64,000 nucleotides of DNA, from positions 80,481 through 144,480 of the IMG/VR virus record IMGVR_UViG_3300046003_004989. One strand, given 5' to 3'. The notes beneath the pieces were generated by a model. That model saw only the letters and a program-made list of their open reading frames with translations, was not told the origin of the DNA and searched no databases. The position numbers were made by a program, and so were the translations under genes. The DNA comes from a virus. Positions 1 to 64,000 of the stretch are shown piece after piece; positions within the stretch are counted from its first letter, which is position 1; the number at the start of each line of letters is the position of its first letter.

Positions 1-1961
1 GGAGTTAATGTCGCATCAACTTCTAAAGATTCATTGATATTACCAGTGTAAGATCTGAATGCGAATGTTGTTCCAGCAGGAATAGTTTGTGCTGAACCTG
101 TCAATCCTGGGAAAAGGAATGAAGAAACAGTTGAGAAGTTAATTATTCTATTGAAGATTGGGTTAACTCCATTGAATTGTGTAGTATAACCTGATGAGAA
201 GTTATTTGTACCACCTCTTGTAAATTCAACATAAGTGAATGTAGCACCAGTTCCATTGAAACCTGTTGCAGAGAATGCTATTCTATCTCCATCAGTAATA
301 AGACCATTCAAGTTTGCTTGATAGATATCTGAATCTTGTCCAGCTAAAATACCAGCAGTAGCACCTGTATCGTTATATTTCCATGCATTTGAACGGATAA
401 TAGTTGCAGTTGCAGTTCCACCACCATTTGTAACACCAGCACCACCAATATAATACCAACCTAAGCTAGTAGAAGTAGGACCAGCAACTGTAGATGTAGA
501 ATCTTGAGTTAAAGGAATTTTAACTGTTAGTGTGTTAGTTGTAAGGTTAAGTTCTTTAGAATTAATTCCAATGTAATTAGCATTACCAGTTGCACCTCCA
601 ACAGCAAATACTGAACCTGGAAGGAATGATTTTCCAACAGCTATTGTAGCAGCAAAAGCTTCGAATTGAGCTTGTGATGTAAAGTATGAAGTAAACAATG
701 GAGGCATAGCTGATGAAGCAGGACCGTAGATTGTTAATGTATCATAATAACCTGTACCACCAACTGAAGTCCAACCTGTACCACCAGAAGTTAAAGCGGT
801 AGAAGCAGTATATAAAGCTTGAGCACCTGTAGTTCCAGCAGTTGCAGAAACTATGAAAGGGATCGTAATAGCTGTAGCACCATTAGAAGCTCTATAAACT
901 AAGTCTTCTTGAATCGAACCGTAATAAGAAAGGAATTCAATAATACCTTCTGGGTTTGATTCTAAAGTATGACCTACTGTATCAATTAAGTCACCAGAAA
1001 CTCTACGAGATTCACCAGCAATACTGAATGGATCATCGTCAAAAGCATCAGGGTTAAGAGCCATAAGTAAACCTGTTTTAGATGTTTCTAAGTTTACTAG
1101 GTCTTGAATATAGATATTGTTACCATTTTTATCTTGGAATTCTGGAATCATAGCACCAGTATAAACTCCAAGTACATTAACTTGAGGTAAAGCAAGGAAA
1201 GAAGTAAGACCGTCTCTTTCGAAACCGAATTGGTCGATGATAGTCTTTTTAACTCCTGTAGCATCGAAATAAGGTCCGAAGATTGGATCGATTGCTAATG
1301 TTGTGTAAGATGAGAAGTCACCTTCAACTACTATTACGTCGATCATATAATCAGTAACGTAATCATTTTCATTCATCCAGAAAGGAACTTTACCAACACC
1401 GAACCAGTCTTTTGCAAGAACATCAAATCCAAGAACATCGGATTTACGAGTAATTACAGAGATAGGTTTTCTACCAACGTTAGAGAAGTTAAGTAGTCTG
1501 TTTTGAGAAAGTGATTGGTTTGCTGCAGCTGAAGTGATTAAAGCTGCTGGATCTGTGAACCAGAATTTATCTTTATTGAAGAACGAAGATACTGGAGCAG
1601 AATCTACAACACCGTTAACATCTGTTGCACATGTTGAAATTGATTGAAAGTTTGAAGTATCTAGTACGTCATCTAAATTTAAAAGGTTTAGAACGATCAC
1701 TGGTCCTCTGTCTAAGCAAGTTAATGCTGTTCTGTGGAAGAATGAACCTTTACGCTCTAATGTCGTATCAATGTCTCCAAAGATATCCTTGAAGAAAACA
1801 TTGTCTTGTACAAACACTGGAGTGTTGAATGGTCCTTTCTTTGAGAATCCAATAATTAAACGGATAGTCTCAGAGGGGATGTTAGTGATTTGGCTCTTAT
1901 CAAATTCTAGACGGTAAACACCACTAGATTTGAATTGTTGTAAGCTTGGTGATAGTGCCAT
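1..1961 (-). CDS. gp18: Tail sheath protein (gp18-like), 5' part; runs off window start
   Basis: Manual translation from ATG at 1961: MALSPSLQQFKSSGVYRLEFDKSQ...IIGFSKKGPFNTPVFV...IFG; the S-G-V-Y..E.D and GFSKKGP-N-P motifs are typical of sheath N-termini; follows terminase as in T4. Confidence 0.85.
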   Translation of the reverse strand, partial: MALSPSLQQFKSSGVYRLEFDKSQITNIPSETIRLIIGFSKKGPFNTPVFVQDNVFFKDIFGDIDTTLERKGSFFHRTALTCLDRGPVIVLNLLNLDDVLDTSNFQSISTCATDVNGVVDSAPVSSFFNKDKFWFTDPAALITSAAANQSLSQNRLLNFSNVGRKPISVITRKSDVLGFDVLAKDWFGVGKVPFWMNENDYVTDYMIDVIVVEGDFSSYTTLAIDPIFGPYFDATGVKKTIIDQFGFERDGLTSFLALPQVNVLGVYTGAMIPEFQDKNGNNIYIQDLVNLETSKTGLLMALNPDAFDDDPFSIAGESRRVSGDLIDTVGHTLESNPEGIIEFLSYYGSIQEDLVYRASNGATAITIPFIVSATAGTTGAQALYTASTALTSGGTGWTSVGGTGYYDTLTIYGPASSAMPPLFTSYFTSQAQFEAFAATIAVGKSFLPGSVFAVGGATGNANYIGINSKELNLTTNTLTVKIPLTQDSTSTVAGPTSTSLGWYYIGGAGVTNGGGTATATIIRSNAWKYNDTGATAGILAGQDSDIYQANLNGLITDGDRIAFSATGFNGTGATFTYVEFTRGGTNNFSSGYTTQFNGVNPIFNRIINFSTVSSFLFPGLTGSAQTIPAGTTFAFRSYTGNINESLEVDATLT

Positions 1962-2006
1962 TTGACTCTAATTTTTTTATTATATATCTCAGACTCTATA
2001 GCATAT

Positions 2007-3800
2007 TTAGAATAGTCCGCTATAAATGTCGTCATCGTCCGATGTCATTTCGATAGTCTTATCGATTTTCTTTTGTATGTTTTGATCGAGGTGATCGAAT
2101 AGTTCTTCTACTGTTTCTGTAAAGTCTAAAGTGTCAAATATTGATGCTGCTGTTACGCAAGTCATCATACAGTCATCATTACCTGATTGAGCTGAGTACG
2201 TACCATTAGGATTTCTAGAGAAAGCCTTCGCTTCTTCTATAGTTCTCGGTTCTGTGAGTATTAGTTGACCTCCACCGACACATTTTTTCATCTTTTCACA
2301 GAATAGAATTTTATTGTCTTTATTGATTCTGATACCTTGATTCTTCACTTTCGTACCAACTCGATGATGATATCTTACAATAGTTTCTTCATCAAAATCA
2401 TTACTTGCAGGGAATAGCGTAGTCAAATTTTTGATTAATTCTGAACCGTATGTATTGTATTCGATAACTAATCGTAGGTTTTCCTGATCAAATACTTTCA
2501 CACATAGAGTGTAGAGTATTTTAGAGAAGTCTTCTAAGTTATGTATATTGGAACGGAATAAACCCACTTGCTTAAGTCCGAAAAACTCTGTAATCGAACC
2601 GGGTGAGTTCATCATATCCATATCGGATTCAGCAATTGCTACTACTTTAAATATATTGACTACTGTAAAATCTCTACCGATACCTTCGGCTAGATCTATC
2701 GATAGAACAAAGAAATTCTTCGGATCTTCAACTTCTTCAATGTCAAAATCTTCAGCCCATTTAAGTGCTGAATAATCAATACAAAGGTCATCTAGAGGAT
2801 CGATTTCTCTAAATGAGAATTCTTGTTGATTCTTTTCTAAACGAAGAATTTGTTCTGATGTAAGGAGAAGTGATGATGCATTAAGGAATTGACATCCATA
2901 TTGCTGATTAAATGCTTCTTCCGATCCAAGATTAGCTATCTCTCGAGCTCTCCATGCTTCGTCTCTTCCGGGAACTTCCCACCAGTCCACACGAAGGGCA
3001 GTATATTCATTAGCACCATCTACAGATCCTTGATACAGATCATGGAATAAGTCATATCCATTTGGTGTAGATGTGATAATTACACGTGATATTTTAGAAG
3101 ATGATAGCGTTGGATAAACGTTTTCATAGAATGGCTTCTTAATATTAGTTGGAATGTGAGCAAACTCATCAAGGAATAGTAAGTGAATCGTAAAACCAAT
3201 ACCACCTGTTTTTGTAGTATTTTGACCAATGATTCTACAACGATTGTCGTATATCATTGTCATTACATCTTTCTTAGCTGTTCCAGGTTTTAAGAAGAAC
3301 GGCAGACCTTCCATAATGGCTTTAATCTTGTCCATAATCTCTTTGGTAGTAGCACCCTTATTCGACATAAGCAGTACGTTTTTATCAAAGTGAAATAGGA
3401 GATACCAAGTCAGGAATACTGATGATGTGATCGTCTTACCAACCTGTCTAGGTGCTAGGAAGATATTCCATCTATTGTCTTGATATGATCGAAGAACTCG
3501 TTCTTGATAAGGACGAAGACGGATTTTTTGATATCCATCATCCGTCATTACTTGACAGTAATTATTTGCAAAGTGAACGATATCCTTTGCACATTTTTTA
3601 ACCTCGGCATACTCCTCTTCGGTATACTCGAATACGATATTTGCTCTTTTATAAGACGGATCACCTTCAAAGAATGGATGTTGTGGTGGATCGTAACCCT
3701 CTTCCATTGCTTGTAGTAGCTTTTCAACCTTTTCGGTATTCCAAACTACTTTCTTGTCATCATTCTTATTTTCGTCTTTATATTCTTTTACCTTAAACAC
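2007..3800 (-). CDS. gp17: Terminase large subunit
   Basis: LRPYQ Q-motif, APRQVGKT Walker A, LLFLDEFAH Walker B, ITSTPNG, IDLAEG and NDDCMM nuclease motifs. Confidence 0.96.
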   Translation of the reverse strand: MFKVKEYKDENKNDDKKVVWNTEKVEKLLQAMEEGYDPPQHPFFEGDPSYKRANIVFEYTEEEYAEVKKCAKDIVHFANNYCQVMTDDGYQKIRLRPYQERVLRSYQDNRWNIFLAPRQVGKTITSSVFLTWYLLFHFDKNVLLMSNKGATTKEIMDKIKAIMEGLPFFLKPGTAKKDVMTMIYDNRCRIIGQNTTKTGGIGFTIHLLFLDEFAHIPTNIKKPFYENVYPTLSSSKISRVIITSTPNGYDLFHDLYQGSVDGANEYTALRVDWWEVPGRDEAWRAREIANLGSEEAFNQQYGCQFLNASSLLLTSEQILRLEKNQQEFSFREIDPLDDLCIDYSALKWAEDFDIEEVEDPKNFFVLSIDLAEGIGRDFTVVNIFKVVAIAESDMDMMNSPGSITEFFGLKQVGLFRSNIHNLEDFSKILYTLCVKVFDQENLRLVIEYNTYGSELIKNLTTLFPASNDFDEETIVRYHHRVGTKVKNQGIRINKDNKILFCEKMKKCVGGGQLILTEPRTIEEAKAFSRNPNGTYSAQSGNDDCMMTCVTAASIFDTLDFTETVEELFDHLDQNIQKKIDKTIEMTSDDDDIYSGLF

Positions 3801-3814
3801 ATATTCAGATATTT

Positions 3815-4453
3815 TTAAAGCTCAGTCTGATTGTCTGAGTCGAAGTCTGTAGGATCTTCTTCTGGCTCTTCATTACCTAATTCTGCTTGAATTTCTTTCA
3901 TTAGGTTTCTAGTTCCTCTAGCAACATTTCCGCTTTCTAGCTTCTTAGTTGGTTTTGCTTCACCTCCACCTCTTGCATCATCTGCATAGATATCGATGTC
4001 ACGTTTAAGTTTTTTCATATTCTCTTCGGATGCCATCATATGAAGTGTTTGATGTTTCATAATATCTAACATTGTCTTTTGAAGACCTGCTAGAACCTCA
4101 AACATACGAGGAGTAACTTCACCTGTATCAATGGTTCTCATTAATGTAGTGATAGCTCGCTCAGAGTATTGCATTTGTTGAATCAAATTAGATAGCGTTA
4201 GCATTTCTAATTTCGCCTTAGCTTGAATGTACTCGTTATTGTCTATCAGCTCTTGTGAAAGATAGAATTTAAGTAGTGAGTTCATCATCTTCTTAGATTT
4301 ATTCATAGAAGAAGCTTTCATCTCGTCATAGTCGATAGGCTCATTCAATTGGAATGCTGGAAGACCACCTCCACTTGTTGCAGGAACGTTATCGTCGTTC
4401 AAAAGGTCCTCGACTGATCTCCTTGCTGGATTGTCTTGTTTATCGTTTTCCAT
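3815..4453 (-). CDS. Probable terminase small subunit
   Basis: Immediately upstream of terL; helical, PRMFEVLAGL resembles the gp16 PRAYEV motif. Confidence 0.6.
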   Translation of the reverse strand: MENDKQDNPARRSVEDLLNDDNVPATSGGGLPAFQLNEPIDYDEMKASSMNKSKKMMNSLLKFYLSQELIDNNEYIQAKAKLEMLTLSNLIQQMQYSERAITTLMRTIDTGEVTPRMFEVLAGLQKTMLDIMKHQTLHMMASEENMKKLKRDIDIYADDARGGGEAKPTKKLESGNVARGTRNLMKEIQAELGNEEPEEDPTDFDSDNQTEL

Positions 4454-4489
4454 ATTATTGTATTCTTATAGTATATGTATCTCTGTACG

Positions 4490-4598
4490 TCGGAGCGGAA
4501 CCTCGACTTGACAGCCTCCTCGTGTTTTACTGTATTCCCTTTACCTGAAACCCAGTAAGGGTTATATGTTACCGAGCCGAGCTGTGTTTCAGAATCAA
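4490..4598. repeat. Copy A of GC-rich long-hairpin element (inverted copy at 63821-63925)
   Basis: 4529-4568 is the exact reverse complement of 63852-63891; flanks are also similar. Confidence 0.9.
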
Positions 4599-4599
4599 T

Positions 4600-4635
4600 A
4601 AAAAAATGCGATAAACCTTTCGAGATTCATCGCAT
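4600..4635 (-). terminator. Rho-independent terminator
   Basis: Minus strand ATGCGATGAATC-TCGAAA-GGTTTATCGCAT followed by a T-run, downstream of 4655-4996. Confidence 0.8.
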
Positions 4636-4654
4636 ATAATTAAGTTAGGGATTA

Positions 4655-4996
4655 TTATTTCTTGTAAGTAAAAGCATAGGAACCATCTCTAGTATAGCTC
4701 TTATTAATCTTGCTTTTATGTGAAGCGAAAACTTTAGCTACTAAGTCCTTAGCAAATTTTTCATCTTCTTTTAATTCGGAACCTAGCTTAGAAGTGCTAA
4801 CTACCAAAGTTTCTTTTTTGAAGCCAAATCCACCCACAGTATCTAATAAAATACCCTGAGATCCATCTAATTCAAATTTACTATGCTTCTTGCAAGCATC
4901 TACTAAGTCTTTCATAAAGTTCTCTAGGTCTGTGTATGAGCCTTCATTAATAGAAGATTCATTTAGGAACTCTTCAAATGTTGGAATGTGTTTCAT
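4655..4996 (-). CDS. Hypothetical, CTS-like leader (putative internal head protein)
   Basis: MKHIPTFEEFLNES leader. Confidence 0.75.
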   Translation of the reverse strand: MKHIPTFEEFLNESSINEGSYTDLENFMKDLVDACKKHSKFELDGSQGILLDTVGGFGFKKETLVVSTSKLGSELKEDEKFAKDLVAKVFASHKSKINKSYTRDGSYAFTYKK

Positions 4997-5011
4997 GATT
5001 ATATTTTGTGT

Positions 5012-6868
5012 TTATCTTACGTATTCTTTTACCATTCTCAAAGGTGGAATAGCATTATCGATCATTAAAGCTTGATCTTGATCTCTTACTACAAATTGAT
5101 TAAGAGTTATAGGTTGAACCTCTTCTTCCATTGATTCTTTCCATATTCTAATATTAGTTAGAAGTGTAGTTCCAGCTCTTAACATGAAAGATGTATCGGT
5201 TGGAGTTATCGCTTCAGGAGTCATATTAGAATTTTGAGTAAACAGAAGTCTAAGATTAGTAGTTTTAATTTGTCCATTTGGTGGTAAAGATGAATCGTAT
5301 CTCATACCCCAAATATGAACTGATGTTTGAGAGAATTCATTCATATGATTAACTACAATTCCATACCAATCATTAGGATTCAATTCAGGGAAATTCTGAT
5401 CAAAAACCATTGTTTGAGTGTTTCTAACAACAGTTATCGATTTTGTTTTTCCTGTGATAGGATCGTAATCTAAAGTGATTCCAATACCTTTATTTTCTGA
5501 TGGATTGTAACCATCAATTAGAATATCTGATCCATTTCCAGTAGGCTTAAACCAAGCAGAAAATGCAGTATTCACTTTGTCATCTCGATTTACCGCTAAT
5601 TTATACTTAACCGCAATATCATTTTTAGTCATACCTACAGGTAAGTTGTAGAAGTACTTACCAACTACCGTAAAGTAATTTGTTAGATCTTTTGTTTCGA
5701 TAACTAGCTTATCGTGAATATGACTTCTTACGTGATCGAATCCACCGATAGAAATTGTACGATACTGTAAGGGTTTCGTAATCTCTTCATATTCTCTTTG
5801 GATTTCTCCACCAAGAACTTCGTCTAATGAAACATGAAGATCGTTAACGTACTGATCGATTTCAGGGATGTTACGCATAACATTTAGTTTATCTTGCCAT
5901 TTGAATAGATTGACTCTGTAATAAGCTTCAGTAGCCATAAAATCACGTCTCAAATATGCCGAGTTAACTTCATATATACGATCAATTAGAGGGAAATACA
6001 AATAATCTCTTTGTTCAGGAAGATCGTCTTGTCCGAATGCTCTTTCGAAATGTTCTTTGACGATATGCACTTCTAGACCATCACCAAAATCCATATCATA
6101 AGGTAAGAATGCGATAGCATTGTCTGGGAATTGATTGTCAGGAATCATAATCTTGATATCCTTCACTTCCGTTACCTCATATAGTGAAAACTCTTTTAGA
6201 ACTGGATCAGCAGATTCAGCTTTAACTTGAGTTTTGAAATATCGAACACAATGACCAAACATTTCCGAAACTGCACATGACATTTCGTGATAGATCTTAA
6301 TAGCTGGACTCATTACATCATAAGGACGGAATAGAGCACCATCACAATTAATTGTAATTCCAGAAGAGAAATTTGTAGTAGGACAAGCATTAGCTTTACA
6401 GCCGTCTTGCGTGATTATTTTCGGAGCAACTCCTGTAGGTGTAACACCTTCTTCGAAATTGATAACAATTCTTTCAATCATTCTTGCTCCAGTTTCTGGA
6501 CCTTTTCTGACTAATCTAAATTGTAAGTCAAATGAATCAGAAATTTTATGCGGATTAGGATCAGTTGGACGAATAATGCCATTCAATGTAGATCGTAAAC
6601 TTTCTAATTGCTGACCATTCTCTGCAATTTTAACCCAAGCTGACCAAATAACATGAGGCTTTCCGGTAGCTCTATCTATTGTTGCAATATCATAACTCCA
6701 TCTAATGTAAATGTCATGATAATTCTCCGCAGTCTCTAAAGGAGAGAAGTCAAATTCAATATTTTGTATTGATTTGATATAATAGAAAGCATTCGAAAAG
6801 TCCACAAGCAGGGTATCACCTGCATTGTAAGTTATGTTATTATTGGTTATTTGATAATCGAAACGCAT
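5012..6868 (-). CDS. Neck/head-completion protein with gp14-like central domain
   Basis: DPVLKEF...DGLEVHIVKEHFERAFG..P.QRDYLYFPLIDRIYEV resembles gp14; extra N- and C-terminal beta domains. Confidence 0.6.
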   Translation of the reverse strand: MRFDYQITNNNITYNAGDTLLVDFSNAFYYIKSIQNIEFDFSPLETAENYHDIYIRWSYDIATIDRATGKPHVIWSAWVKIAENGQQLESLRSTLNGIIRPTDPNPHKISDSFDLQFRLVRKGPETGARMIERIVINFEEGVTPTGVAPKIITQDGCKANACPTTNFSSGITINCDGALFRPYDVMSPAIKIYHEMSCAVSEMFGHCVRYFKTQVKAESADPVLKEFSLYEVTEVKDIKIMIPDNQFPDNAIAFLPYDMDFGDGLEVHIVKEHFERAFGQDDLPEQRDYLYFPLIDRIYEVNSAYLRRDFMATEAYYRVNLFKWQDKLNVMRNIPEIDQYVNDLHVSLDEVLGGEIQREYEEITKPLQYRTISIGGFDHVRSHIHDKLVIETKDLTNYFTVVGKYFYNLPVGMTKNDIAVKYKLAVNRDDKVNTAFSAWFKPTGNGSDILIDGYNPSENKGIGITLDYDPITGKTKSITVVRNTQTMVFDQNFPELNPNDWYGIVVNHMNEFSQTSVHIWGMRYDSSLPPNGQIKTTNLRLLFTQNSNMTPEAITPTDTSFMLRAGTTLLTNIRIWKESMEEEVQPITLNQFVVRDQDQALMIDNAIPPLRMVKEYVR

Positions 6869-6886
6869 TAAGCATTATTCGTATTT

Positions 6887-7270
6887 TTAGTGCTTTGTCA
6901 TCATTTGGAAGATTAGTGCAATAGTTAAACCTGCAACTGTAGTGAAAATAAACCAAAGAGCTTTATTAACACCTTCTTGCCATTTTTCCAAATTATCTAA
7001 ACGATTTCTTAGATCCGGAATTTCTTCTATTTGATCTTCAAATCTTAGGATAGAATCCGTATTCTTGTTTATTCTAACAATAACACCATCATCTGGATTG
7101 AAGAGTCTTTTTTTGAAGTATTCCAAATCCTCTTTAATAGATTTTTGGTCTTGACTAAGAGACTCAATCGAGCGTTTTATACTCTCAAGTTCTCCGTTTG
7201 GAAGTTTGGTCTTGATGATATCAAGGGCTTTAAGAATATCTTCTATTCTTGGATCTGAGGTAGTAGCCAT
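6887..7270 (-). CDS. Coiled-coil protein with C-terminal transmembrane helix (possible holin/lysis-related)
   Basis: ALWFIFTTVAGLTIALIF hydrophobic tail; late-type promoter motif at 7291-7298. Confidence 0.5.
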   Translation of the reverse strand: MATTSDPRIEDILKALDIIKTKLPNGELESIKRSIESLSQDQKSIKEDLEYFKKRLFNPDDGVIVRINKNTDSILRFEDQIEEIPDLRNRLDNLEKWQEGVNKALWFIFTTVAGLTIALIFQMMTKH

Positions 7271-7313
7271 CTATAATTCTCTTGTTTTTATATTTATCCG
7301 TGAACCAAGAGAA

Positions 7314-7967
7314 TCATTTCTTCATGATTACAAGTGCAGTAGAATTATCTCGTTCCAATTTATGACCAAAAGCAGCCATTATATTTACAACATTAAGATA
7401 TTCGTCGTCTTCTTTTTCGAATTGATAAGAATAATTTTGAAGACGTACGAAAAGGTCACGGACAGCAACCTCAAAATAAGGTTTGGGATTGTATATTGTA
7501 GGTTGATAGACTCCAATATGTTTGAAGATTCTCTCACAATCTACTAAAAATTCAGGAAGAACTTTATTAGCGAGATCTATCCTAGAATGCATAATTTTAT
7601 ACTCAAATTTTTTGTTCTCGGATGATTCTGTAGTTTCGGATACATGAACTCTAAAGTATTTGAGTTTTTTAAATTCTCTCATAGCCGCCTCTAAATAATA
7701 AATAGAGTTAGCATTAGCTTGGAAATTTGAAGGTGAAACCGAATCAAAATTTGTGATATCTTTACGATATTTCTCCCAAAGGATCTCTTCTACCTCATGC
7801 ACTTTCACGAAGAAAGAAGAACTATCATAGTCAGGGACTGTAACAATCTGTGCTTTCTTTTTGAAGTCATTTATCAATAAACGGTCTTTGTAATTGTTCT
7901 TATTGAGATAGATCTCTAGAATTAGAGGTTCAATCATAAAATTAGTATCTTCAAAGTTATCGATCAT
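7314..7967 (-). CDS. Hypothetical protein
   Basis: 217-aa ORF in operon. Confidence 0.7.
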   Translation of the reverse strand: MIDNFEDTNFMIEPLILEIYLNKNNYKDRLLINDFKKKAQIVTVPDYDSSSFFVKVHEVEEILWEKYRKDITNFDSVSPSNFQANANSIYYLEAAMREFKKLKYFRVHVSETTESSENKKFEYKIMHSRIDLANKVLPEFLVDCERIFKHIGVYQPTIYNPKPYFEVAVRDLFVRLQNYSYQFEKEDDEYLNVVNIMAAFGHKLERDNSTALVIMKK

Positions 7968-8373
7968 ACATTTCGATTTGTTTTTCTAATGCAGAAAAAC
8001 TCTTCTTCATACCTTCTGGATTGTATTTGATAGCTTCATGTAATTCTCTTTCGCCTATCTGATTTCTTTCCATCCAAAGTTTTGCAACTTCTGGATTAGG
8101 TTTCCAGACTTTTTCGGTTGAAGATGTAGTCCTCTTAGTCTTTGTATATATCCAACCAGGGACTCTTTGGAACCTTGATGCTACGATTTGCCATAAGTCG
8201 ACGACCGCTGATCCATTGATTCCATTTCGATTTAATTGTTGTGCAGTTGCAGGATGTTTAATCGACATGAATCGATTGACCATAAAGAAGTGTTTACCTT
8301 TCTCTGCACTTTTTTGTTCTGCGTATTGTTTTGGGTTCGTGAACATTACACGAACGAAGTCAAATAGTTCCAT
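7957..8373 (-). CDS. Probable clamp loader small subunit (gp62-like)
   Basis: FFMVNRFMS motif like gp62 (FMINR.LS), size about 140 aa; likely start MELFDF at 8373. Confidence 0.55.
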   Translation of the reverse strand: MELFDFVRVMFTNPKQYAEQKSAEKGKHFFMVNRFMSIKHPATAQQLNRNGINGSAVVDLWQIVASRFQRVPGWIYTKTKRTTSSTEKVWKPNPEVAKLWMERNQIGERELHEAIKYNPEGMKKSFSALEKQIEMYDR

Positions 8374-8388
8374 GTTAGTTATATGCAA

Positions 8389-8700
8389 TTAAAGTTTATC
8401 GTAATCAGTCAAATCTATTTCTGTTCCGTCCCAACTTTTAGCACTGACCATATTTCCTATGCCAGTTAAAGTGAAACATATCGTAGTTCCACCTCCAATA
8501 GCACCTAAATACTTCTTTGGTTTAGATCTTTCCCATGCACGTAATTTTCTGATTTGTACTTCATCTAATTCGAATTGCCAAGACTCAGAAGTATACACTC
8601 CTTCAGGAACGACATTCCATTCTTTTGGTAAACATTTCTCCGTACACCTTCCATTTTTCTTGATGCATTTTTTGCAAAGGATTTCTTTACTCATTTTCAA
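8389..8700 (-). CDS. Hypothetical protein
   Basis: GAIGGG.T..FT.TGIG...EIDLTDYD, a common small phage protein pattern. Confidence 0.65.
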   Translation of the reverse strand: MKMSKEILCKKCIKKNGRCTEKCLPKEWNVVPEGVYTSESWQFELDEVQIRKLRAWERSKPKKYLGAIGGGTTICFTLTGIGNMVSAKSWDGTEIDLTDYDKL

Positions 8701-9001
8701 ATTCTTTTTTAAGACGTAGATAGCTTTCTCGTCTACGATTCTTCATTTCAATTTCGCTTCGTTTATTCCTTTCAATTCGTTTTTCAAATTCTTCATCAGA
8801 CTCTTCAACCATCCGAGTAATTTGATTATGCCAATATCCATGATAGTCGAAGTTATCATCATCAACCCAACCAGAATGAATGATGTCATCGTCTTCTAAT
8901 TGTAAATTTTTGATATGAGACCATTTCATTGGGCCGTTATTATATCCATGGAATATTTGTTTTTCCTTTAAGATTTTCTTTGGTGATTTTGTATCTTCCA
9001 T
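8687..9001 (-). CDS. Hypothetical protein
   Basis: ORF; likely start MEDTKS at 9001. Confidence 0.6.
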   Translation of the reverse strand: MEDTKSPKKILKEKQIFHGYNNGPMKWSHIKNLQLEDDDIIHSGWVDDDNFDYHGYWHNQITRMVEESDEEFEKRIERNKRSEIEMKNRRRESYLRLKKEFENE

Positions 9002-9819
9002 TATTTTTGTATTTGTGGTACCCAATGTGTCATTCTGCCTTCTCTCGTTACTTCTTTAACGACTGGATATCCTTGTTCGCAAATGTTTCTTCCGTAAACT
9101 TTAAATGAGAAAACGAAATCTCCATCTTCTCCGTCCATACCTTTATATGTGCTAATACTTGCTCCTCGATTAGCAAAAGAAGATTTGATTACTTCTTCAG
9201 TTGCTTTATTCAGTTTAGAGAATTCGGAATCTGTGATAGATTTTACTACTCTATGTGGTGAAACTCCAGCTCTATAGAGAACTTCTGCTTTGATGTAATT
9301 TCCGATTCCACCGATCAGTGATTGATTCATTAAAACTTCTGGCATCGTAGCTTCAGGGAATTTCATTAGCCTTTCTTTGAATAGCTCATCAGATATGATA
9401 TCTGCTAGATGATTAGGTCCGATAGACTTTATTTTCTTTTTAGTCTGTTCGATATCATCTATGAATTTCATAGTTCCAAAGTTTCTAGCATCAGTAAAAA
9501 AGACCGAATTATCTTCAGTCTTAAATTCTATATGGCCATGTTTTGTATGATCGGCTCTCCAACCGCCAGACATTCCGAGAGTATTCCAAGCCCACCATTT
9601 TTTTCCGCTTTTCCCTGTGAACTGAAATAAAATCAGCTTTCCACAGAAAGTTACTTCATCTACTTTTGCAGGCAATTCTTCTCTAAATGCAGATAGACCG
9701 ACTGGATCTCCATGTCTGACATATCTACCAGAGTGAATGATAACTTCGGTTAGTAATTTACCGTTGATTCTTTGATTAATCGACAGTGCTGTCCTCGCTA
9801 CTTCTGGTAATTCTGGCAT
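9001..9819 (-). CDS. mutM: Formamidopyrimidine-DNA glycosylase (Fpg/Nei family)
   Basis: MPELPEV N-terminus, GK, LGMSG, D.RNFG, and H2TH motif LMNQ..IGGIGNYIKAEVLY. Confidence 0.93.
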   Translation of the reverse strand: MPELPEVARTALSINQRINGKLLTEVIIHSGRYVRHGDPVGLSAFREELPAKVDEVTFCGKLILFQFTGKSGKKWWAWNTLGMSGGWRADHTKHGHIEFKTEDNSVFFTDARNFGTMKFIDDIEQTKKKIKSIGPNHLADIISDELFKERLMKFPEATMPEVLMNQSLIGGIGNYIKAEVLYRAGVSPHRVVKSITDSEFSKLNKATEEVIKSSFANRGASISTYKGMDGEDGDFVFSFKVYGRNICEQGYPVVKEVTREGRMTHWVPQIQK

Positions 9820-9988
9820 TTTCGTTTTTTTCGTTAATGAATCTTTTTTGTTCTATTAGCAATTTTTTCCCTTCGATTTTATTTGATTCGTTTAGGGCTT
9901 CGGTTAGCTTTCCTAGAACGTCTACTAATTTAGGTAGATCGTGTTCTAAGAATTTTTTACCTACTCTTGATGATGCAAAGTCTTCCAT
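9776..9988 (-). CDS. Hypothetical protein
   Basis: GKKFLEHDLPKL small phage protein. Confidence 0.6.
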   Translation of the reverse strand: MEDFASSRVGKKFLEHDLPKLVDVLGKLTEALNESNKIEGKKLLIEQKRFINEKNENARITRSSEDSTVD

Positions 9989-9992
9989 TTGT

Positions 9993-10409
9993 TTAATTTA
10001 TTTGTTCACGATTCCAAGTGTATTCTTTCACTTCACCGTTAATGTATTCTTTCCAAGTCTTCTTCCAAGGACCTGCTATTAATAATGTGACACAACCTCT
10101 AGGGGATTCACCTATGCAATGATAGGAATCTCGAGGAAAGTATCGTATAAATTGTGTTCTTTCTATTGTTGTAATTTCTCCAGTGGATTCATCATCCAAT
10201 ACATATTCTCTGTATCTCCCAAAAAGTTTGAAACTTAAAGCATTAAATGCATGAGTATGAAACCTATCTTGAAAATTATCACTTTTAACGAAATGAAAGA
10301 TGACTATACTAAAGAGCCACTTACATTCGAAAATAACATATTGGTGAATCTTCCGATTACCGAAGTTAAATGTGTTCTTATGTAAAAAACTTATTGCGTT
10401 ACTCTTCAT
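9993..10409 (-). CDS. Cupin-fold protein
   Basis: FHTHAF...GRYRE...YHCI...TLLIAGP cupin-like His motifs. Confidence 0.6.
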   Translation of the reverse strand: MKSNAISFLHKNTFNFGNRKIHQYVIFECKWLFSIVIFHFVKSDNFQDRFHTHAFNALSFKLFGRYREYVLDDESTGEITTIERTQFIRYFPRDSYHCIGESPRGCVTLLIAGPWKKTWKEYINGEVKEYTWNREQIN

Positions 10410-10791
10410 GGTTTTCTAAGTCCCAACAGATGTCAGTCAAAAAGTTTTCATCTGTTAGAGTTTTCATTAATTCGTTTTTATGTTGTCTATTGAATTGTTC
10501 AGCTTCTTCTAGCGTTTTATTTCCCCAAACCGTAACTTGATCGAAATGATTCAATCTAGCTAATCTGACTAATTCATTATAGTCTTCTTTTCTCAAATGC
10601 CCTTTAAGTGGCATAAGCCTACCTACGCAGGTATTCCACTTAAATTTTCTACCGTCGTAAGTAACCCAATAATAGTCCATATCATCTTCACCTACTGCTA
10701 CTAATCTTTCGATATCCCAACTGCAATTAATGACGAATTGTCCTTTTAGTTCTTCAAACTTCCGAATGATGAGTGTTTTATTATCTTCCAT
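10399..10791 (-). CDS. Hypothetical protein
   Basis: ORF overlapping neighbours in operon. Confidence 0.65.
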   Translation of the reverse strand: MEDNKTLIIRKFEELKGQFVINCSWDIERLVAVGEDDMDYYWVTYDGRKFKWNTCVGRLMPLKGHLRKEDYNELVRLARLNHFDQVTVWGNKTLEEAEQFNRQHKNELMKTLTDENFLTDICWDLENHEE

Positions 10792-11161
10792 ATTCGTATC
10801 TAGATGCTGTTTTATCTTTATATGTGATAGATTTGATCTCGTTTGGAGTAGACTTCTTGTACACTTCTTCTACAATATAAAGATTTTCCCATTCAACATT
10901 AGTGTTTTGCATAACCCATTGAGTGCTTTCATCCCATGTCATTTGACGAGTTTCGATAACTATACCCCATTGATCTGAGAATGATTGATCTGACTCAGCC
11001 ATCGCTTCAAACATCTCGATTGAAGGTTTTCTATAAGAAGTTTTACCGTCAGTTCGAGATACTAAGAGAGTTAACCCTATCGAATTATCTCTCTCGTAAG
11101 CATCGGAATAATCTTTGTAAGCTTTCTCAAGTAGATGATTGTATTGCATTTCAGTATTCAT
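10781..11161 (-). CDS. Hypothetical protein
   Basis: ORF in operon. Confidence 0.65.
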   Translation of the reverse strand: MNTEMQYNHLLEKAYKDYSDAYERDNSIGLTLLVSRTDGKTSYRKPSIEMFEAMAESDQSFSDQWGIVIETRQMTWDESTQWVMQNTNVEWENLYIVEEVYKKSTPNEIKSITYKDKTASRYEYGR

Positions 11162-11525
11162 TTATCTTCAAATTAAATTTTTCAAATATTTTTAGAGCTT
11201 CTTCGATACGGACTTTTATCCAAATAAAGACTTCACCGTAAGAATTGCTACCGATATTACATCCACCAAATTCCCAATAATCTTCTTCATTGCTTACATA
11301 AGATGCATTACGGAATGAAATGACCCAATGAGGTTTATTCGATTGTATAAGCTCATAAGCCTCTTCGTAAGTTAGCTTACTCGGTCTTCTTGTAGCATAT
11401 CCAGGATTGTCTATTGTGCTCTTTTCATCGACCCAAGAATCGAAAGATTTACTTAGAGCATAATCAAAAATCTCCTTCGGATCACTAGGGAGATTTTGAA
11501 TATTTGCATGTTTGTAAAGTCCCAT
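11151..11525 (-). CDS. Hypothetical protein
   Basis: ORF in operon. Confidence 0.65.
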   Translation of the reverse strand: MGLYKHANIQNLPSDPKEIFDYALSKSFDSWVDEKSTIDNPGYATRRPSKLTYEEAYELIQSNKPHWVISFRNASYVSNEEDYWEFGGCNIGSNSYGEVFIWIKVRIEEALKIFEKFNLKINEY

Positions 11526-11526
11526 C

Positions 11527-12804
11527 TTACTTTAATAAGTCTTTCCAAAATTCATCGTCGAAACCTTTGTCAGTTTCTGATGTCGATGTGATAATTACTT
11601 CACCTACAGGTTTTTCTGCAGAAGCTTTAGGTATTGCTGCTTTGAACAATCCAGATTCATTGAATGATTCTGCTTTGTCTTTTGTATATGTCGTACCTTC
11701 AAGAATTTTGTCTTTATTCATGATGGTATGTAACTCCATTGCAGAGAATGAATGCAATTTATTTGGAGTGATAGTCATAAACATTGCTTCGAGAATTTCT
11801 GCAGGAATACAATTTTTATGTAAGAAAACAAGATCTCGATTAAGTAACCATTTAGTACGAATTTCTGCAGGTTCTTTTTCAATTTTAATTACTCGTTTAG
11901 CAATTGAAACGATTTGATCGATGTATTCGTCGTTGAAAAAATGTGATTGATTAACGAAAACCTTATCATCCTTGAATTCGTTTAGAATTGTATTTGCGTG
12001 ATTATCAGTAACACCAAAACGTCTAGGACCTCCTTTAGTTTCTTTGATTACGACATGTAAAGGAGAAACGTTATCGCCCATATCCCCTATAAGAACTTTT
12101 CGGAATAAAAATTCATTAGTATTGACTTCGTCAAGTTTCATCTTATTCATTTTGATGATGTCCTTAAGGTGTTGTTTTGAGTTTGAAACGAGGTCGATAG
12201 GTAGATTGAAGATATCGTTTGTTGTATTGAAGTCTTCTTGATCTAACCAATTTTTAAAGCCAGGGAATACGTGCAAATCCTTATCGAATTTATTGTAGTA
12301 AAGTGTGTTTGCACCTGAGGAATTGTCTTTATTTACTAATTGAAGTAAGTCGTTATCTCCTGAGATAATCATTGCATTTTGACCTTGTTGATTAAGGTGA
12401 GCAGACCAAGCGAAGATTAAGTCATCGGCTTCGGCACCACGAACTCGAGAAACAATGATACCAAGTTTTTCGAGACCTGCAACGAATTCGTTATGAACTT
12501 CATAGATTTTATTCCAATCGATTTCAGAAGATTTTGTACGATTAGCTTTATACGTTTCGCCACCTGCATAGGTTTTTCGCCAAGATGATGAGTCGATAGT
12601 ATAGACGATTCGATTTGTAATTCCTTCGAATCTTTTAATTTCAGAAGCAAAGTCTACTGAAAGTTTCCAAAGAAGTAAGTTTTTATCTTCTTCAGGTTCG
12701 TCGATAAAATTGAATGGCTTGCCTTGCTTGATTTTTTGACCAATGAAGAAAGTTTTATGTAGCCAGAAGTTACCGTCGAAAATTAATGTGTATTTACCAG
12801 TCAT
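11527..12804 (-). CDS. rnh: RNase H / 5'-3' flap exonuclease (T4 rnh-like)
   Basis: LIFDGN, SWRK..YKANR, EADDLI, ISGDNDLLQL, GDMGDNV. Confidence 0.9.
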   Translation of the reverse strand: MTGKYTLIFDGNFWLHKTFFIGQKIKQGKPFNFIDEPEEDKNLLLWKLSVDFASEIKRFEGITNRIVYTIDSSSWRKTYAGGETYKANRTKSSEIDWNKIYEVHNEFVAGLEKLGIIVSRVRGAEADDLIFAWSAHLNQQGQNAMIISGDNDLLQLVNKDNSSGANTLYYNKFDKDLHVFPGFKNWLDQEDFNTTNDIFNLPIDLVSNSKQHLKDIIKMNKMKLDEVNTNEFLFRKVLIGDMGDNVSPLHVVIKETKGGPRRFGVTDNHANTILNEFKDDKVFVNQSHFFNDEYIDQIVSIAKRVIKIEKEPAEIRTKWLLNRDLVFLHKNCIPAEILEAMFMTITPNKLHSFSAMELHTIMNKDKILEGTTYTKDKAESFNESGLFKAAIPKASAEKPVGEVIITSTSETDKGFDDEFWKDLLK

Positions 12805-12848
12805 ATGTATACGATTTTTTAGTTTTATGCAGAATTTGATTCGTGGTT

Positions 12849-12992
12849 TTATCTGTCTGCTAATCTTTTGAAGACATCGATATTTTGATCGATCTTAACG
12901 AACAATTCTTTCATTTTGTCATCTAAGAATTTTTTGTACTCAGCGTCGTTTTTGAAACGGCTTTTATCGTAGTTTAATTTTTGTTTTGCCAT
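12849..12992 (-). CDS. Small protein (47 aa) missed by ORF track
   Basis: Manual translation MAKQKLNYDKSRFKNDAEYKKFLDDKMKELFVKIDQNIDVFKRLADR. Confidence 0.55.
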   Translation of the reverse strand: MAKQKLNYDKSRFKNDAEYKKFLDDKMKELFVKIDQNIDVFKRLADR

Positions 12993-13290
12993 TGTTCGTT
13001 GGAGTTGAAGTTATTGTTTGAACGTTTTTCGGAGTATAGTAGAATTGTAGATTTGAATCCATTGTTACGAAGTCTTCTGGAAACATATTAAAGTCGTAAA
13101 GATTATTTTTGTTGTTTTCTACTAACTTATTGAAGTATCTTAAGTACATAAAACCGTAACGATGTTGAGGAATACAAAATACAAAAACACATAGAGCATT
13201 TTTATGAGAACCTTTAGTAACTTTTACAATGTCACCTAATTCGATTTGATTGTTGTTTTGATCAGTAAAATGTAATGGATTGAATTGCAT
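12964..13290 (-). CDS. Hypothetical early protein (KOW/YopX-like start)
   Basis: DQNNNQIELGDIVKV; directly downstream of early promoter. Confidence 0.6.
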   Translation of the reverse strand: MQFNPLHFTDQNNNQIELGDIVKVTKGSHKNALCVFVFCIPQHRYGFMYLRYFNKLVENNKNNLYDFNMFPEDFVTMDSNLQFYYTPKNVQTITSTPTNNGKTKIKLR

Positions 13291-13303
13291 AATTGAATTG
13301 TTT

Positions 13304-13383
13304 TAATTTGATATACAAATATAATACAAAAACTCGACATTAAAAAATGCCGAGTCAATTATTTTCAAAAAGTTATTAACAAT
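13304..13383 (-). promoter_or_regulatory. Early (host-RNAP) promoter, copy 1
   Basis: ATTGTTAATAACTTTT ... TTATATTTGTATATCAAATTA; contains the Bacteroidota -7 element TAnnTTTG; repeated three times in window. Confidence 0.75.
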
Positions 13384-13611
13384 TTAAGCCCAAAAGTTAT
13401 CATATCCGTTTTGATATGATTCCTGAAGCTGAGGTGTAATTGTTATGTGAGTGTATGCTTTTGGTACATTTAGATGCTCACAAGCTCTATCGATTGCTCC
13501 TTCATAATAGGCACAATCTAATAAGAAGTGAGAATCTCTAAACCAATTAGCTACTCCGTTTTTGTAGACTTCAATTACTCTGTCTAGTCTTTCTTGTGTG
13601 ATGTTTTCCAT
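13384..13611 (-). CDS. Hypothetical protein
   Basis: 75-aa ORF. Confidence 0.55.
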   Translation of the reverse strand: MENITQERLDRVIEVYKNGVANWFRDSHFLLDCAYYEGAIDRACEHLNVPKAYTHITITPQLQESYQNGYDNFWA

Positions 13612-13616
13612 ATTCT

Positions 13617-14138
13617 TTATATGATGATTATAACTCTTATTCTTTGACCTATAATAGCTCCACCGTACTTATAATCAATTTCAATATCTCCATTTGAAAC
13701 ATTTACTCTTGTATTATTTGATGGTACTCCAGTTGAAACTATAGAACCTTCAGTCATAATATGATTCCATTGTGTAGCACCGGCAATAAATGACCACATT
13801 GATATACTCATATCAGGAAACTGTGGAATATCATTACCTGCTAATCCACCTGCTGGAGGAGTTAGTATAATTCCAGGATTCAAACCATCAGGAGAAACAG
13901 CAGCTAATAATTCAGATCGAGTAATTGTCAAAGTTGTAGGTCCTAAAGGGAAAAACTCTTTTACGAATTTAATTGGAGAAGAAGTTGAACCTGCAGATCC
14001 AGCAGATCCAGCTGGTCCGGTTGGACCGATAGAACCTGTAGGACCGACTAGACCTAGGGTTGATATGTCTATCGGATTTCCGAAATAATCTACGAATCTA
14101 CCGTTTTCGATAAAAACTGCGTTGGAACTTGATGGCAT
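13617..14138 (-). CDS. Protein with short collagen-like G-x-y run (possible structural/fibre accessory)
   Basis: GLVGPTGSIGPTGPAGSAGSAGST. Confidence 0.55.
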   Translation of the reverse strand: MPSSSNAVFIENGRFVDYFGNPIDISTLGLVGPTGSIGPTGPAGSAGSAGSTSSPIKFVKEFFPLGPTTLTITRSELLAAVSPDGLNPGIILTPPAGGLAGNDIPQFPDMSISMWSFIAGATQWNHIMTEGSIVSTGVPSNNTRVNVSNGDIEIDYKYGGAIIGQRIRVIIII

Positions 14139-15094
14139 TAATTTGTACGAACTATATTTTGTATTTTATATATCAGTGATAGCATCGTTACTACTGGATC
14201 GATTACGAAACGAAGTTCGTATGAATGCTTATTTACTTCATAGCAAATTTCACCTGCTTTACGCATTAATTGAGGTCTTTCTAATTGTACATATTCAATG
14301 AAGTCAGTTCCCATTGCTTGAATTACGTCATCTACTTTTGATGAGTAATTTGAAACGAGATATTGATAGTTTTTTACTTCATCGTTTTGTGGATTGAAAA
14401 CATGTTCGTAAAGATCTTTGAATACTCCATGAAATTTCTTAACGTCATCGGCAGTAATTTTAGTCTTACCTTCGGCATGATAGCCTTGCAAAACATTAAT
14501 TGTCGAACGTAAGTCTGGGAATTTTCTACGAACAAGTTCAATTAAAGCATCTTTTTCGATATCCATGCCTTCACCTTTAATGATGTCATAGACACGTTTA
14601 AAGTATTTCTTTTCAATTTCTGCTTCTTCTGCTTCGGAAAAATCGAAGTTAAAGCATTCAAAACGAGATTGGATGTTATCAGGAATCTTATTGATGTAAT
14701 TACAAGTTGCAACGAATCTAGCAGTTTTTTCAAATTGCTCGATAGTTCCACGAAGTGCTTTCATATATTGATCAGATACTCCATCGAACTCATCTAATAT
14801 GACAACCTTAAGTTTCTTTTCGCCATCAATAACAGACAACGTAGAACAAAATTCCATAATCTTAGTACGAACAGTATCAACTCCTGTTTCAACTGAACAG
14901 TTAATGTACATATATGGATTGTCACCTGCAATAACTTTAGCAGTTGATGTTTTTCCAGTTCCTGGAGATCCATGGAATAAGAAGTTCATATACAAACCAT
15001 TGCTTAGTTTGGTTGCGATTCTTTCTGGAAGAATCAATTCATCTAAAGTAGAAGGACGATATCTTTCAGTCCACAGAGCTTTTTTTGGATTCAT
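14138..15094 (-). CDS. gp44: Clamp loader large subunit (RFC-like AAA+)
   Basis: LWTERYRP, GSPGTGKT, VILDEFD, SRF. Confidence 0.93.
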   Translation of the reverse strand: MNPKKALWTERYRPSTLDELILPERIATKLSNGLYMNFLFHGSPGTGKTSTAKVIAGDNPYMYINCSVETGVDTVRTKIMEFCSTLSVIDGEKKLKVVILDEFDGVSDQYMKALRGTIEQFEKTARFVATCNYINKIPDNIQSRFECFNFDFSEAEEAEIEKKYFKRVYDIIKGEGMDIEKDALIELVRRKFPDLRSTINVLQGYHAEGKTKITADDVKKFHGVFKDLYEHVFNPQNDEVKNYQYLVSNYSSKVDDVIQAMGTDFIEYVQLERPQLMRKAGEICYEVNKHSYELRFVIDPVVTMLSLIYKIQNIVRTN

Positions 15095-15152
15095 GCTTAA
15101 ATTGTCTTTTTTAATTATATGTCGGAAATTGCTTTATAGATCACAAATGACA

Positions 15153-15566
15153 TTACTTGAGTGTAATGTCATTTTCTATTTGTTGAAGATTGAGAACCGT
15201 TCGGCTATCATACTTGGATTCTATTACGGTAGTTCGTTTTTCTAAAGCTCTATCAAAAGCTTCTTTAATTGAATCCATTCTACCGTTCGGTAGCCAGACG
15301 TAATATGAGAATTTACCATTAGTGATGGTAACCGCATTACCTGAGAATCGGATAAGGTAATTGCTGTTTTCTATGTAATTTGTACCTGAAAGAGGTGCAG
15401 GAACTAGAAGAGAATTCGGATGAGCGATTAGCTTCCTCGTAATTGAAAAGGCTTTTAGTTGAACTTCTGATAGCTTTTCTTCTTTCGAATCCATTATTGA
15501 TTTTAGCTTTCTTCGAAACTTTCGAAGAAACAGAAAGAAACGATTGCTGGTTTTAGATGATTTCAT
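15153..15566 (-). CDS. Hypothetical protein
   Basis: 137-aa ORF. Confidence 0.6.
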   Translation of the reverse strand: MKSSKTSNRFFLFLRKFRRKLKSIMDSKEEKLSEVQLKAFSITRKLIAHPNSLLVPAPLSGTNYIENSNYLIRFSGNAVTITNGKFSYYVWLPNGRMDSIKEAFDRALEKRTTVIESKYDSRTVLNLQQIENDITLK

Positions 15567-15581
15567 ATGAGAGATTTGAGA

Positions 15582-15782
15582 TTATTCGATACAAGTTAGG
15601 ATAGCAAAAATTAAGGTTAAGACACTTGCCATCATGAAGAATCCTATTTCGTTAAGAGTTCCAGCAAAGTGAATGTGACTCTGTAAGTCACCAGTAAGAG
15701 TAGTGTAGGTTATGATAGCACATAAGAATGTTGCTAATAAATAACCGAATCTTTTGATTGATTTTGTTGTTTGAATTGTCAT
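15582..15782 (-). CDS. Small two-TM membrane protein, early
   Basis: Two hydrophobic segments; directly downstream of early promoter copy 2. Confidence 0.55.
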   Translation of the reverse strand: MTIQTTKSIKRFGYLLATFLCAIITYTTLTGDLQSHIHFAGTLNEIGFFMMASVLTLIFAILTCIE

Positions 15783-15798
15783 AGTTTTACCTTTTGAT

Positions 15799-15867
15799 TA
15801 ATTTGATATACAAATATAATACATTTTTTTGAAATAAAAAAATTTTTACAAAAAAGTTATTAACAAT
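15799..15867 (-). promoter_or_regulatory. Early (host-RNAP) promoter, copy 2
   Basis: Same two boxes as 13304-13383. Confidence 0.75.
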
Positions 15868-15928
15868 TTTTCAACACTGCCAAAAATGCGAAGAATCCAA
15901 ATAAATAAACAAAAAACTTAACACAGAC

Positions 15929-16390
15929 ATGGCATTTGTTCCTTATCATCAACATCTCCTCATTAAAGCTTACTGTAAGAATCCTATTCGTTCGGCAGCT
16001 GTATTAAATGAGTGGTTCAAGCAATTGGTAAACAAAGTCGGTATGGTTGTAGTTGCAGGTCCCACCTCAGTATACGTGGATGAACCTGGAAACGAAGGAC
16101 TAACCGGTACAGTAACCCTTGCAACTTCGCATGCATCGATCCATATTTGGGACGAATCTCAACCAGCAATGCTACAATTTGACATCTATTCTTGTAAGAA
16201 GTATGACATTCAAATTGTTATCGATCACTTAAATGAAATGGATTTAATTTCGTTCGATTGGATGACTATTGATAGAAATGACGGTATTGAAGTATCAGAT
16301 TTTGGTACAGGTATCGAATCTACTTACACGTCAACATCAGCTCTTAAAAGATTAGACAATCTAACAGAGTACCATCAAGATGAAGAGTAA
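15929..16390 (+). CDS. speD: S-adenosylmethionine decarboxylase proenzyme (class I, pyruvoyl)
   Basis: HLLI, GLTGTVTLATSHASIHIW (self-cleavage SH motif), FDIYSCK. Confidence 0.85.
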   Translation: MAFVPYHQHLLIKAYCKNPIRSAAVLNEWFKQLVNKVGMVVVAGPTSVYVDEPGNEGLTGTVTLATSHASIHIWDESQPAMLQFDIYSCKKYDIQIVIDHLNEMDLISFDWMTIDRNDGIEVSDFGTGIESTYTSTSALKRLDNLTEYHQDEE

Positions 16391-16405
16391 TTTTTTAACT
16401 ATACA

Positions 16406-16440
16406 CGAAAAGGTCAGTATTTCTACTGACCTTTCGTTTT
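16406..16440. terminator. Terminator hairpin between convergent genes
   Basis: CGAAAAGGTCAGTA-TTTC-TACTGACCTTTCG-TTTT. Confidence 0.75.
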
Positions 16441-16454
16441 GAAGTATTTCTCGA

Positions 16455-16955
16455 TTAGCTAAATTTTGTCTCTCTAGCTTTTCTTTCTTTGATATTTGTT
16501 ACAGCCTTTTGAAGTTTCATAACTGTTTGTTTTGCTTGTAGCAAATCAATTTCTGCTTTAGTTACATCAGCGTCTTCAGGTTTTTCTTTCAGTTTTGTAT
16601 ATAGCTTAGCCATATTTTCTTTCATCTTAGCTTCTGCTTCTTTCTCTCTTCTCATTTTTTCCTCTTTAGTAGCATTTTCATTTACTGTTGATTCTGTAGT
16701 ATTAGTGAAAAAATGAGTAACTTGATCTAAATTTTCATTAGCAACTGAAATGTGATCTTCTGCCCAATCATGTCCATTTTTAAGTATTTCATCCATTTTA
16801 TTAGGATCCATAGCTAAAAGAGTTTCAACATTTTTCTTGATGCTTTTTAGATTTCCGAAAACCATGTAGTTTTCTGGTTTTCCTCCGATCGGAGCTTGTA
16901 AAGCTGCTTCATTAACGTATTCGTCGAATGAGTATATGTTTTTAAGTGTTTTCAT
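16455..16955 (-). CDS. Hypothetical, CTS-like leader
   Basis: MKTLKNIYSFDEYVNEA; GHDWAEDHIS motif. Confidence 0.7.
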   Translation of the reverse strand: MKTLKNIYSFDEYVNEAALQAPIGGKPENYMVFGNLKSIKKNVETLLAMDPNKMDEILKNGHDWAEDHISVANENLDQVTHFFTNTTESTVNENATKEEKMRREKEAEAKMKENMAKLYTKLKEKPEDADVTKAEIDLLQAKQTVMKLQKAVTNIKERKARETKFS

Positions 16956-16960
16956 TTTGA

Positions 16961-18454
16961 TTATTTCTTTTCTGATTCAAATTTGATACCTGCATGACTA
17001 ACTCCTTTAGATTTACCTGCATGATATTCGCCATCAAATGATGTTACCATGAAAGTTTTGTAAGGAGAAACTGAACAACCGATTCTTTCCATGAATTTAC
17101 GATTAGCAAGGAATTTAGTAGATTTTTCTTTTCTGTCTACTAGAGAAACGTGTACATCTTTATAAGTTTTACCACCGAAAGAAACTTCCATTTCGATGAT
17201 GGGACGATTATGAATATCATCACCTACTTCGGTATTTGCAAAGCCTATAACTTTTGATTCGAATGAATTATTACCAAGTTTCCACTTTACAGTTTTTTCA
17301 TCTTCAGATAATTTAACTTCGTCATATGTTAGAGAACAAGACATAGAGCCATTACCAGTGTCGAATTTAGCAACAATATCACCAATTCCAGGGATTGTGA
17401 TAACTTCTCGGAAACCAATAACTCTCTTAGAACGAATCCAATTTGCTTTATCTGATATGAAGTCTATTACATCAGAAACAACATCAATACCTGTAGCTTT
17501 TTTCAAACCGTGAGTTCCTGGAGAAGCATTAACTTCTAGAACATAGTTTTTACCGGTTTTCTTATCAACAATAATGTCAACTCCACACCAGTTACAACCT
17601 ACTGCTTTAGCTGATTCGATTGCTATTCTTTCTTGTTCAGGAGTAACTTTAGTTTTTTCTACGGTACCACCTAAAGAATAATTTGTACGGAAGTCTTTCT
17701 TAACTCGATTTCTTCTCATATATCCAAGAAGAACCGAATCAGTGTCTTGTGGAGTAGGAGAATTGAAACGTCTAGTTAAAACGTGAATACGTAAGTCATA
17801 TTCAGAGTCTATTTTTTCTTGAATAAGAGTTTCAATATTTGGTTGTACTTTCCAAAGAGTTTGAAGTACAGATTTCAAAGAAGCGAGAGAATCAACGATT
17901 GATACACCAATACCTTGAGATCCAGAAAGTAATTTGAGGACTACTGGAAATTGTCCACCAATTGCTTTAACAGCTCCATCAATCGATTCTTCGGAATCAA
18001 CAATTGCCATTTTAGGGACAGGAATACCTGCATCCATTAGAATTTTAGAAGTAACGTATTTGTTTTCACAAGCAAGAACTGATTCTAATGTGTTAACTAC
18101 GAAGAAGTTTGCATCTTCCAATTGAGAAACCAAATCTCTTGTGAAAGTACTTCTTACAATACCACGTCTAGTTAGGATTGCTGTGTCTTCAGAATCTATC
18201 TTAAATGGTTTTTTAGTTTTGTCAACTATTATGAATCCATTACCATCTTTGTCAGGTACTAGATTTGCAGTATTGATGTCAATTATACGGAATTGTACAC
18301 CTCTCTTTTTACATTCAGCTTCAACTGCTGGAACTGTGTAAGATTCTTCACTAATATTAGATAGAAGAACAAGTTTTACTTTTTGTTTCTTCGCTGAGGT
18401 TTTAACTGCCTCATTGATTACGAATTCATCAAAGTATGCTAGACGATTTTTCAT
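16961..18454 (-). CDS. rimK: RimK-family ATP-grasp ligase fused to RimB-like retropepsin protease, with CTS-like leader
   Basis: NKY, FPVVLK..GSQGIGV, IQE, DLRI, DFRTNYSLGG, CGVDI, VLEVNASPG; C-terminal IGFRE..AKFDTGNG..RP..SLVDR..LANR. Confidence 0.88.
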   Translation of the reverse strand: MKNRLAYFDEFVINEAVKTSAKKQKVKLVLLSNISEESYTVPAVEAECKKRGVQFRIIDINTANLVPDKDGNGFIIVDKTKKPFKIDSEDTAILTRRGIVRSTFTRDLVSQLEDANFFVVNTLESVLACENKYVTSKILMDAGIPVPKMAIVDSEESIDGAVKAIGGQFPVVLKLLSGSQGIGVSIVDSLASLKSVLQTLWKVQPNIETLIQEKIDSEYDLRIHVLTRRFNSPTPQDTDSVLLGYMRRNRVKKDFRTNYSLGGTVEKTKVTPEQERIAIESAKAVGCNWCGVDIIVDKKTGKNYVLEVNASPGTHGLKKATGIDVVSDVIDFISDKANWIRSKRVIGFREVITIPGIGDIVAKFDTGNGSMSCSLTYDEVKLSEDEKTVKWKLGNNSFESKVIGFANTEVGDDIHNRPIIEMEVSFGGKTYKDVHVSLVDRKEKSTKFLANRKFMERIGCSVSPYKTFMVTSFDGEYHAGKSKGVSHAGIKFESEKK

Positions 18455-18938
18455 TTTTGCGTATATATTTTAGGAATGATTTCTGATTATCTATCATCAT
18501 CCTCTTGCAATTTTCTGTGAAAGCCAAAGATGATTCAATTACTCTCTGATCGATTCTTTCCGAACCTTTAAGATAGTATTTGAAGCACTTTTCGCAAGTA
18601 AAATTACTAGGAACGAATGTGTCAATTCTGGATTTTATTGGAGTAGTACAATAAGCACAATGCCAAGAAAAAATCCTATATGAATCTTTCACTGCATTAT
18701 ACTGTTGGACCTCTCTTGACTCTGGTTGAATCGAAGGACGGGTAGAATGAGATACACTTATCCTCCCATCTTCCAATCTAAAAATGGCCTGTAAGAACCT
18801 GTCATCATCAGCGTACTTCTTAATGACTGGATTTTCTTTCAAAACCTTTTGATATCTAGGAGCAAGACCTCTCAAAACAATTCCATGCTTTGTAGGAGTC
18901 TTGCCTTTATTTTGTCTTTTTATTTCAATCTTAGCCAT
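18429..18938 (-). CDS. Hypothetical Zn-finger protein
   Basis: CAYC...CEKC. Confidence 0.6.
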   Translation of the reverse strand: MAKIEIKRQNKGKTPTKHGIVLRGLAPRYQKVLKENPVIKKYADDDRFLQAIFRLEDGRISVSHSTRPSIQPESREVQQYNAVKDSYRIFSWHCAYCTTPIKSRIDTFVPSNFTCEKCFKYYLKGSERIDQRVIESSLAFTENCKRMMIDNQKSFLKYIRKNEKSSSIL

Positions 18939-20958
18939 AGATTAAGTAGTTGTCTATCTCAGAAGATAGTGCTTCTATAAGAACATCAATTGCCCAAACT
19001 TCATTTTCGAAAGATGTGAAAGATTCACCTAAAGCTTCTTTTCTTTTCTTAAGTTCAGCAATAGCTTTCTCTAGTTTTTCGACGTTAACAGAAGCTTGTT
19101 CTTTTCTTTTCGGATCTTCAATCTTAGAAACTGCTGCTTTAATTTTAGCAAGTTTATCTGCTTGAGGTTTTAAAACATCATCGATAGCTTTTATCTTCGC
19201 TTCTTTATCGCTAGGTTTTTCTTCCGATTGTTTGTTTTTCAACTTATCTTTTCTTTCAGCTTCAGCTTTTTTCTTATCTTGAGCTTTCTCGTACTCAACA
19301 GTTCCAGGAATTAAAGCTCCTTCAGAATCATCTTCTTTCTTATCTTCTTTCCCTTTAGGTTCTTCGGATTTTGAATCTTCTGTACTCTCAGATTCAGCTT
19401 TAGCCTTTTCTAATTTCTTAGGATCAGTTTCTTCTGCTGATTCTTCTCCACGTTTCTCAGCATCTTTCATCTGATCTTCGTGTTTCTTAAGAGCTTCTTG
19501 AGCTTTCTTAATTTGATCGTCAAGATTTTTCTTAGCTTCTGGACTAGGAATAAGTTTCATAAGTTGTTCAAGGAATTCAACTCTATTTCTGTTGCGTTCT
19601 TTCATAATGAATAACCAACAAAAGAAGTTTGCTTTCCCGAGTGCACCACCTACGAGTCCGTTCGTATTTTCTTTTTGAGATTTGATAGATTTATCAATAT
19701 CTTCGAGGAATGCTTCATATGATTTTTCAGCTTTATCAATTTGATCTCTTAAAGCTTGTTCTTTGTCTTGATCTTCAATTGCTTTATCTTCGGCAGATGT
19801 ATCATTATCTTCTTCTTTATAATCGTCAGGCATATCAGCTTCTTTAGCTTTATCAACAGCACTTTTAGCATCTGTTATTTGAGCCTTGATTACATCTTTT
19901 TTGTCTGGATCTGTTTCGTCTTTTAGAGAAGATTTAAGACTGTCAAGTTTGGACTTAGCAGCTTGAAGTTTTTCAAGATTAGCAGCTTTTGCTTTATCAT
20001 CTTCTGCTTTCTTATTAGTTTCTTTCTCTTTCTCTTTTCCGATTTCAGTATTGACTTCATCTTCTGCTTCTTTAGAATTTCCTTTAAGGTCATCTAATTC
20101 CTTTGCTAATACACCTTTATCGGATTTAGCACGTTCAATATTAGCCTTGATTTCTGCTTTCTTTTCAGAATCCTCTTCATTTTCATATTCATCTTGAAGC
20201 TTATGAATTTCTCTAATCTTAGTATGAAGTTCAGCTTTCTTGGTAATGATCGGCTCAAGATTTGCTAACCTTTCTTGTCTTTCATCGTCTTCTTCTGCTT
20301 TAGCTACTTTTTTATCGATAGCTAACTTTTCTTTATTCAATTCATCAATTGATTTAATGATTGCATCTGAAGCAATTTTATTATTAGGATCAGCCTTTTC
20401 GAGCTCTGTATTTTTAGCGATAATCTTGTCTTTAATCTCTTTCGCTTGAGCTCTTAATTTTTCAATCTCTTCATTTTTAGATTTACCTTTCTTTTCAGGT
20501 TTAGGCGCATCACCGTCTTTAGTTTCCGGTTTTTTAGTGTCATCACCTTTAAGACCAGGAGCTTCTAACTTTTGAGGTTTTATCATGTCCGGTTTCGGAG
20601 CTTCTTTAGGACCAGTAGAAGATGCATTTGAATCAGGAGCTTTAGAAGGAGCTTCTTTCTTTTTTACTACAGCTTTTTTATTAGTGTTTGTTGGAGTAGA
20701 TCTTTTCTGATTCTTATTCGGTTTTGATTGTCTTCTCTTTTGATTTTTGTTTGCTTCAACTAATTCAGCGTACATTGAATTTCCTTCAAAATCAAATTGA
20801 GATAGTTCTTCCATCAAATCTTCATATGAACAATCATCTGACATAGCAACCTCAAAATTTTCTGATATGCTAATCAAGAAATTCTCAAGGAGTTCTAAAA
20901 ATCTTTGTTCTTCGTATGATTCAAGAATGAACTGTTGTAGTTTGTTATTTTCCATCAT
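18931..20958 (-). CDS. Large K/E/D-rich coiled-coil protein, probable prohead core/internal protein
   Basis: Highly charged; adjacent to major capsid; FILES-type putative cleavage sites. Confidence 0.6.
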   Translation of the reverse strand: MMENNKLQQFILESYEEQRFLELLENFLISISENFEVAMSDDCSYEDLMEELSQFDFEGNSMYAELVEANKNQKRRQSKPNKNQKRSTPTNTNKKAVVKKKEAPSKAPDSNASSTGPKEAPKPDMIKPQKLEAPGLKGDDTKKPETKDGDAPKPEKKGKSKNEEIEKLRAQAKEIKDKIIAKNTELEKADPNNKIASDAIIKSIDELNKEKLAIDKKVAKAEEDDERQERLANLEPIITKKAELHTKIREIHKLQDEYENEEDSEKKAEIKANIERAKSDKGVLAKELDDLKGNSKEAEDEVNTEIGKEKEKETNKKAEDDKAKAANLEKLQAAKSKLDSLKSSLKDETDPDKKDVIKAQITDAKSAVDKAKEADMPDDYKEEDNDTSAEDKAIEDQDKEQALRDQIDKAEKSYEAFLEDIDKSIKSQKENTNGLVGGALGKANFFCWLFIMKERNRNRVEFLEQLMKLIPSPEAKKNLDDQIKKAQEALKKHEDQMKDAEKRGEESAEETDPKKLEKAKAESESTEDSKSEEPKGKEDKKEDDSEGALIPGTVEYEKAQDKKKAEAERKDKLKNKQSEEKPSDKEAKIKAIDDVLKPQADKLAKIKAAVSKIEDPKRKEQASVNVEKLEKAIAELKKRKEALGESFTSFENEVWAIDVLIEALSSEIDNYLIYG

Positions 20959-20966
20959 ATTTAGTA

Positions 20967-21539
20967 TTATTCGTCTCCAGGTTTTGAAGGTTTTTCCATC
21001 TCAGGACCTTCAGACATCGAAGGTATTTGAGCAGACATTTTAGGCATTTCTTTACCTGTCATTTCAGCGTATTGAGTTTTCAATTTAGCTAATTCCCCAA
21101 ACTGATCAAGTTTCTTCATTTCTAAAGCTTGTTCTTGTTTCAGAGATGACTTGATTTTACCTCTTTTAAAAAGGAATGCAATATATAATGCTGTTAGTGC
21201 AGCACCTACAACTAACCCTTTTGTTATTTTTTTGGCAGTACCTACAGTTGCGTTAACTGCACTGTCCCATTCTTCTGAACCAGTATTTTCTAGATGTCCT
21301 CCAGCTTCATTAAGTGATTCATTAAACGATTCATATAGGTATGTTAAAGTTGATTCGTTAACGTCTTCAATTGATTTGATTGATTCATTAATTCCATCAC
21401 CACTATGCAGTAGAATGAAATTTACGATATCTTCAAATTCCTGTTTTGCAGGAGAGTGATTGTAGGCGTTACAAAGCTTTCTATATTCTTTCAATTCGTC
21501 TTGAATTCGAAGAACATTCATTGGCAATATAAAACTCAT
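20967..21539 (-). CDS. Hypothetical virion protein with multiple NES/NEA sites and one hydrophobic helix
   Basis: INES, VNES, FNES, LNEA; late promoter motif at 21573-21581. Confidence 0.65.
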   Translation of the reverse strand: MSFILPMNVLRIQDELKEYRKLCNAYNHSPAKQEFEDIVNFILLHSGDGINESIKSIEDVNESTLTYLYESFNESLNEAGGHLENTGSEEWDSAVNATVGTAKKITKGLVVGAALTALYIAFLFKRGKIKSSLKQEQALEMKKLDQFGELAKLKTQYAEMTGKEMPKMSAQIPSMSEGPEMEKPSKPGDE

Positions 21540-21599
21540 AGTTATTGTATGTTGTTAGTCTTTACGATTTAATTATATATCCTCAGCTTAAAGGTCGGC

Positions 21600-21630
21600 A
21601 AAAAAAAAGCTCTTCCGAAGAAGAGCTTTT
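21600..21630 (-). terminator. Terminator after major capsid gene
   Basis: AAAAGCTCTTC-TTCG-GAAGAGCTTTTTTTT on minus strand. Confidence 0.85.
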
Positions 21631-21651
21631 GTATGGGTTGGTTGTATAAGA

Positions 21652-23262
21652 TTATACTAAAGAACCTAAGTTTGGATGCATGAAAACACCTGAAGTTAAG
21701 TACATAGTTTCTGGGTGGAAACCAGCTTCTACTAAAGCATAACGAGATTTAACCGCAACTTTAGGAGCCATAGTACCTTCAGCAATTGTTTGTACGCTTT
21801 CAGCCATTAAGTAAGGCATGAATACTAAACCAGGAGAATTACCATCACCTTTACGTCCTACCAAGAAACGTGTATCACCCCAAGCCATGTTAGGATCGTT
21901 GTAGATCGCTAGACCAGCAAGAGTACCGATTGGGTAAAGTGAACCAGACATTTGGTTGATAGTGTTTGCCATTGGAGCAGGTACGAAACCAGCAACGTCT
22001 TGAAGAGCAGAACATACTTGACCGTTAGTTACAACGAAAGTAGCTGGTCCACGACGACCTCTAATAGCAATAAGGTTAGCGATAGCTAATACCTTAGACA
22101 TGATTTTTCTTTGACGAGTTGACATGTTCTCTGAAGCAGAGTTAAGTACCTCATTTTTAACAGCTGTAGCACCTGTAAGTGTAGAGTTGTATAAGTAAGA
22201 TCCGAAGTTAGTCAACGGGTTAGTTGTAGTACCAGAAACTAATACGTCAGTAGCACCAATATTCAAGAAGAAGTTGATTGCTTGTGACTTAATTACGTTA
22301 GCGTGGTTAGTTTCACCTAAGAAGAATAATCTAGTTAAGATGTTTTTGTTGATTGATTGAGTCAATTCGTTAATCAATACTGATTCTACTTGAGATACAG
22401 CATCTACTCCGAATTGTTTCAAATCTTGAACTTGCTCACGAGTTACAGCAGCAGCAACTTGGAAAGTTTTAGCTTCTACTGATTTGTTGAACAATGAAAG
22501 GTTCATGATGTTATCCATCGTACCTTCACCAGTTTCTCTTGAGTAAGGATCGTTGATTGTTTCGTTTGTTGGATAAGAAGCAGCAGCAAGAGCATTACCA
22601 GAGAATCCAGTGATGTGATCTTCAAGAGCTTTTACTAATTCAACAGAAGTAAATGATGTTGCAGTAACACCACCGATAAGAATACCAGAGATTGCAGCAG
22701 CAACAGTTGCAGTACCTGTAGTACCAGCTACTTTGAAGATTGGGTAACCATCAAGACGTGATCCACCGATGTAAGTAAATGTGTAACCAGCAGATGAACC
22801 AACAGCACCAGCAGTAAAGCCAGGTGATGGAGTAGCACCGTAGTTTAATTTAATTAAAAGTGGAGCATTACCTAAAGTACCAGCAGTTTTACCACCACCG
22901 TATACGAAGTCTAAATAAGTAAGAACACCCATTGGACCAGGCATTGGTACAACTGGAACTAAGTCAAGACCAATTGTTTGAGCAGCAACTTGCATAGCAA
23001 GAGGCAATAATGTGTGTGCTTTGTCACCTGAACCAGTCGTTTGGCTATCAAAACCAGACTGAGTAGTCGGAGAATCAGGGAAACGGGTAGCACCCATACC
23101 GTTAACAGCGCCTAATTGAGCTAAGTTGTTGTTTTCGTACAATTCATGGTAATGACAGTATTTAGACATCCACTCAACTTTAGAACGCTCAGTGATTCCA
23201 GTATTAGACTCTACGATAGAAGCCCATTTACCAAAAATTTCTTGTTCGTTAATAAGATACAT
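21652..23262 (-). CDS. gp23: Major capsid protein
   Basis: DLVPVVPMPGPMG, VEAKT, EQVQDLK..GVDA...LINELTQSINK, VFMPY, PKVAVKSRYAL. Confidence 0.95.
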   Translation of the reverse strand: MYLINEQEIFGKWASIVESNTGITERSKVEWMSKYCHYHELYENNNLAQLGAVNGMGATRFPDSPTTQSGFDSQTTGSGDKAHTLLPLAMQVAAQTIGLDLVPVVPMPGPMGVLTYLDFVYGGGKTAGTLGNAPLLIKLNYGATPSPGFTAGAVGSSAGYTFTYIGGSRLDGYPIFKVAGTTGTATVAAAISGILIGGVTATSFTSVELVKALEDHITGFSGNALAAASYPTNETINDPYSRETGEGTMDNIMNLSLFNKSVEAKTFQVAAAVTREQVQDLKQFGVDAVSQVESVLINELTQSINKNILTRLFFLGETNHANVIKSQAINFFLNIGATDVLVSGTTTNPLTNFGSYLYNSTLTGATAVKNEVLNSASENMSTRQRKIMSKVLAIANLIAIRGRRGPATFVVTNGQVCSALQDVAGFVPAPMANTINQMSGSLYPIGTLAGLAIYNDPNMAWGDTRFLVGRKGDGNSPGLVFMPYLMAESVQTIAEGTMAPKVAVKSRYALVEAGFHPETMYLTSGVFMHPNLGSLV

Positions 23263-23342
23263 TTTGTGTATTTTGTTTTTTATTTGAGTTATGCTTCTGC
23301 TTTTTGTGTTTTAGCAGATTTTGCATTTTGTTTTATTATTGA

Positions 23343-23351
23343 TTATATATC
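23343..23351 (-). promoter_or_regulatory. Late promoter GATATATAA (representative; upstream of major capsid)
   Basis: Same motif or variants at 1980, 4472, 7291, 21573, 25352, 27023, 28664, 34948, 35918, 56612, 61042, 63803; analogous to T4 TATAAATA. Confidence 0.75.
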
Positions 23352-23428
23352 AGGGAGACTGAGATATTTTTTCTAGAAGTCAAACTAGCCAATTAAGACT
23401 AGTTTGCTTTAAATTATAATGTGATAGA

Positions 23429-25333
23429 TTAGTAGCCTCTACCGAAACGTTTTTTAAGACCTGCATGAACAGCTTCCATATAAGCGTCTGGAGTTTGATA
23501 TGCTGCTGTTTCATTAATAGGAGCAGAAGCATTTTCATTGATAGGTGCATCTAATTTAGAAGGACGTAAATCTCTTGTAGACCAGAAGTTATCAACTGCA
23601 TATTGATTATCTAAAACTTTCACAGAAGCTTGAGCTTTGATAGCATTCTTTTGTGATTCGTTAAGACCATTCCAAGATTCTTTGTATTTAGCTGGCATAT
23701 TAGTCAACCAATTGAAAGATGGAGCAGCAATAATAAATGCTGATTCATAAAGTCTTTCAGCATCTACTGAACCATAGAATTTATTGTTTTCAAAGATAGT
23801 GATTACTTCGTCTTTCTTTTCAGGTGTTAAAGAAGCAAATTGATTTCTTTTAGTTTCAGTTAAGAAGTTTAAGAAATGTAATTTGTTAGAGTTATTAGCT
23901 TCATTTACTGCTTTAGCTGATTCTAAAATAGAATTCAATTTATCAGTAAGATTTTTCTCATAATTATCAGAACCTGCATCAATAGTAACATCGATTGCGG
24001 CTGGAGTAGCAGTAGGTTCAGAACCTTCATTTACTGGTTCAGCATTTGCATCAATAACAACTTTACCTTCATTGATTTCTTTAACGATGTGATTTAAGTA
24101 ACCGCTTAAGTTTTCTGTTTGTTCTTTCAAATATTCAGTGTATTCAATGATAGATGATGTACCTTCAACGATATAATCGTTATGAGAAATTACGTTATCT
24201 AATTGTTCATTGATATGATTTTGATAAGACCAACGGTTATTAGATTCGTTAGCTACATATTTAGTGAATTCAATACCTTGATCAGCTTTTTCAGCTACAA
24301 CTTTAGTATATTCAATTCCTTCATCAGCTTTCTTAGCTACAACTTTAGTGTATTCGATTAAGTGGTCAACTGATTCAGCAAGTTTTTCTGAATAGTTAAT
24401 TCCTTGATTAGATCTTTCACCAACAAGTTCAGCGTAATTTTTAACTTTCTCTAGGTTTTCGATGATGTAGTCATTATGTGAAATAAGACCATCAACAGAC
24501 TCAGCAAGTTTTCCAATGTATTCTTGAATTTGGTTAACTCTTTTAGCTGTTTCTTCAGTGTACTTAACAAGTCCTTCATTTACAGAAGTATTGTTATTTG
24601 CATTTTGGGATTCAGTTAAAGCTTTTTTAAGATTGTCAACCTCATTTTTTACATGTTTTGAGTACTCATTAAAGTCTTCAACTGTAATGTATTTTTTAGA
24701 ATCCATTTCGTTGATTTTTGTTTCTTTGTTTGATTCAGTATATTTATCTTCTTCCGTAGATTTGATAGTAGACTCATCCAATGTGAAGTCAGTTTCATAG
24801 ATAGAAATTAGGCTATCTTCACCGAAACCGAAAGATTCATTTACTCTTTTTAATTCAGCATTAGCAAATCCGGGATCTGCTACTAAATCGTAAGTAAACA
24901 TTTTTTTGATCTTAACATGTCCATTAGATTCAACAACACCTGCTGCTCTAGATGAAATATGAAGTGGAACTCCAGCATCAACTAATGCCATAGCTTGTTT
25001 ACCTGCATCTGTATTAAGAAGTCTAATACGACCAGTTACTTTTTTAGATTTTGGATCGTATGAAAGGTCCTCAATGATATGAGAAGCATTTTTTAGGGAG
25101 ATGTCAAAAGACTTAGGATGGTCAAGTTCACCAAGAAGTTTATTACCTTGCAATTTAGCTTGGAGTTCTTGGATGTGAGGCATTAACTCTTTTTCGTCGT
25201 AGATTCTATTGTTTTTGTTTCTAACGCCGATTTCAGTAAATGTACCTTCTAGCACATACTTATCTCCGTCTTTAGAAGATTGAAGATTCCCTTCGGATCT
25301 TTCTAATACGAGTAGATATTTGTTATTGCTCAT
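23429..25333 (-). CDS. gp21: Prohead protease (gp21) fused to scaffold (gp22-like)
   Basis: LEGTF..RNKNNRIY, LGELDHP, ASH, ISSRAAG, YDLVADPG; long helical C-terminal region. Confidence 0.9.
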   Translation of the reverse strand: MSNNKYLLVLERSEGNLQSSKDGDKYVLEGTFTEIGVRNKNNRIYDEKELMPHIQELQAKLQGNKLLGELDHPKSFDISLKNASHIIEDLSYDPKSKKVTGRIRLLNTDAGKQAMALVDAGVPLHISSRAAGVVESNGHVKIKKMFTYDLVADPGFANAELKRVNESFGFGEDSLISIYETDFTLDESTIKSTEEDKYTESNKETKINEMDSKKYITVEDFNEYSKHVKNEVDNLKKALTESQNANNNTSVNEGLVKYTEETAKRVNQIQEYIGKLAESVDGLISHNDYIIENLEKVKNYAELVGERSNQGINYSEKLAESVDHLIEYTKVVAKKADEGIEYTKVVAEKADQGIEFTKYVANESNNRWSYQNHINEQLDNVISHNDYIVEGTSSIIEYTEYLKEQTENLSGYLNHIVKEINEGKVVIDANAEPVNEGSEPTATPAAIDVTIDAGSDNYEKNLTDKLNSILESAKAVNEANNSNKLHFLNFLTETKRNQFASLTPEKKDEVITIFENNKFYGSVDAERLYESAFIIAAPSFNWLTNMPAKYKESWNGLNESQKNAIKAQASVKVLDNQYAVDNFWSTRDLRPSKLDAPINENASAPINETAAYQTPDAYMEAVHAGLKKRFGRGY

Positions 25334-25386
25334 TTGGGCTACTATTTTTTATTATATATCAATGGTATAAAGGAATTGTTTGACTA

Positions 25387-27000
25387 TTACATACCCGTAA
25401 CTTCAGCATCTTTCTTAGCTGCTTCACGTTTTGCTTCGTCTTCTAATTCTTTTAATTTTTTGTTTAATCTTAGATCTTCTGCTGATAAACCGAGGAATCT
25501 TTGTATCAAGAATTCGGATGAGAAGTATTTAATTTCGTTCATATTAGCATCTGTTTCAACTAGACCATCTTTCATAGATTGTACGAAGTCTAATCGTTTT
25601 TGTAAGATTTCTATCTCTTTCATTTCTTCGAAGATATTGTATCTGTGATATTTGATACCAATTTGTGCTTTGAATGCATCATCTTCTTTTAATTCAGGGA
25701 AGTCAAGACACATCTGAATCCAAAGAGGTTTAACAAGAATTTCTTGGAAAACTGAACGAAGACGAGTAACAAAACGACCGAATTTAATTTCATCTCGAGT
25801 CATACCTTCGGCATTCATCTCCCATGAAGGAGGTGATTCCATATCAAAACGAGAAAGAGGAATTTTAGATACTTTGATTAACTTCTCACGGAAGTATTTA
25901 AGTGCATCAGTATCAGACAAGTCTGGACCATCATTACCAATTGTTTCAATTGTTGGTTCACCTGCATCACCTGAAGGAAACCAATATTCTTTATTGAACG
26001 GCATCATCGCTTTACCATTAACTTTCAATTCACCTGAATCGGTATCGAAGTCAATTTGTTCACGGTAGTTTTGCATCAAAACACCAAGAGATTGTTTTGC
26101 TCTAGTTTTTGATTTACCACCGACTGGTATAACGAATTTAGTTTTGAATGATGCATTTACTGTTGCCCAAATAACTCTTGAGTGCTCCATAATTCGGAGT
26201 AAGTTAAATGAACGGATAAGACGCTCAACATAAGAAACACGATTAACTGTGTTAACGTTGGCATATGATATGTAAATTACTTGAGAATCGTAAATTACAC
26301 GTTCTTTATTAGGTTGACCTTTGAACTGTTTCCAAAGTTTTTTACCTTCTTTGTCAAGACCTGGCTCTAATGAGATAGGATCTAATTCTTTGAAACCGAT
26401 AATTCTGGTTTGCTCTTTATTATAAATTATCTCAAATGCGAGATAACCATCAACTAACCATTTTCTAAAGTATGACCAAGCTGCGATATCATTATTGAAT
26501 CCGAAGTATTGGTAAACTCTTTTAAAGTTAGTCTCTAATGCGATTTTTATTGCTTCTAATGTGCCAGGTTCTAATGTTTCATCATCAAATGCTAGCGGAT
26601 AACAAAAATAATTTTTATCATCAAATACAATACACTCATCACACAGAGTGTCTAGAATATCTTCAATTTCATCTTGTATAGCGAATTTACGAAGGTCTTC
26701 TCGTTTCTTTGGATATGATTTATCAAAAATTGAAATTGATTTTCTTAAATTGATATCTGTCATTGATAGGTTTGCAAATAGAGCATAATCGTCATATTCA
26801 CCACCTGCAACGTTTCTTGGATCCATTGTCCAACCGTAACGATCTTCGTTTATACCAATAGCCTTAGAGTTCTTCAACACCATATCGTCATACATCATAC
26901 CGAATGATGATAACGACTTAAGAGCTTTACTAACGAGGTTTCTAGATGCTGGATTTGGTTTTCCAGCTGAAGTTTCGTCTCTGTTTACGAATCCTGCCAT
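25387..27000 (-). CDS. gp20: Portal protein
   Basis: FRKWLVDG, LRIMEHS..IW, EYWFP..G...IETI, YFREKL...KIPLSR, TRDEIKFGRFVTRLR. Confidence 0.95.
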   Translation of the reverse strand: MAGFVNRDETSAGKPNPASRNLVSKALKSLSSFGMMYDDMVLKNSKAIGINEDRYGWTMDPRNVAGGEYDDYALFANLSMTDINLRKSISIFDKSYPKKREDLRKFAIQDEIEDILDTLCDECIVFDDKNYFCYPLAFDDETLEPGTLEAIKIALETNFKRVYQYFGFNNDIAAWSYFRKWLVDGYLAFEIIYNKEQTRIIGFKELDPISLEPGLDKEGKKLWKQFKGQPNKERVIYDSQVIYISYANVNTVNRVSYVERLIRSFNLLRIMEHSRVIWATVNASFKTKFVIPVGGKSKTRAKQSLGVLMQNYREQIDFDTDSGELKVNGKAMMPFNKEYWFPSGDAGEPTIETIGNDGPDLSDTDALKYFREKLIKVSKIPLSRFDMESPPSWEMNAEGMTRDEIKFGRFVTRLRSVFQEILVKPLWIQMCLDFPELKEDDAFKAQIGIKYHRYNIFEEMKEIEILQKRLDFVQSMKDGLVETDANMNEIKYFSSEFLIQRFLGLSAEDLRLNKKLKELEDEAKREAAKKDAEVTGM

Positions 27001-27041
27001 GTTTTTATATTTTGAGTTATAGTATATATCCGATCTAAAAA

Positions 27042-27791
27042 TCAGTTATCGAACTTATATTTACCTTTCATTTTTGCTGCATCTCGCTTTAAACGAGCTT
27101 CTCCTCTATTATCCCTTTGATATTGTACATGAAGTTTAAAACTTTCATAAATATTTTGTAACGAATAATAAGGATTGTTTATTTGAAGTTCTGGGAATAT
27201 TTTAGGCTGATCTAATTTAACAGCTTTGTCCCAATCTTCATAACAAATACACACCTTTGGTGTTTGCATTCTACTAGGAATGTATTGTCTTAAAGCGAAA
27301 GAAAATCCTAGCGTATCTAAAGCAGTTTTTAAATTATATAGATCCATCACTACAGATTTCTGTTCTATGGCTTTATTACTACTTTTCACAATAGCTGCTT
27401 TATAACTTGCAGCATACATCTTACGTATTTGTTCTACGATAAATTTTCTTGCTTCTGGTGGATACCAACTAATATTAAGTCCTAAACAATTTTTACCGTT
27501 TGCTCCTTGAACGTTACCTAGAGCTAGAACAATAGGATGTTGGTCCCAGTAGTCTAATTCGTTTTTGTAAAGTGGAGTGTATTTAAAGACGTATATTTTG
27601 CCAGGTTCTAAATATGGCTGTTTAACTTGTTGAACTCTCGTACTATTCTTGTTTTCAATTTCCGACATCAACCAAGCATAAGCATCTTTAGCATCCTTAG
27701 TAGTCTTTTCATCTTCCTTAGATGTAGGAGCAGATGATTGTAATGTGAGGAGTTTAATTACTTCCCCTAAAAAGTCTAATAGTGATTTCAT
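27042..27791 (-). CDS. gp2: DNA end protector (gp2-like)
   Basis: PGKIYVFKY.P..K..LDYWDQHP.V...GLNISWYPP. Confidence 0.8.
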   Translation of the reverse strand: MKSLLDFLGEVIKLLTLQSSAPTSKEDEKTTKDAKDAYAWLMSEIENKNSTRVQQVKQPYLEPGKIYVFKYTPLYKNELDYWDQHPIVLALGNVQGANGKNCLGLNISWYPPEARKFIVEQIRKMYAASYKAAIVKSSNKAIEQKSVVMDLYNLKTALDTLGFSFALRQYIPSRMQTPKVCICYEDWDKAVKLDQPKIFPELQINNPYYSLQNIYESFKLHVQYQRDNRGEARLKRDAAKMKGKYKFDN

Positions 27792-28270
27792 TATTCAGTT
27801 TTAACTTTAAAGAAGTCTTCTGTTACTAGTAAGAATTGCCAACCTTTGGCTTTTGCAAATTCTTCAGCTGCTGATTTCTTACACATATTAGTGACCCATG
27901 TTTCATAAGCCCATTTGTAAGATTTCATAGACTTTTCAGTTTTTCGTTTAGGTGGTTCGGGTTTAAGCAATTGAGCTTTAGGTTTTACCTCTACGATATA
28001 GACTGATCCATTTTTAAGACTGACAAGATAATCAGGAAAGTAGTTATGATATTTATTGTCCAAAGGACTAAAATACTTAATGGAAAAAGATTCCGAAGAC
28101 CATGAAACGATCTCCGGATTCCTTTCGCAGTATAAGCAAAATTTTCTTTCCCATGAGGAACGATATATGATAGGACCGTTTCCTCTATACTTTTTGCATT
28201 CATTAATAGGGAAATATCCCTGAATAAACCCCGACTTTTTAGACGGTTTGTTACTTTTTATTGAATGCAT
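27791..28270 (-). CDS. gp4: Head completion nuclease (gp4-like, TnsA-type)
   Basis: KY.G..PIIYRSSWERKF..YC..NP.I..WSSE, YFPDY, VEVKP. Confidence 0.9.
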   Translation of the reverse strand: MHSIKSNKPSKKSGFIQGYFPINECKKYRGNGPIIYRSSWERKFCLYCERNPEIVSWSSESFSIKYFSPLDNKYHNYFPDYLVSLKNGSVYIVEVKPKAQLLKPEPPKRKTEKSMKSYKWAYETWVTNMCKKSAAEEFAKAKGWQFLLVTEDFFKVKTE

Positions 28271-28288
28271 ACATTGACTTTTTAAATG

Positions 28289-28642
28289 TTATTCTTCGTC
28301 TTCGTCTTCAGTAGAAGCACCTTCTTGAACTTGTGCGATTCCACCTTTACCGATCAAAGCAGAAATTTCTTCTTCTGTGAATTGAACGTCATTAGCTTTG
28401 TCTTCACCATTAAAGATATAAACACCATTAGTAACACCTTGATAGATCATATCTGTATGTTTGTCAGCATCAACAGTTAAAACGTACTCTTTACCAGGAG
28501 TAAGATCTGCAACAGTTGCAAGAGCTCCACCTACTGGATCAGCATCCGTTGTGTTAGTTGGGTTGAATCCGTCAGCATCATTAGCTTCTTGAACGTTATA
28601 ATGTTCGTTTACGAATTCATCAAATGATAGTAAATTTTTCAT
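28289..28642 (-). CDS. Hypothetical, CTS-like leader
   Basis: MKNLLSFDEFVNEH. Confidence 0.7.
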   Translation of the reverse strand: MKNLLSFDEFVNEHYNVQEANDADGFNPTNTTDADPVGGALATVADLTPGKEYVLTVDADKHTDMIYQGVTNGVYIFNGEDKANDVQFTEEEISALIGKGGIAQVQEGASTEDEDEE

Positions 28643-28693
28643 TTTAGTAATTTTTCTTTTTTATATTTATCTCAGAACATACTGAGAGGTTTG

Positions 28694-29509
28694 TTAGTAT
28701 ACTGGATGACTACCAGCAGAAGCTGAATCAGTCGAATTCGTATATCCTTTAGTGTTTACATTTTGATCAGGTCCAGATGTAGGAGTGAGAGTACCCGTAC
28801 CTACCATCGTAGCTTCTTCCTCTAATTTCTTACCTTGGTCATCTGTTAGAGGTTTATCTCTAAGAACTTTGTTTATTTCTACAAAGAATTGAGATTCTTC
28901 TGGTGTTAGATTAGCTTTAACATATTTGGAAATATCTCTCATAATTTTTGAGCGCATATTATTGTTAGTTTTAATCTTTTCGTAAGATGAACCTTTCTTA
29001 AAAGTACCGTCAATGTAAGGATATTTTTGAAGGTCCGCTAGTAGAGAATTTAATTTTGCGTCTGCATTAAATTTAGCAGCTATATTTTCTGCTTCATCTC
29101 TCATTTTAGCATAAGCTTTATCAGATTTTATCTTTGAAAGTTTAGCAACAATGGATTGTCTCCAATTAGAAAAAATATAACCTGCAATAATCAGACCACC
29201 TCCAGCTAAAGCAGCTCCAGCTTTAATTAGATCTGCTGCAAGAATACCTTTTGTTACTTCCCACCATTGCAAATCCTCATTAATCATTTCATCAACTACA
29301 ATTTCTTGAGATTCACATATATGAATTGTTCCTTTATTATCACGGAATTGAACTCTTCCGTTTGAAGTTTCTTTTGATACGATTACACCAGAAAATCCAT
29401 CCAAAGATGTAACATAATCACCGACTTCTAATTGACATCCGTCAAATGAATATACAGGACTAGGATAATTTTCGTTTAGGTATTGATCGTAAGATGGTAG
29501 ATTTTTCAT
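28694..29509 (-). CDS. Hypothetical, CTS-like leader, one TM helix
   Basis: MKNLPSYDQYLNEN. Confidence 0.7.
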   Translation of the reverse strand: MKNLPSYDQYLNENYPSPVYSFDGCQLEVGDYVTSLDGFSGVIVSKETSNGRVQFRDNKGTIHICESQEIVVDEMINEDLQWWEVTKGILAADLIKAGAALAGGGLIIAGYIFSNWRQSIVAKLSKIKSDKAYAKMRDEAENIAAKFNADAKLNSLLADLQKYPYIDGTFKKGSSYEKIKTNNNMRSKIMRDISKYVKANLTPEESQFFVEINKVLRDKPLTDDQGKKLEEEATMVGTGTLTPTSGPDQNVNTKGYTNSTDSASAGSHPVY

Positions 29510-30672
29510 TACTCTTCTTCGTTTTCTTTTTGTTTATCTTCTGGTTTGTCTTCTTCGTCGTGCTTATCGTCATGTTTATCATCACCTTTGGTGACCATTC
29601 CAATAGCTGTTTCACAAATACCTACAACCCAAAGACCTTTTGCAGTATATTTCATACACATTAAAATAACTCCAATTCCTGGAAGTGCTGTCATTATCAT
29701 AGTTCCAATAGCAGAAACGCCCATTTCTTTTATTAAACTTGTAACTCCAGCTTTAATAGCATATCCAGTAACAAGTGCAAATACTGCTCCAACTATAGTG
29801 AATTCAAATGGACCAGGAGCTTTAGCTACTTTTGAAAGGAATGACGAGATTCCAGAAAGACCCTTATTGGCAGCTGAACCAGCGGCATGTTCAGTAGAAT
29901 GTAAAGCTTTAAATGGTTGAAACTCTGCAACTTTATGTACTAAAGCTGAAAGGAAAGGAATTTTAATTCCTCCATGATCAGAACTTTCTTTTAGGTATTG
30001 AACAAAGTCATAACTTTCAACGATCAAATCAGAAGCAGCTAAATAAAGAGCTGTTTCTAACATTTCCGAATAACCTTCATTTGTAGAGGCAGCTTGATTT
30101 AAACCTGCACCCATTTCACTTGAGATACCACCAAACCATTTAGCAGTTGCTTTTGCCATAGATCCGAGATTTTTAACCTCTTCTTTTGCGACATCAGCTT
30201 TACCTTTAAATTTTCCTTTAGCAGCTTCTGTTATTTTTTCTTTCGATTTAGCGTAACCAGATTCTACCTGTCCTTTAATATAGTCCCAAGCTTTTTGAAT
30301 GAAAGCTTTAACGATACCGAGGATTTTTTGTATTAAAGCAGAAACAGATCCACCAATTTTCATGATAGCTTCTTGAGTACCTGAAAGATATTCTTTACCC
30401 TTTTCTTTTGCTACTTGTATAGCAGCTTTAGCTTTAGCTTTTAATTTATCTGCAATCGATTCTTCATTGAGAGTACCTTCAAAGATCGAATCCCATTGTT
30501 CAGTTTCAATGATTGCTTCAGATAGAAGACGTTCTTCTTCTGAAATATGTGGAGATTTAGATAGAGCCTCAAATAGATATTTTTTAGCGTCTATTGATTG
30601 AGATTTGAATTCAGAATAAATTCTTTGAGCTTCAAATATCATATACTCTTCGTAAGATAATATTCTTTTCAT
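29509..30672 (-). CDS. Hypothetical, CTS-like leader, C-terminal hydrophobic helices
   Basis: MKRILSYEEYMIFEA; Gly/Ala-rich TM segments. Confidence 0.7.
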   Translation of the reverse strand: MKRILSYEEYMIFEAQRIYSEFKSQSIDAKKYLFEALSKSPHISEEERLLSEAIIETEQWDSIFEGTLNEESIADKLKAKAKAAIQVAKEKGKEYLSGTQEAIMKIGGSVSALIQKILGIVKAFIQKAWDYIKGQVESGYAKSKEKITEAAKGKFKGKADVAKEEVKNLGSMAKATAKWFGGISSEMGAGLNQAASTNEGYSEMLETALYLAASDLIVESYDFVQYLKESSDHGGIKIPFLSALVHKVAEFQPFKALHSTEHAAGSAANKGLSGISSFLSKVAKAPGPFEFTIVGAVFALVTGYAIKAGVTSLIKEMGVSAIGTMIMTALPGIGVILMCMKYTAKGLWVVGICETAIGMVTKGDDKHDDKHDEEDKPEDKQKENEEE

Positions 30673-30674
30673 GT

Positions 30675-31151
30675 TTATATCTTAAATTCGTCGTCTTCTT
30701 CAGAATCTTCTTCGTCACTTGCAGCTTCTTTCTCTCCAGCTTTATCAGCCTTTTCTTCTCCAGTTTCTTTCTTAGCGTCTGGATCTTCAACATCCACTTC
30801 TTTGAATTTTTCTAGATCTTCAGGAGATACTTCTTGTTTAAGAATGAATATAGAAGGAGCTTCGTTTGTAAAGATTTTATAGCGACCATAGTCATAAACA
30901 AAGAGAACTGTTCCATCTTTGCTTATTTCGTAAGTTTTTGTAAATGCATCTTGTTTGATCTGATAACCCTTTTCTGCATTTTCTTTTCTCCATGCTGTCC
31001 ACCAAGTAGGAGACATAGCATAAAGACGATGGAAGTCAGATAGCTTAGTTTTCTTACCATCATTTTCTTTGGCATCATCTAAAGCTTGCTTCACACCGAA
31101 ATAAGGCAAATATTGCTCGTTAAATTGTTCGTATGACGGTAGATTTTTCAA
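30675..31151 (-). CDS. Hypothetical, CTS-like leader (likely TTG start at 31151)
   Basis: (M)KNLPSYEQFNEQ; this start removes the overlap with gp55. Confidence 0.65.
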   Translation of the reverse strand: MKNLPSYEQFNEQYLPYFGVKQALDDAKENDGKKTKLSDFHRLYAMSPTWWTAWRKENAEKGYQIKQDAFTKTYEISKDGTVLFVYDYGRYKIFTNEAPSIFILKQEVSPEDLEKFKEVDVEDPDAKKETGEEKADKAGEKEAASDEEDSEEDDEFKI

Positions 31152-31161
31152 TTTAAGTTCT

Positions 31162-31518
31162 TTATATTGAATAGATTCCTTCGGAATCTGATGAACCTTT
31201 TCCACTTAGTGAAATGGTTCCTTTGTATTTTCCTGGATGTATTTTATTCCAACCTTTAGCATAACCATTTTTTGCGATCTGTGTAAAATATGAGAAAGCA
31301 TTAGTGGTTTTTTCTGGTTTGAAAGATCTCCAGTATTTAAACAAATCCAAAAGAGCAAAAGATATGCAATCTTCTCGATCCATCGGATTCTCATACGACA
31401 ATCTCGTATTAGCTCGATAGGCAATTAGGATTAGCATTTCCTCTGCTCTTTTAGTCAGTTTATCTTGTTTCTGTGAGAGACAAATCTCTTCATAGAATTC
31501 TTTTGGTTTTACGTACAT
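31162..31518 (-). CDS. gp55: Late transcription sigma factor (gp55-like)
   Basis: YV..KEF, REDCIS.A...KYW.SF.PEK..NAFSYFTQIA.N. Confidence 0.85.
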   Translation of the reverse strand: MYVKPKEFYEEICLSQKQDKLTKRAEEMLILIAYRANTRLSYENPMDREDCISFALLDLFKYWRSFKPEKTTNAFSYFTQIAKNGYAKGWNKIHPGKYKGTISLSGKGSSDSEGIYSI

Positions 31519-31538
31519 GTTAATGTGTTTTAGAAAGT

Positions 31539-31763
31539 TTAGAACTTCACATCTAAAAATTTCTTTTCTACCATGTCTGATTTTCCATTCGATAGGATAA
31601 CTTCAACTTTGTCGTTGTTACCACCTTTTGTATACTGAAGAGCATCAACTTTCACAGTATCACCTTTTTTAAGGGATTTTGTAGAAGCATTAACTGTTGC
31701 ATTGACATGAGTGTCAGAGGTCTTTGCTTCATTTAGCCATTCTTCAAATGTAGTAAGTTTCAT
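31539..31763 (-). CDS. Small hypothetical, CTS-like leader
   Basis: MKLTTFEEWLNEA. Confidence 0.7.
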   Translation of the reverse strand: MKLTTFEEWLNEAKTSDTHVNATVNASTKSLKKGDTVKVDALQYTKGGNNDKVEVILSNGKSDMVEKKFLDVKF

Positions 31764-31774
31764 AGAAAAGTTTT

Positions 31775-33439
31775 TTATTGTGTGATTTCACCTGCAGAGA
31801 TCAATTCTTCGACCTCGCTTTCTTTTATATGAATAGGTTGTGCAGAAGTTTCAAGATCTTTCTGATTAAACATATAAGAACCATCAGCTTCACCTTGGAA
31901 TACATAACCAGTTGTTCCTTTTACAGTGTACTCTTGACCAGCAACTAGATCTTTACAAGATGTAAGTTTTGTATCACCTGAAGTAGGTAATTCAGCAGTT
32001 GCAGGATCGAATGTATCAGCTGCTGCTTCAACAATTTCACCTTTTAATTTAGAAAGTGCATCATTTTGTTCTTTCAATTGAGACTCAAGAAGAGATTTAG
32101 CTTGATCGATAAATTCTGATTTACCTAAAGTCTTTTCAGCAGCTTCAATATCAGCAAGTTTCTCGATAATGAATTTAACTCTACTTTCTACTTTATTTAA
32201 TTCAGCAGTTTTTCTTTCAACTTCAGCTTTTTCATTTTCTAATAAATGATTAAGTGATTCTGAAATATCATAGTTCATGAAAGTTTTAACGATATCAACA
32301 GCTTCAGTTGCATTAGCAGCTTCAACGATTGAATTTTCTTGCATACCCTTGTTTACTTTTTGAATGAAAATACGATCATTAGTATTGAAAATTGTAGCAG
32401 AAAGACCTTCAAAAATAGAAGATGTTACTTTATAACCGAAGTCAATTTCTTTAATTTTAGATCCTTCATTGATAGCTCTTCCGATCATAGCAAGTTTTTC
32501 TTGTTCATTCATACGAACGATACCAGAAGCCATTAATTGAGATGTAATATTAGAAGATTCTACTAATTTACCATTCAATGATACTTTAGTTTCTTCACCG
32601 AAAGCGATATCTAAAACTGAATTAGGGTTTGGATAAACTCTCATTGTATTATTTGCAAATTTAGCAGATTCAGCTAAACGAACTAATGAAGTAAAGTCAT
32701 CAGATGCAGGATTCGTAGATTCAGTGATAGCTCCACCTTCGGAAACTACTAAGAATTTACCGCTTGATGCGAAAGCGAAAGTGTTTTCGTCGATAGCTTC
32801 AACTGGAGAATAAATTTTAGAAACTTTAAAGTTAGGATTCTGTCCGTTAATTGCACCTTTTTGAGTATTGCAATATTCGTATAATCTCTTAACTAAAGGA
32901 ATCCAAACTTCAGATTCCATAGTATCAACTACTGCAAATACTGGATTTTCTGAGTTAGATGCTTCACGTAAAGCAGTAATAGCTTTAGTGTAGTATGATT
33001 TGTTACGATCAACTTCTAAGTCACGAATTACAGATTCAATAAGAATGTAAGTTTGGTTAGATTTGATAAAGTCTTCACCTTCTGTGATGAAAGTTTTAAC
33101 TTGTGGCATCCAAGAATAAGCTTTAAGTTCTTTAATAGCTGATTCAAGAATAGCAACTCTACCTAAAAGGTATGAGTCAGCAATAGTTGTTTTTGCTTCA
33201 GAAAGTGTAGAAGCTGTTGCAAGGTGACGAGCTTGATTTTGCTCAACGCCTTTACCAAGCAATTCTGTATAAGCATCTTTTGCTGTGATAGTTCCTTCAG
33301 CAATTTCCAATGAAGCTAGTTTACCGTAGTATCTTTCAACAATCATTTTAGATGTATTGTTTCTGTCGATACTTTCAAGTAATTCTGAAAACTTCACTTT
33401 AAGTGACGCTGAATCAAATTTTGATTTTAGTTGTGACAT
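31775..33439 (-). CDS. Hypothetical virion/prohead protein
   Basis: 554 aa; many hxES/EA sites; codon usage like structural genes. Confidence 0.65.
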   Translation of the reverse strand: MSQLKSKFDSASLKVKFSELLESIDRNNTSKMIVERYYGKLASLEIAEGTITAKDAYTELLGKGVEQNQARHLATASTLSEAKTTIADSYLLGRVAILESAIKELKAYSWMPQVKTFITEGEDFIKSNQTYILIESVIRDLEVDRNKSYYTKAITALREASNSENPVFAVVDTMESEVWIPLVKRLYEYCNTQKGAINGQNPNFKVSKIYSPVEAIDENTFAFASSGKFLVVSEGGAITESTNPASDDFTSLVRLAESAKFANNTMRVYPNPNSVLDIAFGEETKVSLNGKLVESSNITSQLMASGIVRMNEQEKLAMIGRAINEGSKIKEIDFGYKVTSSIFEGLSATIFNTNDRIFIQKVNKGMQENSIVEAANATEAVDIVKTFMNYDISESLNHLLENEKAEVERKTAELNKVESRVKFIIEKLADIEAAEKTLGKSEFIDQAKSLLESQLKEQNDALSKLKGEIVEAAADTFDPATAELPTSGDTKLTSCKDLVAGQEYTVKGTTGYVFQGEADGSYMFNQKDLETSAQPIHIKESEVEELISAGEITQ

Positions 33440-33471
33440 TTTTATGTTCGTTTTTTTACGTTTTTCTTTTA

Positions 33472-34152
33472 TTATTTATACACGTAACAAGGAATTGATT
33501 TCCCATATAGTGGAATAAGTTCTTCTGAATGTGGTGCTTCGATATAATCGATCATAGTACCATCAAACATAGGTCTTCCTGTTTGATCGTGTGCAAAATA
33601 ACCTTTAGTTCCTATCTGCCAAATTGGAGTAGAACCAGAAGTAATGACTGCTCTATAAACTTTATAACCTACTTCCCATATTTCGATAGTAGAGTTAACT
33701 TGATATGTGTCTCTTAAAGAGAAGTACTTATTTTGACCTGTTTTAAGATTCAATGAACCGCAAGGTAAAATAGCAGCACCTCTTCCTTGATATCCACCAG
33801 TGAATTTTCTAGTAGTTTTGAATTGTTCTCCAGAAGATCTTTTAGAACCTGGAAGAACTTTTACTTGAGTTGCTTTACCAGCAACGTCCATTCCAAGAGC
33901 TTCTGCTCTAGAAAAGAAAGCTTTAGTTACTTCATGGTCAGCTCCAAGAATTTGATCAGCTGCAACTCCACGGTCATAAGCTTTATCTTTATCAGTGATT
34001 AACTTACACATAGTATTCGCTAATGTAAGCATTTTGTTTGTATCACCTTTAGATTTGGTTACGATATCTTGAACTCTTTGAACATCTTTTTGAGATGCTT
34101 CAAGAACTAGACTCTCTAGGATAAAATCGTCGTAAGAAGGTATATTGTTCAT
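33472..34152 (-). CDS. Hypothetical, CTS-like leader
   Basis: MNNIPSYDDFILES. Confidence 0.7.
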   Translation of the reverse strand: MNNIPSYDDFILESLVLEASQKDVQRVQDIVTKSKGDTNKMLTLANTMCKLITDKDKAYDRGVAADQILGADHEVTKAFFSRAEALGMDVAGKATQVKVLPGSKRSSGEQFKTTRKFTGGYQGRGAAILPCGSLNLKTGQNKYFSLRDTYQVNSTIEIWEVGYKVYRAVITSGSTPIWQIGTKGYFAHDQTGRPMFDGTMIDYIEAPHSEELIPLYGKSIPCYVYK

Positions 34153-34161
34153 GTTGTTATA

Positions 34162-34932
34162 TTATTTAGCAGCACCAACCCCTTTTAATTGAGGATATTT
34201 CTTAAGAACGGCAGCAACTACTTCTTTTTTAATGTCTTTGTATTGTGGCCATGTAGCCCAAACTAATGCAGTTTTTGCATGTTTTTCGTCATGTATTGGC
34301 CAAGATCTTTTATCAGGGAATATGAAGTCTTCTGGTTTTAATTTTTCTTTCTCTGCTGGAGAAAGACCTTCAAGAACTTTATGATAATCTAAAACGCTTT
34401 CAAGAACTTCATCTTCAATACCTTCGATATCGAATTCTAAAGATTCAGAAAGAATTTTCTTGATTTTCTCTAATTTTTGAGCATCTTTTAAAGCCGATTG
34501 AAGAGCTTGTACCTTAGCTGATTCTTCATCTTCTTCAGGTTTTTTAGTTTCTTCTTCGTCTTTTTCTGGCTCAGTTTCACCTTTCTTAAGCTTATCTAAT
34601 GCAGCTTTAACATCTACATCTGGTTTTGCTTTTGAAGGATCTATACCTTTTGCTAGATCTGATGCGTCTGCTTTAAGGATATCGTCAGCTTCATCTAATG
34701 ATTGAAGTGCTTCGAAGTCAATTGATTCACCTAAAAATACTTTTGACATAACTCGAACTTTACGTTCTTCGTCAATGCCTATAGTAGTTAAAAATAGATA
34801 AATTTGTTCAGGTGTTTTTCCTTCAGAAGCTAATTTGCTAACGATAGGGAAAAGAGATCCTGCACCGTAGTATGAATACTGTCCAGCTAGATTCTCGTTC
34901 ACAAATTCTGTGTATGATTTAATAAGTCCCAT
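34162..34932 (-). CDS. Hypothetical, CTS-like leader, C-terminal DUF6582-like domain
   Basis: MGLIKSYTEFVNEN; LKPEDFIFPDKRSWPIHDEKHAKTAL. Confidence 0.65.
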   Translation of the reverse strand: MGLIKSYTEFVNENLAGQYSYYGAGSLFPIVSKLASEGKTPEQIYLFLTTIGIDEERKVRVMSKVFLGESIDFEALQSLDEADDILKADASDLAKGIDPSKAKPDVDVKAALDKLKKGETEPEKDEEETKKPEEDEESAKVQALQSALKDAQKLEKIKKILSESLEFDIEGIEDEVLESVLDYHKVLEGLSPAEKEKLKPEDFIFPDKRSWPIHDEKHAKTALVWATWPQYKDIKKEVVAAVLKKYPQLKGVGAAK

Positions 34933-34974
34933 CGACTAAATTTTTATTTATATATCTCTCCTAATAGTTATCGA

Positions 34975-35898
34975 TTAACTAGTTGGACCAGTTTCGGTAG
35001 GAGGAAGGTTTGTACTTGGATTTATTGGCCAAAATGGACCGTTTAGTGTTGGATCGTCATAAGCTGCATTCAACATAGGATTGTAACCGACTGTATTTGA
35101 GGCTCCTGTTGTACCTGATGCTCCAGGAACACCGATATTTCCGAGGAGTGCAGAAGCACCTCCACCCGAAGGACCCATCATAAGTGGCGGTATGAAAGTT
35201 GTTGCTTGGAATGAAGCCATATTCGTACCAGCAAATATTGTAGTTTCTGGTTTGAAGACTGGTATATGAGATTTAATTTGAACCGAGAAAGTTACTTTAT
35301 ACTCTTTTTTATCAGAGAATGAGAATTCTACAGTTCTCTCTTGTGTATAATCATCAGGGAATGTGATTAAGCAAGGGATTCTCGTATAAGCTATATCGAC
35401 TTGATATGCTTTTGCTTTATAGAATGTTCGAATGATTGCTTCCGAACATTTTAACTGATCCAAAATTGAATCGACTGTTATTTCAACAGAAAGATCCATG
35501 GTGATAGGCACCATGAAAGCTTCTGTATTATATGTGTTTAGAGTTCCATCGTCTTCTTGCTTTAAGTGTTGCATTCGGACGTATTTATTAACAATAGCTT
35601 GAGTTTCTATAGAAAATGATTCAAAATTAACTACTCCTCTCGGGATTTGATTATAGAATGCTTCTGCATGTAAATTTTCTGGATCGAAGTCTATGTTATT
35701 CAAGAAGTTATCTTGCAAATATCTCTCAGAACCTGTAGTAGAAAAGTAAAAAGGGACGTTTATTTTTCTCTTATCGGCAACAGCTATTCCAATTTGATTG
35801 TTCCAGTTAATGTTATCCGAAAGGGTAGCCAAACATCCAATCAGAATGTTTCTAATAGATACGTCGTCTTTATTAAAATGTAAGTCATATACAGACAT
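34975..35898 (-). CDS. gp15: Tail terminator / sheath stabilizer (gp15-like)
   Basis: INVPFYF...ERYL, IPRG, MVPITMD.SVEI...DQLK..E.I...F. Confidence 0.7.
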   Translation of the reverse strand: MSVYDLHFNKDDVSIRNILIGCLATLSDNINWNNQIGIAVADKRKINVPFYFSTTGSERYLQDNFLNNIDFDPENLHAEAFYNQIPRGVVNFESFSIETQAIVNKYVRMQHLKQEDDGTLNTYNTEAFMVPITMDLSVEITVDSILDQLKCSEAIIRTFYKAKAYQVDIAYTRIPCLITFPDDYTQERTVEFSFSDKKEYKVTFSVQIKSHIPVFKPETTIFAGTNMASFQATTFIPPLMMGPSGGGASALLGNIGVPGASGTTGASNTVGYNPMLNAAYDDPTLNGPFWPINPSTNLPPTETGPTS

Positions 35899-35934
35899 TG
35901 ATCGCTAATTTGTTTAGTTATATATCATCACTAA

Positions 35935-37605
35935 TTACGTGATGTTTTCTATGATTAGCTTAGAGAATCCGCCTTCTTTTACAGCTTCTACTTTCTTATC
36001 GAAAAGTTCGGTTGGTAATTCTGTATGATTGATAACCCAAGTGTTTAGGTGATTTTCTTTCGATACTTCACTTAAGATTTTGATAATCTCATAAACTCCT
36101 GCAGAATCTACGGATGAGAAAATTTCATCCAAGAATAAAATGTTGAGTGAAGGATAACGAATTTTAAGCATCTTTAGAAGAGCAATAATAATGATAAAGT
36201 CAGCTTTCTTTCTTTCACCTGTAGACATACTACGAGGATTGATTTCTTCACCGAGAGCATTGATTACACAATCAAACTTGTCATTGAATTTTACTGAATA
36301 AGGAAGATGCATTTGTTTGCTCATATTAGCTATCGATTGATTCAATGACGGTAGAATCGTTTTCATAGCTAAGTTCTTTACTCCGTCATCACCTAAAACC
36401 GATTCAACAGTTTCGAGGAATGCATCATCGATTGCTTTTTCTGAATGGGATTTTCTCTTCTCTTCTTTTTTTCCTACGTTTTCAATAACTAATTGTTGTA
36501 GATATTCAGAGTCCAATTCTTTCGATTCATTAACAGCTTTATCAACTTCTCGTTTGTATTGATTTATCATCATATTCACACGAACAATTGAAGACTCAAG
36601 TTCTTTTACTTTAGTTCCGATAGTTTTAACCTTTTCGGTTCCATCTTTTAGTTCAGTTCGTAAAGTATCGAATTTACTCTTTTTAGAGGTTTTCTGTTCT
36701 TCTAGTTCTGATTTGTGATGATGGTGTTCATCGGTATCTAGAGATGAACCACATGTAGGACATTGTGAATTTTCATATAGGTTGATTTTTTCATCTATCG
36801 ATTTCAATTCATAACCTAGCTTAGAGAATTCTTGTTTCTTTGATTCGAAATTAGTTGTTACTCGAGTTTCAAGTTCTTTGATTTTGACTAAGTCACCTTC
36901 TACTTTTTTCTTATTTTCGATTAGCTCTTCAATCTTTTCTTTGAACTCTTGAATCAATTTAGTTTTATCCTCTTTCTTAGCTTCTTCTAGATTTTTAATC
37001 TTTTCTGATACTGAAGTAATTGTATCTTCAATAATTCCTAACTCATCGGACAAAGTCTTAATTGCATCTTTGATTTCTTTTCTTTCATGTCGGATAGAAT
37101 CTTTCATTTGATTGATTACTGTGAATCCGAAAAGGCGATCTATGATGTTACGTTTGTCACCTGGAGACATCGTAAGGAATGAACGGAAGTCATTAATAGA
37201 TAACACAATGATGTTCTTGAAAACCTGATACGGGATGTCGAAAAGCTCAATTTCTAGATAGTCTTGAACGTTCGAGTTTCCTGCAGTTTCGTAAGGTACG
37301 CCATCGATAATTACTTCAAATAGACCTGGCGATACACCACGTACAATTTCTATTTTCTTATTACGGCTTTTAATTACGATTCTACACCAAAGGTTTTTAT
37401 TGATACGATTAGGTAGATCCGATTTATTCTTTCTTTCAATTCTTCCATAAAGAGCAAATGTAATAACCTCGGCAATCGTAGATTTACCATGGCCATTACC
37501 ACCGAGAAGCAAGTACAAGTCTCCCTGATCATTTTCAAATTCTACGTGAGATATAGAATTTCCATAGGAGTTGAAATTCCTCCATTCAATTGATTGTATT
37601 TTCAT
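35935..37605 (-). CDS. gp46: Recombination exonuclease ATPase subunit (Rad50/SbcC-like)
   Basis: RNFNSYGN, GGNGHGKST, CPTCG zinc hook, MSTGE, LFLDEIF. Confidence 0.93.
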   Translation of the reverse strand: MKIQSIEWRNFNSYGNSISHVEFENDQGDLYLLLGGNGHGKSTIAEVITFALYGRIERKNKSDLPNRINKNLWCRIVIKSRNKKIEIVRGVSPGLFEVIIDGVPYETAGNSNVQDYLEIELFDIPYQVFKNIIVLSINDFRSFLTMSPGDKRNIIDRLFGFTVINQMKDSIRHERKEIKDAIKTLSDELGIIEDTITSVSEKIKNLEEAKKEDKTKLIQEFKEKIEELIENKKKVEGDLVKIKELETRVTTNFESKKQEFSKLGYELKSIDEKINLYENSQCPTCGSSLDTDEHHHHKSELEEQKTSKKSKFDTLRTELKDGTEKVKTIGTKVKELESSIVRVNMMINQYKREVDKAVNESKELDSEYLQQLVIENVGKKEEKRKSHSEKAIDDAFLETVESVLGDDGVKNLAMKTILPSLNQSIANMSKQMHLPYSVKFNDKFDCVINALGEEINPRSMSTGERKKADFIIIIALLKMLKIRYPSLNILFLDEIFSSVDSAGVYEIIKILSEVSKENHLNTWVINHTELPTELFDKKVEAVKEGGFSKLIIENIT

Positions 37606-38699
37606 TAGTCTCTTACTTCTTTAATTACTGAGGTGTAAAGGTTATTAATTTTATGCATAACTTTATCTTTAGTACTGTCATCCAATGTTGAGATACGTCT
37701 AACATATTTTTCACACAACCCATAAATGTTAAATGATTCATCTTCCAATTCATCGAATAGATCTCCTTCTGAATTTGATTCATCTTCAAATGGAATTACC
37801 TCTAATTTCTTTGTTATTTCGCTTAGAATATCAATGATAGGATTGATCTGAAATTTCAACAGGAAGCTAGAAGGGACATACAGGTCAACTCGATTGTTCG
37901 TACAGATATCCTTTAGTTCTCCAACAGATTTGTCCAAGAATTTATTCAGATAGACTCTGATGAACTTCGGAGAGTATGTATTTTCGATAAATTCTTCCGT
38001 TCCTTCGTTTATGTCTAGGATATACCAACCTTTCTGATTACCTGCATCAGACCTAGTCATTTGATAAGGGTTACCTACCATTGTAACATTCCCTCGGTGT
38101 TGACCCCAGTGAATGTGTCCCGAATAAACTCTACGGAAATTAACTAAGTCAGATATTCCAAGACCTTCTTCAACGTTTCTACCGTTATCGAATTTTAAAT
38201 TTCGGATATTCGTATGACAGAAGAGATAGTGCAATTCTTGTACTTTATACTCTTCTAAACATCTTAATTCCTCTTCTTCGTTAGTTCTCCAAGGCATAAA
38301 AAGTGCTTTAGTTTCACCAAAATCAGCAACTACTGGTTCTTTGATGATATGCACTTTAGGGATGTACTTTAAACAATCAAGAGAAGAAACATCATTAGTT
38401 GTCTTTCTCATGACATCGTGATTTCCAGCAATAACATAGATTCCGTCTACGAAGATTTTTGATAGCTCTTCGAATAATCTAATTCCTTCATGTAATACAA
38501 GTAGATTTACAGATTGTCTATTATCAAATACGTCTCCACAATGAATGAGGATGTCTCCAGGTCTGTAATTTTCTTTAGCTTTAGGTATGAAGTCTTGATA
38601 GAACCAATCTCTCATTACGTCTAGCCATTCTACGGAATTTGAACGAGCACCTAAATGTGTGTCCGATACTATAAATGCGCGTTTAGCTTCAATTTTCAT
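37605..38699 (-). CDS. gp47: Recombination endonuclease subunit (Mre11/SbcD-like)
   Basis: SDTHLG, GDVFDNR, GNHD, SGHIH. Confidence 0.93.
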   Translation of the reverse strand: MKIEAKRAFIVSDTHLGARSNSVEWLDVMRDWFYQDFIPKAKENYRPGDILIHCGDVFDNRQSVNLLVLHEGIRLFEELSKIFVDGIYVIAGNHDVMRKTTNDVSSLDCLKYIPKVHIIKEPVVADFGETKALFMPWRTNEEEELRCLEEYKVQELHYLFCHTNIRNLKFDNGRNVEEGLGISDLVNFRRVYSGHIHWGQHRGNVTMVGNPYQMTRSDAGNQKGWYILDINEGTEEFIENTYSPKFIRVYLNKFLDKSVGELKDICTNNRVDLYVPSSFLLKFQINPIIDILSEITKKLEVIPFEDESNSEGDLFDELEDESFNIYGLCEKYVRRISTLDDSTKDKVMHKINNLYTSVIKEVRD

Positions 38700-38700
38700 A

Positions 38701-39174
38701 TTAGAACAGGGTTTTACTCTTTTTGAGATAGCCTCTACTTTTCAATTCTGTTATCAATTCTGTCTTAAATAGATTTGATAGAGATTCATAAAATTTGTCT
38801 GCGTTTACGTCAAACATTGATGAAATGATAGAGAAAATTTCAATTCGAGGTTCATTTGCTAAGTGAGTTGTTACGTAAGAATAAACATCATTAATGTCAC
38901 TCTTATTCATTTTTTTGAAGTTACCTGCTTCATCAGCTTTTAAAAAACGATCAAATCGTCTTTCGTTTGAGATTAAAGATTCAACTTTAACCAGTATGAG
39001 TTTTTCATCTAATGTATATTCGTAAGATTTCTGTTCCATTGAAGGATCGACTTTAAATTCGATCGCTGTTGTGTCAATTTCTATTTCGTCATATGTATTG
39101 TCAAAGATTTTATCTCTCTTAACTACTGGTTCGTCGTCTTCAAAATTTTCTATTTCGTCATTTTGATTAAACAT
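38701..39174 (-). CDS. Possible late transcription co-activator (gp33-like C-terminal region)
   Basis: IEIFSII...DV..DKFYESLS..FKTELITELKSRGYLK resembles the gp33 pattern. Confidence 0.4.
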   Translation of the reverse strand: MFNQNDEIENFEDDEPVVKRDKIFDNTYDEIEIDTTAIEFKVDPSMEQKSYEYTLDEKLILVKVESLISNERRFDRFLKADEAGNFKKMNKSDINDVYSYVTTHLANEPRIEIFSIISSMFDVNADKFYESLSNLFKTELITELKSRGYLKKSKTLF

Positions 39175-39178
39175 GTCT

Positions 39179-40477
39179 TTATATTGTTGAGTTTACAATA
39201 GTGTCTGTTTCTAGTAGTCGCATATATGTGTAGTCTATACGATAGAGACATCTACTGTTTTTACCTGTACCGTTACGTACTTTCAGGATTTTTAACCAAT
39301 ACTCGTTATTCATGTGCATTGATGAATCTTGAATGATACCGTAAATGATATCGGCAGTGTGTGATAAACCGGCAGATTCTGCGATATGTCCCATTGTTAA
39401 TTCAGTTGAGTCATATCCACCACGGTTAATTTGAGTTGCGGTGATAACTACCCATTCGTTTCGAACAGCCATAGCTCGAAGATCTTCTGCAATTTGCTTG
39501 ATCTTCATATATGTGTTTTCAGTGTTGGGATTTCTGTGATTAGCTAAGATGTTAATGTAGTCAATAACAATTGCTTTCAACTTAATTCCATTTACTGCTT
39601 CCAATTCTTTCAAATAAGATTCAATATCTGGAACTGATGCTTGTGATGTTGGATATTCTTTTACGAAAAGATTTCCTGGTGGAATTACACCATTAGTCAA
39701 TTGGCCTAATCTACTCTTAATAAAGTTAGGTTGTTTTGATAGCTTTTCGTATTCCGAAACTTTAACATTCAATAAGTTAGCACCTATACGATGAATGAAG
39801 TCGATATCCGCCATTTCCGCAGTGATTACTGCTACGTCATAACCTGCTTTAACGTAATTTACGGCATCGTTTGCCAACCAAATAGATTTACCGATGTTTT
39901 GTTCACCTGCATAAACAACTAGGGATTTTGTACGATATCCACCTGTGGATTGATCGATCCAATTATGACCTGTTGTTATTTTGGAATTTGATTCTGGTAT
40001 ATGTGATTCAGCTTCAAAGAAATTCTTACCTAGGTTTTGATTGAAGGTAATTGAATTTCTATCGTTGATAAGGTTTTTAACCGTATTGATGACGTCTTTA
40101 ACATTGTTAGGATTTACTTTTACCGTTTTAACGTATTCAAGAGTATCGATCAATGATCGGTCTAATGATTTCCAAAGAATCCATGATTGACAAGTTTCTT
40201 GTACCCATTCTGAATCATAAGCACTTATTGGTTCGTCAAACACTAAGTCAATGACTGAATCAGTGACTTTTTCTTTGAATTTTTCTTGTTTGGAAACTAT
40301 TTTAAGCTGTTCTTCTGAAGGGACTTGATTGAATCTATCATAGAATTGCTTGGTGATTGTATGTAAAGTTCCGATCTGATCATTCTCGTAAAATGAGTCA
40401 TTTATGTTTTTGAGGTATTTTGGATTTTCTCTCGTATAGAGATAGAAGACTTTTTCAAATTCTGCGGAACCTATCAT
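39179..40477 (-). CDS. gp41: Replicative DNA helicase (DnaB-like)
   Basis: AGEQNIGKS, ITAEM, VKEYPT, IDYINI, TATQINRGG, AES. Confidence 0.93.
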   Translation of the reverse strand: MIGSAEFEKVFYLYTRENPKYLKNINDSFYENDQIGTLHTITKQFYDRFNQVPSEEQLKIVSKQEKFKEKVTDSVIDLVFDEPISAYDSEWVQETCQSWILWKSLDRSLIDTLEYVKTVKVNPNNVKDVINTVKNLINDRNSITFNQNLGKNFFEAESHIPESNSKITTGHNWIDQSTGGYRTKSLVVYAGEQNIGKSIWLANDAVNYVKAGYDVAVITAEMADIDFIHRIGANLLNVKVSEYEKLSKQPNFIKSRLGQLTNGVIPPGNLFVKEYPTSQASVPDIESYLKELEAVNGIKLKAIVIDYINILANHRNPNTENTYMKIKQIAEDLRAMAVRNEWVVITATQINRGGYDSTELTMGHIAESAGLSHTADIIYGIIQDSSMHMNNEYWLKILKVRNGTGKNSRCLYRIDYTYMRLLETDTIVNSTI

Positions 40478-40487
40478 GTTTATTTTT

Positions 40488-40829
40488 TTATATGAGTTCT
40501 TTACTATTTAGTATTTCGTAGTATGTGGTAAAACGTGTATTTTTAACTACTTTGATTGTGTCAGAAGCGAGAAGAGATTCGAGAAGACTTTTAGTCGTCT
40601 TCTCGTCTCCGTTTAATTTCTCTTTAAGAACAACGTCAGTAAAACAAGTATTGCCGGTTTCATCAACCGCTCGATATTCATGAATGAAGTGCTTACCACC
40701 TTCATTATAGAACCAATTCGACATCAAATAGACGAAGTCTTCAGTTGTCGGATATCCTGGTTCATCTCTAAATGAGCCTATCAAATACTTGATTTTGATA
40801 TTGTTGTTATTCATCTTCGTCATTTCCAA
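40488..40829 (-). CDS. Hypothetical protein
   Basis: ORF between uvsX and gp41 (the gp40 position in T4). Confidence 0.6.
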   Translation of the reverse strand: MEMTKMNNNNIKIKYLIGSFRDEPGYPTTEDFVYLMSNWFYNEGGKHFIHEYRAVDETGNTCFTDVVLKEKLNGDEKTTKSLLESLLASDTIKVVKNTRFTTYYEILNSKELI

Positions 40830-41994
40830 TTAAGAATTGTTCAACTTCTTCGGCTTCATTAGCATCGATACCATAGCTGAACTTCGCTTTAATTTTCTTA
40901 TCGTTGATTTGTGAAAGAACATCATGATTGAATACTTCAGCAGTGAATAATTCATAAGGAGAAACTCCTCTGCCTAAGTGTTTTACGATGAAGTTACGAG
41001 CTGTTTCTTTCCCAACGAAATATTTAGTCTCACCTTCAACTTGGAATGGATGAGCACTTGCTTGATCTTTCTCAGATAGCTTATCATAATCTTTCTGATT
41101 AATGATATTACCTTTTTGAATTCCACAAGTTTCCCAATCGATGTATTCTTCCATACCGATGTAAGGATTCATACCTCTGTCCCAACGAATATGGAACTTG
41201 ATTGGAATAGGTTTACCGAAACGATTTTTCAAAGTCTTAACCGAGACAATGATACCTGTTTGAACTGTACCTTCTTTAATTTGAGCTTTTGAAAGAGCTA
41301 GAATTACAGAAGCAGAATAAACAAGACCTCCACCACCTGAAAGGTTAATCGTCGGGAACATACCAGTAGATGCGTATGTGTGATTGGTGAATAGGAATGG
41401 TATTCCAAGACCTGTTAAATCGGAAGTGATAATACGGAATAGTGAACGAACCATTTTAGCACGAGTCATATCGGCTGCTGTGTTTCCACTTTGTGCATCA
41501 TCAATTTCTTTCGTAGTTGCAAGCATCCCTAATGAATCTAAACAGATTGCAATTTTAGGAGTTTTGAAACCTTTCTCTTTAGCTTCCATCATTCTCTTAC
41601 AAAGAGTTGTAATAGATGTACGGAATCTAGCAAGGTCAGACATCGGTTGATGATCGAAACGATCTGGATCAACACCAAAGTTTTGAATGTTATCCACGTC
41701 TACAGCACCTTCTGTATCATAATAGATGACATAATAACCTTTAGCTTGTAATTCTCGACACATATTTAGCATCAAGAAAGTCTTTCCTGTACCTGATTCA
41801 CCTGCTAAACAGATAGTACGGTTGTTTGGAATACCACCAAATAGATCTCCAGAGAATACCGCATTTAAGTGATAGTTACCTGTGTCAATCCACTCGGTGA
41901 TTTTTGAGAAGTCATTTTTACTAATGACATCTCCAAAAGGGTTGATTTTCTTTAACTCCTTTTGTAGTTCTAGGATTGAATACTCTTTACTCAT
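40807..41994 (-). CDS. uvsX: RecA-like recombinase
   Basis: DTGNY.LN, AGESGTGKT, YDTE, DSLGML, DMTRAK, NHTY, SGGGG. Confidence 0.95.
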   Translation of the reverse strand: MSKEYSILELQKELKKINPFGDVISKNDFSKITEWIDTGNYHLNAVFSGDLFGGIPNNRTICLAGESGTGKTFLMLNMCRELQAKGYYVIYYDTEGAVDVDNIQNFGVDPDRFDHQPMSDLARFRTSITTLCKRMMEAKEKGFKTPKIAICLDSLGMLATTKEIDDAQSGNTAADMTRAKMVRSLFRIITSDLTGLGIPFLFTNHTYASTGMFPTINLSGGGGLVYSASVILALSKAQIKEGTVQTGIIVSVKTLKNRFGKPIPIKFHIRWDRGMNPYIGMEEYIDWETCGIQKGNIINQKDYDKLSEKDQASAHPFQVEGETKYFVGKETARNFIVKHLGRGVSPYELFTAEVFNHDVLSQINDKKIKAKFSYGIDANEAEEVEQFLIGNDEDE

Positions 41995-42024
41995 TTTTAC
42001 TTACTTTTTTTCTTTAGTTGTTAT

Positions 42025-43221
42025 TTAGAATAGTCCACCAACCGTATAAGCGAGAGAAGGATGCAAAGGTGGCAAGCCTGCTGGTACGATAATTCGGTTA
42101 AGAGGATCTAAAATTGTTTTTTGGAATTGAACTTCGAGATTCATTTTTGGTGCAAATTCAATTGGATAATTTCCAGCTTTATAAGCGAAAACATCACAAA
42201 ATTGATCAGATGAATGATACCATTTTACTTTGTCACCACCACGAATAAGTTCATATTTACCTTTCAATCTATCTTCTTGATTAAGTAGATAGTTATGATA
42301 ACCACCTGCTCGAACATGGATAGGTGTTCCTGATTTCAATTCTAATCTATCTTGGTCATTTAAGATAAATTTATTGTATTCAGATATACCACGAGTCATC
42401 GAGATTTTTTCGATATTGGAAAGCTTGAATTCAGTTTTGATTTCTTTAATTAGCTTAACCAAATCTTGATTGTCTTTTGATGTGATTTTTGTTTTCGAAA
42501 AGATGTACTTTACGGCATCAATTAACTTTTGTCTACAGAAAGGTGGTGTAGACGATTGGATAATTTCTAGTCCTGTAGTTTTGATGTATGTTAGATTGTC
42601 ATAATCTTTACCATCTTTCCAAATGATATTTTGAATGTATTTCTTTTTAGCTACCCAAATAGCATTCTCTGCAATTGTTTCTAACTCGAAATCTAAGTGA
42701 TTATCTGTGTGTCTAGATTCTGCATAATCATCAAGTACTTTCTTAATATAAGCAGCTAAACGATTTGCATTTAGAGTTAAAACGAATTCCTTTACAGTTC
42801 CTTGCCAATTAACAGCTTCCATTACTTCTTCAAAAATTAAGTAACCTGAATCAGTATCGGTATATTTCCATACTTGACCTTTGATAGGACGAACTTCCCA
42901 ATCTGGTTTAACGAGTAATTTTTCATGAAGAGCTTTGTCTTTATGAAAGAATTCTTTGAAATATCGATCAACCATTTTTTCGGTGAATCGGATTGCATCT
43001 TGTCCTTGTAAAGTTACAGTTTCAGCGATTGCAATGTTATAGAAGTGAAAATACTCATTGGCGAAGGCACCATAAATTGAGTTAATGATTAATTTGATTG
43101 CTTGCTCTGAAGAATAACATCTCAAAGATTCGGTCTTTAATGCATCAATATCTTCTGGTGATAGAGTAGAAAAGTCTAATTCGTTAATTTTTTCTACTGT
43201 TAGAGAGCTTGTATTAATCAT
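42025..43221 (-). CDS. gp43: DNA polymerase B, C-terminal subunit (gp43B)
   Basis: KLIINSIYGA motif B, YTDTDS motif C, KKKY, GLEI..SSTP. Confidence 0.92.
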   Translation of the reverse strand: MINTSSLTVEKINELDFSTLSPEDIDALKTESLRCYSSEQAIKLIINSIYGAFANEYFHFYNIAIAETVTLQGQDAIRFTEKMVDRYFKEFFHKDKALHEKLLVKPDWEVRPIKGQVWKYTDTDSGYLIFEEVMEAVNWQGTVKEFVLTLNANRLAAYIKKVLDDYAESRHTDNHLDFELETIAENAIWVAKKKYIQNIIWKDGKDYDNLTYIKTTGLEIIQSSTPPFCRQKLIDAVKYIFSKTKITSKDNQDLVKLIKEIKTEFKLSNIEKISMTRGISEYNKFILNDQDRLELKSGTPIHVRAGGYHNYLLNQEDRLKGKYELIRGGDKVKWYHSSDQFCDVFAYKAGNYPIEFAPKMNLEVQFQKTILDPLNRIIVPAGLPPLHPSLAYTVGGLF

Positions 43222-43390
43222 GTTTTTCTATTTTATGAGCTTCTAATAATTCTTCGATTGTATCATAAGTCTCTAGAGTTTTCATCTTTGATCTATCGTT
43301 TAGATAGAGACCTTGTTCTGATCTTTCGAAAGCATTCCAAGTCTTATCGTATTCATTAAAATGAATGTATTTACTATAGAGTTTGTACAT
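43214..43390 (-). CDS. Small protein (58 aa) missed by ORF track
   Basis: Manual translation MYKLYSKYIHFNEYDKTWNAFERSEQGLYLND...; fills the gap exactly. Confidence 0.6.
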   Translation of the reverse strand: MYKLYSKYIHFNEYDKTWNAFERSEQGLYLNDRSKMKTLETYDTIEELLEAHKIEKHD

Positions 43391-43391
43391 A

Positions 43392-44138
43392 TTATTCGGT
43401 GATTGCTAAATTTAAAGCGATTGATGTATTTGATTCTTCGGAAACAAGGATCATTTTGTTTTCACAAACAGAAACGTTATAAGTTTCTTTGTCTACTCTT
43501 TGTAAGAAAGATTTGAAGATAGAAGTTGCTGCATGTGTTTCTTTTTTATTATCGTCAATTACGATATCGAAAGATTCAGAACTAACATGAACACCTGCAG
43601 TATCAGAATAAATTTTGAATAATTCGCTTTTGTCTAAAGTTTGTAGAGAAGTTACTTTAGCGAAGTCTTCAGATGACAATTTAAAGTCATAAAGTTTTGT
43701 AGTTACATCGAATGCTCTGCTTACTTGTTCAGATGTCATTGATGTGAAACCTAAAGAGATGTCTTGACAGTGCAATTCAATTTTCAATTGATTGTCTTTA
43801 AATACGATTTTTTCGGCATAAAGGATGCCATCGTCTTCATCTTTAAATACGTTGATTTCCGCTGATAAATTATGCGGATCAAAATAACCTAAACAAGAAA
43901 GCAACCTTTGTCCTGAAAAGAACGATAACTTAATTGTTTCTGTTTGTGGTTTTTCAAACTGTAATACGTCGTTTACAGGAAGTGAAACTGATTTAACTAC
44001 GTCTTTTGTTGGAGTATAAACATCCGACCAAATACGTTCACCGTCTACGTTTAGATAGACAGAAGTGTCCATAAGTAACATTCTTTTAATCAGAGAAGTT
44101 AAATACGGTACTGATACTTTCTTTACTTGAATTTTCAT
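43392..44138 (-). CDS. gp45: Sliding clamp (gp45-like)
   Basis: 248 aa, two-domain beta/alpha pattern, ends YNVSVC..MILVS..IALN; next to polymerase. Confidence 0.6.
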   Translation of the reverse strand: MKIQVKKVSVPYLTSLIKRMLLMDTSVYLNVDGERIWSDVYTPTKDVVKSVSLPVNDVLQFEKPQTETIKLSFFSGQRLLSCLGYFDPHNLSAEINVFKDEDDGILYAEKIVFKDNQLKIELHCQDISLGFTSMTSEQVSRAFDVTTKLYDFKLSSEDFAKVTSLQTLDKSELFKIYSDTAGVHVSSESFDIVIDDNKKETHAATSIFKSFLQRVDKETYNVSVCENKMILVSEESNTSIALNLAITE

Positions 44139-44177
44139 TTGCTTGATTTAGTTTTGATTATTATATGTGATTTTTGG

Positions 44178-44426
44178 CTATTTGGATACCGATTCAACAA
44201 ACGTATAGCCTTCATTTAGATAGCTATCTAACCAAGTCTGCATGTTGCTTTCACAAATACAGCTTTCATGTTTATATTCCGGTTTTTTCTTATTGGTATG
44301 TCGGACAGTAATAAACCATCCATCGTCTGCCATTCCGAGATCTTCTACGAAGATAATTTCTCTACGGCCTTTCTTTATATGATGCAGGATTTTACCGTCT
44401 ACCTGCTGATAGTCATTATACTTCAT
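44178..44426 (-). CDS. Hypothetical protein
   Basis: ORF in operon. Confidence 0.6.
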   Translation of the reverse strand: MKYNDYQQVDGKILHHIKKGRREIIFVEDLGMADDGWFITVRHTNKKKPEYKHESCICESNMQTWLDSYLNEGYTFVESVSK

Positions 44427-44655
44427 AGTGATTTAATGATTTTACGAAACCTTCGTTAGTTGCTAATCTCATGAAATATCGATAGCTTTCAGGAGTTCCT
44501 TCTATTTGAAATGTATAATAGCCATCAGGATCATCAAATTCTGATAGGACTCTGACTGCATATTTCCAATCGCCTATTTCGTTTAGATGTTCTACATGTC
44601 TTTCAAATTCTTCACGTTCTTCAGGCAAAATGCCTAGATAGTACTCAAATTTCAT
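44416..44655 (-). CDS. Hypothetical protein
   Basis: ORF in operon. Confidence 0.6.
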   Translation of the reverse strand: MKFEYYLGILPEEREEFERHVEHLNEIGDWKYAVRVLSEFDDPDGYYTFQIEGTPESYRYFMRLATNEGFVKSLNHYEV

Positions 44656-45091
44656 TTTTTTCTTGATTTAATTCTGTGATGTAATGTACAAGAGCAAGCC
44701 AAACAGCTTCTTTAGTGGATTTGGAATTAGATGCATTATAATTGCAAACTACTGCTTTATCAGCAGGCCAATTATGATTTATCATATGAGAGATTTCACA
44801 TCTTCTTCCACAAATTTCTATGAAAGGACTATGAGGGTCTTGTTCAATTTTATCAATAACTGACATCAGTTCATTCCAATCGGAATCATACTTAAAAATA
44901 CCTATTCGAGCATATTCGTCTCTAGAATGAGAATAGCTATCGAATTCCCAATGTTCAATAGTTCCTGTTGAATGTGAACCATGTGGCATTTCGTACTCTT
45001 CAGTACGAACAATTCTTCCGCCCATGAACTTAGCGAGAATTTTATTGCCTTCTGTTTTATTAATCTTCGTCATAATGATCTCTCCCTTCAC
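44645..45091 (-). CDS. Hypothetical protein
   Basis: GNKILAKFMG...YDSDWNELMSVIDKIE, a recurrent phage motif. Confidence 0.65.
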   Translation of the reverse strand: MKGEIIMTKINKTEGNKILAKFMGGRIVRTEEYEMPHGSHSTGTIEHWEFDSYSHSRDEYARIGIFKYDSDWNELMSVIDKIEQDPHSPFIEICGRRCEISHMINHNWPADKAVVCNYNASNSKSTKEAVWLALVHYITELNQEKNEI

Positions 45092-45452
45092 CTGATTTTA
45101 AACGTAGATATTCATCATCTGAATGATCGTCTTCTTCGATTTCAAAACCTTCTTCATCGAATTCATATTCACAACAAGGCCATCTTCTACCTCTACTGTC
45201 GATATTAGCCCATGAAGTTTTTTCTTCATTAGTCCATATCCAATCAACTCCTTCTTTACCATCTTCTTCGTCAGGACTAATTCCTCCTGGCGGATGATAA
45301 TGTTCAGCAACTACTGAGTATTCGTTACATGAACAACCTCGATGAACGCATTCATCACAGAAATAAGGACTGCATCCACTTGAATAACCTGGCATGTATA
45401 TCCAAGTTGCTTTTTGACCACAGTCACATTTTTCGAATTGTTTATCTTCCAT
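45060..45452 (-). CDS. Cys-rich hypothetical protein
   Basis: CDCG..ATWIYMP..CDECV.RGCSCN...PCCEY. Confidence 0.65.
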   Translation of the reverse strand: MEDKQFEKCDCGQKATWIYMPGYSSGCSPYFCDECVHRGCSCNEYSVVAEHYHPPGGISPDEEDGKEGVDWIWTNEEKTSWANIDSRGRRWPCCEYEFDEEGFEIEEDDHSDDEYLRLKSGEGRDHYDED

Positions 45453-45470
45453 AGTCTTTTTATGTCTAAA

Positions 45471-45501
45471 ACAAAAGCGAGATTCAATTAAGAATCTCGC
45501 T
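45471..45501 (-). terminator. Rho-independent terminator
   Basis: AGCGAGATTC-TTAATT-GAATCTCGCT-TTTGTTTT. Confidence 0.75.
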
Positions 45502-45523
45502 AGAGTTGAGTTTCGGGTATTGA

Positions 45524-45880
45524 TTATTTGACGAAACTTCCGTATTCGTCGATTAAGTTTAGTGAATCAAGTAAAGCGTAACCTTCATTTGTAATTTTAA
45601 TTGTACCGAAGTTTAAACCGTCTCTTGACCAATATTTGTTTAGGATTTTATTACCGTCTTTGTCTTTGATAAATTTCTTTTCACCTTCTTGAATATTTAC
45701 TAGACCTTTTTGAACTAGTGAAGAGAAAACACCTGAACGAGTTTTACCAGTGAAAGGGCAACAATCATAAACTGAAAAGTCCCAAAGAATTGAATCTCTT
45801 CCGTTTTCATAAAAATCTGAATGAGTTATCGCTTTTAAACCTTGTAACTCTAAGTCTGTTAAATTTACTGAATTTGTCAT
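45524..45880 (-). CDS. Early protein, possible winged-helix
   Basis: LTDLE...SGVFSSLVQKGLV...ITNEG; monocistronic behind early promoter. Confidence 0.6.
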   Translation of the reverse strand: MTNSVNLTDLELQGLKAITHSDFYENGRDSILWDFSVYDCCPFTGKTRSGVFSSLVQKGLVNIQEGEKKFIKDKDGNKILNKYWSRDGLNFGTIKITNEGYALLDSLNLIDEYGSFVK

Positions 45881-45896
45881 ATTGTTTTAATTTGAT

Positions 45897-45986
45897 TAAT
45901 TTGATATACAAATATAAAACAATAAGTTGATAAAAAAAAATTTCTATCAACTTATTTTCAAAAAAGTTTCAAAAGTTATTAACAAT
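45897..45986 (-). promoter_or_regulatory. Early (host-RNAP) promoter, copy 3
   Basis: Same two boxes; 12-bp inverted repeat AATAAGTTGATA/TATCAACTTATT in spacer. Confidence 0.75.
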
Positions 45987-45987
45987 C

Positions 45988-47844
45988 TTATCCGTCACAA
46001 CTAAGACAATTCTCGTCTAAAGCTTTAGCAGCAATATCACCTCGAAGTACTGATTCGGTTCTCATGTAATACAAAGTTTTGATACCTTGTTTGTAAGCTT
46101 CCATGTGAACTTGATTAATAAATTTAGGAGTTGCTTCAGTTGGAAATGCAAGATTCAGAGAAACCGATTGGTCAATATATTGTTGACGTAAACCTGCTTG
46201 CTTAACTAATTCTAATTGATTTACTTCTTTGAAAGTTTTGAATACTTCTTTAAAAGGAACCAAGTCAGCTTTTTGCATTTCTGTCAGAGTTTCAGCTTTC
46301 TCTGAACTAACTAGGGAATCATCATGGAAGAACCATTCATCTAAGAATTGTAGTCCTTGTACTGAACCTCCATCAATAAGAATTTGATCCCAAACTTCTT
46401 TTTGATTTCTTTTCATTTTTTTCAAGTACTTCTCTAATGTAGGATTTTTACGAATGAATGTTCCTTTAGCAGTTTGTTCAGTGAATACATTAGCTGCCCA
46501 AGGTTCAATACCTGCAGAAACATTTCCACTTAATTTTGAATTTGATACCGTAGGAGCAATTGCTCGTAAGTGAGTATTACGCATACCTGTTCCGATACAC
46601 CAAAGTGGTTCGCCGTATTCTCTTGCCATATCTCTAGAAGCTTGTTCAGATTCTAATTTGATTTGTGAGAATATTTTACGAGTTTCATATTGTGCAAGAA
46701 GACCTTCAAATGGAATTCCTTTCTCTTGTAAGTAAGTATGCCATCCTAGAACACCAAGTCCTAAAGCTCTTCCCTTTTCAGCAGATCTAACGGAATTTTG
46801 GAATCCAGACATGTATTTTGCTTTCTGTATAAATTCTTCTAATACACCATCTAAGAACCAAGTTGAAGTATAGACAAGATCAGTGTCTTTCCATTCATCG
46901 TATTTAGCAAGATTGATAGAAGATAAACAACAAACAAATGAATGTGATTCGTCGGTATGTAAAGTAATTTCCGAACAAATGTTCGTCATGTAAACTTTAA
47001 GACCATTTTGTTTGTATGCTTCTGGATTGTTACGATTAACATTCCCTTTGTACATAATATAAGGTTCGCCTGTTTGACGTCTCTTACGAAGAACTGCTGT
47101 CCATCTTGCTCTTGCTTCTTTATCACCACTTTCAACCTTTTGCATAAATGCATCAGAAATGATTACACATTGGTGTAAATTTAAAGATTGACGATTAACA
47201 TCACCTTTAGGTTCACGAATTTCTAACCATTCCCAGAAGTCACCATGTTCAATGTCAATATTAACTGATGCTGCACCACGTCTAACTGACCCTTGAGAAG
47301 TTGCTAGAATAGTTGAATCGTAAATTTTACAAAACGGAACTACACCATCGGATGTACCGTTATTTTTGATGATTGTACCTGCTTGTCGGATTTGATTGAT
47401 ACCTACTCCAACACCTCCACCATGTTTAGCGAGAAGCATTAATTCAAGGTTTTTTGTACCAATATCGAAAATTGAATCAGCTACATCAATACCAAAACAT
47501 GAGATAGGTAAACCTCTTTCTGTTCCTGTATTAGAAAGTACAGGAGTTGCTAGATTTAACCAACCTTTCCAGATATAATCAAAAAACTTAGAAGCCATTT
47601 CAGGTTTTCCTAGTCTTTTTGCGACTGTTGTACAAACTCTCCAATAGGCATCTTTTGGAGTTTCTCCTTTCATTAAGTAACCTTTACTGATAGTCTTAAC
47701 GTAGATTTCTGTATTTCCCCACGTAGGATAATCAACACCTAATTCCCAACCGAGAGAAGCACCAAAGTGTGTACCTTCAGGCTTTGGGTCTCCATTGTGC
47801 TTAGGTATTTTGTTCGGCTCATCGCCTTCTCTATTTCTAAACAT
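45988..47844 (-). CDS. nrdA: Ribonucleotide reductase class I alpha subunit (no ATP cone)
   Basis: TPVLSN, PISCF, GGGVG, TNICSEI, APT.SNS, TLYY, C-terminal CLSCDG. Confidence 0.95.
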   Translation of the reverse strand: MFRNREGDEPNKIPKHNGDPKPEGTHFGASLGWELGVDYPTWGNTEIYVKTISKGYLMKGETPKDAYWRVCTTVAKRLGKPEMASKFFDYIWKGWLNLATPVLSNTGTERGLPISCFGIDVADSIFDIGTKNLELMLLAKHGGGVGVGINQIRQAGTIIKNNGTSDGVVPFCKIYDSTILATSQGSVRRGAASVNIDIEHGDFWEWLEIREPKGDVNRQSLNLHQCVIISDAFMQKVESGDKEARARWTAVLRKRRQTGEPYIMYKGNVNRNNPEAYKQNGLKVYMTNICSEITLHTDESHSFVCCLSSINLAKYDEWKDTDLVYTSTWFLDGVLEEFIQKAKYMSGFQNSVRSAEKGRALGLGVLGWHTYLQEKGIPFEGLLAQYETRKIFSQIKLESEQASRDMAREYGEPLWCIGTGMRNTHLRAIAPTVSNSKLSGNVSAGIEPWAANVFTEQTAKGTFIRKNPTLEKYLKKMKRNQKEVWDQILIDGGSVQGLQFLDEWFFHDDSLVSSEKAETLTEMQKADLVPFKEVFKTFKEVNQLELVKQAGLRQQYIDQSVSLNLAFPTEATPKFINQVHMEAYKQGIKTLYYMRTESVLRGDIAAKALDENCLSCDG

Positions 47845-47865
47845 ATTTTTATTTTGATTTAATTT

Positions 47866-48870
47866 TTAGTTCCATAAATTGTCATCAGACCAATCTTCAC
47901 CTTCACCAGCTTTAGCATAGTCGGTTGAACGGATTGCAAAGAAGTCTGTGTGAGTAGTTCCTCCTGTAAGATGATCGAACCATTCTAATTGATTAGCTGA
48001 TTCCAAATCAAATTCAAATATCGGTTCATAACCGAGTTCAATTAATTTTTCGTTTGCTCTACGAGAAATGAAATTCTTTACATCGTAAGCTTTTAGATTT
48101 TCGAGATCACCTTGTTCAAACATTCTATCAATGAAATTGTGTTCCATTTGAACCATTAATCTAGCTGCTTCTTCAACATCATATCTAACATCAGCTTTTA
48201 ATTCTGTATATTCGTCACACATATGACGGAATAATTGACAGCCCATTTTAGAGTGAAGTGATTCATCTCTAACAGACCATTTCATTTGTTGCCCTATACC
48301 CTTTAGCATGTTTCTCATTTGGAATGAGTATAAAACAGCGAAAGATGAATAAAGGGAAACACCTTCAGCAAAGCCTGAGAAAATTGCTAAGGATTTTGCG
48401 GCATCTTTTCTAGCTCTATGAGAATTTGCTAGATCTACGTGAGTATAATCTGATTCCGTAGATAGCAAAAATTCAAATTTAGCAGCAATTGTAGGTTCGT
48501 GCATAAATGCAGCGAAGTCTTCCAATCCGAGAGTTTCATTCAGATATGAATAAGCAGTAGCATGGATCGTTTCCTGTGAACCGAAAGCCATTGCCATTTG
48601 TTTAATTTCATGTTTTGGAAACCATTTGGTTACCATACCAGTCCAATAGTCAGATACTGCACATTCAGTTTGAGCAAAACCTAAAAGGATGTTACCTACT
48701 AAATTTCTTTCATGTGGTAAGAGATTTTCTTTCCAATCTTTTACATCACCTTGCATTTGAATTTCTGTATGCAACCAAAATGCTTGCATCTGTTTGAGCC
48801 ATCCTTCATTATAATAGACAGGAAACTCAAACGGTTTGTATTCTATACGTTCTTCGAATAATTTAGCCAT
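47866..48870 (-). CDS. nrdB: Ribonucleotide reductase class I beta subunit
   Basis: ETIHATAY, EGVSLYSSF, RDESLH, DFF..R.TDY. Confidence 0.95.
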   Translation of the reverse strand: MAKLFEERIEYKPFEFPVYYNEGWLKQMQAFWLHTEIQMQGDVKDWKENLLPHERNLVGNILLGFAQTECAVSDYWTGMVTKWFPKHEIKQMAMAFGSQETIHATAYSYLNETLGLEDFAAFMHEPTIAAKFEFLLSTESDYTHVDLANSHRARKDAAKSLAIFSGFAEGVSLYSSFAVLYSFQMRNMLKGIGQQMKWSVRDESLHSKMGCQLFRHMCDEYTELKADVRYDVEEAARLMVQMEHNFIDRMFEQGDLENLKAYDVKNFISRRANEKLIELGYEPIFEFDLESANQLEWFDHLTGGTTHTDFFAIRSTDYAKAGEGEDWSDDNLWN

Positions 48871-48871
48871 T

Positions 48872-50263
48872 TTACTTTTTGTTCTTTAATTTTGAGAATT
48901 TCATTTCGATTGCTAAGTGAATGTTCTTATTTCTCTTACGTTCAGCATAGAGATTTGTAAGAATTTCTTTTAGTACGGAAATTTCTCGATTGTCGTATAT
49001 TGCACCAGTTGTTGATACAATAAATTGTTTGTCTTGTTTATGTGCTTCTAATTTCGTTTGATCTTGAGTCTTCGTTATGAATGATTCAGGAGAAACATTA
49101 AATTGACGCATAATTGAAGGGTATAGAGAAGCGTAGTCAAAACATGTTGCTGCTCTGAACATACCTTGTTCTGGTTCTTTTACATAAGCACCTTCATATG
49201 CACCTCTTGGTGTTTCTACTTTTTTATCGGCGATAACCATGTTTCTTGCATAATAGCCTTTCCAAAGAAGTGCTTCGGTAAGATTAACAGCAGAGGAAGC
49301 TTTGTATATTGATAGATTACAAAGACATGATACAGATAAAACGGAATTTAAAGTCAATAATTTTTTGTGAATGAGACACACTAAGGCAGCATCGACTGCG
49401 TTATACAAAACGTATTTATCGTAATCGTTTTCGTATAATTCTTGTAACGTTCCATTATATTTCAATTTAGTAGTTCCTAGAACTGCATTTGCAACGAAAT
49501 CTAATGAGTTACTTTCTTTAATAGCTACGGTTCTGTCCCATCTTTTATAAACTTCCATATAGTCAATCATACCTACGTGCATAGGAATGTTATCGTTACC
49601 TTGAAGTTTACGAGTTGGAGATGCTAAAGTTACGTCGATACCTAATCTTTTGCATCTGTTAAATATGTATTTCCAGTCAAAAGCCATAAAGTTCCAACCA
49701 ATTGCTAATGAAAAGTTAGGAAGGAATTTATTAATGAATGTGTACATCATGTTATATTCGTCTTCAAAGCAAATATACTTAAATGTCCAATCACCATAGT
49801 CCTTTAGGTATTCTCGATGTTGATCGAAAATAGCCTTTTCTTGTTCTTTTGAAATTTGTTTCCAACCGAGGACTAGAGTAGAATTTGATTCAGTTGCGAT
49901 TGCGATTGTTGTGATACGTTCACGTGCAATTTCTGGAACAGGGAATGAATCAATTACCTCGGTTTCAATATCTATTGATTGAACTTTTGGAAAATTAAGA
50001 GCAGTGATTTCTTCACGGTCTTCTTCTGGAAGATTGTTAATGTATTCGTATATGGACCATTTATTGAGACGTTTTTCTGTTACTTTCTTAACTGGTTTTC
50101 CGTCCCAGTTTTGAAAGTCTTTTTCACGTTTAGGATCCGTGGCTGAACAGATTGTCCAGTTCTGAGGTGTTGGGATATCGAATTTTCTTAATTTCGATTT
50201 TCCTTCTTTGTCAAAATATGACAGAATTAATGAGTTATCGTTTAGTTCTACGTCGAGAATCAT
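48872..50263 (-). CDS. gp43: DNA polymerase B, N-terminal subunit (exonuclease + motif A; gp43A)
   Basis: IDIET, GWN..FDW.Y, YNAVD, YEGAYVKEP, FDYASLYPSI..FNVSPES. Confidence 0.92.
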   Translation of the reverse strand: MILDVELNDNSLILSYFDKEGKSKLRKFDIPTPQNWTICSATDPKREKDFQNWDGKPVKKVTEKRLNKWSIYEYINNLPEEDREEITALNFPKVQSIDIETEVIDSFPVPEIARERITTIAIATESNSTLVLGWKQISKEQEKAIFDQHREYLKDYGDWTFKYICFEDEYNMMYTFINKFLPNFSLAIGWNFMAFDWKYIFNRCKRLGIDVTLASPTRKLQGNDNIPMHVGMIDYMEVYKRWDRTVAIKESNSLDFVANAVLGTTKLKYNGTLQELYENDYDKYVLYNAVDAALVCLIHKKLLTLNSVLSVSCLCNLSIYKASSAVNLTEALLWKGYYARNMVIADKKVETPRGAYEGAYVKEPEQGMFRAATCFDYASLYPSIMRQFNVSPESFITKTQDQTKLEAHKQDKQFIVSTTGAIYDNREISVLKEILTNLYAERKRNKNIHLAIEMKFSKLKNKK

Positions 50264-50267
50264 GTGC

Positions 50268-50486
50268 TTAAAATTTAGGGATGAATTCAGTATTTATATG
50301 CCCACACTTAGAACATTTATACGTAGGAATCGGTACATACGTATCTTTTGGTGCACCAGTTATTAACTTTGATACTTTTCTAATAAAGACTACGTCTTCA
50401 AATGTATCATTCCCACATCCTTCTGCTTCACATACAATTGAAGTAGAATTCTTACGGATGTCGATATTCATGTTTGGTTGTTCCAT
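50268..50486 (-). CDS. Small zinc-ribbon protein
   Basis: CEAEGCG...CSKCGH. Confidence 0.65.
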   Translation of the reverse strand: MEQPNMNIDIRKNSTSIVCEAEGCGNDTFEDVVFIRKVSKLITGAPKDTYVPIPTYKCSKCGHINTEFIPKF

Positions 50487-50492
50487 AATTTG

Positions 50493-50936
50493 TTATTTAG
50501 TTCCTGTTGAACCGAAGCCTCCTTCACCTCTTTCTGTGATTTTGCCTTCCCATAGATCTTCTTCAGTTTCTACCATTTCAACTGATTCATATACGATTGG
50601 CATAACTATGCATTGAATGATTTTATCGCCTGCATTGATTTCTCTCGGTTCTGTACCAGCGTTCAAAAGGTGAATATGGATTTCACCTTGATAGTCTTCG
50701 TCGATAACACAAGCACCTACTACTAGATGCTTCTTGGTGGCTACACCTGACTTATTAAATGCAATAAAAGCATGATTCTCTGGTATATTTACTTTCAAAC
50801 CTGCTGGAATTAAAATAGATTCGCTAGGATTTAATGTGATTGACTCGAATTCATCTGGGATGTATAAGTCAATTCCTGCGGATTGTGATGTACCTCTAGT
50901 TGGGGACTTTACTTTTCGGACTTTTAGAAATTTCAT
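50493..50936 (-). CDS. dut: dUTPase (trimeric)
   Basis: SAGIDL, KSG, VIDEDYQGEI, RGEGGFGSTG. Confidence 0.95.
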   Translation of the reverse strand: MKFLKVRKVKSPTRGTSQSAGIDLYIPDEFESITLNPSESILIPAGLKVNIPENHAFIAFNKSGVATKKHLVVGACVIDEDYQGEIHIHLLNAGTEPREINAGDKIIQCIVMPIVYESVEMVETEEDLWEGKITERGEGGFGSTGTK

Positions 50937-50982
50937 TTACGTAATTGATTTTTACGTTATATGTCGTTTCGAATTCAGAGGT

Positions 50983-51258
50983 TCAATTATCCAGCCTATT
51001 TAGATAGCGTGTAAGCAATATATATGCCAACCAAAAACAACCTGAAATGGAGTAAAAAACTACGTCTGCTACCCAATAAGAACCACTTAGATCCATTATC
51101 AATTTGAATAAGGCATCGTAACCAAGCGGCAGAAAGAACATCGCTAACATTAAAGAGGTCTCCCTCATCAATCCTACTCGATGCTTCTTCTCCTTGTACT
51201 TCTGTACCTTCTCTGTCGGGAGTTGAAGTTTTTTTCTGAGTCTGTTTATTGGGGTCAC
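50983..51258 (-). CDS. Small two-TM membrane protein (holin candidate)
   Basis: Basic N-terminus, LMLAMFFLPLG and VVFYSISGCFWLAYILL helices; overlapped by an alternative-frame ORF 50996-51265. Confidence 0.5.
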   Translation of the reverse strand: MTPINRLRKKLQLPTEKVQKYKEKKHRVGLMRETSLMLAMFFLPLGYDALFKLIMDLSGSYWVADVVFYSISGCFWLAYILLTRYLNRLDN

Positions 51259-51296
51259 CGTCCATTTTATTGATTTTTGGTTAGGATCAGCTAACC

Positions 51297-51719
51297 TTAA
51301 AAGGCTGATCTTAGTTCTTTACTTCCTTGAATAAAGTCTTGAAAAGACTGAAAAGAAGATTTTTTCTTTTTTCTCGGTTGGCCTTTAACCAATGAGTAAG
51401 GTATGTCACCAGAACCAGTTTTTTGACTAGCAAAACCTGATTGAGAGCCCGGATTTCCTGGAAGTGCAGGAGAACCCATTCCATTGACATTAGAAACTGT
51501 TGCCATTCCACCGTCTTCATTAACTTCGTCTTTTGAGACAGGAAGGCCTTCATGTTTTGTTTTAGCAAAGTCTTCTAAGTCCTTTTTAGACATAGAGTCT
51601 GCTAGGTCTTGGATTTGCTTTCTATATTCTGGATTGATATCAGAAGCTTTCAAATCACCCATTTTGAGTGCATAGGCTTGACCCATTAATCTTTGTTGTG
51701 ATTGTGAAACTGCTGGCAT
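51297..51719 (-). CDS. DUF3008-like protein
   Basis: MPAVSQSQQRLMG.A...SMSKKDLEDFAKTKHEGLP. Confidence 0.7.
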   Translation of the reverse strand: MPAVSQSQQRLMGQAYALKMGDLKASDINPEYRKQIQDLADSMSKKDLEDFAKTKHEGLPVSKDEVNEDGGMATVSNVNGMGSPALPGNPGSQSGFASQKTGSGDIPYSLVKGQPRKKKKSSFQSFQDFIQGSKELRSAF

Positions 51720-52363
51720 TATGCTCTAGTTGATTTATATGACATGTCTTTCAGAAGTTTCTCCACTATTTGAGTAGCTTCTTCTTTAGTAGAATAGTCT
51801 TGAGAGAAGATAATTGATCCGTTTGAATTTCCTAAATTCTTAGCATCTATAGAATATGTTGTACATGTAACAGATGCTTGATATTCTGTAACACCTTTCC
51901 AATTCATTTCTTGTACTCCAAATAAGAAGATAGCTGCTAAGCCATTTCCAATTTTAACTGTCCATCTACCAACTTCAGTAAAGACTTTTTTATCATAAGA
52001 GTTCAGATTACCTTTATTGTCTGGGTAAACTGATTCTGTTATTGCTTCTGGATTTTCCCCTTCAAATAAATAAAGTTCGTAGCGATATTTATAAGCTTTA
52101 TCTGCAGTAGATTTTGAAAGTTTTTTAGCAGGAACTCCGAAAGCTCTTAATTTACTCATAATTTCATCTCTTCTTGATGAACTATCATGTCTGAAGATTA
52201 ATCGGTTGCTATTTCCTCTTTCACCTTTAACGAATTCTACACTTTGTGCACCGATACCGTAAGGATTTTCAGTGAATTTATCTTTAATTTCGTCAAATGT
52301 CAATGACTCATTAATTCCTTCGATTAAGAATTCATCAAATGAAGGTATTGGCTTAATTTCCAT
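51719..52363 (-). CDS. Hypothetical, CTS-like leader
   Basis: MEIKPIPSFDEFLIEGINES. Confidence 0.7.
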   Translation of the reverse strand: MEIKPIPSFDEFLIEGINESLTFDEIKDKFTENPYGIGAQSVEFVKGERGNSNRLIFRHDSSSRRDEIMSKLRAFGVPAKKLSKSTADKAYKYRYELYLFEGENPEAITESVYPDNKGNLNSYDKKVFTEVGRWTVKIGNGLAAIFLFGVQEMNWKGVTEYQASVTCTTYSIDAKNLGNSNGSIIFSQDYSTKEEATQIVEKLLKDMSYKSTRA

Positions 52364-52364
52364 T

Positions 52365-52709
52365 TTAGTTTTTTATTTTGAATCCGATAATGATTTCGCA
52401 ATCTTGATCGTAATATCTTCGGTCTTCAGCAAAATATGATTGCTCAAAGACTGTCTTTTTATTTTCATTAAGATGAATGAATAGCTCTGATTCAGAAGTC
52501 CAAGTCATGAAAGTATAAACTAGATTCCTGTCTTTATCTTCTGCTACATAAACTTTAGCGTTCTCTACATCATCATTATCATTCTGAAATTTATCTTTCA
52601 ATTCTTGATTAAAAGTCCATTTCATTTTATCCAGACGATATGCTTCGATATCATACGGAACATCGGCTTCATTTAGCCATTGTGTGAATGTAGGAATGTG
52701 ATTTTTCAT
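52365..52709 (-). CDS. Hypothetical, CTS-like leader
   Basis: MKNHIPTFTQWLNEA. Confidence 0.7.
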   Translation of the reverse strand: MKNHIPTFTQWLNEADVPYDIEAYRLDKMKWTFNQELKDKFQNDNDDVENAKVYVAEDKDRNLVYTFMTWTSESELFIHLNENKKTVFEQSYFAEDRRYYDQDCEIIIGFKIKN

Positions 52710-52710
52710 C

Positions 52711-53904
52711 TTAAGATTCTTGTGCTATCATTGCATCAATAACATCAGATGATATCCAACCTTTAGCTTTAAGAAATTGTTTTGCTAATGCCAATACTTT
52801 CTTTTCACCCGCAGGAGTAACTTCGTTTTCTTTACCCATTTCGTTATTATCATTCCACTCTTCAACTGAAGCTTCTACTTCTTGTTTTAGTTGCATATCA
52901 TTTAAACGAGAAAGTTTAGAAGAATTTTCATGATAATCTTCCCAGTACTTAGCATTAAAACTTTCATCGATAGATTCATCAACTGATTCGTTGATTTTCT
53001 TCTTTAATTCAGCTAATTCTGGTTTTAATTTAGCATCTAAACCTCTTTCAATTCCCCAATTGTATGATGCTTTGATTAGCATATAAAGCGGTAGATTTGC
53101 ATTCTTTTTACCGAATGGAGAAGTTCTGATCCAATCGAAGATATGTTCTGCTAAGTCTTTAGAAAGTTTAATACCTTCTGCAGATGATGTTTCACCTTTA
53201 ACGATAGATTGAAGTAGCTTACTTGCCATTCCATGAGAACCTTCGTTAATGTTTGATTCGTTTATTGTCGAGAACTTGAAAAGTCCAATTGATTCTTTTA
53301 TCATGCCTTTTTGATTTTGTGTTTTTGCTTTTACTATTTGTTCAAGTACACGCTTACCAAATTTAGAAAGAGACCAAACTTGCTGTCCTCGATTTTCTTT
53401 TGATTCGAAATACTTTTCATTACGAGAGAACCATTTTCTTTGATCGATAGCATTTCCTCTATCTTCTTCTAGTGAAGTCAAAAAGTTTTTAAGTTCTTCA
53501 TTAGTTACATAACGTTTACCAACAAACTCAACAACTCTATTTCGTATAGGAGCTTGAGTATTGATGTTATGTGCACTATATTCGCCGTATTTTCTTTTGA
53601 TTTGTACTCTTTCATTAACTTCCTCTTCTACGGATTCATCAACGATTTTTACTACATTAGCGTTAAGATAGTCAAGATTAACATCAATTGCTAAACTGAC
53701 ATTTTTATCTTTTGCTATTTTATTGAAAGGTTTGATAGTAACTTCATCAGATTGTTTACGATTATTAGAACCTCGCAAACCAGATTTAACTACCTTCCAA
53801 ACTTCTCCATCTTTAAAATGAATCAATTTATCGATAGCATAATCTTCAATTTTTGTCTTTTTACTCTCATTAAGAGCTTTAAGGATTGAGATTTCTTTTG
53901 CCAT
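52711..53904 (-). CDS. Multi-module protein with repeated NES/DES linkers (possible polyprotein)
   Basis: LNES, VDESVEEEVNE, INESNINEG, INESVDESIDES separate about four modules. Confidence 0.65.
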   Translation of the reverse strand: MAKEISILKALNESKKTKIEDYAIDKLIHFKDGEVWKVVKSGLRGSNNRKQSDEVTIKPFNKIAKDKNVSLAIDVNLDYLNANVVKIVDESVEEEVNERVQIKRKYGEYSAHNINTQAPIRNRVVEFVGKRYVTNEELKNFLTSLEEDRGNAIDQRKWFSRNEKYFESKENRGQQVWSLSKFGKRVLEQIVKAKTQNQKGMIKESIGLFKFSTINESNINEGSHGMASKLLQSIVKGETSSAEGIKLSKDLAEHIFDWIRTSPFGKKNANLPLYMLIKASYNWGIERGLDAKLKPELAELKKKINESVDESIDESFNAKYWEDYHENSSKLSRLNDMQLKQEVEASVEEWNDNNEMGKENEVTPAGEKKVLALAKQFLKAKGWISSDVIDAMIAQES

Positions 53905-53927
53905 TGTAATGGTTTTCTTTTATATAT

Positions 53928-55154
53928 TTAGTCTTTGATCGTCCAAGACTTTTCTGCTTTATTCTTCAGATAGTCTTCGAAAGTCATAATACCACCTAAA
54001 GTATCGGTAGTTTCTGCATCGACTTTATTTTTGATTTTAGCAGATACAGATTTAAGGTCATCTACTAACATTTGAGTTACAGTTCCACTAGGCTTTTTTC
54101 TGGGTCTAGAGAATGAAGCAACCATGATCTTAAAGATATTCTTATTGATCGAAGATTCTTTGATAAGTTCACGAGTTTTCGTGTCTGGAATAAGACCAGC
54201 ATTCAAATCAAATTTAGGTGTAGATGCGAATGAAAGAGAATCAAGCTCAACACCATCAAATTTATAACCGTTCTTTTTAATATAGTCGTTGTAAATTTGA
54301 CAAATAAGAGATATGAATCTCTCGTCAGCCGAACCCTCTTCTAATGAGTATTTTTGAAGACCGTTCATTGATACGAATTCTACGATATCTGATAGTATGA
54401 TACCATACATATCTTGAGGTTCTCTGTCTTCCTCATTTGTTTTATTGATAAGTTGAACCATCGGATCAACTGCTTTAGCATAAAAAGTTTCGTTTTTCTC
54501 TTGTCCTAAAAACTTAAATACGATAGAATCTATCGGACTATCAATACCATTTCCTAGTGAAGTCTTCTTCATCGAAGGATTGAGAATTGATATGATATAT
54601 TTAGTGAAAGAGTTAGTTTCGAATTTCTTAATTATTTGGTCTTCTGGAGTTCTCAAATAATCTAATAGTCTAGTTTTTTGAGCGTCGTCTAGTTTACCGT
54701 ACCAAATGATTGGTGGTTTTTCTACCATCATCAAATCGGATAGAGCATTCAAAATAGTCATATCATCTACGATTTTACTATCATCTACTCTTTTCATATC
54801 AGTCAAAACTAGTCCATTGAGTGGTAGTCGATCATATTTGATATTAATTGGAGTGGTTGAATGAAAATATCTGAATCCAAAACGATATCCAGTAGGAATT
54901 TCTGCTAAAACATCTTTTGGCAGATTTGATATGTAATTGATTGGTTCTTCGAAAAGTTGATTGAGAGTTCTTTCGATGGCAGTTATCTTTCCATCTTTAC
55001 GATAGAAAGTTAATTCTCCATCTTTAGATTTTTCAAATGCAAACCTCGTGGCATTAAGCTTTTCGGAGATTATCACAAATCCATCGAAAAGCTTATGCAC
55101 GAATTGAAGGCCTTCTTTTCTAAAAACTTCTCTTAAAGTTAGTATTTCTGCCAT
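53928..55154 (-). CDS. Hypothetical with ligase/nucleotidyltransferase-like N-terminus
   Basis: ISEKLNA (degenerate KxDG), PPIIWYG, DSIVFKF..AKAVDP. Confidence 0.5.
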   Translation of the reverse strand: MAEILTLREVFRKEGLQFVHKLFDGFVIISEKLNATRFAFEKSKDGELTFYRKDGKITAIERTLNQLFEEPINYISNLPKDVLAEIPTGYRFGFRYFHSTTPINIKYDRLPLNGLVLTDMKRVDDSKIVDDMTILNALSDLMMVEKPPIIWYGKLDDAQKTRLLDYLRTPEDQIIKKFETNSFTKYIISILNPSMKKTSLGNGIDSPIDSIVFKFLGQEKNETFYAKAVDPMVQLINKTNEEDREPQDMYGIILSDIVEFVSMNGLQKYSLEEGSADERFISLICQIYNDYIKKNGYKFDGVELDSLSFASTPKFDLNAGLIPDTKTRELIKESSINKNIFKIMVASFSRPRKKPSGTVTQMLVDDLKSVSAKIKNKVDAETTDTLGGIMTFEDYLKNKAEKSWTIKD

Positions 55155-55165
55155 TTAGTATTTTA

Positions 55166-56383
55166 TTATCGTAATTCTAATTTAGATTTACCTTCAGGTG
55201 TAAGTAAACCATCTAACATTGTTAAACCAGAAGCAACTTCTTTTTCGTATTTATCAAATTGGTGTTTGTAGTCTACGAATTTAACTGCTCTTTGTTTTAA
55301 GTCTTGTTGATAGTACTCAACTTGAGCAGCATATCTTTGTCTTAATTCTTCTGTCAATTCAGCACCATCTTCAGTTTTTCCACTTTCAATACAAGCTGCT
55401 ATTCTTTCGATACGAGCTTCATATCTAGCAAATTCTACGTAATCATACATATAGCTTCCGAAAGTAGAATAGATTTTTTCTAGAGCATAACCTGGAGTAT
55501 TTCTCCAATGACCACCTAATTGAAATTCACCATATTGCTTAACCACTTCAATATCATCTAATTTAATCTTAGAAGCCCATGAAGCGATTCCATTAGAAAC
55601 TGAAGTGAATATACGTTGGAATTGAGCAAGGATATCTGCTGGACCAACTTTTTCAGAAAGAATTTTCTTGTAACGAGCAGTGTTTTCTGCTTTGATAGTT
55701 TTATTATCAATTAGTGCCATAGCACCTTTTCTTGCAGCAGCTCTTTGGTTTTGCTTATCAGATACGCTATATTTAGCTCTTAGATCTTCTAAGTTGATAA
55801 CATAAACTTTAGTCGTAAATTCTTGAATCCATTTAGCATTTGAAGGTTTGATGTCGCTATATTTCAATCCGAAATAAGAAGACTGACCCCATTTGTCTGC
55901 TAATGCACCATATTTATCTTCACCACCTTGTCTTGAACTTGGCTCTTTACCGAAACCATAGAAAAGACCTCTACCACCTGCAGCAATTGCAATAAGAAGT
56001 GGATTTCCTGAAGTACGTCTTTCAACTCTTTGCATTACTTCTGGATTGTCGTTAACACAAAATCCGATAAAGTTATCGTTGTTTTTATAAGGTGCTTTAA
56101 AGAAAGCTGTAGGGTCAGTAAGAACAGTAAAGTCTGTATCTTGAATATCACCGATAGCTAATTTGTATTTTTTGTACAAATCAATTTGGAATTTATTCGC
56201 CCATCTTCCTTGTTTAGTATCACCTGCGATTAGTTGTTGTAGGATTGTAGAAGAGAAACCTTCGTTAAGCAATTGTTCTGCTTCCCATTGTTCCATTCTT
56301 TCTAACAAATTTCCTTCTAGCAATTCTTCGTTTTCAACGATAGCTTGCATTCTTTTGAAATTGTCAAAACTTAATAGTTTCAT
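55166..56383 (-). CDS. Hypothetical, CTS-like leader
   Basis: MKLLSFDNF...LLNEG. Confidence 0.65.
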   Translation of the reverse strand: MKLLSFDNFKRMQAIVENEELLEGNLLERMEQWEAEQLLNEGFSSTILQQLIAGDTKQGRWANKFQIDLYKKYKLAIGDIQDTDFTVLTDPTAFFKAPYKNNDNFIGFCVNDNPEVMQRVERRTSGNPLLIAIAAGGRGLFYGFGKEPSSRQGGEDKYGALADKWGQSSYFGLKYSDIKPSNAKWIQEFTTKVYVINLEDLRAKYSVSDKQNQRAAARKGAMALIDNKTIKAENTARYKKILSEKVGPADILAQFQRIFTSVSNGIASWASKIKLDDIEVVKQYGEFQLGGHWRNTPGYALEKIYSTFGSYMYDYVEFARYEARIERIAACIESGKTEDGAELTEELRQRYAAQVEYYQQDLKQRAVKFVDYKHQFDKYEKEVASGLTMLDGLLTPEGKSKLELR

Positions 56384-56592
56384 TAGTTTGTTTGTTTTTT
56401 TCTGTATGATTTCATTCCTTCTAGGAATTCTGCTAATTGTTCTTCGTCAAGCTGAGAAGCATCAGTAACACCGTAAGCACTAAGTCTTTCGTTATAGACT
56501 TTCTTAAATGATTCAGCTAGCTTCTCTAACTCTTTCTGTGTCTTAACTTCTTTGAGCATTTTGTTAAACGCTCTATATTTAAGTAGTGCCAT
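56383..56592 (-). CDS. Small hypothetical late protein
   Basis: YGVTDASQLDEEQ..EF; late promoter motif at 56612-56620. Confidence 0.6.
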   Translation of the reverse strand: MALLKYRAFNKMLKEVKTQKELEKLAESFKKVYNERLSAYGVTDASQLDEEQLAEFLEGMKSYRKKQTN

Positions 56593-56623
56593 AGAGTTCG
56601 ATACTTTTTAGTTATATATCTCG

Positions 56624-58141
56624 TTAGCCGTAGATCTTGCCAACGTCAACCGAACGAACATTATAAGGAAAGTTTTGATCTCGATATATTTCTTGTCGAG
56701 CTAACCCGTGTTTATATAAGTAGTTGTTGTATCTACCTATTCGATAGTCATCAATAAAGTCGATAATTAGAAGTTTATCTTTGTCAGCGTGTTTACGTAA
56801 ACCACGACCAATTGACTGACGGATGATTACTTCAGATTTGAAAGATTCACATAAATAGATCGTGTGAATATTTTTAACGTTGATACCAGTAGAGAAAGTT
56901 CCGTATGATGCAATCATGATTTTTTGTTCACCTTCTTCGAGGTTATCCTTATGCATTGCTCTTAGGTCTTTGTCAGTTCCACCGTCAATATAGAAGATAC
57001 GACGACTAGTTTTCTCTCTAAGTTTATCATATAGCTTGTTACCATATTCAATACGATAGAACAGAACAAGGGCGTTCTTCTTATTTTTCAGGATCATATC
57101 AGTTATGAACTCTAATCTAGCTTCGGATTGTATAGCGTAATTCTGTTCAAGATGAAGCAGTTTCTTACGATCTTCTTCGGATCTAGCATGTAGAGTTTTA
57201 AAGCCTTCCCGTACCTCGGTGGATGCGTAATTCATTTCAATAGCATACACTTCACATGGAGTAATATGTCCTTGTTCTATCAAGAAGTCAGCTCGAATAG
57301 ATGTGATAATTGGTCCAGTATAAGCCATCAATGTTAAACGATCAAGAGTTCCAGGCTTTGGTATTGTACCCGAAAGTCCAAATTTTCTATCAGCTTCTTC
57401 ACATTTTTCTAAAATAGATTTGATACTTGCAGATTTAGCTTTGTGAGTTTCATCGACAATTACACAATCAAAAGCATCAAAATATTCTTTATCTTTCTTA
57501 ACAAGGGATTGATACGTACCAACAACTATATTTGCACCATCTCTAATAACGGATCCGGCAAAGATTTGTTGAATTTGTAATTTCAGTCCTATAGATCCCT
57601 CATTATACTCGTAAAAATCTTCGGATGATTGAACTACTAGATCGACTGTCGGTACGATCATCAGAATTTTTTTACTCTTTTTGCTTTCAAGTAGATAGGC
57701 CATTACCATAAAAATAATCAAAGTCTTACCTGCTGATGTAGCTAATTCTGCTAAACAACTTTTGTATTTGATTATTTGGAATGCTGTTTCTATTTGATAG
57801 TCACGAGGCTTCATCGGAGAATCTGCCCATTTTTCATTTACCCAAGCTACAAACTCTTCTTTATCGATATCTCTATCGAATTTTCTTTGAATGCCGTTTA
57901 TGTTGATTTCGAAGTTATATTGTTTAGATACTTCTACTAGTTCATGCCATAGACCTGAAGGTAAGTATCTGTTAGATTTAAAGTAAGAGATTTTTCCGTC
58001 CCACCAACCTTTCTTTACTCTCGGATCCCACTTGGCATTGGCTGCTTCTCTGGTAAATGACAACTTCACTTGCTCCATCTCCATTTCTGTAGCTGCAGTA
58101 AGTGTTAGTAATTTGTCATTATGCGTTAATTCCCATTGCAT
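56624..58141 (-). CDS. uvsW: SF2 DNA helicase
   Basis: WDGKI, PRDYQ, ATSAGKT, VDETH, GLSGT, STGIN, QSIGRGLR. Confidence 0.95.
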   Translation of the reverse strand: MQWELTHNDKLLTLTAATEMEMEQVKLSFTREAANAKWDPRVKKGWWDGKISYFKSNRYLPSGLWHELVEVSKQYNFEININGIQRKFDRDIDKEEFVAWVNEKWADSPMKPRDYQIETAFQIIKYKSCLAELATSAGKTLIIFMVMAYLLESKKSKKILMIVPTVDLVVQSSEDFYEYNEGSIGLKLQIQQIFAGSVIRDGANIVVGTYQSLVKKDKEYFDAFDCVIVDETHKAKSASIKSILEKCEEADRKFGLSGTIPKPGTLDRLTLMAYTGPIITSIRADFLIEQGHITPCEVYAIEMNYASTEVREGFKTLHARSEEDRKKLLHLEQNYAIQSEARLEFITDMILKNKKNALVLFYRIEYGNKLYDKLREKTSRRIFYIDGGTDKDLRAMHKDNLEEGEQKIMIASYGTFSTGINVKNIHTIYLCESFKSEVIIRQSIGRGLRKHADKDKLLIIDFIDDYRIGRYNNYLYKHGLARQEIYRDQNFPYNVRSVDVGKIYG

Positions 58142-58165
58142 TGGTTATGTCTTTTTTTAGGAACC

Positions 58166-58615
58166 TTAAAGGTTACGTCTATCGTTCATCTCTTCGATAG
58201 AAATTTTATTTTTGATTGAGAATCCCATTCGGTCAAGTGTTTCAATACATTGAGAATAGAAGTTTATTTGGTTTTCTAAAAGATCCGATTGTCGAATTCT
58301 TAGAGCCATGTCAGATGCTATAAAGTCATTGATTTCTCGATAATCAAGACGAACATCATGTTGTGTTTTGTAATACTCATATCGAAGCTTTTTGAAGTTC
58401 TGATCGTTTGCTTTCTTTTTGAAATTAGCAGCTCGATATCTAACAAGCTTATCAACCATCATATGTCGATATGAAAGCATAAGAACTTGTGCTTCTGATA
58501 TTTTATCTATCCGATTCAACATTGGGATCAGATCATTCATCTTAGATGTGAATTCTACTCTTTCCGTATCTAATGCTGCTTCGAGTTCTGATACTTTTTG
58601 TTCTTCTGCTGTCAT
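58166..58615 (-). CDS. uvsY: Recombination mediator UvsY-like
   Basis: Adjacent to uvsW; YEYY...FIASD...L..MGFSIKN.I. Confidence 0.75.
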   Translation of the reverse strand: MTAEEQKVSELEAALDTERVEFTSKMNDLIPMLNRIDKISEAQVLMLSYRHMMVDKLVRYRAANFKKKANDQNFKKLRYEYYKTQHDVRLDYREINDFIASDMALRIRQSDLLENQINFYSQCIETLDRMGFSIKNKISIEEMNDRRNL

Positions 58616-58821
58616 TAGAATAGATTTTGTGAAGATTTATTTTTGTCTTTCAGATTGATTGTTTCTTGAGACAGCTTCTTCTTCGGCTTTTTATATTTTA
58701 TGACGCCTATGTCAAATTGTTTTCCTTGGAATTCCAGATCCACCTCCTTAAAGTCGATTATTAACTTTCCAGTACCATTTTCGGTAATGCGGTCTTCGAA
58801 TTTATCAAGTTCTTCGTTCAT
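58615..58821 (-). CDS. Small hypothetical protein
   Basis: Likely start MNEELDKF just after the primase stop. Confidence 0.5.
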   Translation of the reverse strand: MNEELDKFEDRITENGTGKLIIDFKEVDLEFQGKQFDIGVIKYKKPKKKLSQETINLKDKNKSSQNLF

Positions 58822-58822
58822 C

Positions 58823-59878
58823 TTAGACAGATCTGATATCCAGTGGGTTGTTTGTGAAGTATTTATCGTAGTTTTTAATTGCATCGCTTTTTCTGTTCCA
58901 ACAGTATTTAAGTAAGTCATTAAAGTCTTTAACCTTTTCTTGAACCTTATAGTCTCGGACTATTTTATTCCACATAAAGACGGATTTTCTTTTCTTTAGT
59001 AAGTATTCCATTTTCTTTCTACCTGCAACATCATTATCAAACAGATATCTTACTGTCGGTATTTCGTCGAACATATCTACAGGTTTATCTACTCCAGAAA
59101 TTGCAATTGAATTTTTGCAAAGTAGAGAATCGATAGGTCCTTCAAATACGGTAACAGATTGCATGAAGTCGACAGATGCTATATTGAAATATATGCTTAA
59201 AGTATTCATTCGAATTATTTCATCTTCAGAAGCTTCAATTTTTCTTTCTGAAACGAGGTAGTTAATTTTCTCGATATTATAGCTGACATATTTAGTTCTT
59301 CCTGGTTTGAAATTACGTATTTGCCAACCGAAAGTACTTTGCTTATCTGGTGATAGATTGAAAATATAAAGCTGTTCTTCTTTAGGGTCGAACATGAAAT
59401 ATTCGAGATTATGATGCATAAAGCGACCTTTCAAATACCTTTCAATTCTCATATTCTCTTTTGCCGTTACGAGGTTAAATTTTTTCTTAACTACGTCTAG
59501 AGGAATTGAGTATTCTTTTAGATTTTCAAATACGGTCAATTGCATATAGTCTTTGGATGCAACTACTACTTGATTTTGACGGATATAATCTAGATAGTAG
59601 ATTAGATCATCAGTATTAGAAATTGATTGATTGTGGTCTTTAAAGAATTCAACTAGGTTTGAATGCTTTGAACAATTATAGCAATGAAATGTGAGAGATT
59701 TGAGATAGATATTTCCACGCTTTTTATGAGGATCGTTAGAGTCACCACAATAAGGACATGCAAAATTCAACCTATCTCGATGAGGCTTCATTGCAGTCTT
59801 AGGTCCTGTAAATGTATCGTATAAAACTCTTTGTACTTTTTGAGTGATTTCTCCTATTTTCTGTTGTGTTAATTCCAT
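58823..59878 (-). CDS. gp61: DNA primase
   Basis: NFACPYCGDS..KKRG..FHCYNC zinc finger, FEGPIDS, FDND, KDFND TOPRIM. Confidence 0.93.
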   Translation of the reverse strand: MELTQQKIGEITQKVQRVLYDTFTGPKTAMKPHRDRLNFACPYCGDSNDPHKKRGNIYLKSLTFHCYNCSKHSNLVEFFKDHNQSISNTDDLIYYLDYIRQNQVVVASKDYMQLTVFENLKEYSIPLDVVKKKFNLVTAKENMRIERYLKGRFMHHNLEYFMFDPKEEQLYIFNLSPDKQSTFGWQIRNFKPGRTKYVSYNIEKINYLVSERKIEASEDEIIRMNTLSIYFNIASVDFMQSVTVFEGPIDSLLCKNSIAISGVDKPVDMFDEIPTVRYLFDNDVAGRKKMEYLLKKRKSVFMWNKIVRDYKVQEKVKDFNDLLKYCWNRKSDAIKNYDKYFTNNPLDIRSV

Positions 59879-59890
59879 CTTTCTTTAAAA

Positions 59891-59927
59891 TAAAAAAGGC
59901 ACCCTCTTATGGAAAGAGAATGCCTTT
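59891..59927 (-). terminator. Probable terminator after gp32
   Basis: AAAGGCATTCTCT...AGAGGGTGCCTTTTTT. Confidence 0.65.
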
Positions 59928-59942
59928 TGGTTATGAAATTTA

Positions 59943-60893
59943 TTACTTGATATCGAATTCTTTCAACCAGTCTTCAATTTCAGCATCTGATCCATTAGCA
60001 GCATCTGTGCTAGCAGTATCAATATTTGCCGATGGAGCAGGTTGAGAAGCTGTTTCGGTAGGAGTATAAGTTTGAGCTGGAGTAGCTGGTTTGCTTGGTG
60101 CAGTTACAGCATTATAAGCTGATCCTGGATTTCCAGTCAATTCAGATAAGAATTTGTGAACTCTGTCTCTTTGTTCATCAGACCAAGGTTTGAAGTCAAA
60201 TGTTTCCAATTCAGTAAGACCTTCATTGTAAAGGCTTAAGATTAAGTTACGAGATTCAGCGTTGTTATCCATTTTAACTCCTTTAACAGAGATTGGAGAA
60301 TTTGCTGGAGCGAATTTACATTCGTCATAATTCCAGTAACCACCTTTAAGTGTTACTTTAATTGAGAAGTCTTTACCATTGAAGAAGTCAAAGATATTTG
60401 TAGGTTCAGCACCCATTTCGATTTCTTCTGCAGATGGTTGGATTTGTGCATCGATTAATTTCTTAACCGCTTTAGGGAAACGTAGAATTTGAATTGTTCC
60501 TTCCATTTCTGGACGTTGTGGGTCTTTCACGATTTCAACATATGAGTAGTAGTACTCTTTACGTTTAATGTGTTCAGCTTGTTTCTTATCGAATGCAGAT
60601 TCAGATTTGAAAAGCTTCCAGAATGTGTCTTGAATTACGGATTTTTCATTGATTGATGAGGGACAATCAACATAGAAACCTTCACCTTCGTTTAATTCTA
60701 ACCAATATGAGAATTTCTTAACGATAGATTTTTTAGGATTCTTGATGTTCGGTACGAAACGAACGATTGCTCTGTAGACAGAGTCTTTAGAAAGCTTCGG
60801 GTCAGTTTTATATTCTGAACTTTTTGCTACTTGTTTTTCTTCTGGTTTGAAGTCGTCTAATGACGTGTTGAAGATGTCGAAATTGTTTTCCAT
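59943..60893 (-). CDS. gp32: Single-stranded DNA-binding protein
   Basis: AIVRFVP, DCPSSI, IKRK..YYS...VKDP.RPE.EG.I, FD...GKDF..K, NYD..KF; acidic tail. Confidence 0.92.
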   Translation of the reverse strand: MENNFDIFNTSLDDFKPEEKQVAKSSEYKTDPKLSKDSVYRAIVRFVPNIKNPKKSIVKKFSYWLELNEGEGFYVDCPSSINEKSVIQDTFWKLFKSESAFDKKQAEHIKRKEYYYSYVEIVKDPQRPEMEGTIQILRFPKAVKKLIDAQIQPSAEEIEMGAEPTNIFDFFNGKDFSIKVTLKGGYWNYDECKFAPANSPISVKGVKMDNNAESRNLILSLYNEGLTELETFDFKPWSDEQRDRVHKFLSELTGNPGSAYNAVTAPSKPATPAQTYTPTETASQPAPSANIDTASTDAANGSDAEIEDWLKEFDIK

Positions 60894-61058
60894 TTTTACT
60901 TACTTTTATTTACGTTGTTTATTTATTATGCGCCTAGTTCTGATTAGATTCACTTACTTTTAAACTCATTCGCGACTAAGGTTAGTTAGTAGCAAATTTA
61001 ACCTTGATAGGACTTTTACTTACTGATAGTTGTTATATGCTTTATATATCTCGATGGT

Positions 61059-62126
61059 TTACATATTTTTGAGTAAATAGTCATAAAAGTGTTGAACCCC
61101 GGCTTCTAGAAAAGGTTCACAGAAGCCGGTTTGGTTCTCACCACTCATATGAAGAGATGCACGTCCTCGTTCGAGCAATCGACAAGCTTCTTCGTCTTCT
61201 TTGGCAGTTTCGACGTAGACTTCTTCAATCGCTTCATAAAATTCAGGATGCTTTTCATAGAGTTCTTTTTTGTAGTAGTACTCGACATGATTCACACATT
61301 TATTTGGGGATATAGGATATATCGTACTAATCGCCATCGTATGTGGGTACCACTCAATCATTATGTTTGGGTAAAGGTAGATCCATATTGCGCCATATCG
61401 TGGTAACTCATCTCCAAAGACAGATTTAATCTGTTCCTGCCATTCTTTGTAAATTTCCGAACCGTATATGTCAAGGTTCGAGCCTATTCCAACTTTTTGA
61501 ACTGAATAATCATCACCAAAATGCCACTCCAGATCGGTAGGCGTAACAAAGTTTCGCAAACCTGGATGCATTGAGAATACGTGGTAATTTTCTAGATATA
61601 TTTCTGAAAAGGTTTTCCAATTGTAATTGTATTCTGTAGTTTCTACTTTATGAAATTTGTACTCGTCAAAATTGATATATTGATCGATATCACATGATTT
61701 CAAATCCAATGAAGGAGTTTTACCTTCAAAGAGTAGACCGTTCCAATTTGTTAATTTTCTAGTCTCTAATTTAGAGTCTGGTTTTTCTTTAAAATGAGGA
61801 GCAGTTTTAATATTACCGTCTAATTGATAAGTCCAGCAATGAACTCTACACGATATCAATTTTTTCTTACCACTTCCCTCTGCTAATAAAGATTGTCTAT
61901 GAAGACAAACATTTGAAAGGAGTTTATGTTCGCCACCGTCATTAACTAGCAACCATCGATCGTTAGTATGTGGTAGTGAGATATATTTGTTAGGTTCATC
62001 AGCCATGAGTTGATGTCCTCTATATTTCAAATCAAATCGGAAAATCGTATCTAGCTCAGCTTGTTGTATTTCTGAATCGATATAATTTTTAATAGGCAAA
62101 ACATTCATATACTTAAACTTCACCAA
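61059..62126 (-). CDS. Rieske non-heme iron oxygenase alpha subunit (putrescine-hydroxylase-like)
   Basis: C-x-H...C-x-x-H Rieske ligands (CLHR...CRVH.WTY), NWK...YLENYHV..MHP mononuclear Fe site, AKED. Confidence 0.9.
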   Translation of the reverse strand: MVKFKYMNVLPIKNYIDSEIQQAELDTIFRFDLKYRGHQLMADEPNKYISLPHTNDRWLLVNDGGEHKLLSNVCLHRQSLLAEGSGKKKLISCRVHCWTYQLDGNIKTAPHFKEKPDSKLETRKLTNWNGLLFEGKTPSLDLKSCDIDQYINFDEYKFHKVETTEYNYNWKTFSEIYLENYHVFSMHPGLRNFVTPTDLEWHFGDDYSVQKVGIGSNLDIYGSEIYKEWQEQIKSVFGDELPRYGAIWIYLYPNIMIEWYPHTMAISTIYPISPNKCVNHVEYYYKKELYEKHPEFYEAIEEVYVETAKEDEEACRLLERGRASLHMSGENQTGFCEPFLEAGVQHFYDYLLKNM

Positions 62127-62463
62127 AGGAATCTATCTTAGAATATAACTCTTCGATAGTATGTCCACATTTGGCATTTTTCTTTTTATTTTCTCTAGCT
62201 TTTAACATCTGTAGATTACAAGGATGTGCTATAAAAAATGGATTTATTTTATCTTTATATGCTTGAGATATCGAATAAATATGATCGAGATGATTAGCTT
62301 TCCAACTTCTCTTCAGACCTTTTGGATTTATTTGCTTCTTAAAAAGATCATAGTTCTTTTCAGTCAAAGCTCTAACAAATATAAAATAATCTTCTTTAGT
62401 CTCAAATAACCATTCCCAATCATTTCGATAATTTTCAAATACAATTAAATTCGGATTCAACAT
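62113..62463 (-). CDS. Stand-alone HNH-like nuclease domain
   Basis: HLDHIYSI...IAHPCNLQML..REN..K. Confidence 0.65.
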   Translation of the reverse strand: MLNPNLIVFENYRNDWEWLFETKEDYFIFVRALTEKNYDLFKKQINPKGLKRSWKANHLDHIYSISQAYKDKINPFFIAHPCNLQMLKARENKKKNAKCGHTIEELYSKIDSFGEV

Positions 62464-62786
62464 TATAATTTCTCGTATGTATAGGATCCTCTTCTAATCA
62501 ATGCCCAGAATCTAGTTCCATAAGTAGATGAGTCATCTCCTTTCTTGAACAGGGCTTTAATTTTAGATCCAACTTTATTAAATAGATTTGGTTCATCTGC
62601 GAACTCTCTAAACACCTCTTTAGGTACATCAAAATATTGATATTTCGAGTCATTCCAAAATTCTACTTCTAGAACTTTAGTATCACTATCATACTCAATA
62701 GATCGCAAATGAGAAGACGAAACTGATTTGTTCCACGTCTTCTCAAAAAGCTCATTAAATTCATTGTATGTGAGGAATTGACTCAT
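62463..62786 (-). CDS. KTSC-domain protein with CTS-like leader
   Basis: VSSSHLRSIEYD....LEVEF....YQYFDVP..VF..F...S.G..F...IR..Y.YEKL. Confidence 0.85.
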   Translation of the reverse strand: MSQFLTYNEFNELFEKTWNKSVSSSHLRSIEYDSDTKVLEVEFWNDSKYQYFDVPKEVFREFADEPNLFNKVGSKIKALFKKGDDSSTYGTRFWALIRRGSYTYEKL

Positions 62787-63436
62787 TAGGTTTTTCTATT
62801 ATCTTCTATCCACTTTTTGAAAACAGGAATAGCGGCTTTCATTCCATCAGTTTGATTCGCTGAATGTTCTGCTCGATTCATCATAGTTGTAGCAATTGCC
62901 ATAGCATGTTTATGATCAGTTTTCTTCAATTTATTCATAATCGTTACAGTCTTTTCTGCTTTCTCTTTTGAACCATAACCAGTACCTTTAACTGCATCTT
63001 TAGTTCCTGGGTTAAAGAGACCATCACCTTCATCTATCAAATCTTCAGAAATAATCAAATCTAAGTCAAAACCTTCAATTTCTTCGGATTCTGATTTCTT
63101 ATTTTTATCAATCCACTCTCTGAAAATTTTCTGAGCTTCTCTCATTTCAGGTGTTTGATGTTTATGTATTTTAGCTCGTGTTTCCATCGTTGTAGCAATA
63201 GACATTGCCCATACATTTTCACCTTTACTCATCAACCAATCGAGTTTCTTTACTGTAAATTCGGCCTTTTCTTTATTAGCGTATCCAGTTCCTTTGATTG
63301 CTGACTTACCTCCTTTTGAATAAAGTCCTTCTTCAGGTGGATCGTCTTTATACTCTCTTCTTTTAACAGTATGACCAACTCTAGGTTTTTTCTCTTCTTC
63401 GTTTAAGAAGTCTTCGTAAGATATTAAATTTCTCAT
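62786..63436 (-). CDS. Protein with CTS-like leader and two tandem ~70-aa domains
   Basis: Likely start MRNLISYEDFLNEE (ATGA overlap); repeat (S/D)A(I/V)KGTGY..KEKAE.TV...AM.IATTM..RA..H..QT..M..A...F..WI. Confidence 0.75.
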   Translation of the reverse strand: MRNLISYEDFLNEEEKKPRVGHTVKRREYKDDPPEEGLYSKGGKSAIKGTGYANKEKAEFTVKKLDWLMSKGENVWAMSIATTMETRAKIHKHQTPEMREAQKIFREWIDKNKKSESEEIEGFDLDLIISEDLIDEGDGLFNPGTKDAVKGTGYGSKEKAEKTVTIMNKLKKTDHKHAMAIATTMMNRAEHSANQTDGMKAAIPVFKKWIEDNRKT

Positions 63437-63798
63437 TTTGGATCTGGTTTTTCGCCTTTTCCTTCTAACCAATCTGCTACATCTTTATCGGATGTGGAAT
63501 AAGCTTTTTGTTTGTTTATAAATGCGTTCATTCTAGCATAACCCCAAGCATTGTATGCTGCTGGTCTTCCTAGAGCTTTTATTTGAGGTCTTAAAGCACC
63601 CCAATTAGTTTGTGCAGCTCCATATCCTCGTTTAAAGAGAACCATTAGAGCATGTTTGAGTTTTCCTTCGTCAGAGATGCCAAGTTTCTTTTGGGTCTCA
63701 GGATCTTTAGAAAGATCTTCAACTCTAGTTTCAGGTCCACTCTCTTCATTGATGACAGATTCATCAAGAAATTCTGTATAAGATAAGAATGTTTTCAT
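63433..63798 (-). CDS. CTS-like leader plus DUF5824-like domain
   Basis: MKTFLSYTEFLDES; L...FKRG.GA...AWGYARMNAF...SDKD. Confidence 0.65.
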   Translation of the reverse strand: MKTFLSYTEFLDESVINEESGPETRVEDLSKDPETQKKLGISDEGKLKHALMVLFKRGYGAAQTNWGALRPQIKALGRPAAYNAWGYARMNAFINKQKAYSTSDKDVADWLEGKGEKPDPK

Positions 63799-63820
63799 AA
63801 AATATGTATCTAAAATAAAT

Positions 63821-63925
63821 TTGATTTTTGAAACACGGCTGGGCTCGAAGTCATATAACCCTTACTGGGTTTCAGGTAAAGGGAATACAGTTACTCAAGA
63901 TGAGCCAGTCGAGGACGTTCCGCCG
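63821..63925. repeat. Copy B of GC-rich long-hairpin element
   Basis: Inverted copy of 4490-4598. Confidence 0.9.
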
Positions 63926-64000
63926 AGGAGCACTTCTGCCAGAGCAATAGAATCAACAAGATCATCAACAGGCTTTGGTATAACGAATTCTCCTTCTACA
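63895..64000 (-). CDS. 3' end of a gene entering from beyond the window, possibly RuvC-like resolvase
   Basis: Manual translation ...VIPKPVDDLVDSIALAEVLLGGTSSTGSS*; DD..DS..LA resembles the last RuvC motif. Confidence 0.4.
   Translation of the reverse strand, partial: VEGEFVIPKPVDDLVDSIALAEVLLGGTSSTGSS

Follow-up and report, generated by a model that had tools for sequence, protein, structure and literature searches.

The window analysed here, 64,000 nucleotides in all, comprises bases 80481-144480, the final 64 kb, of a 144,480-bp IMG/VR contig with a completeness estimate of 53%. Judged by its genes, the contig is that of an uncultured T4-like phage with a large terminase of T4 type, the closest relatives of which (30-43% identity) belong to uncultured huge phages, Sphingomonas phage PAU, and Tenacibaculum and Flavobacterium phages; blastn against cultured phages gave no match. 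Shine-Dalgarno sequences, as read from the sequence, are absent before the start codons, which is consistent with a Bacteroidota-type host. Long open reading frames occupy a single strand in every 5-kb bin of the 144-kb contig, as they do in almost every 5-kb bin of a 246-kb relative with terminal repeats, and the genome is of a strictly unidirectional jumbo type. A scan for tRNA and tmRNA genes found none.

The element under study is a non-coding cassette present twice in the window, in inverted orientation and about 59 kb apart. A first-pass annotation had described an inverted repeat with a perfect core, and this was confirmed: positions 4529-4568 are the exact reverse complement of 63852-63891, a core of 40 nt. 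The similarity it had reported in the flanks extends, in a repeat search of the 64-kb window, to arms of 88 nt (4507-4594 and 63826-63913) that are 83% complementary, and this is the longest inverted pair of the window, about twice the length of the next. The 144-kb contig holds these two copies and none further, and an exact 25-mer of the core has no match in IMG/VR beyond the source contig. Both copies are indeed GC-rich islands, with a local GC content of 0.41-0.60 vs about 0.28 in the flanks. Their settings are also as first described, with copy A lying between an intrinsic terminator and a 212-aa gene that precedes the large terminase gene, and copy B opposing the local genes, its tail overlapping the last codons of a gene that crosses the window end. 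The end of the contig is about 90 nt from copy B. The features are listed below in window coordinates.

3815-4453, minus strand: 212-aa gene
4474-4482, minus strand: AGATACATA motif, adjoining the start of the 212-aa gene
4490-4528, minus strand: copy A, GC-rich tail; CGAGG repeats at intervals of 16-19 nt; similar to copy B apart from indels
4529-4556, minus strand: copy A, conserved C-poor, G-cluster-rich block, predicted to be transcribed first, within the 40-nt exact core
4549-4563, minus strand: copy A, 5-bp palindrome AACCC/GGGTT with loop TTACT; predicted start at the A at 4556
4562-4568, minus strand: copy A, -10 element CATATAA, 17 nt past the -35
4586-4591, minus strand: copy A, -35 element TGAAAC of the bipartite pattern
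4606-4635, minus strand: intrinsic terminator of the upstream 113-aa gene, a 13-pair stem and then a T-run that adjoins the cassette
31825-31853, minus strand: for comparison, an ordinary promoter of this class, having the usual 16-nt spacer and no cassette behind it
58166-58615, 58823-59878, 59943-60893 and 62113-62463, minus strand: putative T4-style replication/recombination module, downstream of copy B
63433-63798, minus strand: 121-aa gene
63803-63811, minus strand: AGATACATA motif, directly before the 121-aa gene and back-to-back with copy B
63829-63834, plus strand: copy B, -35 element TGAAAC, opposing the local genes
63852-63858, plus strand: copy B, -10 element CATATAA, 17 nt past the -35
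63857-63871, plus strand: copy B, palindrome; predicted start at the A at 63864
63864-63891, plus strand: copy B, conserved C-poor block, predicted to be transcribed first
63892-63935, plus strand: copy B, GC-rich tail with CGAGG repeats, overlapping the end of the opposite-strand gene
63895-64000, minus strand: C-terminus of a RuvC-like resolvase-family gene (phrog_159, E 3.8e-15) that continues past the window end

The C-terminus of the RuvC-like protein is 71% identical to the end of a 199-aa protein of a relative, and it carries 9 terminal residues more than that homologue, coded by the tail of copy B (63895-63921, minus strand). The module downstream of copy B is recognised through family matches of window ORFs to a gp32-like SSB and an endonuclease-VII-like protein, the latter weak (E 6e-4), along with primase and UvsY-like calls made by position and ORF length, matched to the annotated genes of a relative.

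The promoter and the anatomy of the cassette

The CATATAA motif with which the core begins, pointed out in the first-pass annotation, is a genuine recurrent element. It is biased towards the coding strand, with 42 copies vs 11 on the other strand in this genome and 73 vs 43 in the 246-kb relative. Here 26 copies lie 5-31 nt before the ATG of an ORF of at least 50 aa, and in the relative 31 copies lie at most 40 nt before an ORF-opening ATG. The distance from motif to ATG peaks at 5-6 nt (6 of the 26 here and 12 of the 31 in the relative, where none is shorter than 5), which suggests a transcription start some 6-7 nt past CATATAA and many leaderless messages; it is solely from this peak that we infer the predicted start sites used below. 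Leaderless mRNAs, predicted for instance at the CATATAA copies at 8379-8385 and 13617-13623 (minus strand), would be unusual for phages of Bacteroidota-type hosts.

Upstream of the ordinary promoters, both here and in the relative, the conserved columns read xAAAC and end 16 nt before CATATAA. The combination TGAAAC-N16/17-CATATAA is found three times in the window vs 0.00 expected, and allowing a spacer of 14-21 nt gives six pairs of TGAAAC and CATATAA in the contig. The cassette promoter has the full consensus TGAAAC-N17-CATATAA; the ordinary promoters of the same class have N16. Searches of four phage genomes returned Sigma70_r2 matches above cut-off in all of them (open frames of 203-241 aa), the proteins being ECF-like sigma factors, and the same phages also encode a small sigma-like protein with region 2 only. 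By these motifs and matches, the cassette promoter is one of the phage's own sigma-factor class, putatively of ECF type. In the window itself a 146-aa open frame (about 31264-31404, minus strand) matches Sigma70_r2 weakly, short of the cut-off (E 6e-5), and sits just downstream of an ordinary TGAAAC-N16-CATATAA promoter; it could be a gp55-like late sigma factor.

Two other promoter-like elements were seen. The AGATACATA motif has three exact copies in the 144 kb, each just before a start codon, and is conserved in relatives; two of these lie beside the two cassettes, the third lying at contig positions 51660-51668, and the motif possibly represents a second (late?) promoter class. An AT-rich intergenic repeat of 92 nt, present three times (13293-13384, 15788-15879 and 45886-45977), holds a Bacteroidota-type TAnnTTTG -7 box on the minus strand, and these repeats are probably host-type early promoter cassettes.

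Related cassettes were collected with a degenerate promoter-anchored pattern and then with nhmmer, for a total of 41 distinct versions, and they define a self-contained unit of about 100-125 bp. Each opens with a -35 element, TGAAAC or TGAATC, followed after a spacer of exactly 17 nt (41 of 41 versions) by CATATAAC. The left arm of a small palindrome overlaps the end of the -10 element, and its loop contains an invariant TTA of which the A is the predicted start. A per-sequence stem search finds a perfect stem of at least 5 bp in 29 of the 41 versions vs 6% of shuffles, and at least five arm pairs occur, among them AACCC/GGGTT, AACCA/TGGTT, ACCTT/AAGGT and ACTA/TAGT; column-wise pair counting was dropped because loop lengths of 3-8 nt shift the right arm between columns. 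An invariant loop with covarying arms argues for a stem-loop rather than an operator for a dimeric protein. The left arm lies upstream of the inferred start and so would be outside the predicted RNA.

Beyond this palindrome, the structural part of the earlier description did not hold. The long self-folding hairpin it had proposed is no more stable than shuffled sequence, minimum free energy folds of either strand of either copy giving z-scores of -0.2 to -1.0. The outer stem that it had drawn in both copies amounts to the promoter spacer paired with the tail; for the window copies 15-18% of shuffled spacers do as well, and over 40 variants the mean z is -0.49, a weak trend. Conservation of structure beyond sequence was likewise not supported, RNAalifold finding no consensus pair among 16 relatives, and solely the 5-bp inner palindrome covaries.

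The predicted first 25-40 transcribed nt form a nearly C-free block rich in G clusters, with almost no C in columns 16-21 and 26-37 and with two or three GG or GGG clusters. The G-C skew over the first 40 or so transcribed nt is +0.34 to +0.42 in both orientation classes, and GC content downstream is 0.36-0.41 vs 0.29 upstream and 0.34 genome-wide. A word ATAYAGT, resembling a -10 element, stands at a fixed 31-32 nt after the CATATAA motif. Behind the block, in this lineage and some others, comes a GC-rich tail in which CGAGG-type direct repeats recur every 12-19 nt. In one relative (L007, positions 2880-2960) a 19-nt unit of the tail is tandemly duplicated, and repeats of 12-15 nt occur in other relatives; such tails resemble iterons and appear to be evolving by slippage. 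No ORF lies behind the cassette, and about 35 of the 41 versions have no intrinsic terminator within 300 nt downstream; a terminator of the canonical kind used by the phage stands just upstream of copy A. A small conserved ORF within the cassette was considered and discarded by eye, the reverse-strand peptide reflecting only the fixed -35 and its 17-nt spacing.

Placement in related phages

Genomes of relatives carry 2-4 copies; three near-complete ones have 3, 3 and 3-5 (two extra copies being weak), tens of kb apart. The distance between the terminase site (site A) and the site after the RuvC-like 199-aa gene (site B) is conserved at 54-59 kb. At site B the cassette is antisense in 19 of 19 versions. 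Of the site A versions, 10 are sense and 5 antisense, and many relatives lack the cassette there, the empty site carrying a plain CATATAA promoter only. At the other sites, before a gene for an M15 peptidase (lysis-type) or 4-5 kb beyond the terminase, the cassette is always sense (7 of 7), and at least one contig combines an empty site A with a copy 4-5 kb beyond the terminase. Late-type operons (terminase/sheath, M15 peptidase, collagen-like fibre) follow the sense copies, which in relatives, too, are themselves preceded by terminators; the antisense copies have no terminator partner. Downstream of site B lie small genes and those for the gp32-like SSB, the primase and the UvsY-like protein, and the gene content beside the site differs between relatives.

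Within one genome the copies are nearly identical in the -35, the -10 and 40-85 bases downstream, and their 17-nt spacers have diverged; between genomes the downstream block differs. This pattern of identity suggests that the block is under selection or is kept uniform by local gene conversion and, taken with the distribution of the copies, that the cassette works independently of its neighbours. The initial view of an orientation-independent, non-coding cis element built on the CATATAA motif stands, the element being kept in relatives and tolerated either way round.

Candidate functions

One plausible explanation is that the cassette starts a non-coding transcript which, acting in cis, would be a replication primer in the style of T4 oriF and oriG. 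The promoter/R-loop origin was among several functions named in the first-pass annotation and survives as the best single guess, tentative and carrying less than even weight, while its pac-site, inversion-site and structured-RNA options are not supported. The phage sigma factor would fire the cassette promoter and produce the non-coding transcript, with timing set by the sigma factor; the G-rich RNA would stay hybridised to its template and prime leading-strand synthesis. Orientation relative to the neighbouring genes would be irrelevant on such a model, and several dispersed copies would be expected. Minimal origins of T4 are about 100 bp long and consist of a phage-specific promoter and a downstream element, with at least five per genome, and at oriF and oriG the promoter gives rise to an R-loop that primes leading-strand synthesis (PMC3016281).

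A joint explanation is called for by a consensus promoter conserved even without a gene behind it, the lack of a 3' end signal, the conserved C-poor, G-clustered leader, the few dispersed copies with their shifting exact site, the flips in orientation at one site and the 17-nt spacer; the origin is ranked first. What counts in its favour is the autonomy of the promoter (no ORF or terminator behind it, and a site A that may be sense, antisense or empty), the 2-4 dispersed copies with their conserved A-B spacing, and the retention of the -35, -10 and downstream block, read as selection, while the spacer diverges. The R-loop-friendly skew, the scarcity of C, the iteron-like direct repeats of some lineages, and the position of copy B at the head of the gp32/primase/UvsY-like module are counted on the same side. 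Against it, an A+T-rich unwinding element is absent downstream, the cassette DNA being GC-richer than its surroundings, and the strongly conserved specific sequence has no counterpart in T4, where R-loop formation at the origins requires no specific sequence (PMC3016281). The start-site palindrome is left unexplained by an origin, and the 19 of 19 antisense copies at site B could mean a gene-specific antisense role. Cumulative GC skew tracks the single coding strand and gives no origin signal. A search with the gp59 N-domain model found no match in the phages, and the same model matched no control genome either.

More guardedly still, it is possible that the cassette is the sequence-defined, multi-copy, sigma-programmed origin of this phage group, its C-free, G-clustered nascent RNA serving as primer, and that the same primer-template junction also works as a clamp-loading site turning on the late genes nearby. 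The clamp-loading idea arises from the fact that both window copies adjoin the rare, promoter-like AGATACATA.

A doubtful but substantial competitor is a gene for a non-coding or antisense RNA whose function would reside in its 5' part, which is conserved, unstructured and G/A/U-rich. The RNA made at site B would meet the sense transcript over the 3' end of the RuvC-like gene, by pairing or by collision, and the RNAs of sense copies could pair with that transcript in trans. The first transcribed bases are conserved, and the copies within a genome have them in identical form; site B is invariably antisense (19 of 19), and duplex energies in two genomes single out one outstanding partner, the sense mRNA across the antisense copy (z -12 to -13); the best other targets reach z -4 to -4.8 among some 6,000-10,000 windows, which speaks against action elsewhere. 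Given what is established about rut sites, a transcript so poor in C would evade Rho for its first few dozen bases. Yet no terminator marks a 3' end, conserved RNA structure is absent, and a site A that is sense, antisense or vacant provides no fixed cis target. The AGG/GGA repeats might have made the RNA a CsrA-type sponge, a candidate that was rejected when no CsrA was found in the four phage genomes, although the Bacteroides control was also without a match.

It is unlikely that the cassette is instead a specially regulated promoter or insulator, with the palindrome and block binding a regulator or pausing the polymerase. The regulator would be a repressor, or a factor loading onto paused polymerase as in the lambdoid Q and N systems; sense copies would switch on late operons, and antisense copies would block read-through. 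The 17-nt spacer of all 41 versions, set against 16 nt in ordinary promoters, fits such special control, as do a palindrome centred on the predicted start, the -10-like ATAYAGT at its fixed 31-32 nt downstream and the position of sense copies at the head of late-type operons. Lambdoid nut sites and operators are alike within a genome and divergent between genomes, and the cassettes show the same pattern. Set against this, two thirds of the site A and site B versions face away from any gene, no candidate regulator was identified, arms that covary around an unchanging loop mark a stem-loop and not a dimer operator, and a left arm predicted to lie outside the transcript makes a boxB-like RNA hairpin improbable.

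A recombination cassette of the PeSL kind, a stretch of homology for the swapping, insertion and loss of modules, is improbable. In T4-like phages, PeSLs are described as combined terminator/promoter motifs through which shuffling takes place (PMC2839356, PMC4122927). The terminators ahead of the sense copies, the varied genes next to site B, and a terminase site that is filled, inverted or empty by lineage all recall them. The cassettes are nonetheless present in 2-4 copies at conserved core-gene junctions rather than in dozens in hyperplastic regions, their promoter is of the phage sigma class and not of the early host class, and the antisense copies lack a terminator partner. Strong purifying selection on the 40-85 nt past the promoter would also be needless for a patch of homology.

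The remaining options of a structured RNA, an inversion site, a pac site or an assembly artefact are together very improbable: a long hairpin can be drawn for the window copies, yet they have no significant fold, no consensus structure, a left arm predicted to be untranscribed and only chance matches in Rfam (the best being mir-221, E 1.1, and sR4, E 6.8, in scans of the whole window at gathering thresholds and of both copies at permissive ones), the first-pass annotation having likewise matched them to no RNA family; inversion of the 59-kb segment is at odds with genes that are one-stranded here and in the 246-kb relative, and with copies that are direct repeats in other relatives; copy A adjoins the terminase genes as a pac site might, yet other copies follow the RuvC-like gene, precede the peptidase gene or lie 4-5 kb past the terminase, and the terminase site is often empty; and, for all that copy B is close to the contig end, both copies occur in syntenic contexts across many independent assemblies.

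Relation to described phage elements

Promoter-based origins and repeated promoter cassettes are kinds of element that are already known. We know of no prior description, in the papers searched or otherwise, of an element that joins a phage-sigma promoter of distinctive spacing to a palindrome at the start site and a leader free of C, occurs in 2-4 copies and is always antisense at one junction, and a literature search on the motif returned nothing relevant. To our knowledge, origins are unmapped in almost all T4-like phages besides T4 itself, and those of T4 share no recognisable motif. A recurring, recognisable cassette would offer a handle on where replication starts in a large group of uncultured phages, and it bears on the timing of replication by sigma factors and on backward-facing promoters in one-stranded genomes. 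Even if its role is regulatory, orphan promoters whose antisense placement at one junction persists through about 50% protein divergence make a clear target for transcript mapping.

The cassette has parallels with T4 oriF (at uvsY) and oriG (at gene 34). Both systems are units of about 100 bp with a phage-programmed, non-early promoter and a downstream element, in dispersed copies, and the cassette has T4-like replication and recombination genes nearby (gp32, primase, UvsY-like). The T4 origins, in contrast, lack a common motif and have an A+T-rich unwinding element, whereas the cassettes have in common a conserved block, GC-richer and poor in C, and a palindrome at the predicted start site. 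Their promoter is putatively recognised by an ECF-like sigma factor; that of T4 depends on MotA with sigma-70.

The PeSLs resemble the cassette as repeated promoter units of T4-like genomes with terminator-coupled sense copies and variable neighbours. They differ in being of early host type, numerous, co-oriented with genes and located in hyperplastic regions, while the cassette has 2-4 copies, a phage-sigma promoter, a long conserved block and one site that is always antisense.

The consensus of Bacillus subtilis SigW, an ECF factor of group 4, is TGAAAC-N16-CGTA. Promoters of this type and those of the phage have in common the -35 word, a fixed spacer of 16-17 nt and, on the phage side, an encoded ECF-like sigma factor. 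The phage -10 is CATATAA rather than CGTA, with 17 nt in the cassettes and 16 nt in the roughly 26-31 mRNA promoters.

The nutL and nutR sites of lambda and the putL and putR sites of HK022 are similar in occurring as two or more near-identical copies in opposite orientations just past promoters, with identity within a phage, divergence between phages and a small covarying hairpin. They are RNA elements that precede operons, unlike the cassette, in which the hairpin straddles the inferred start, half of it thus predicted to be untranscribed, and many copies, including the antisense ones, face no operon.
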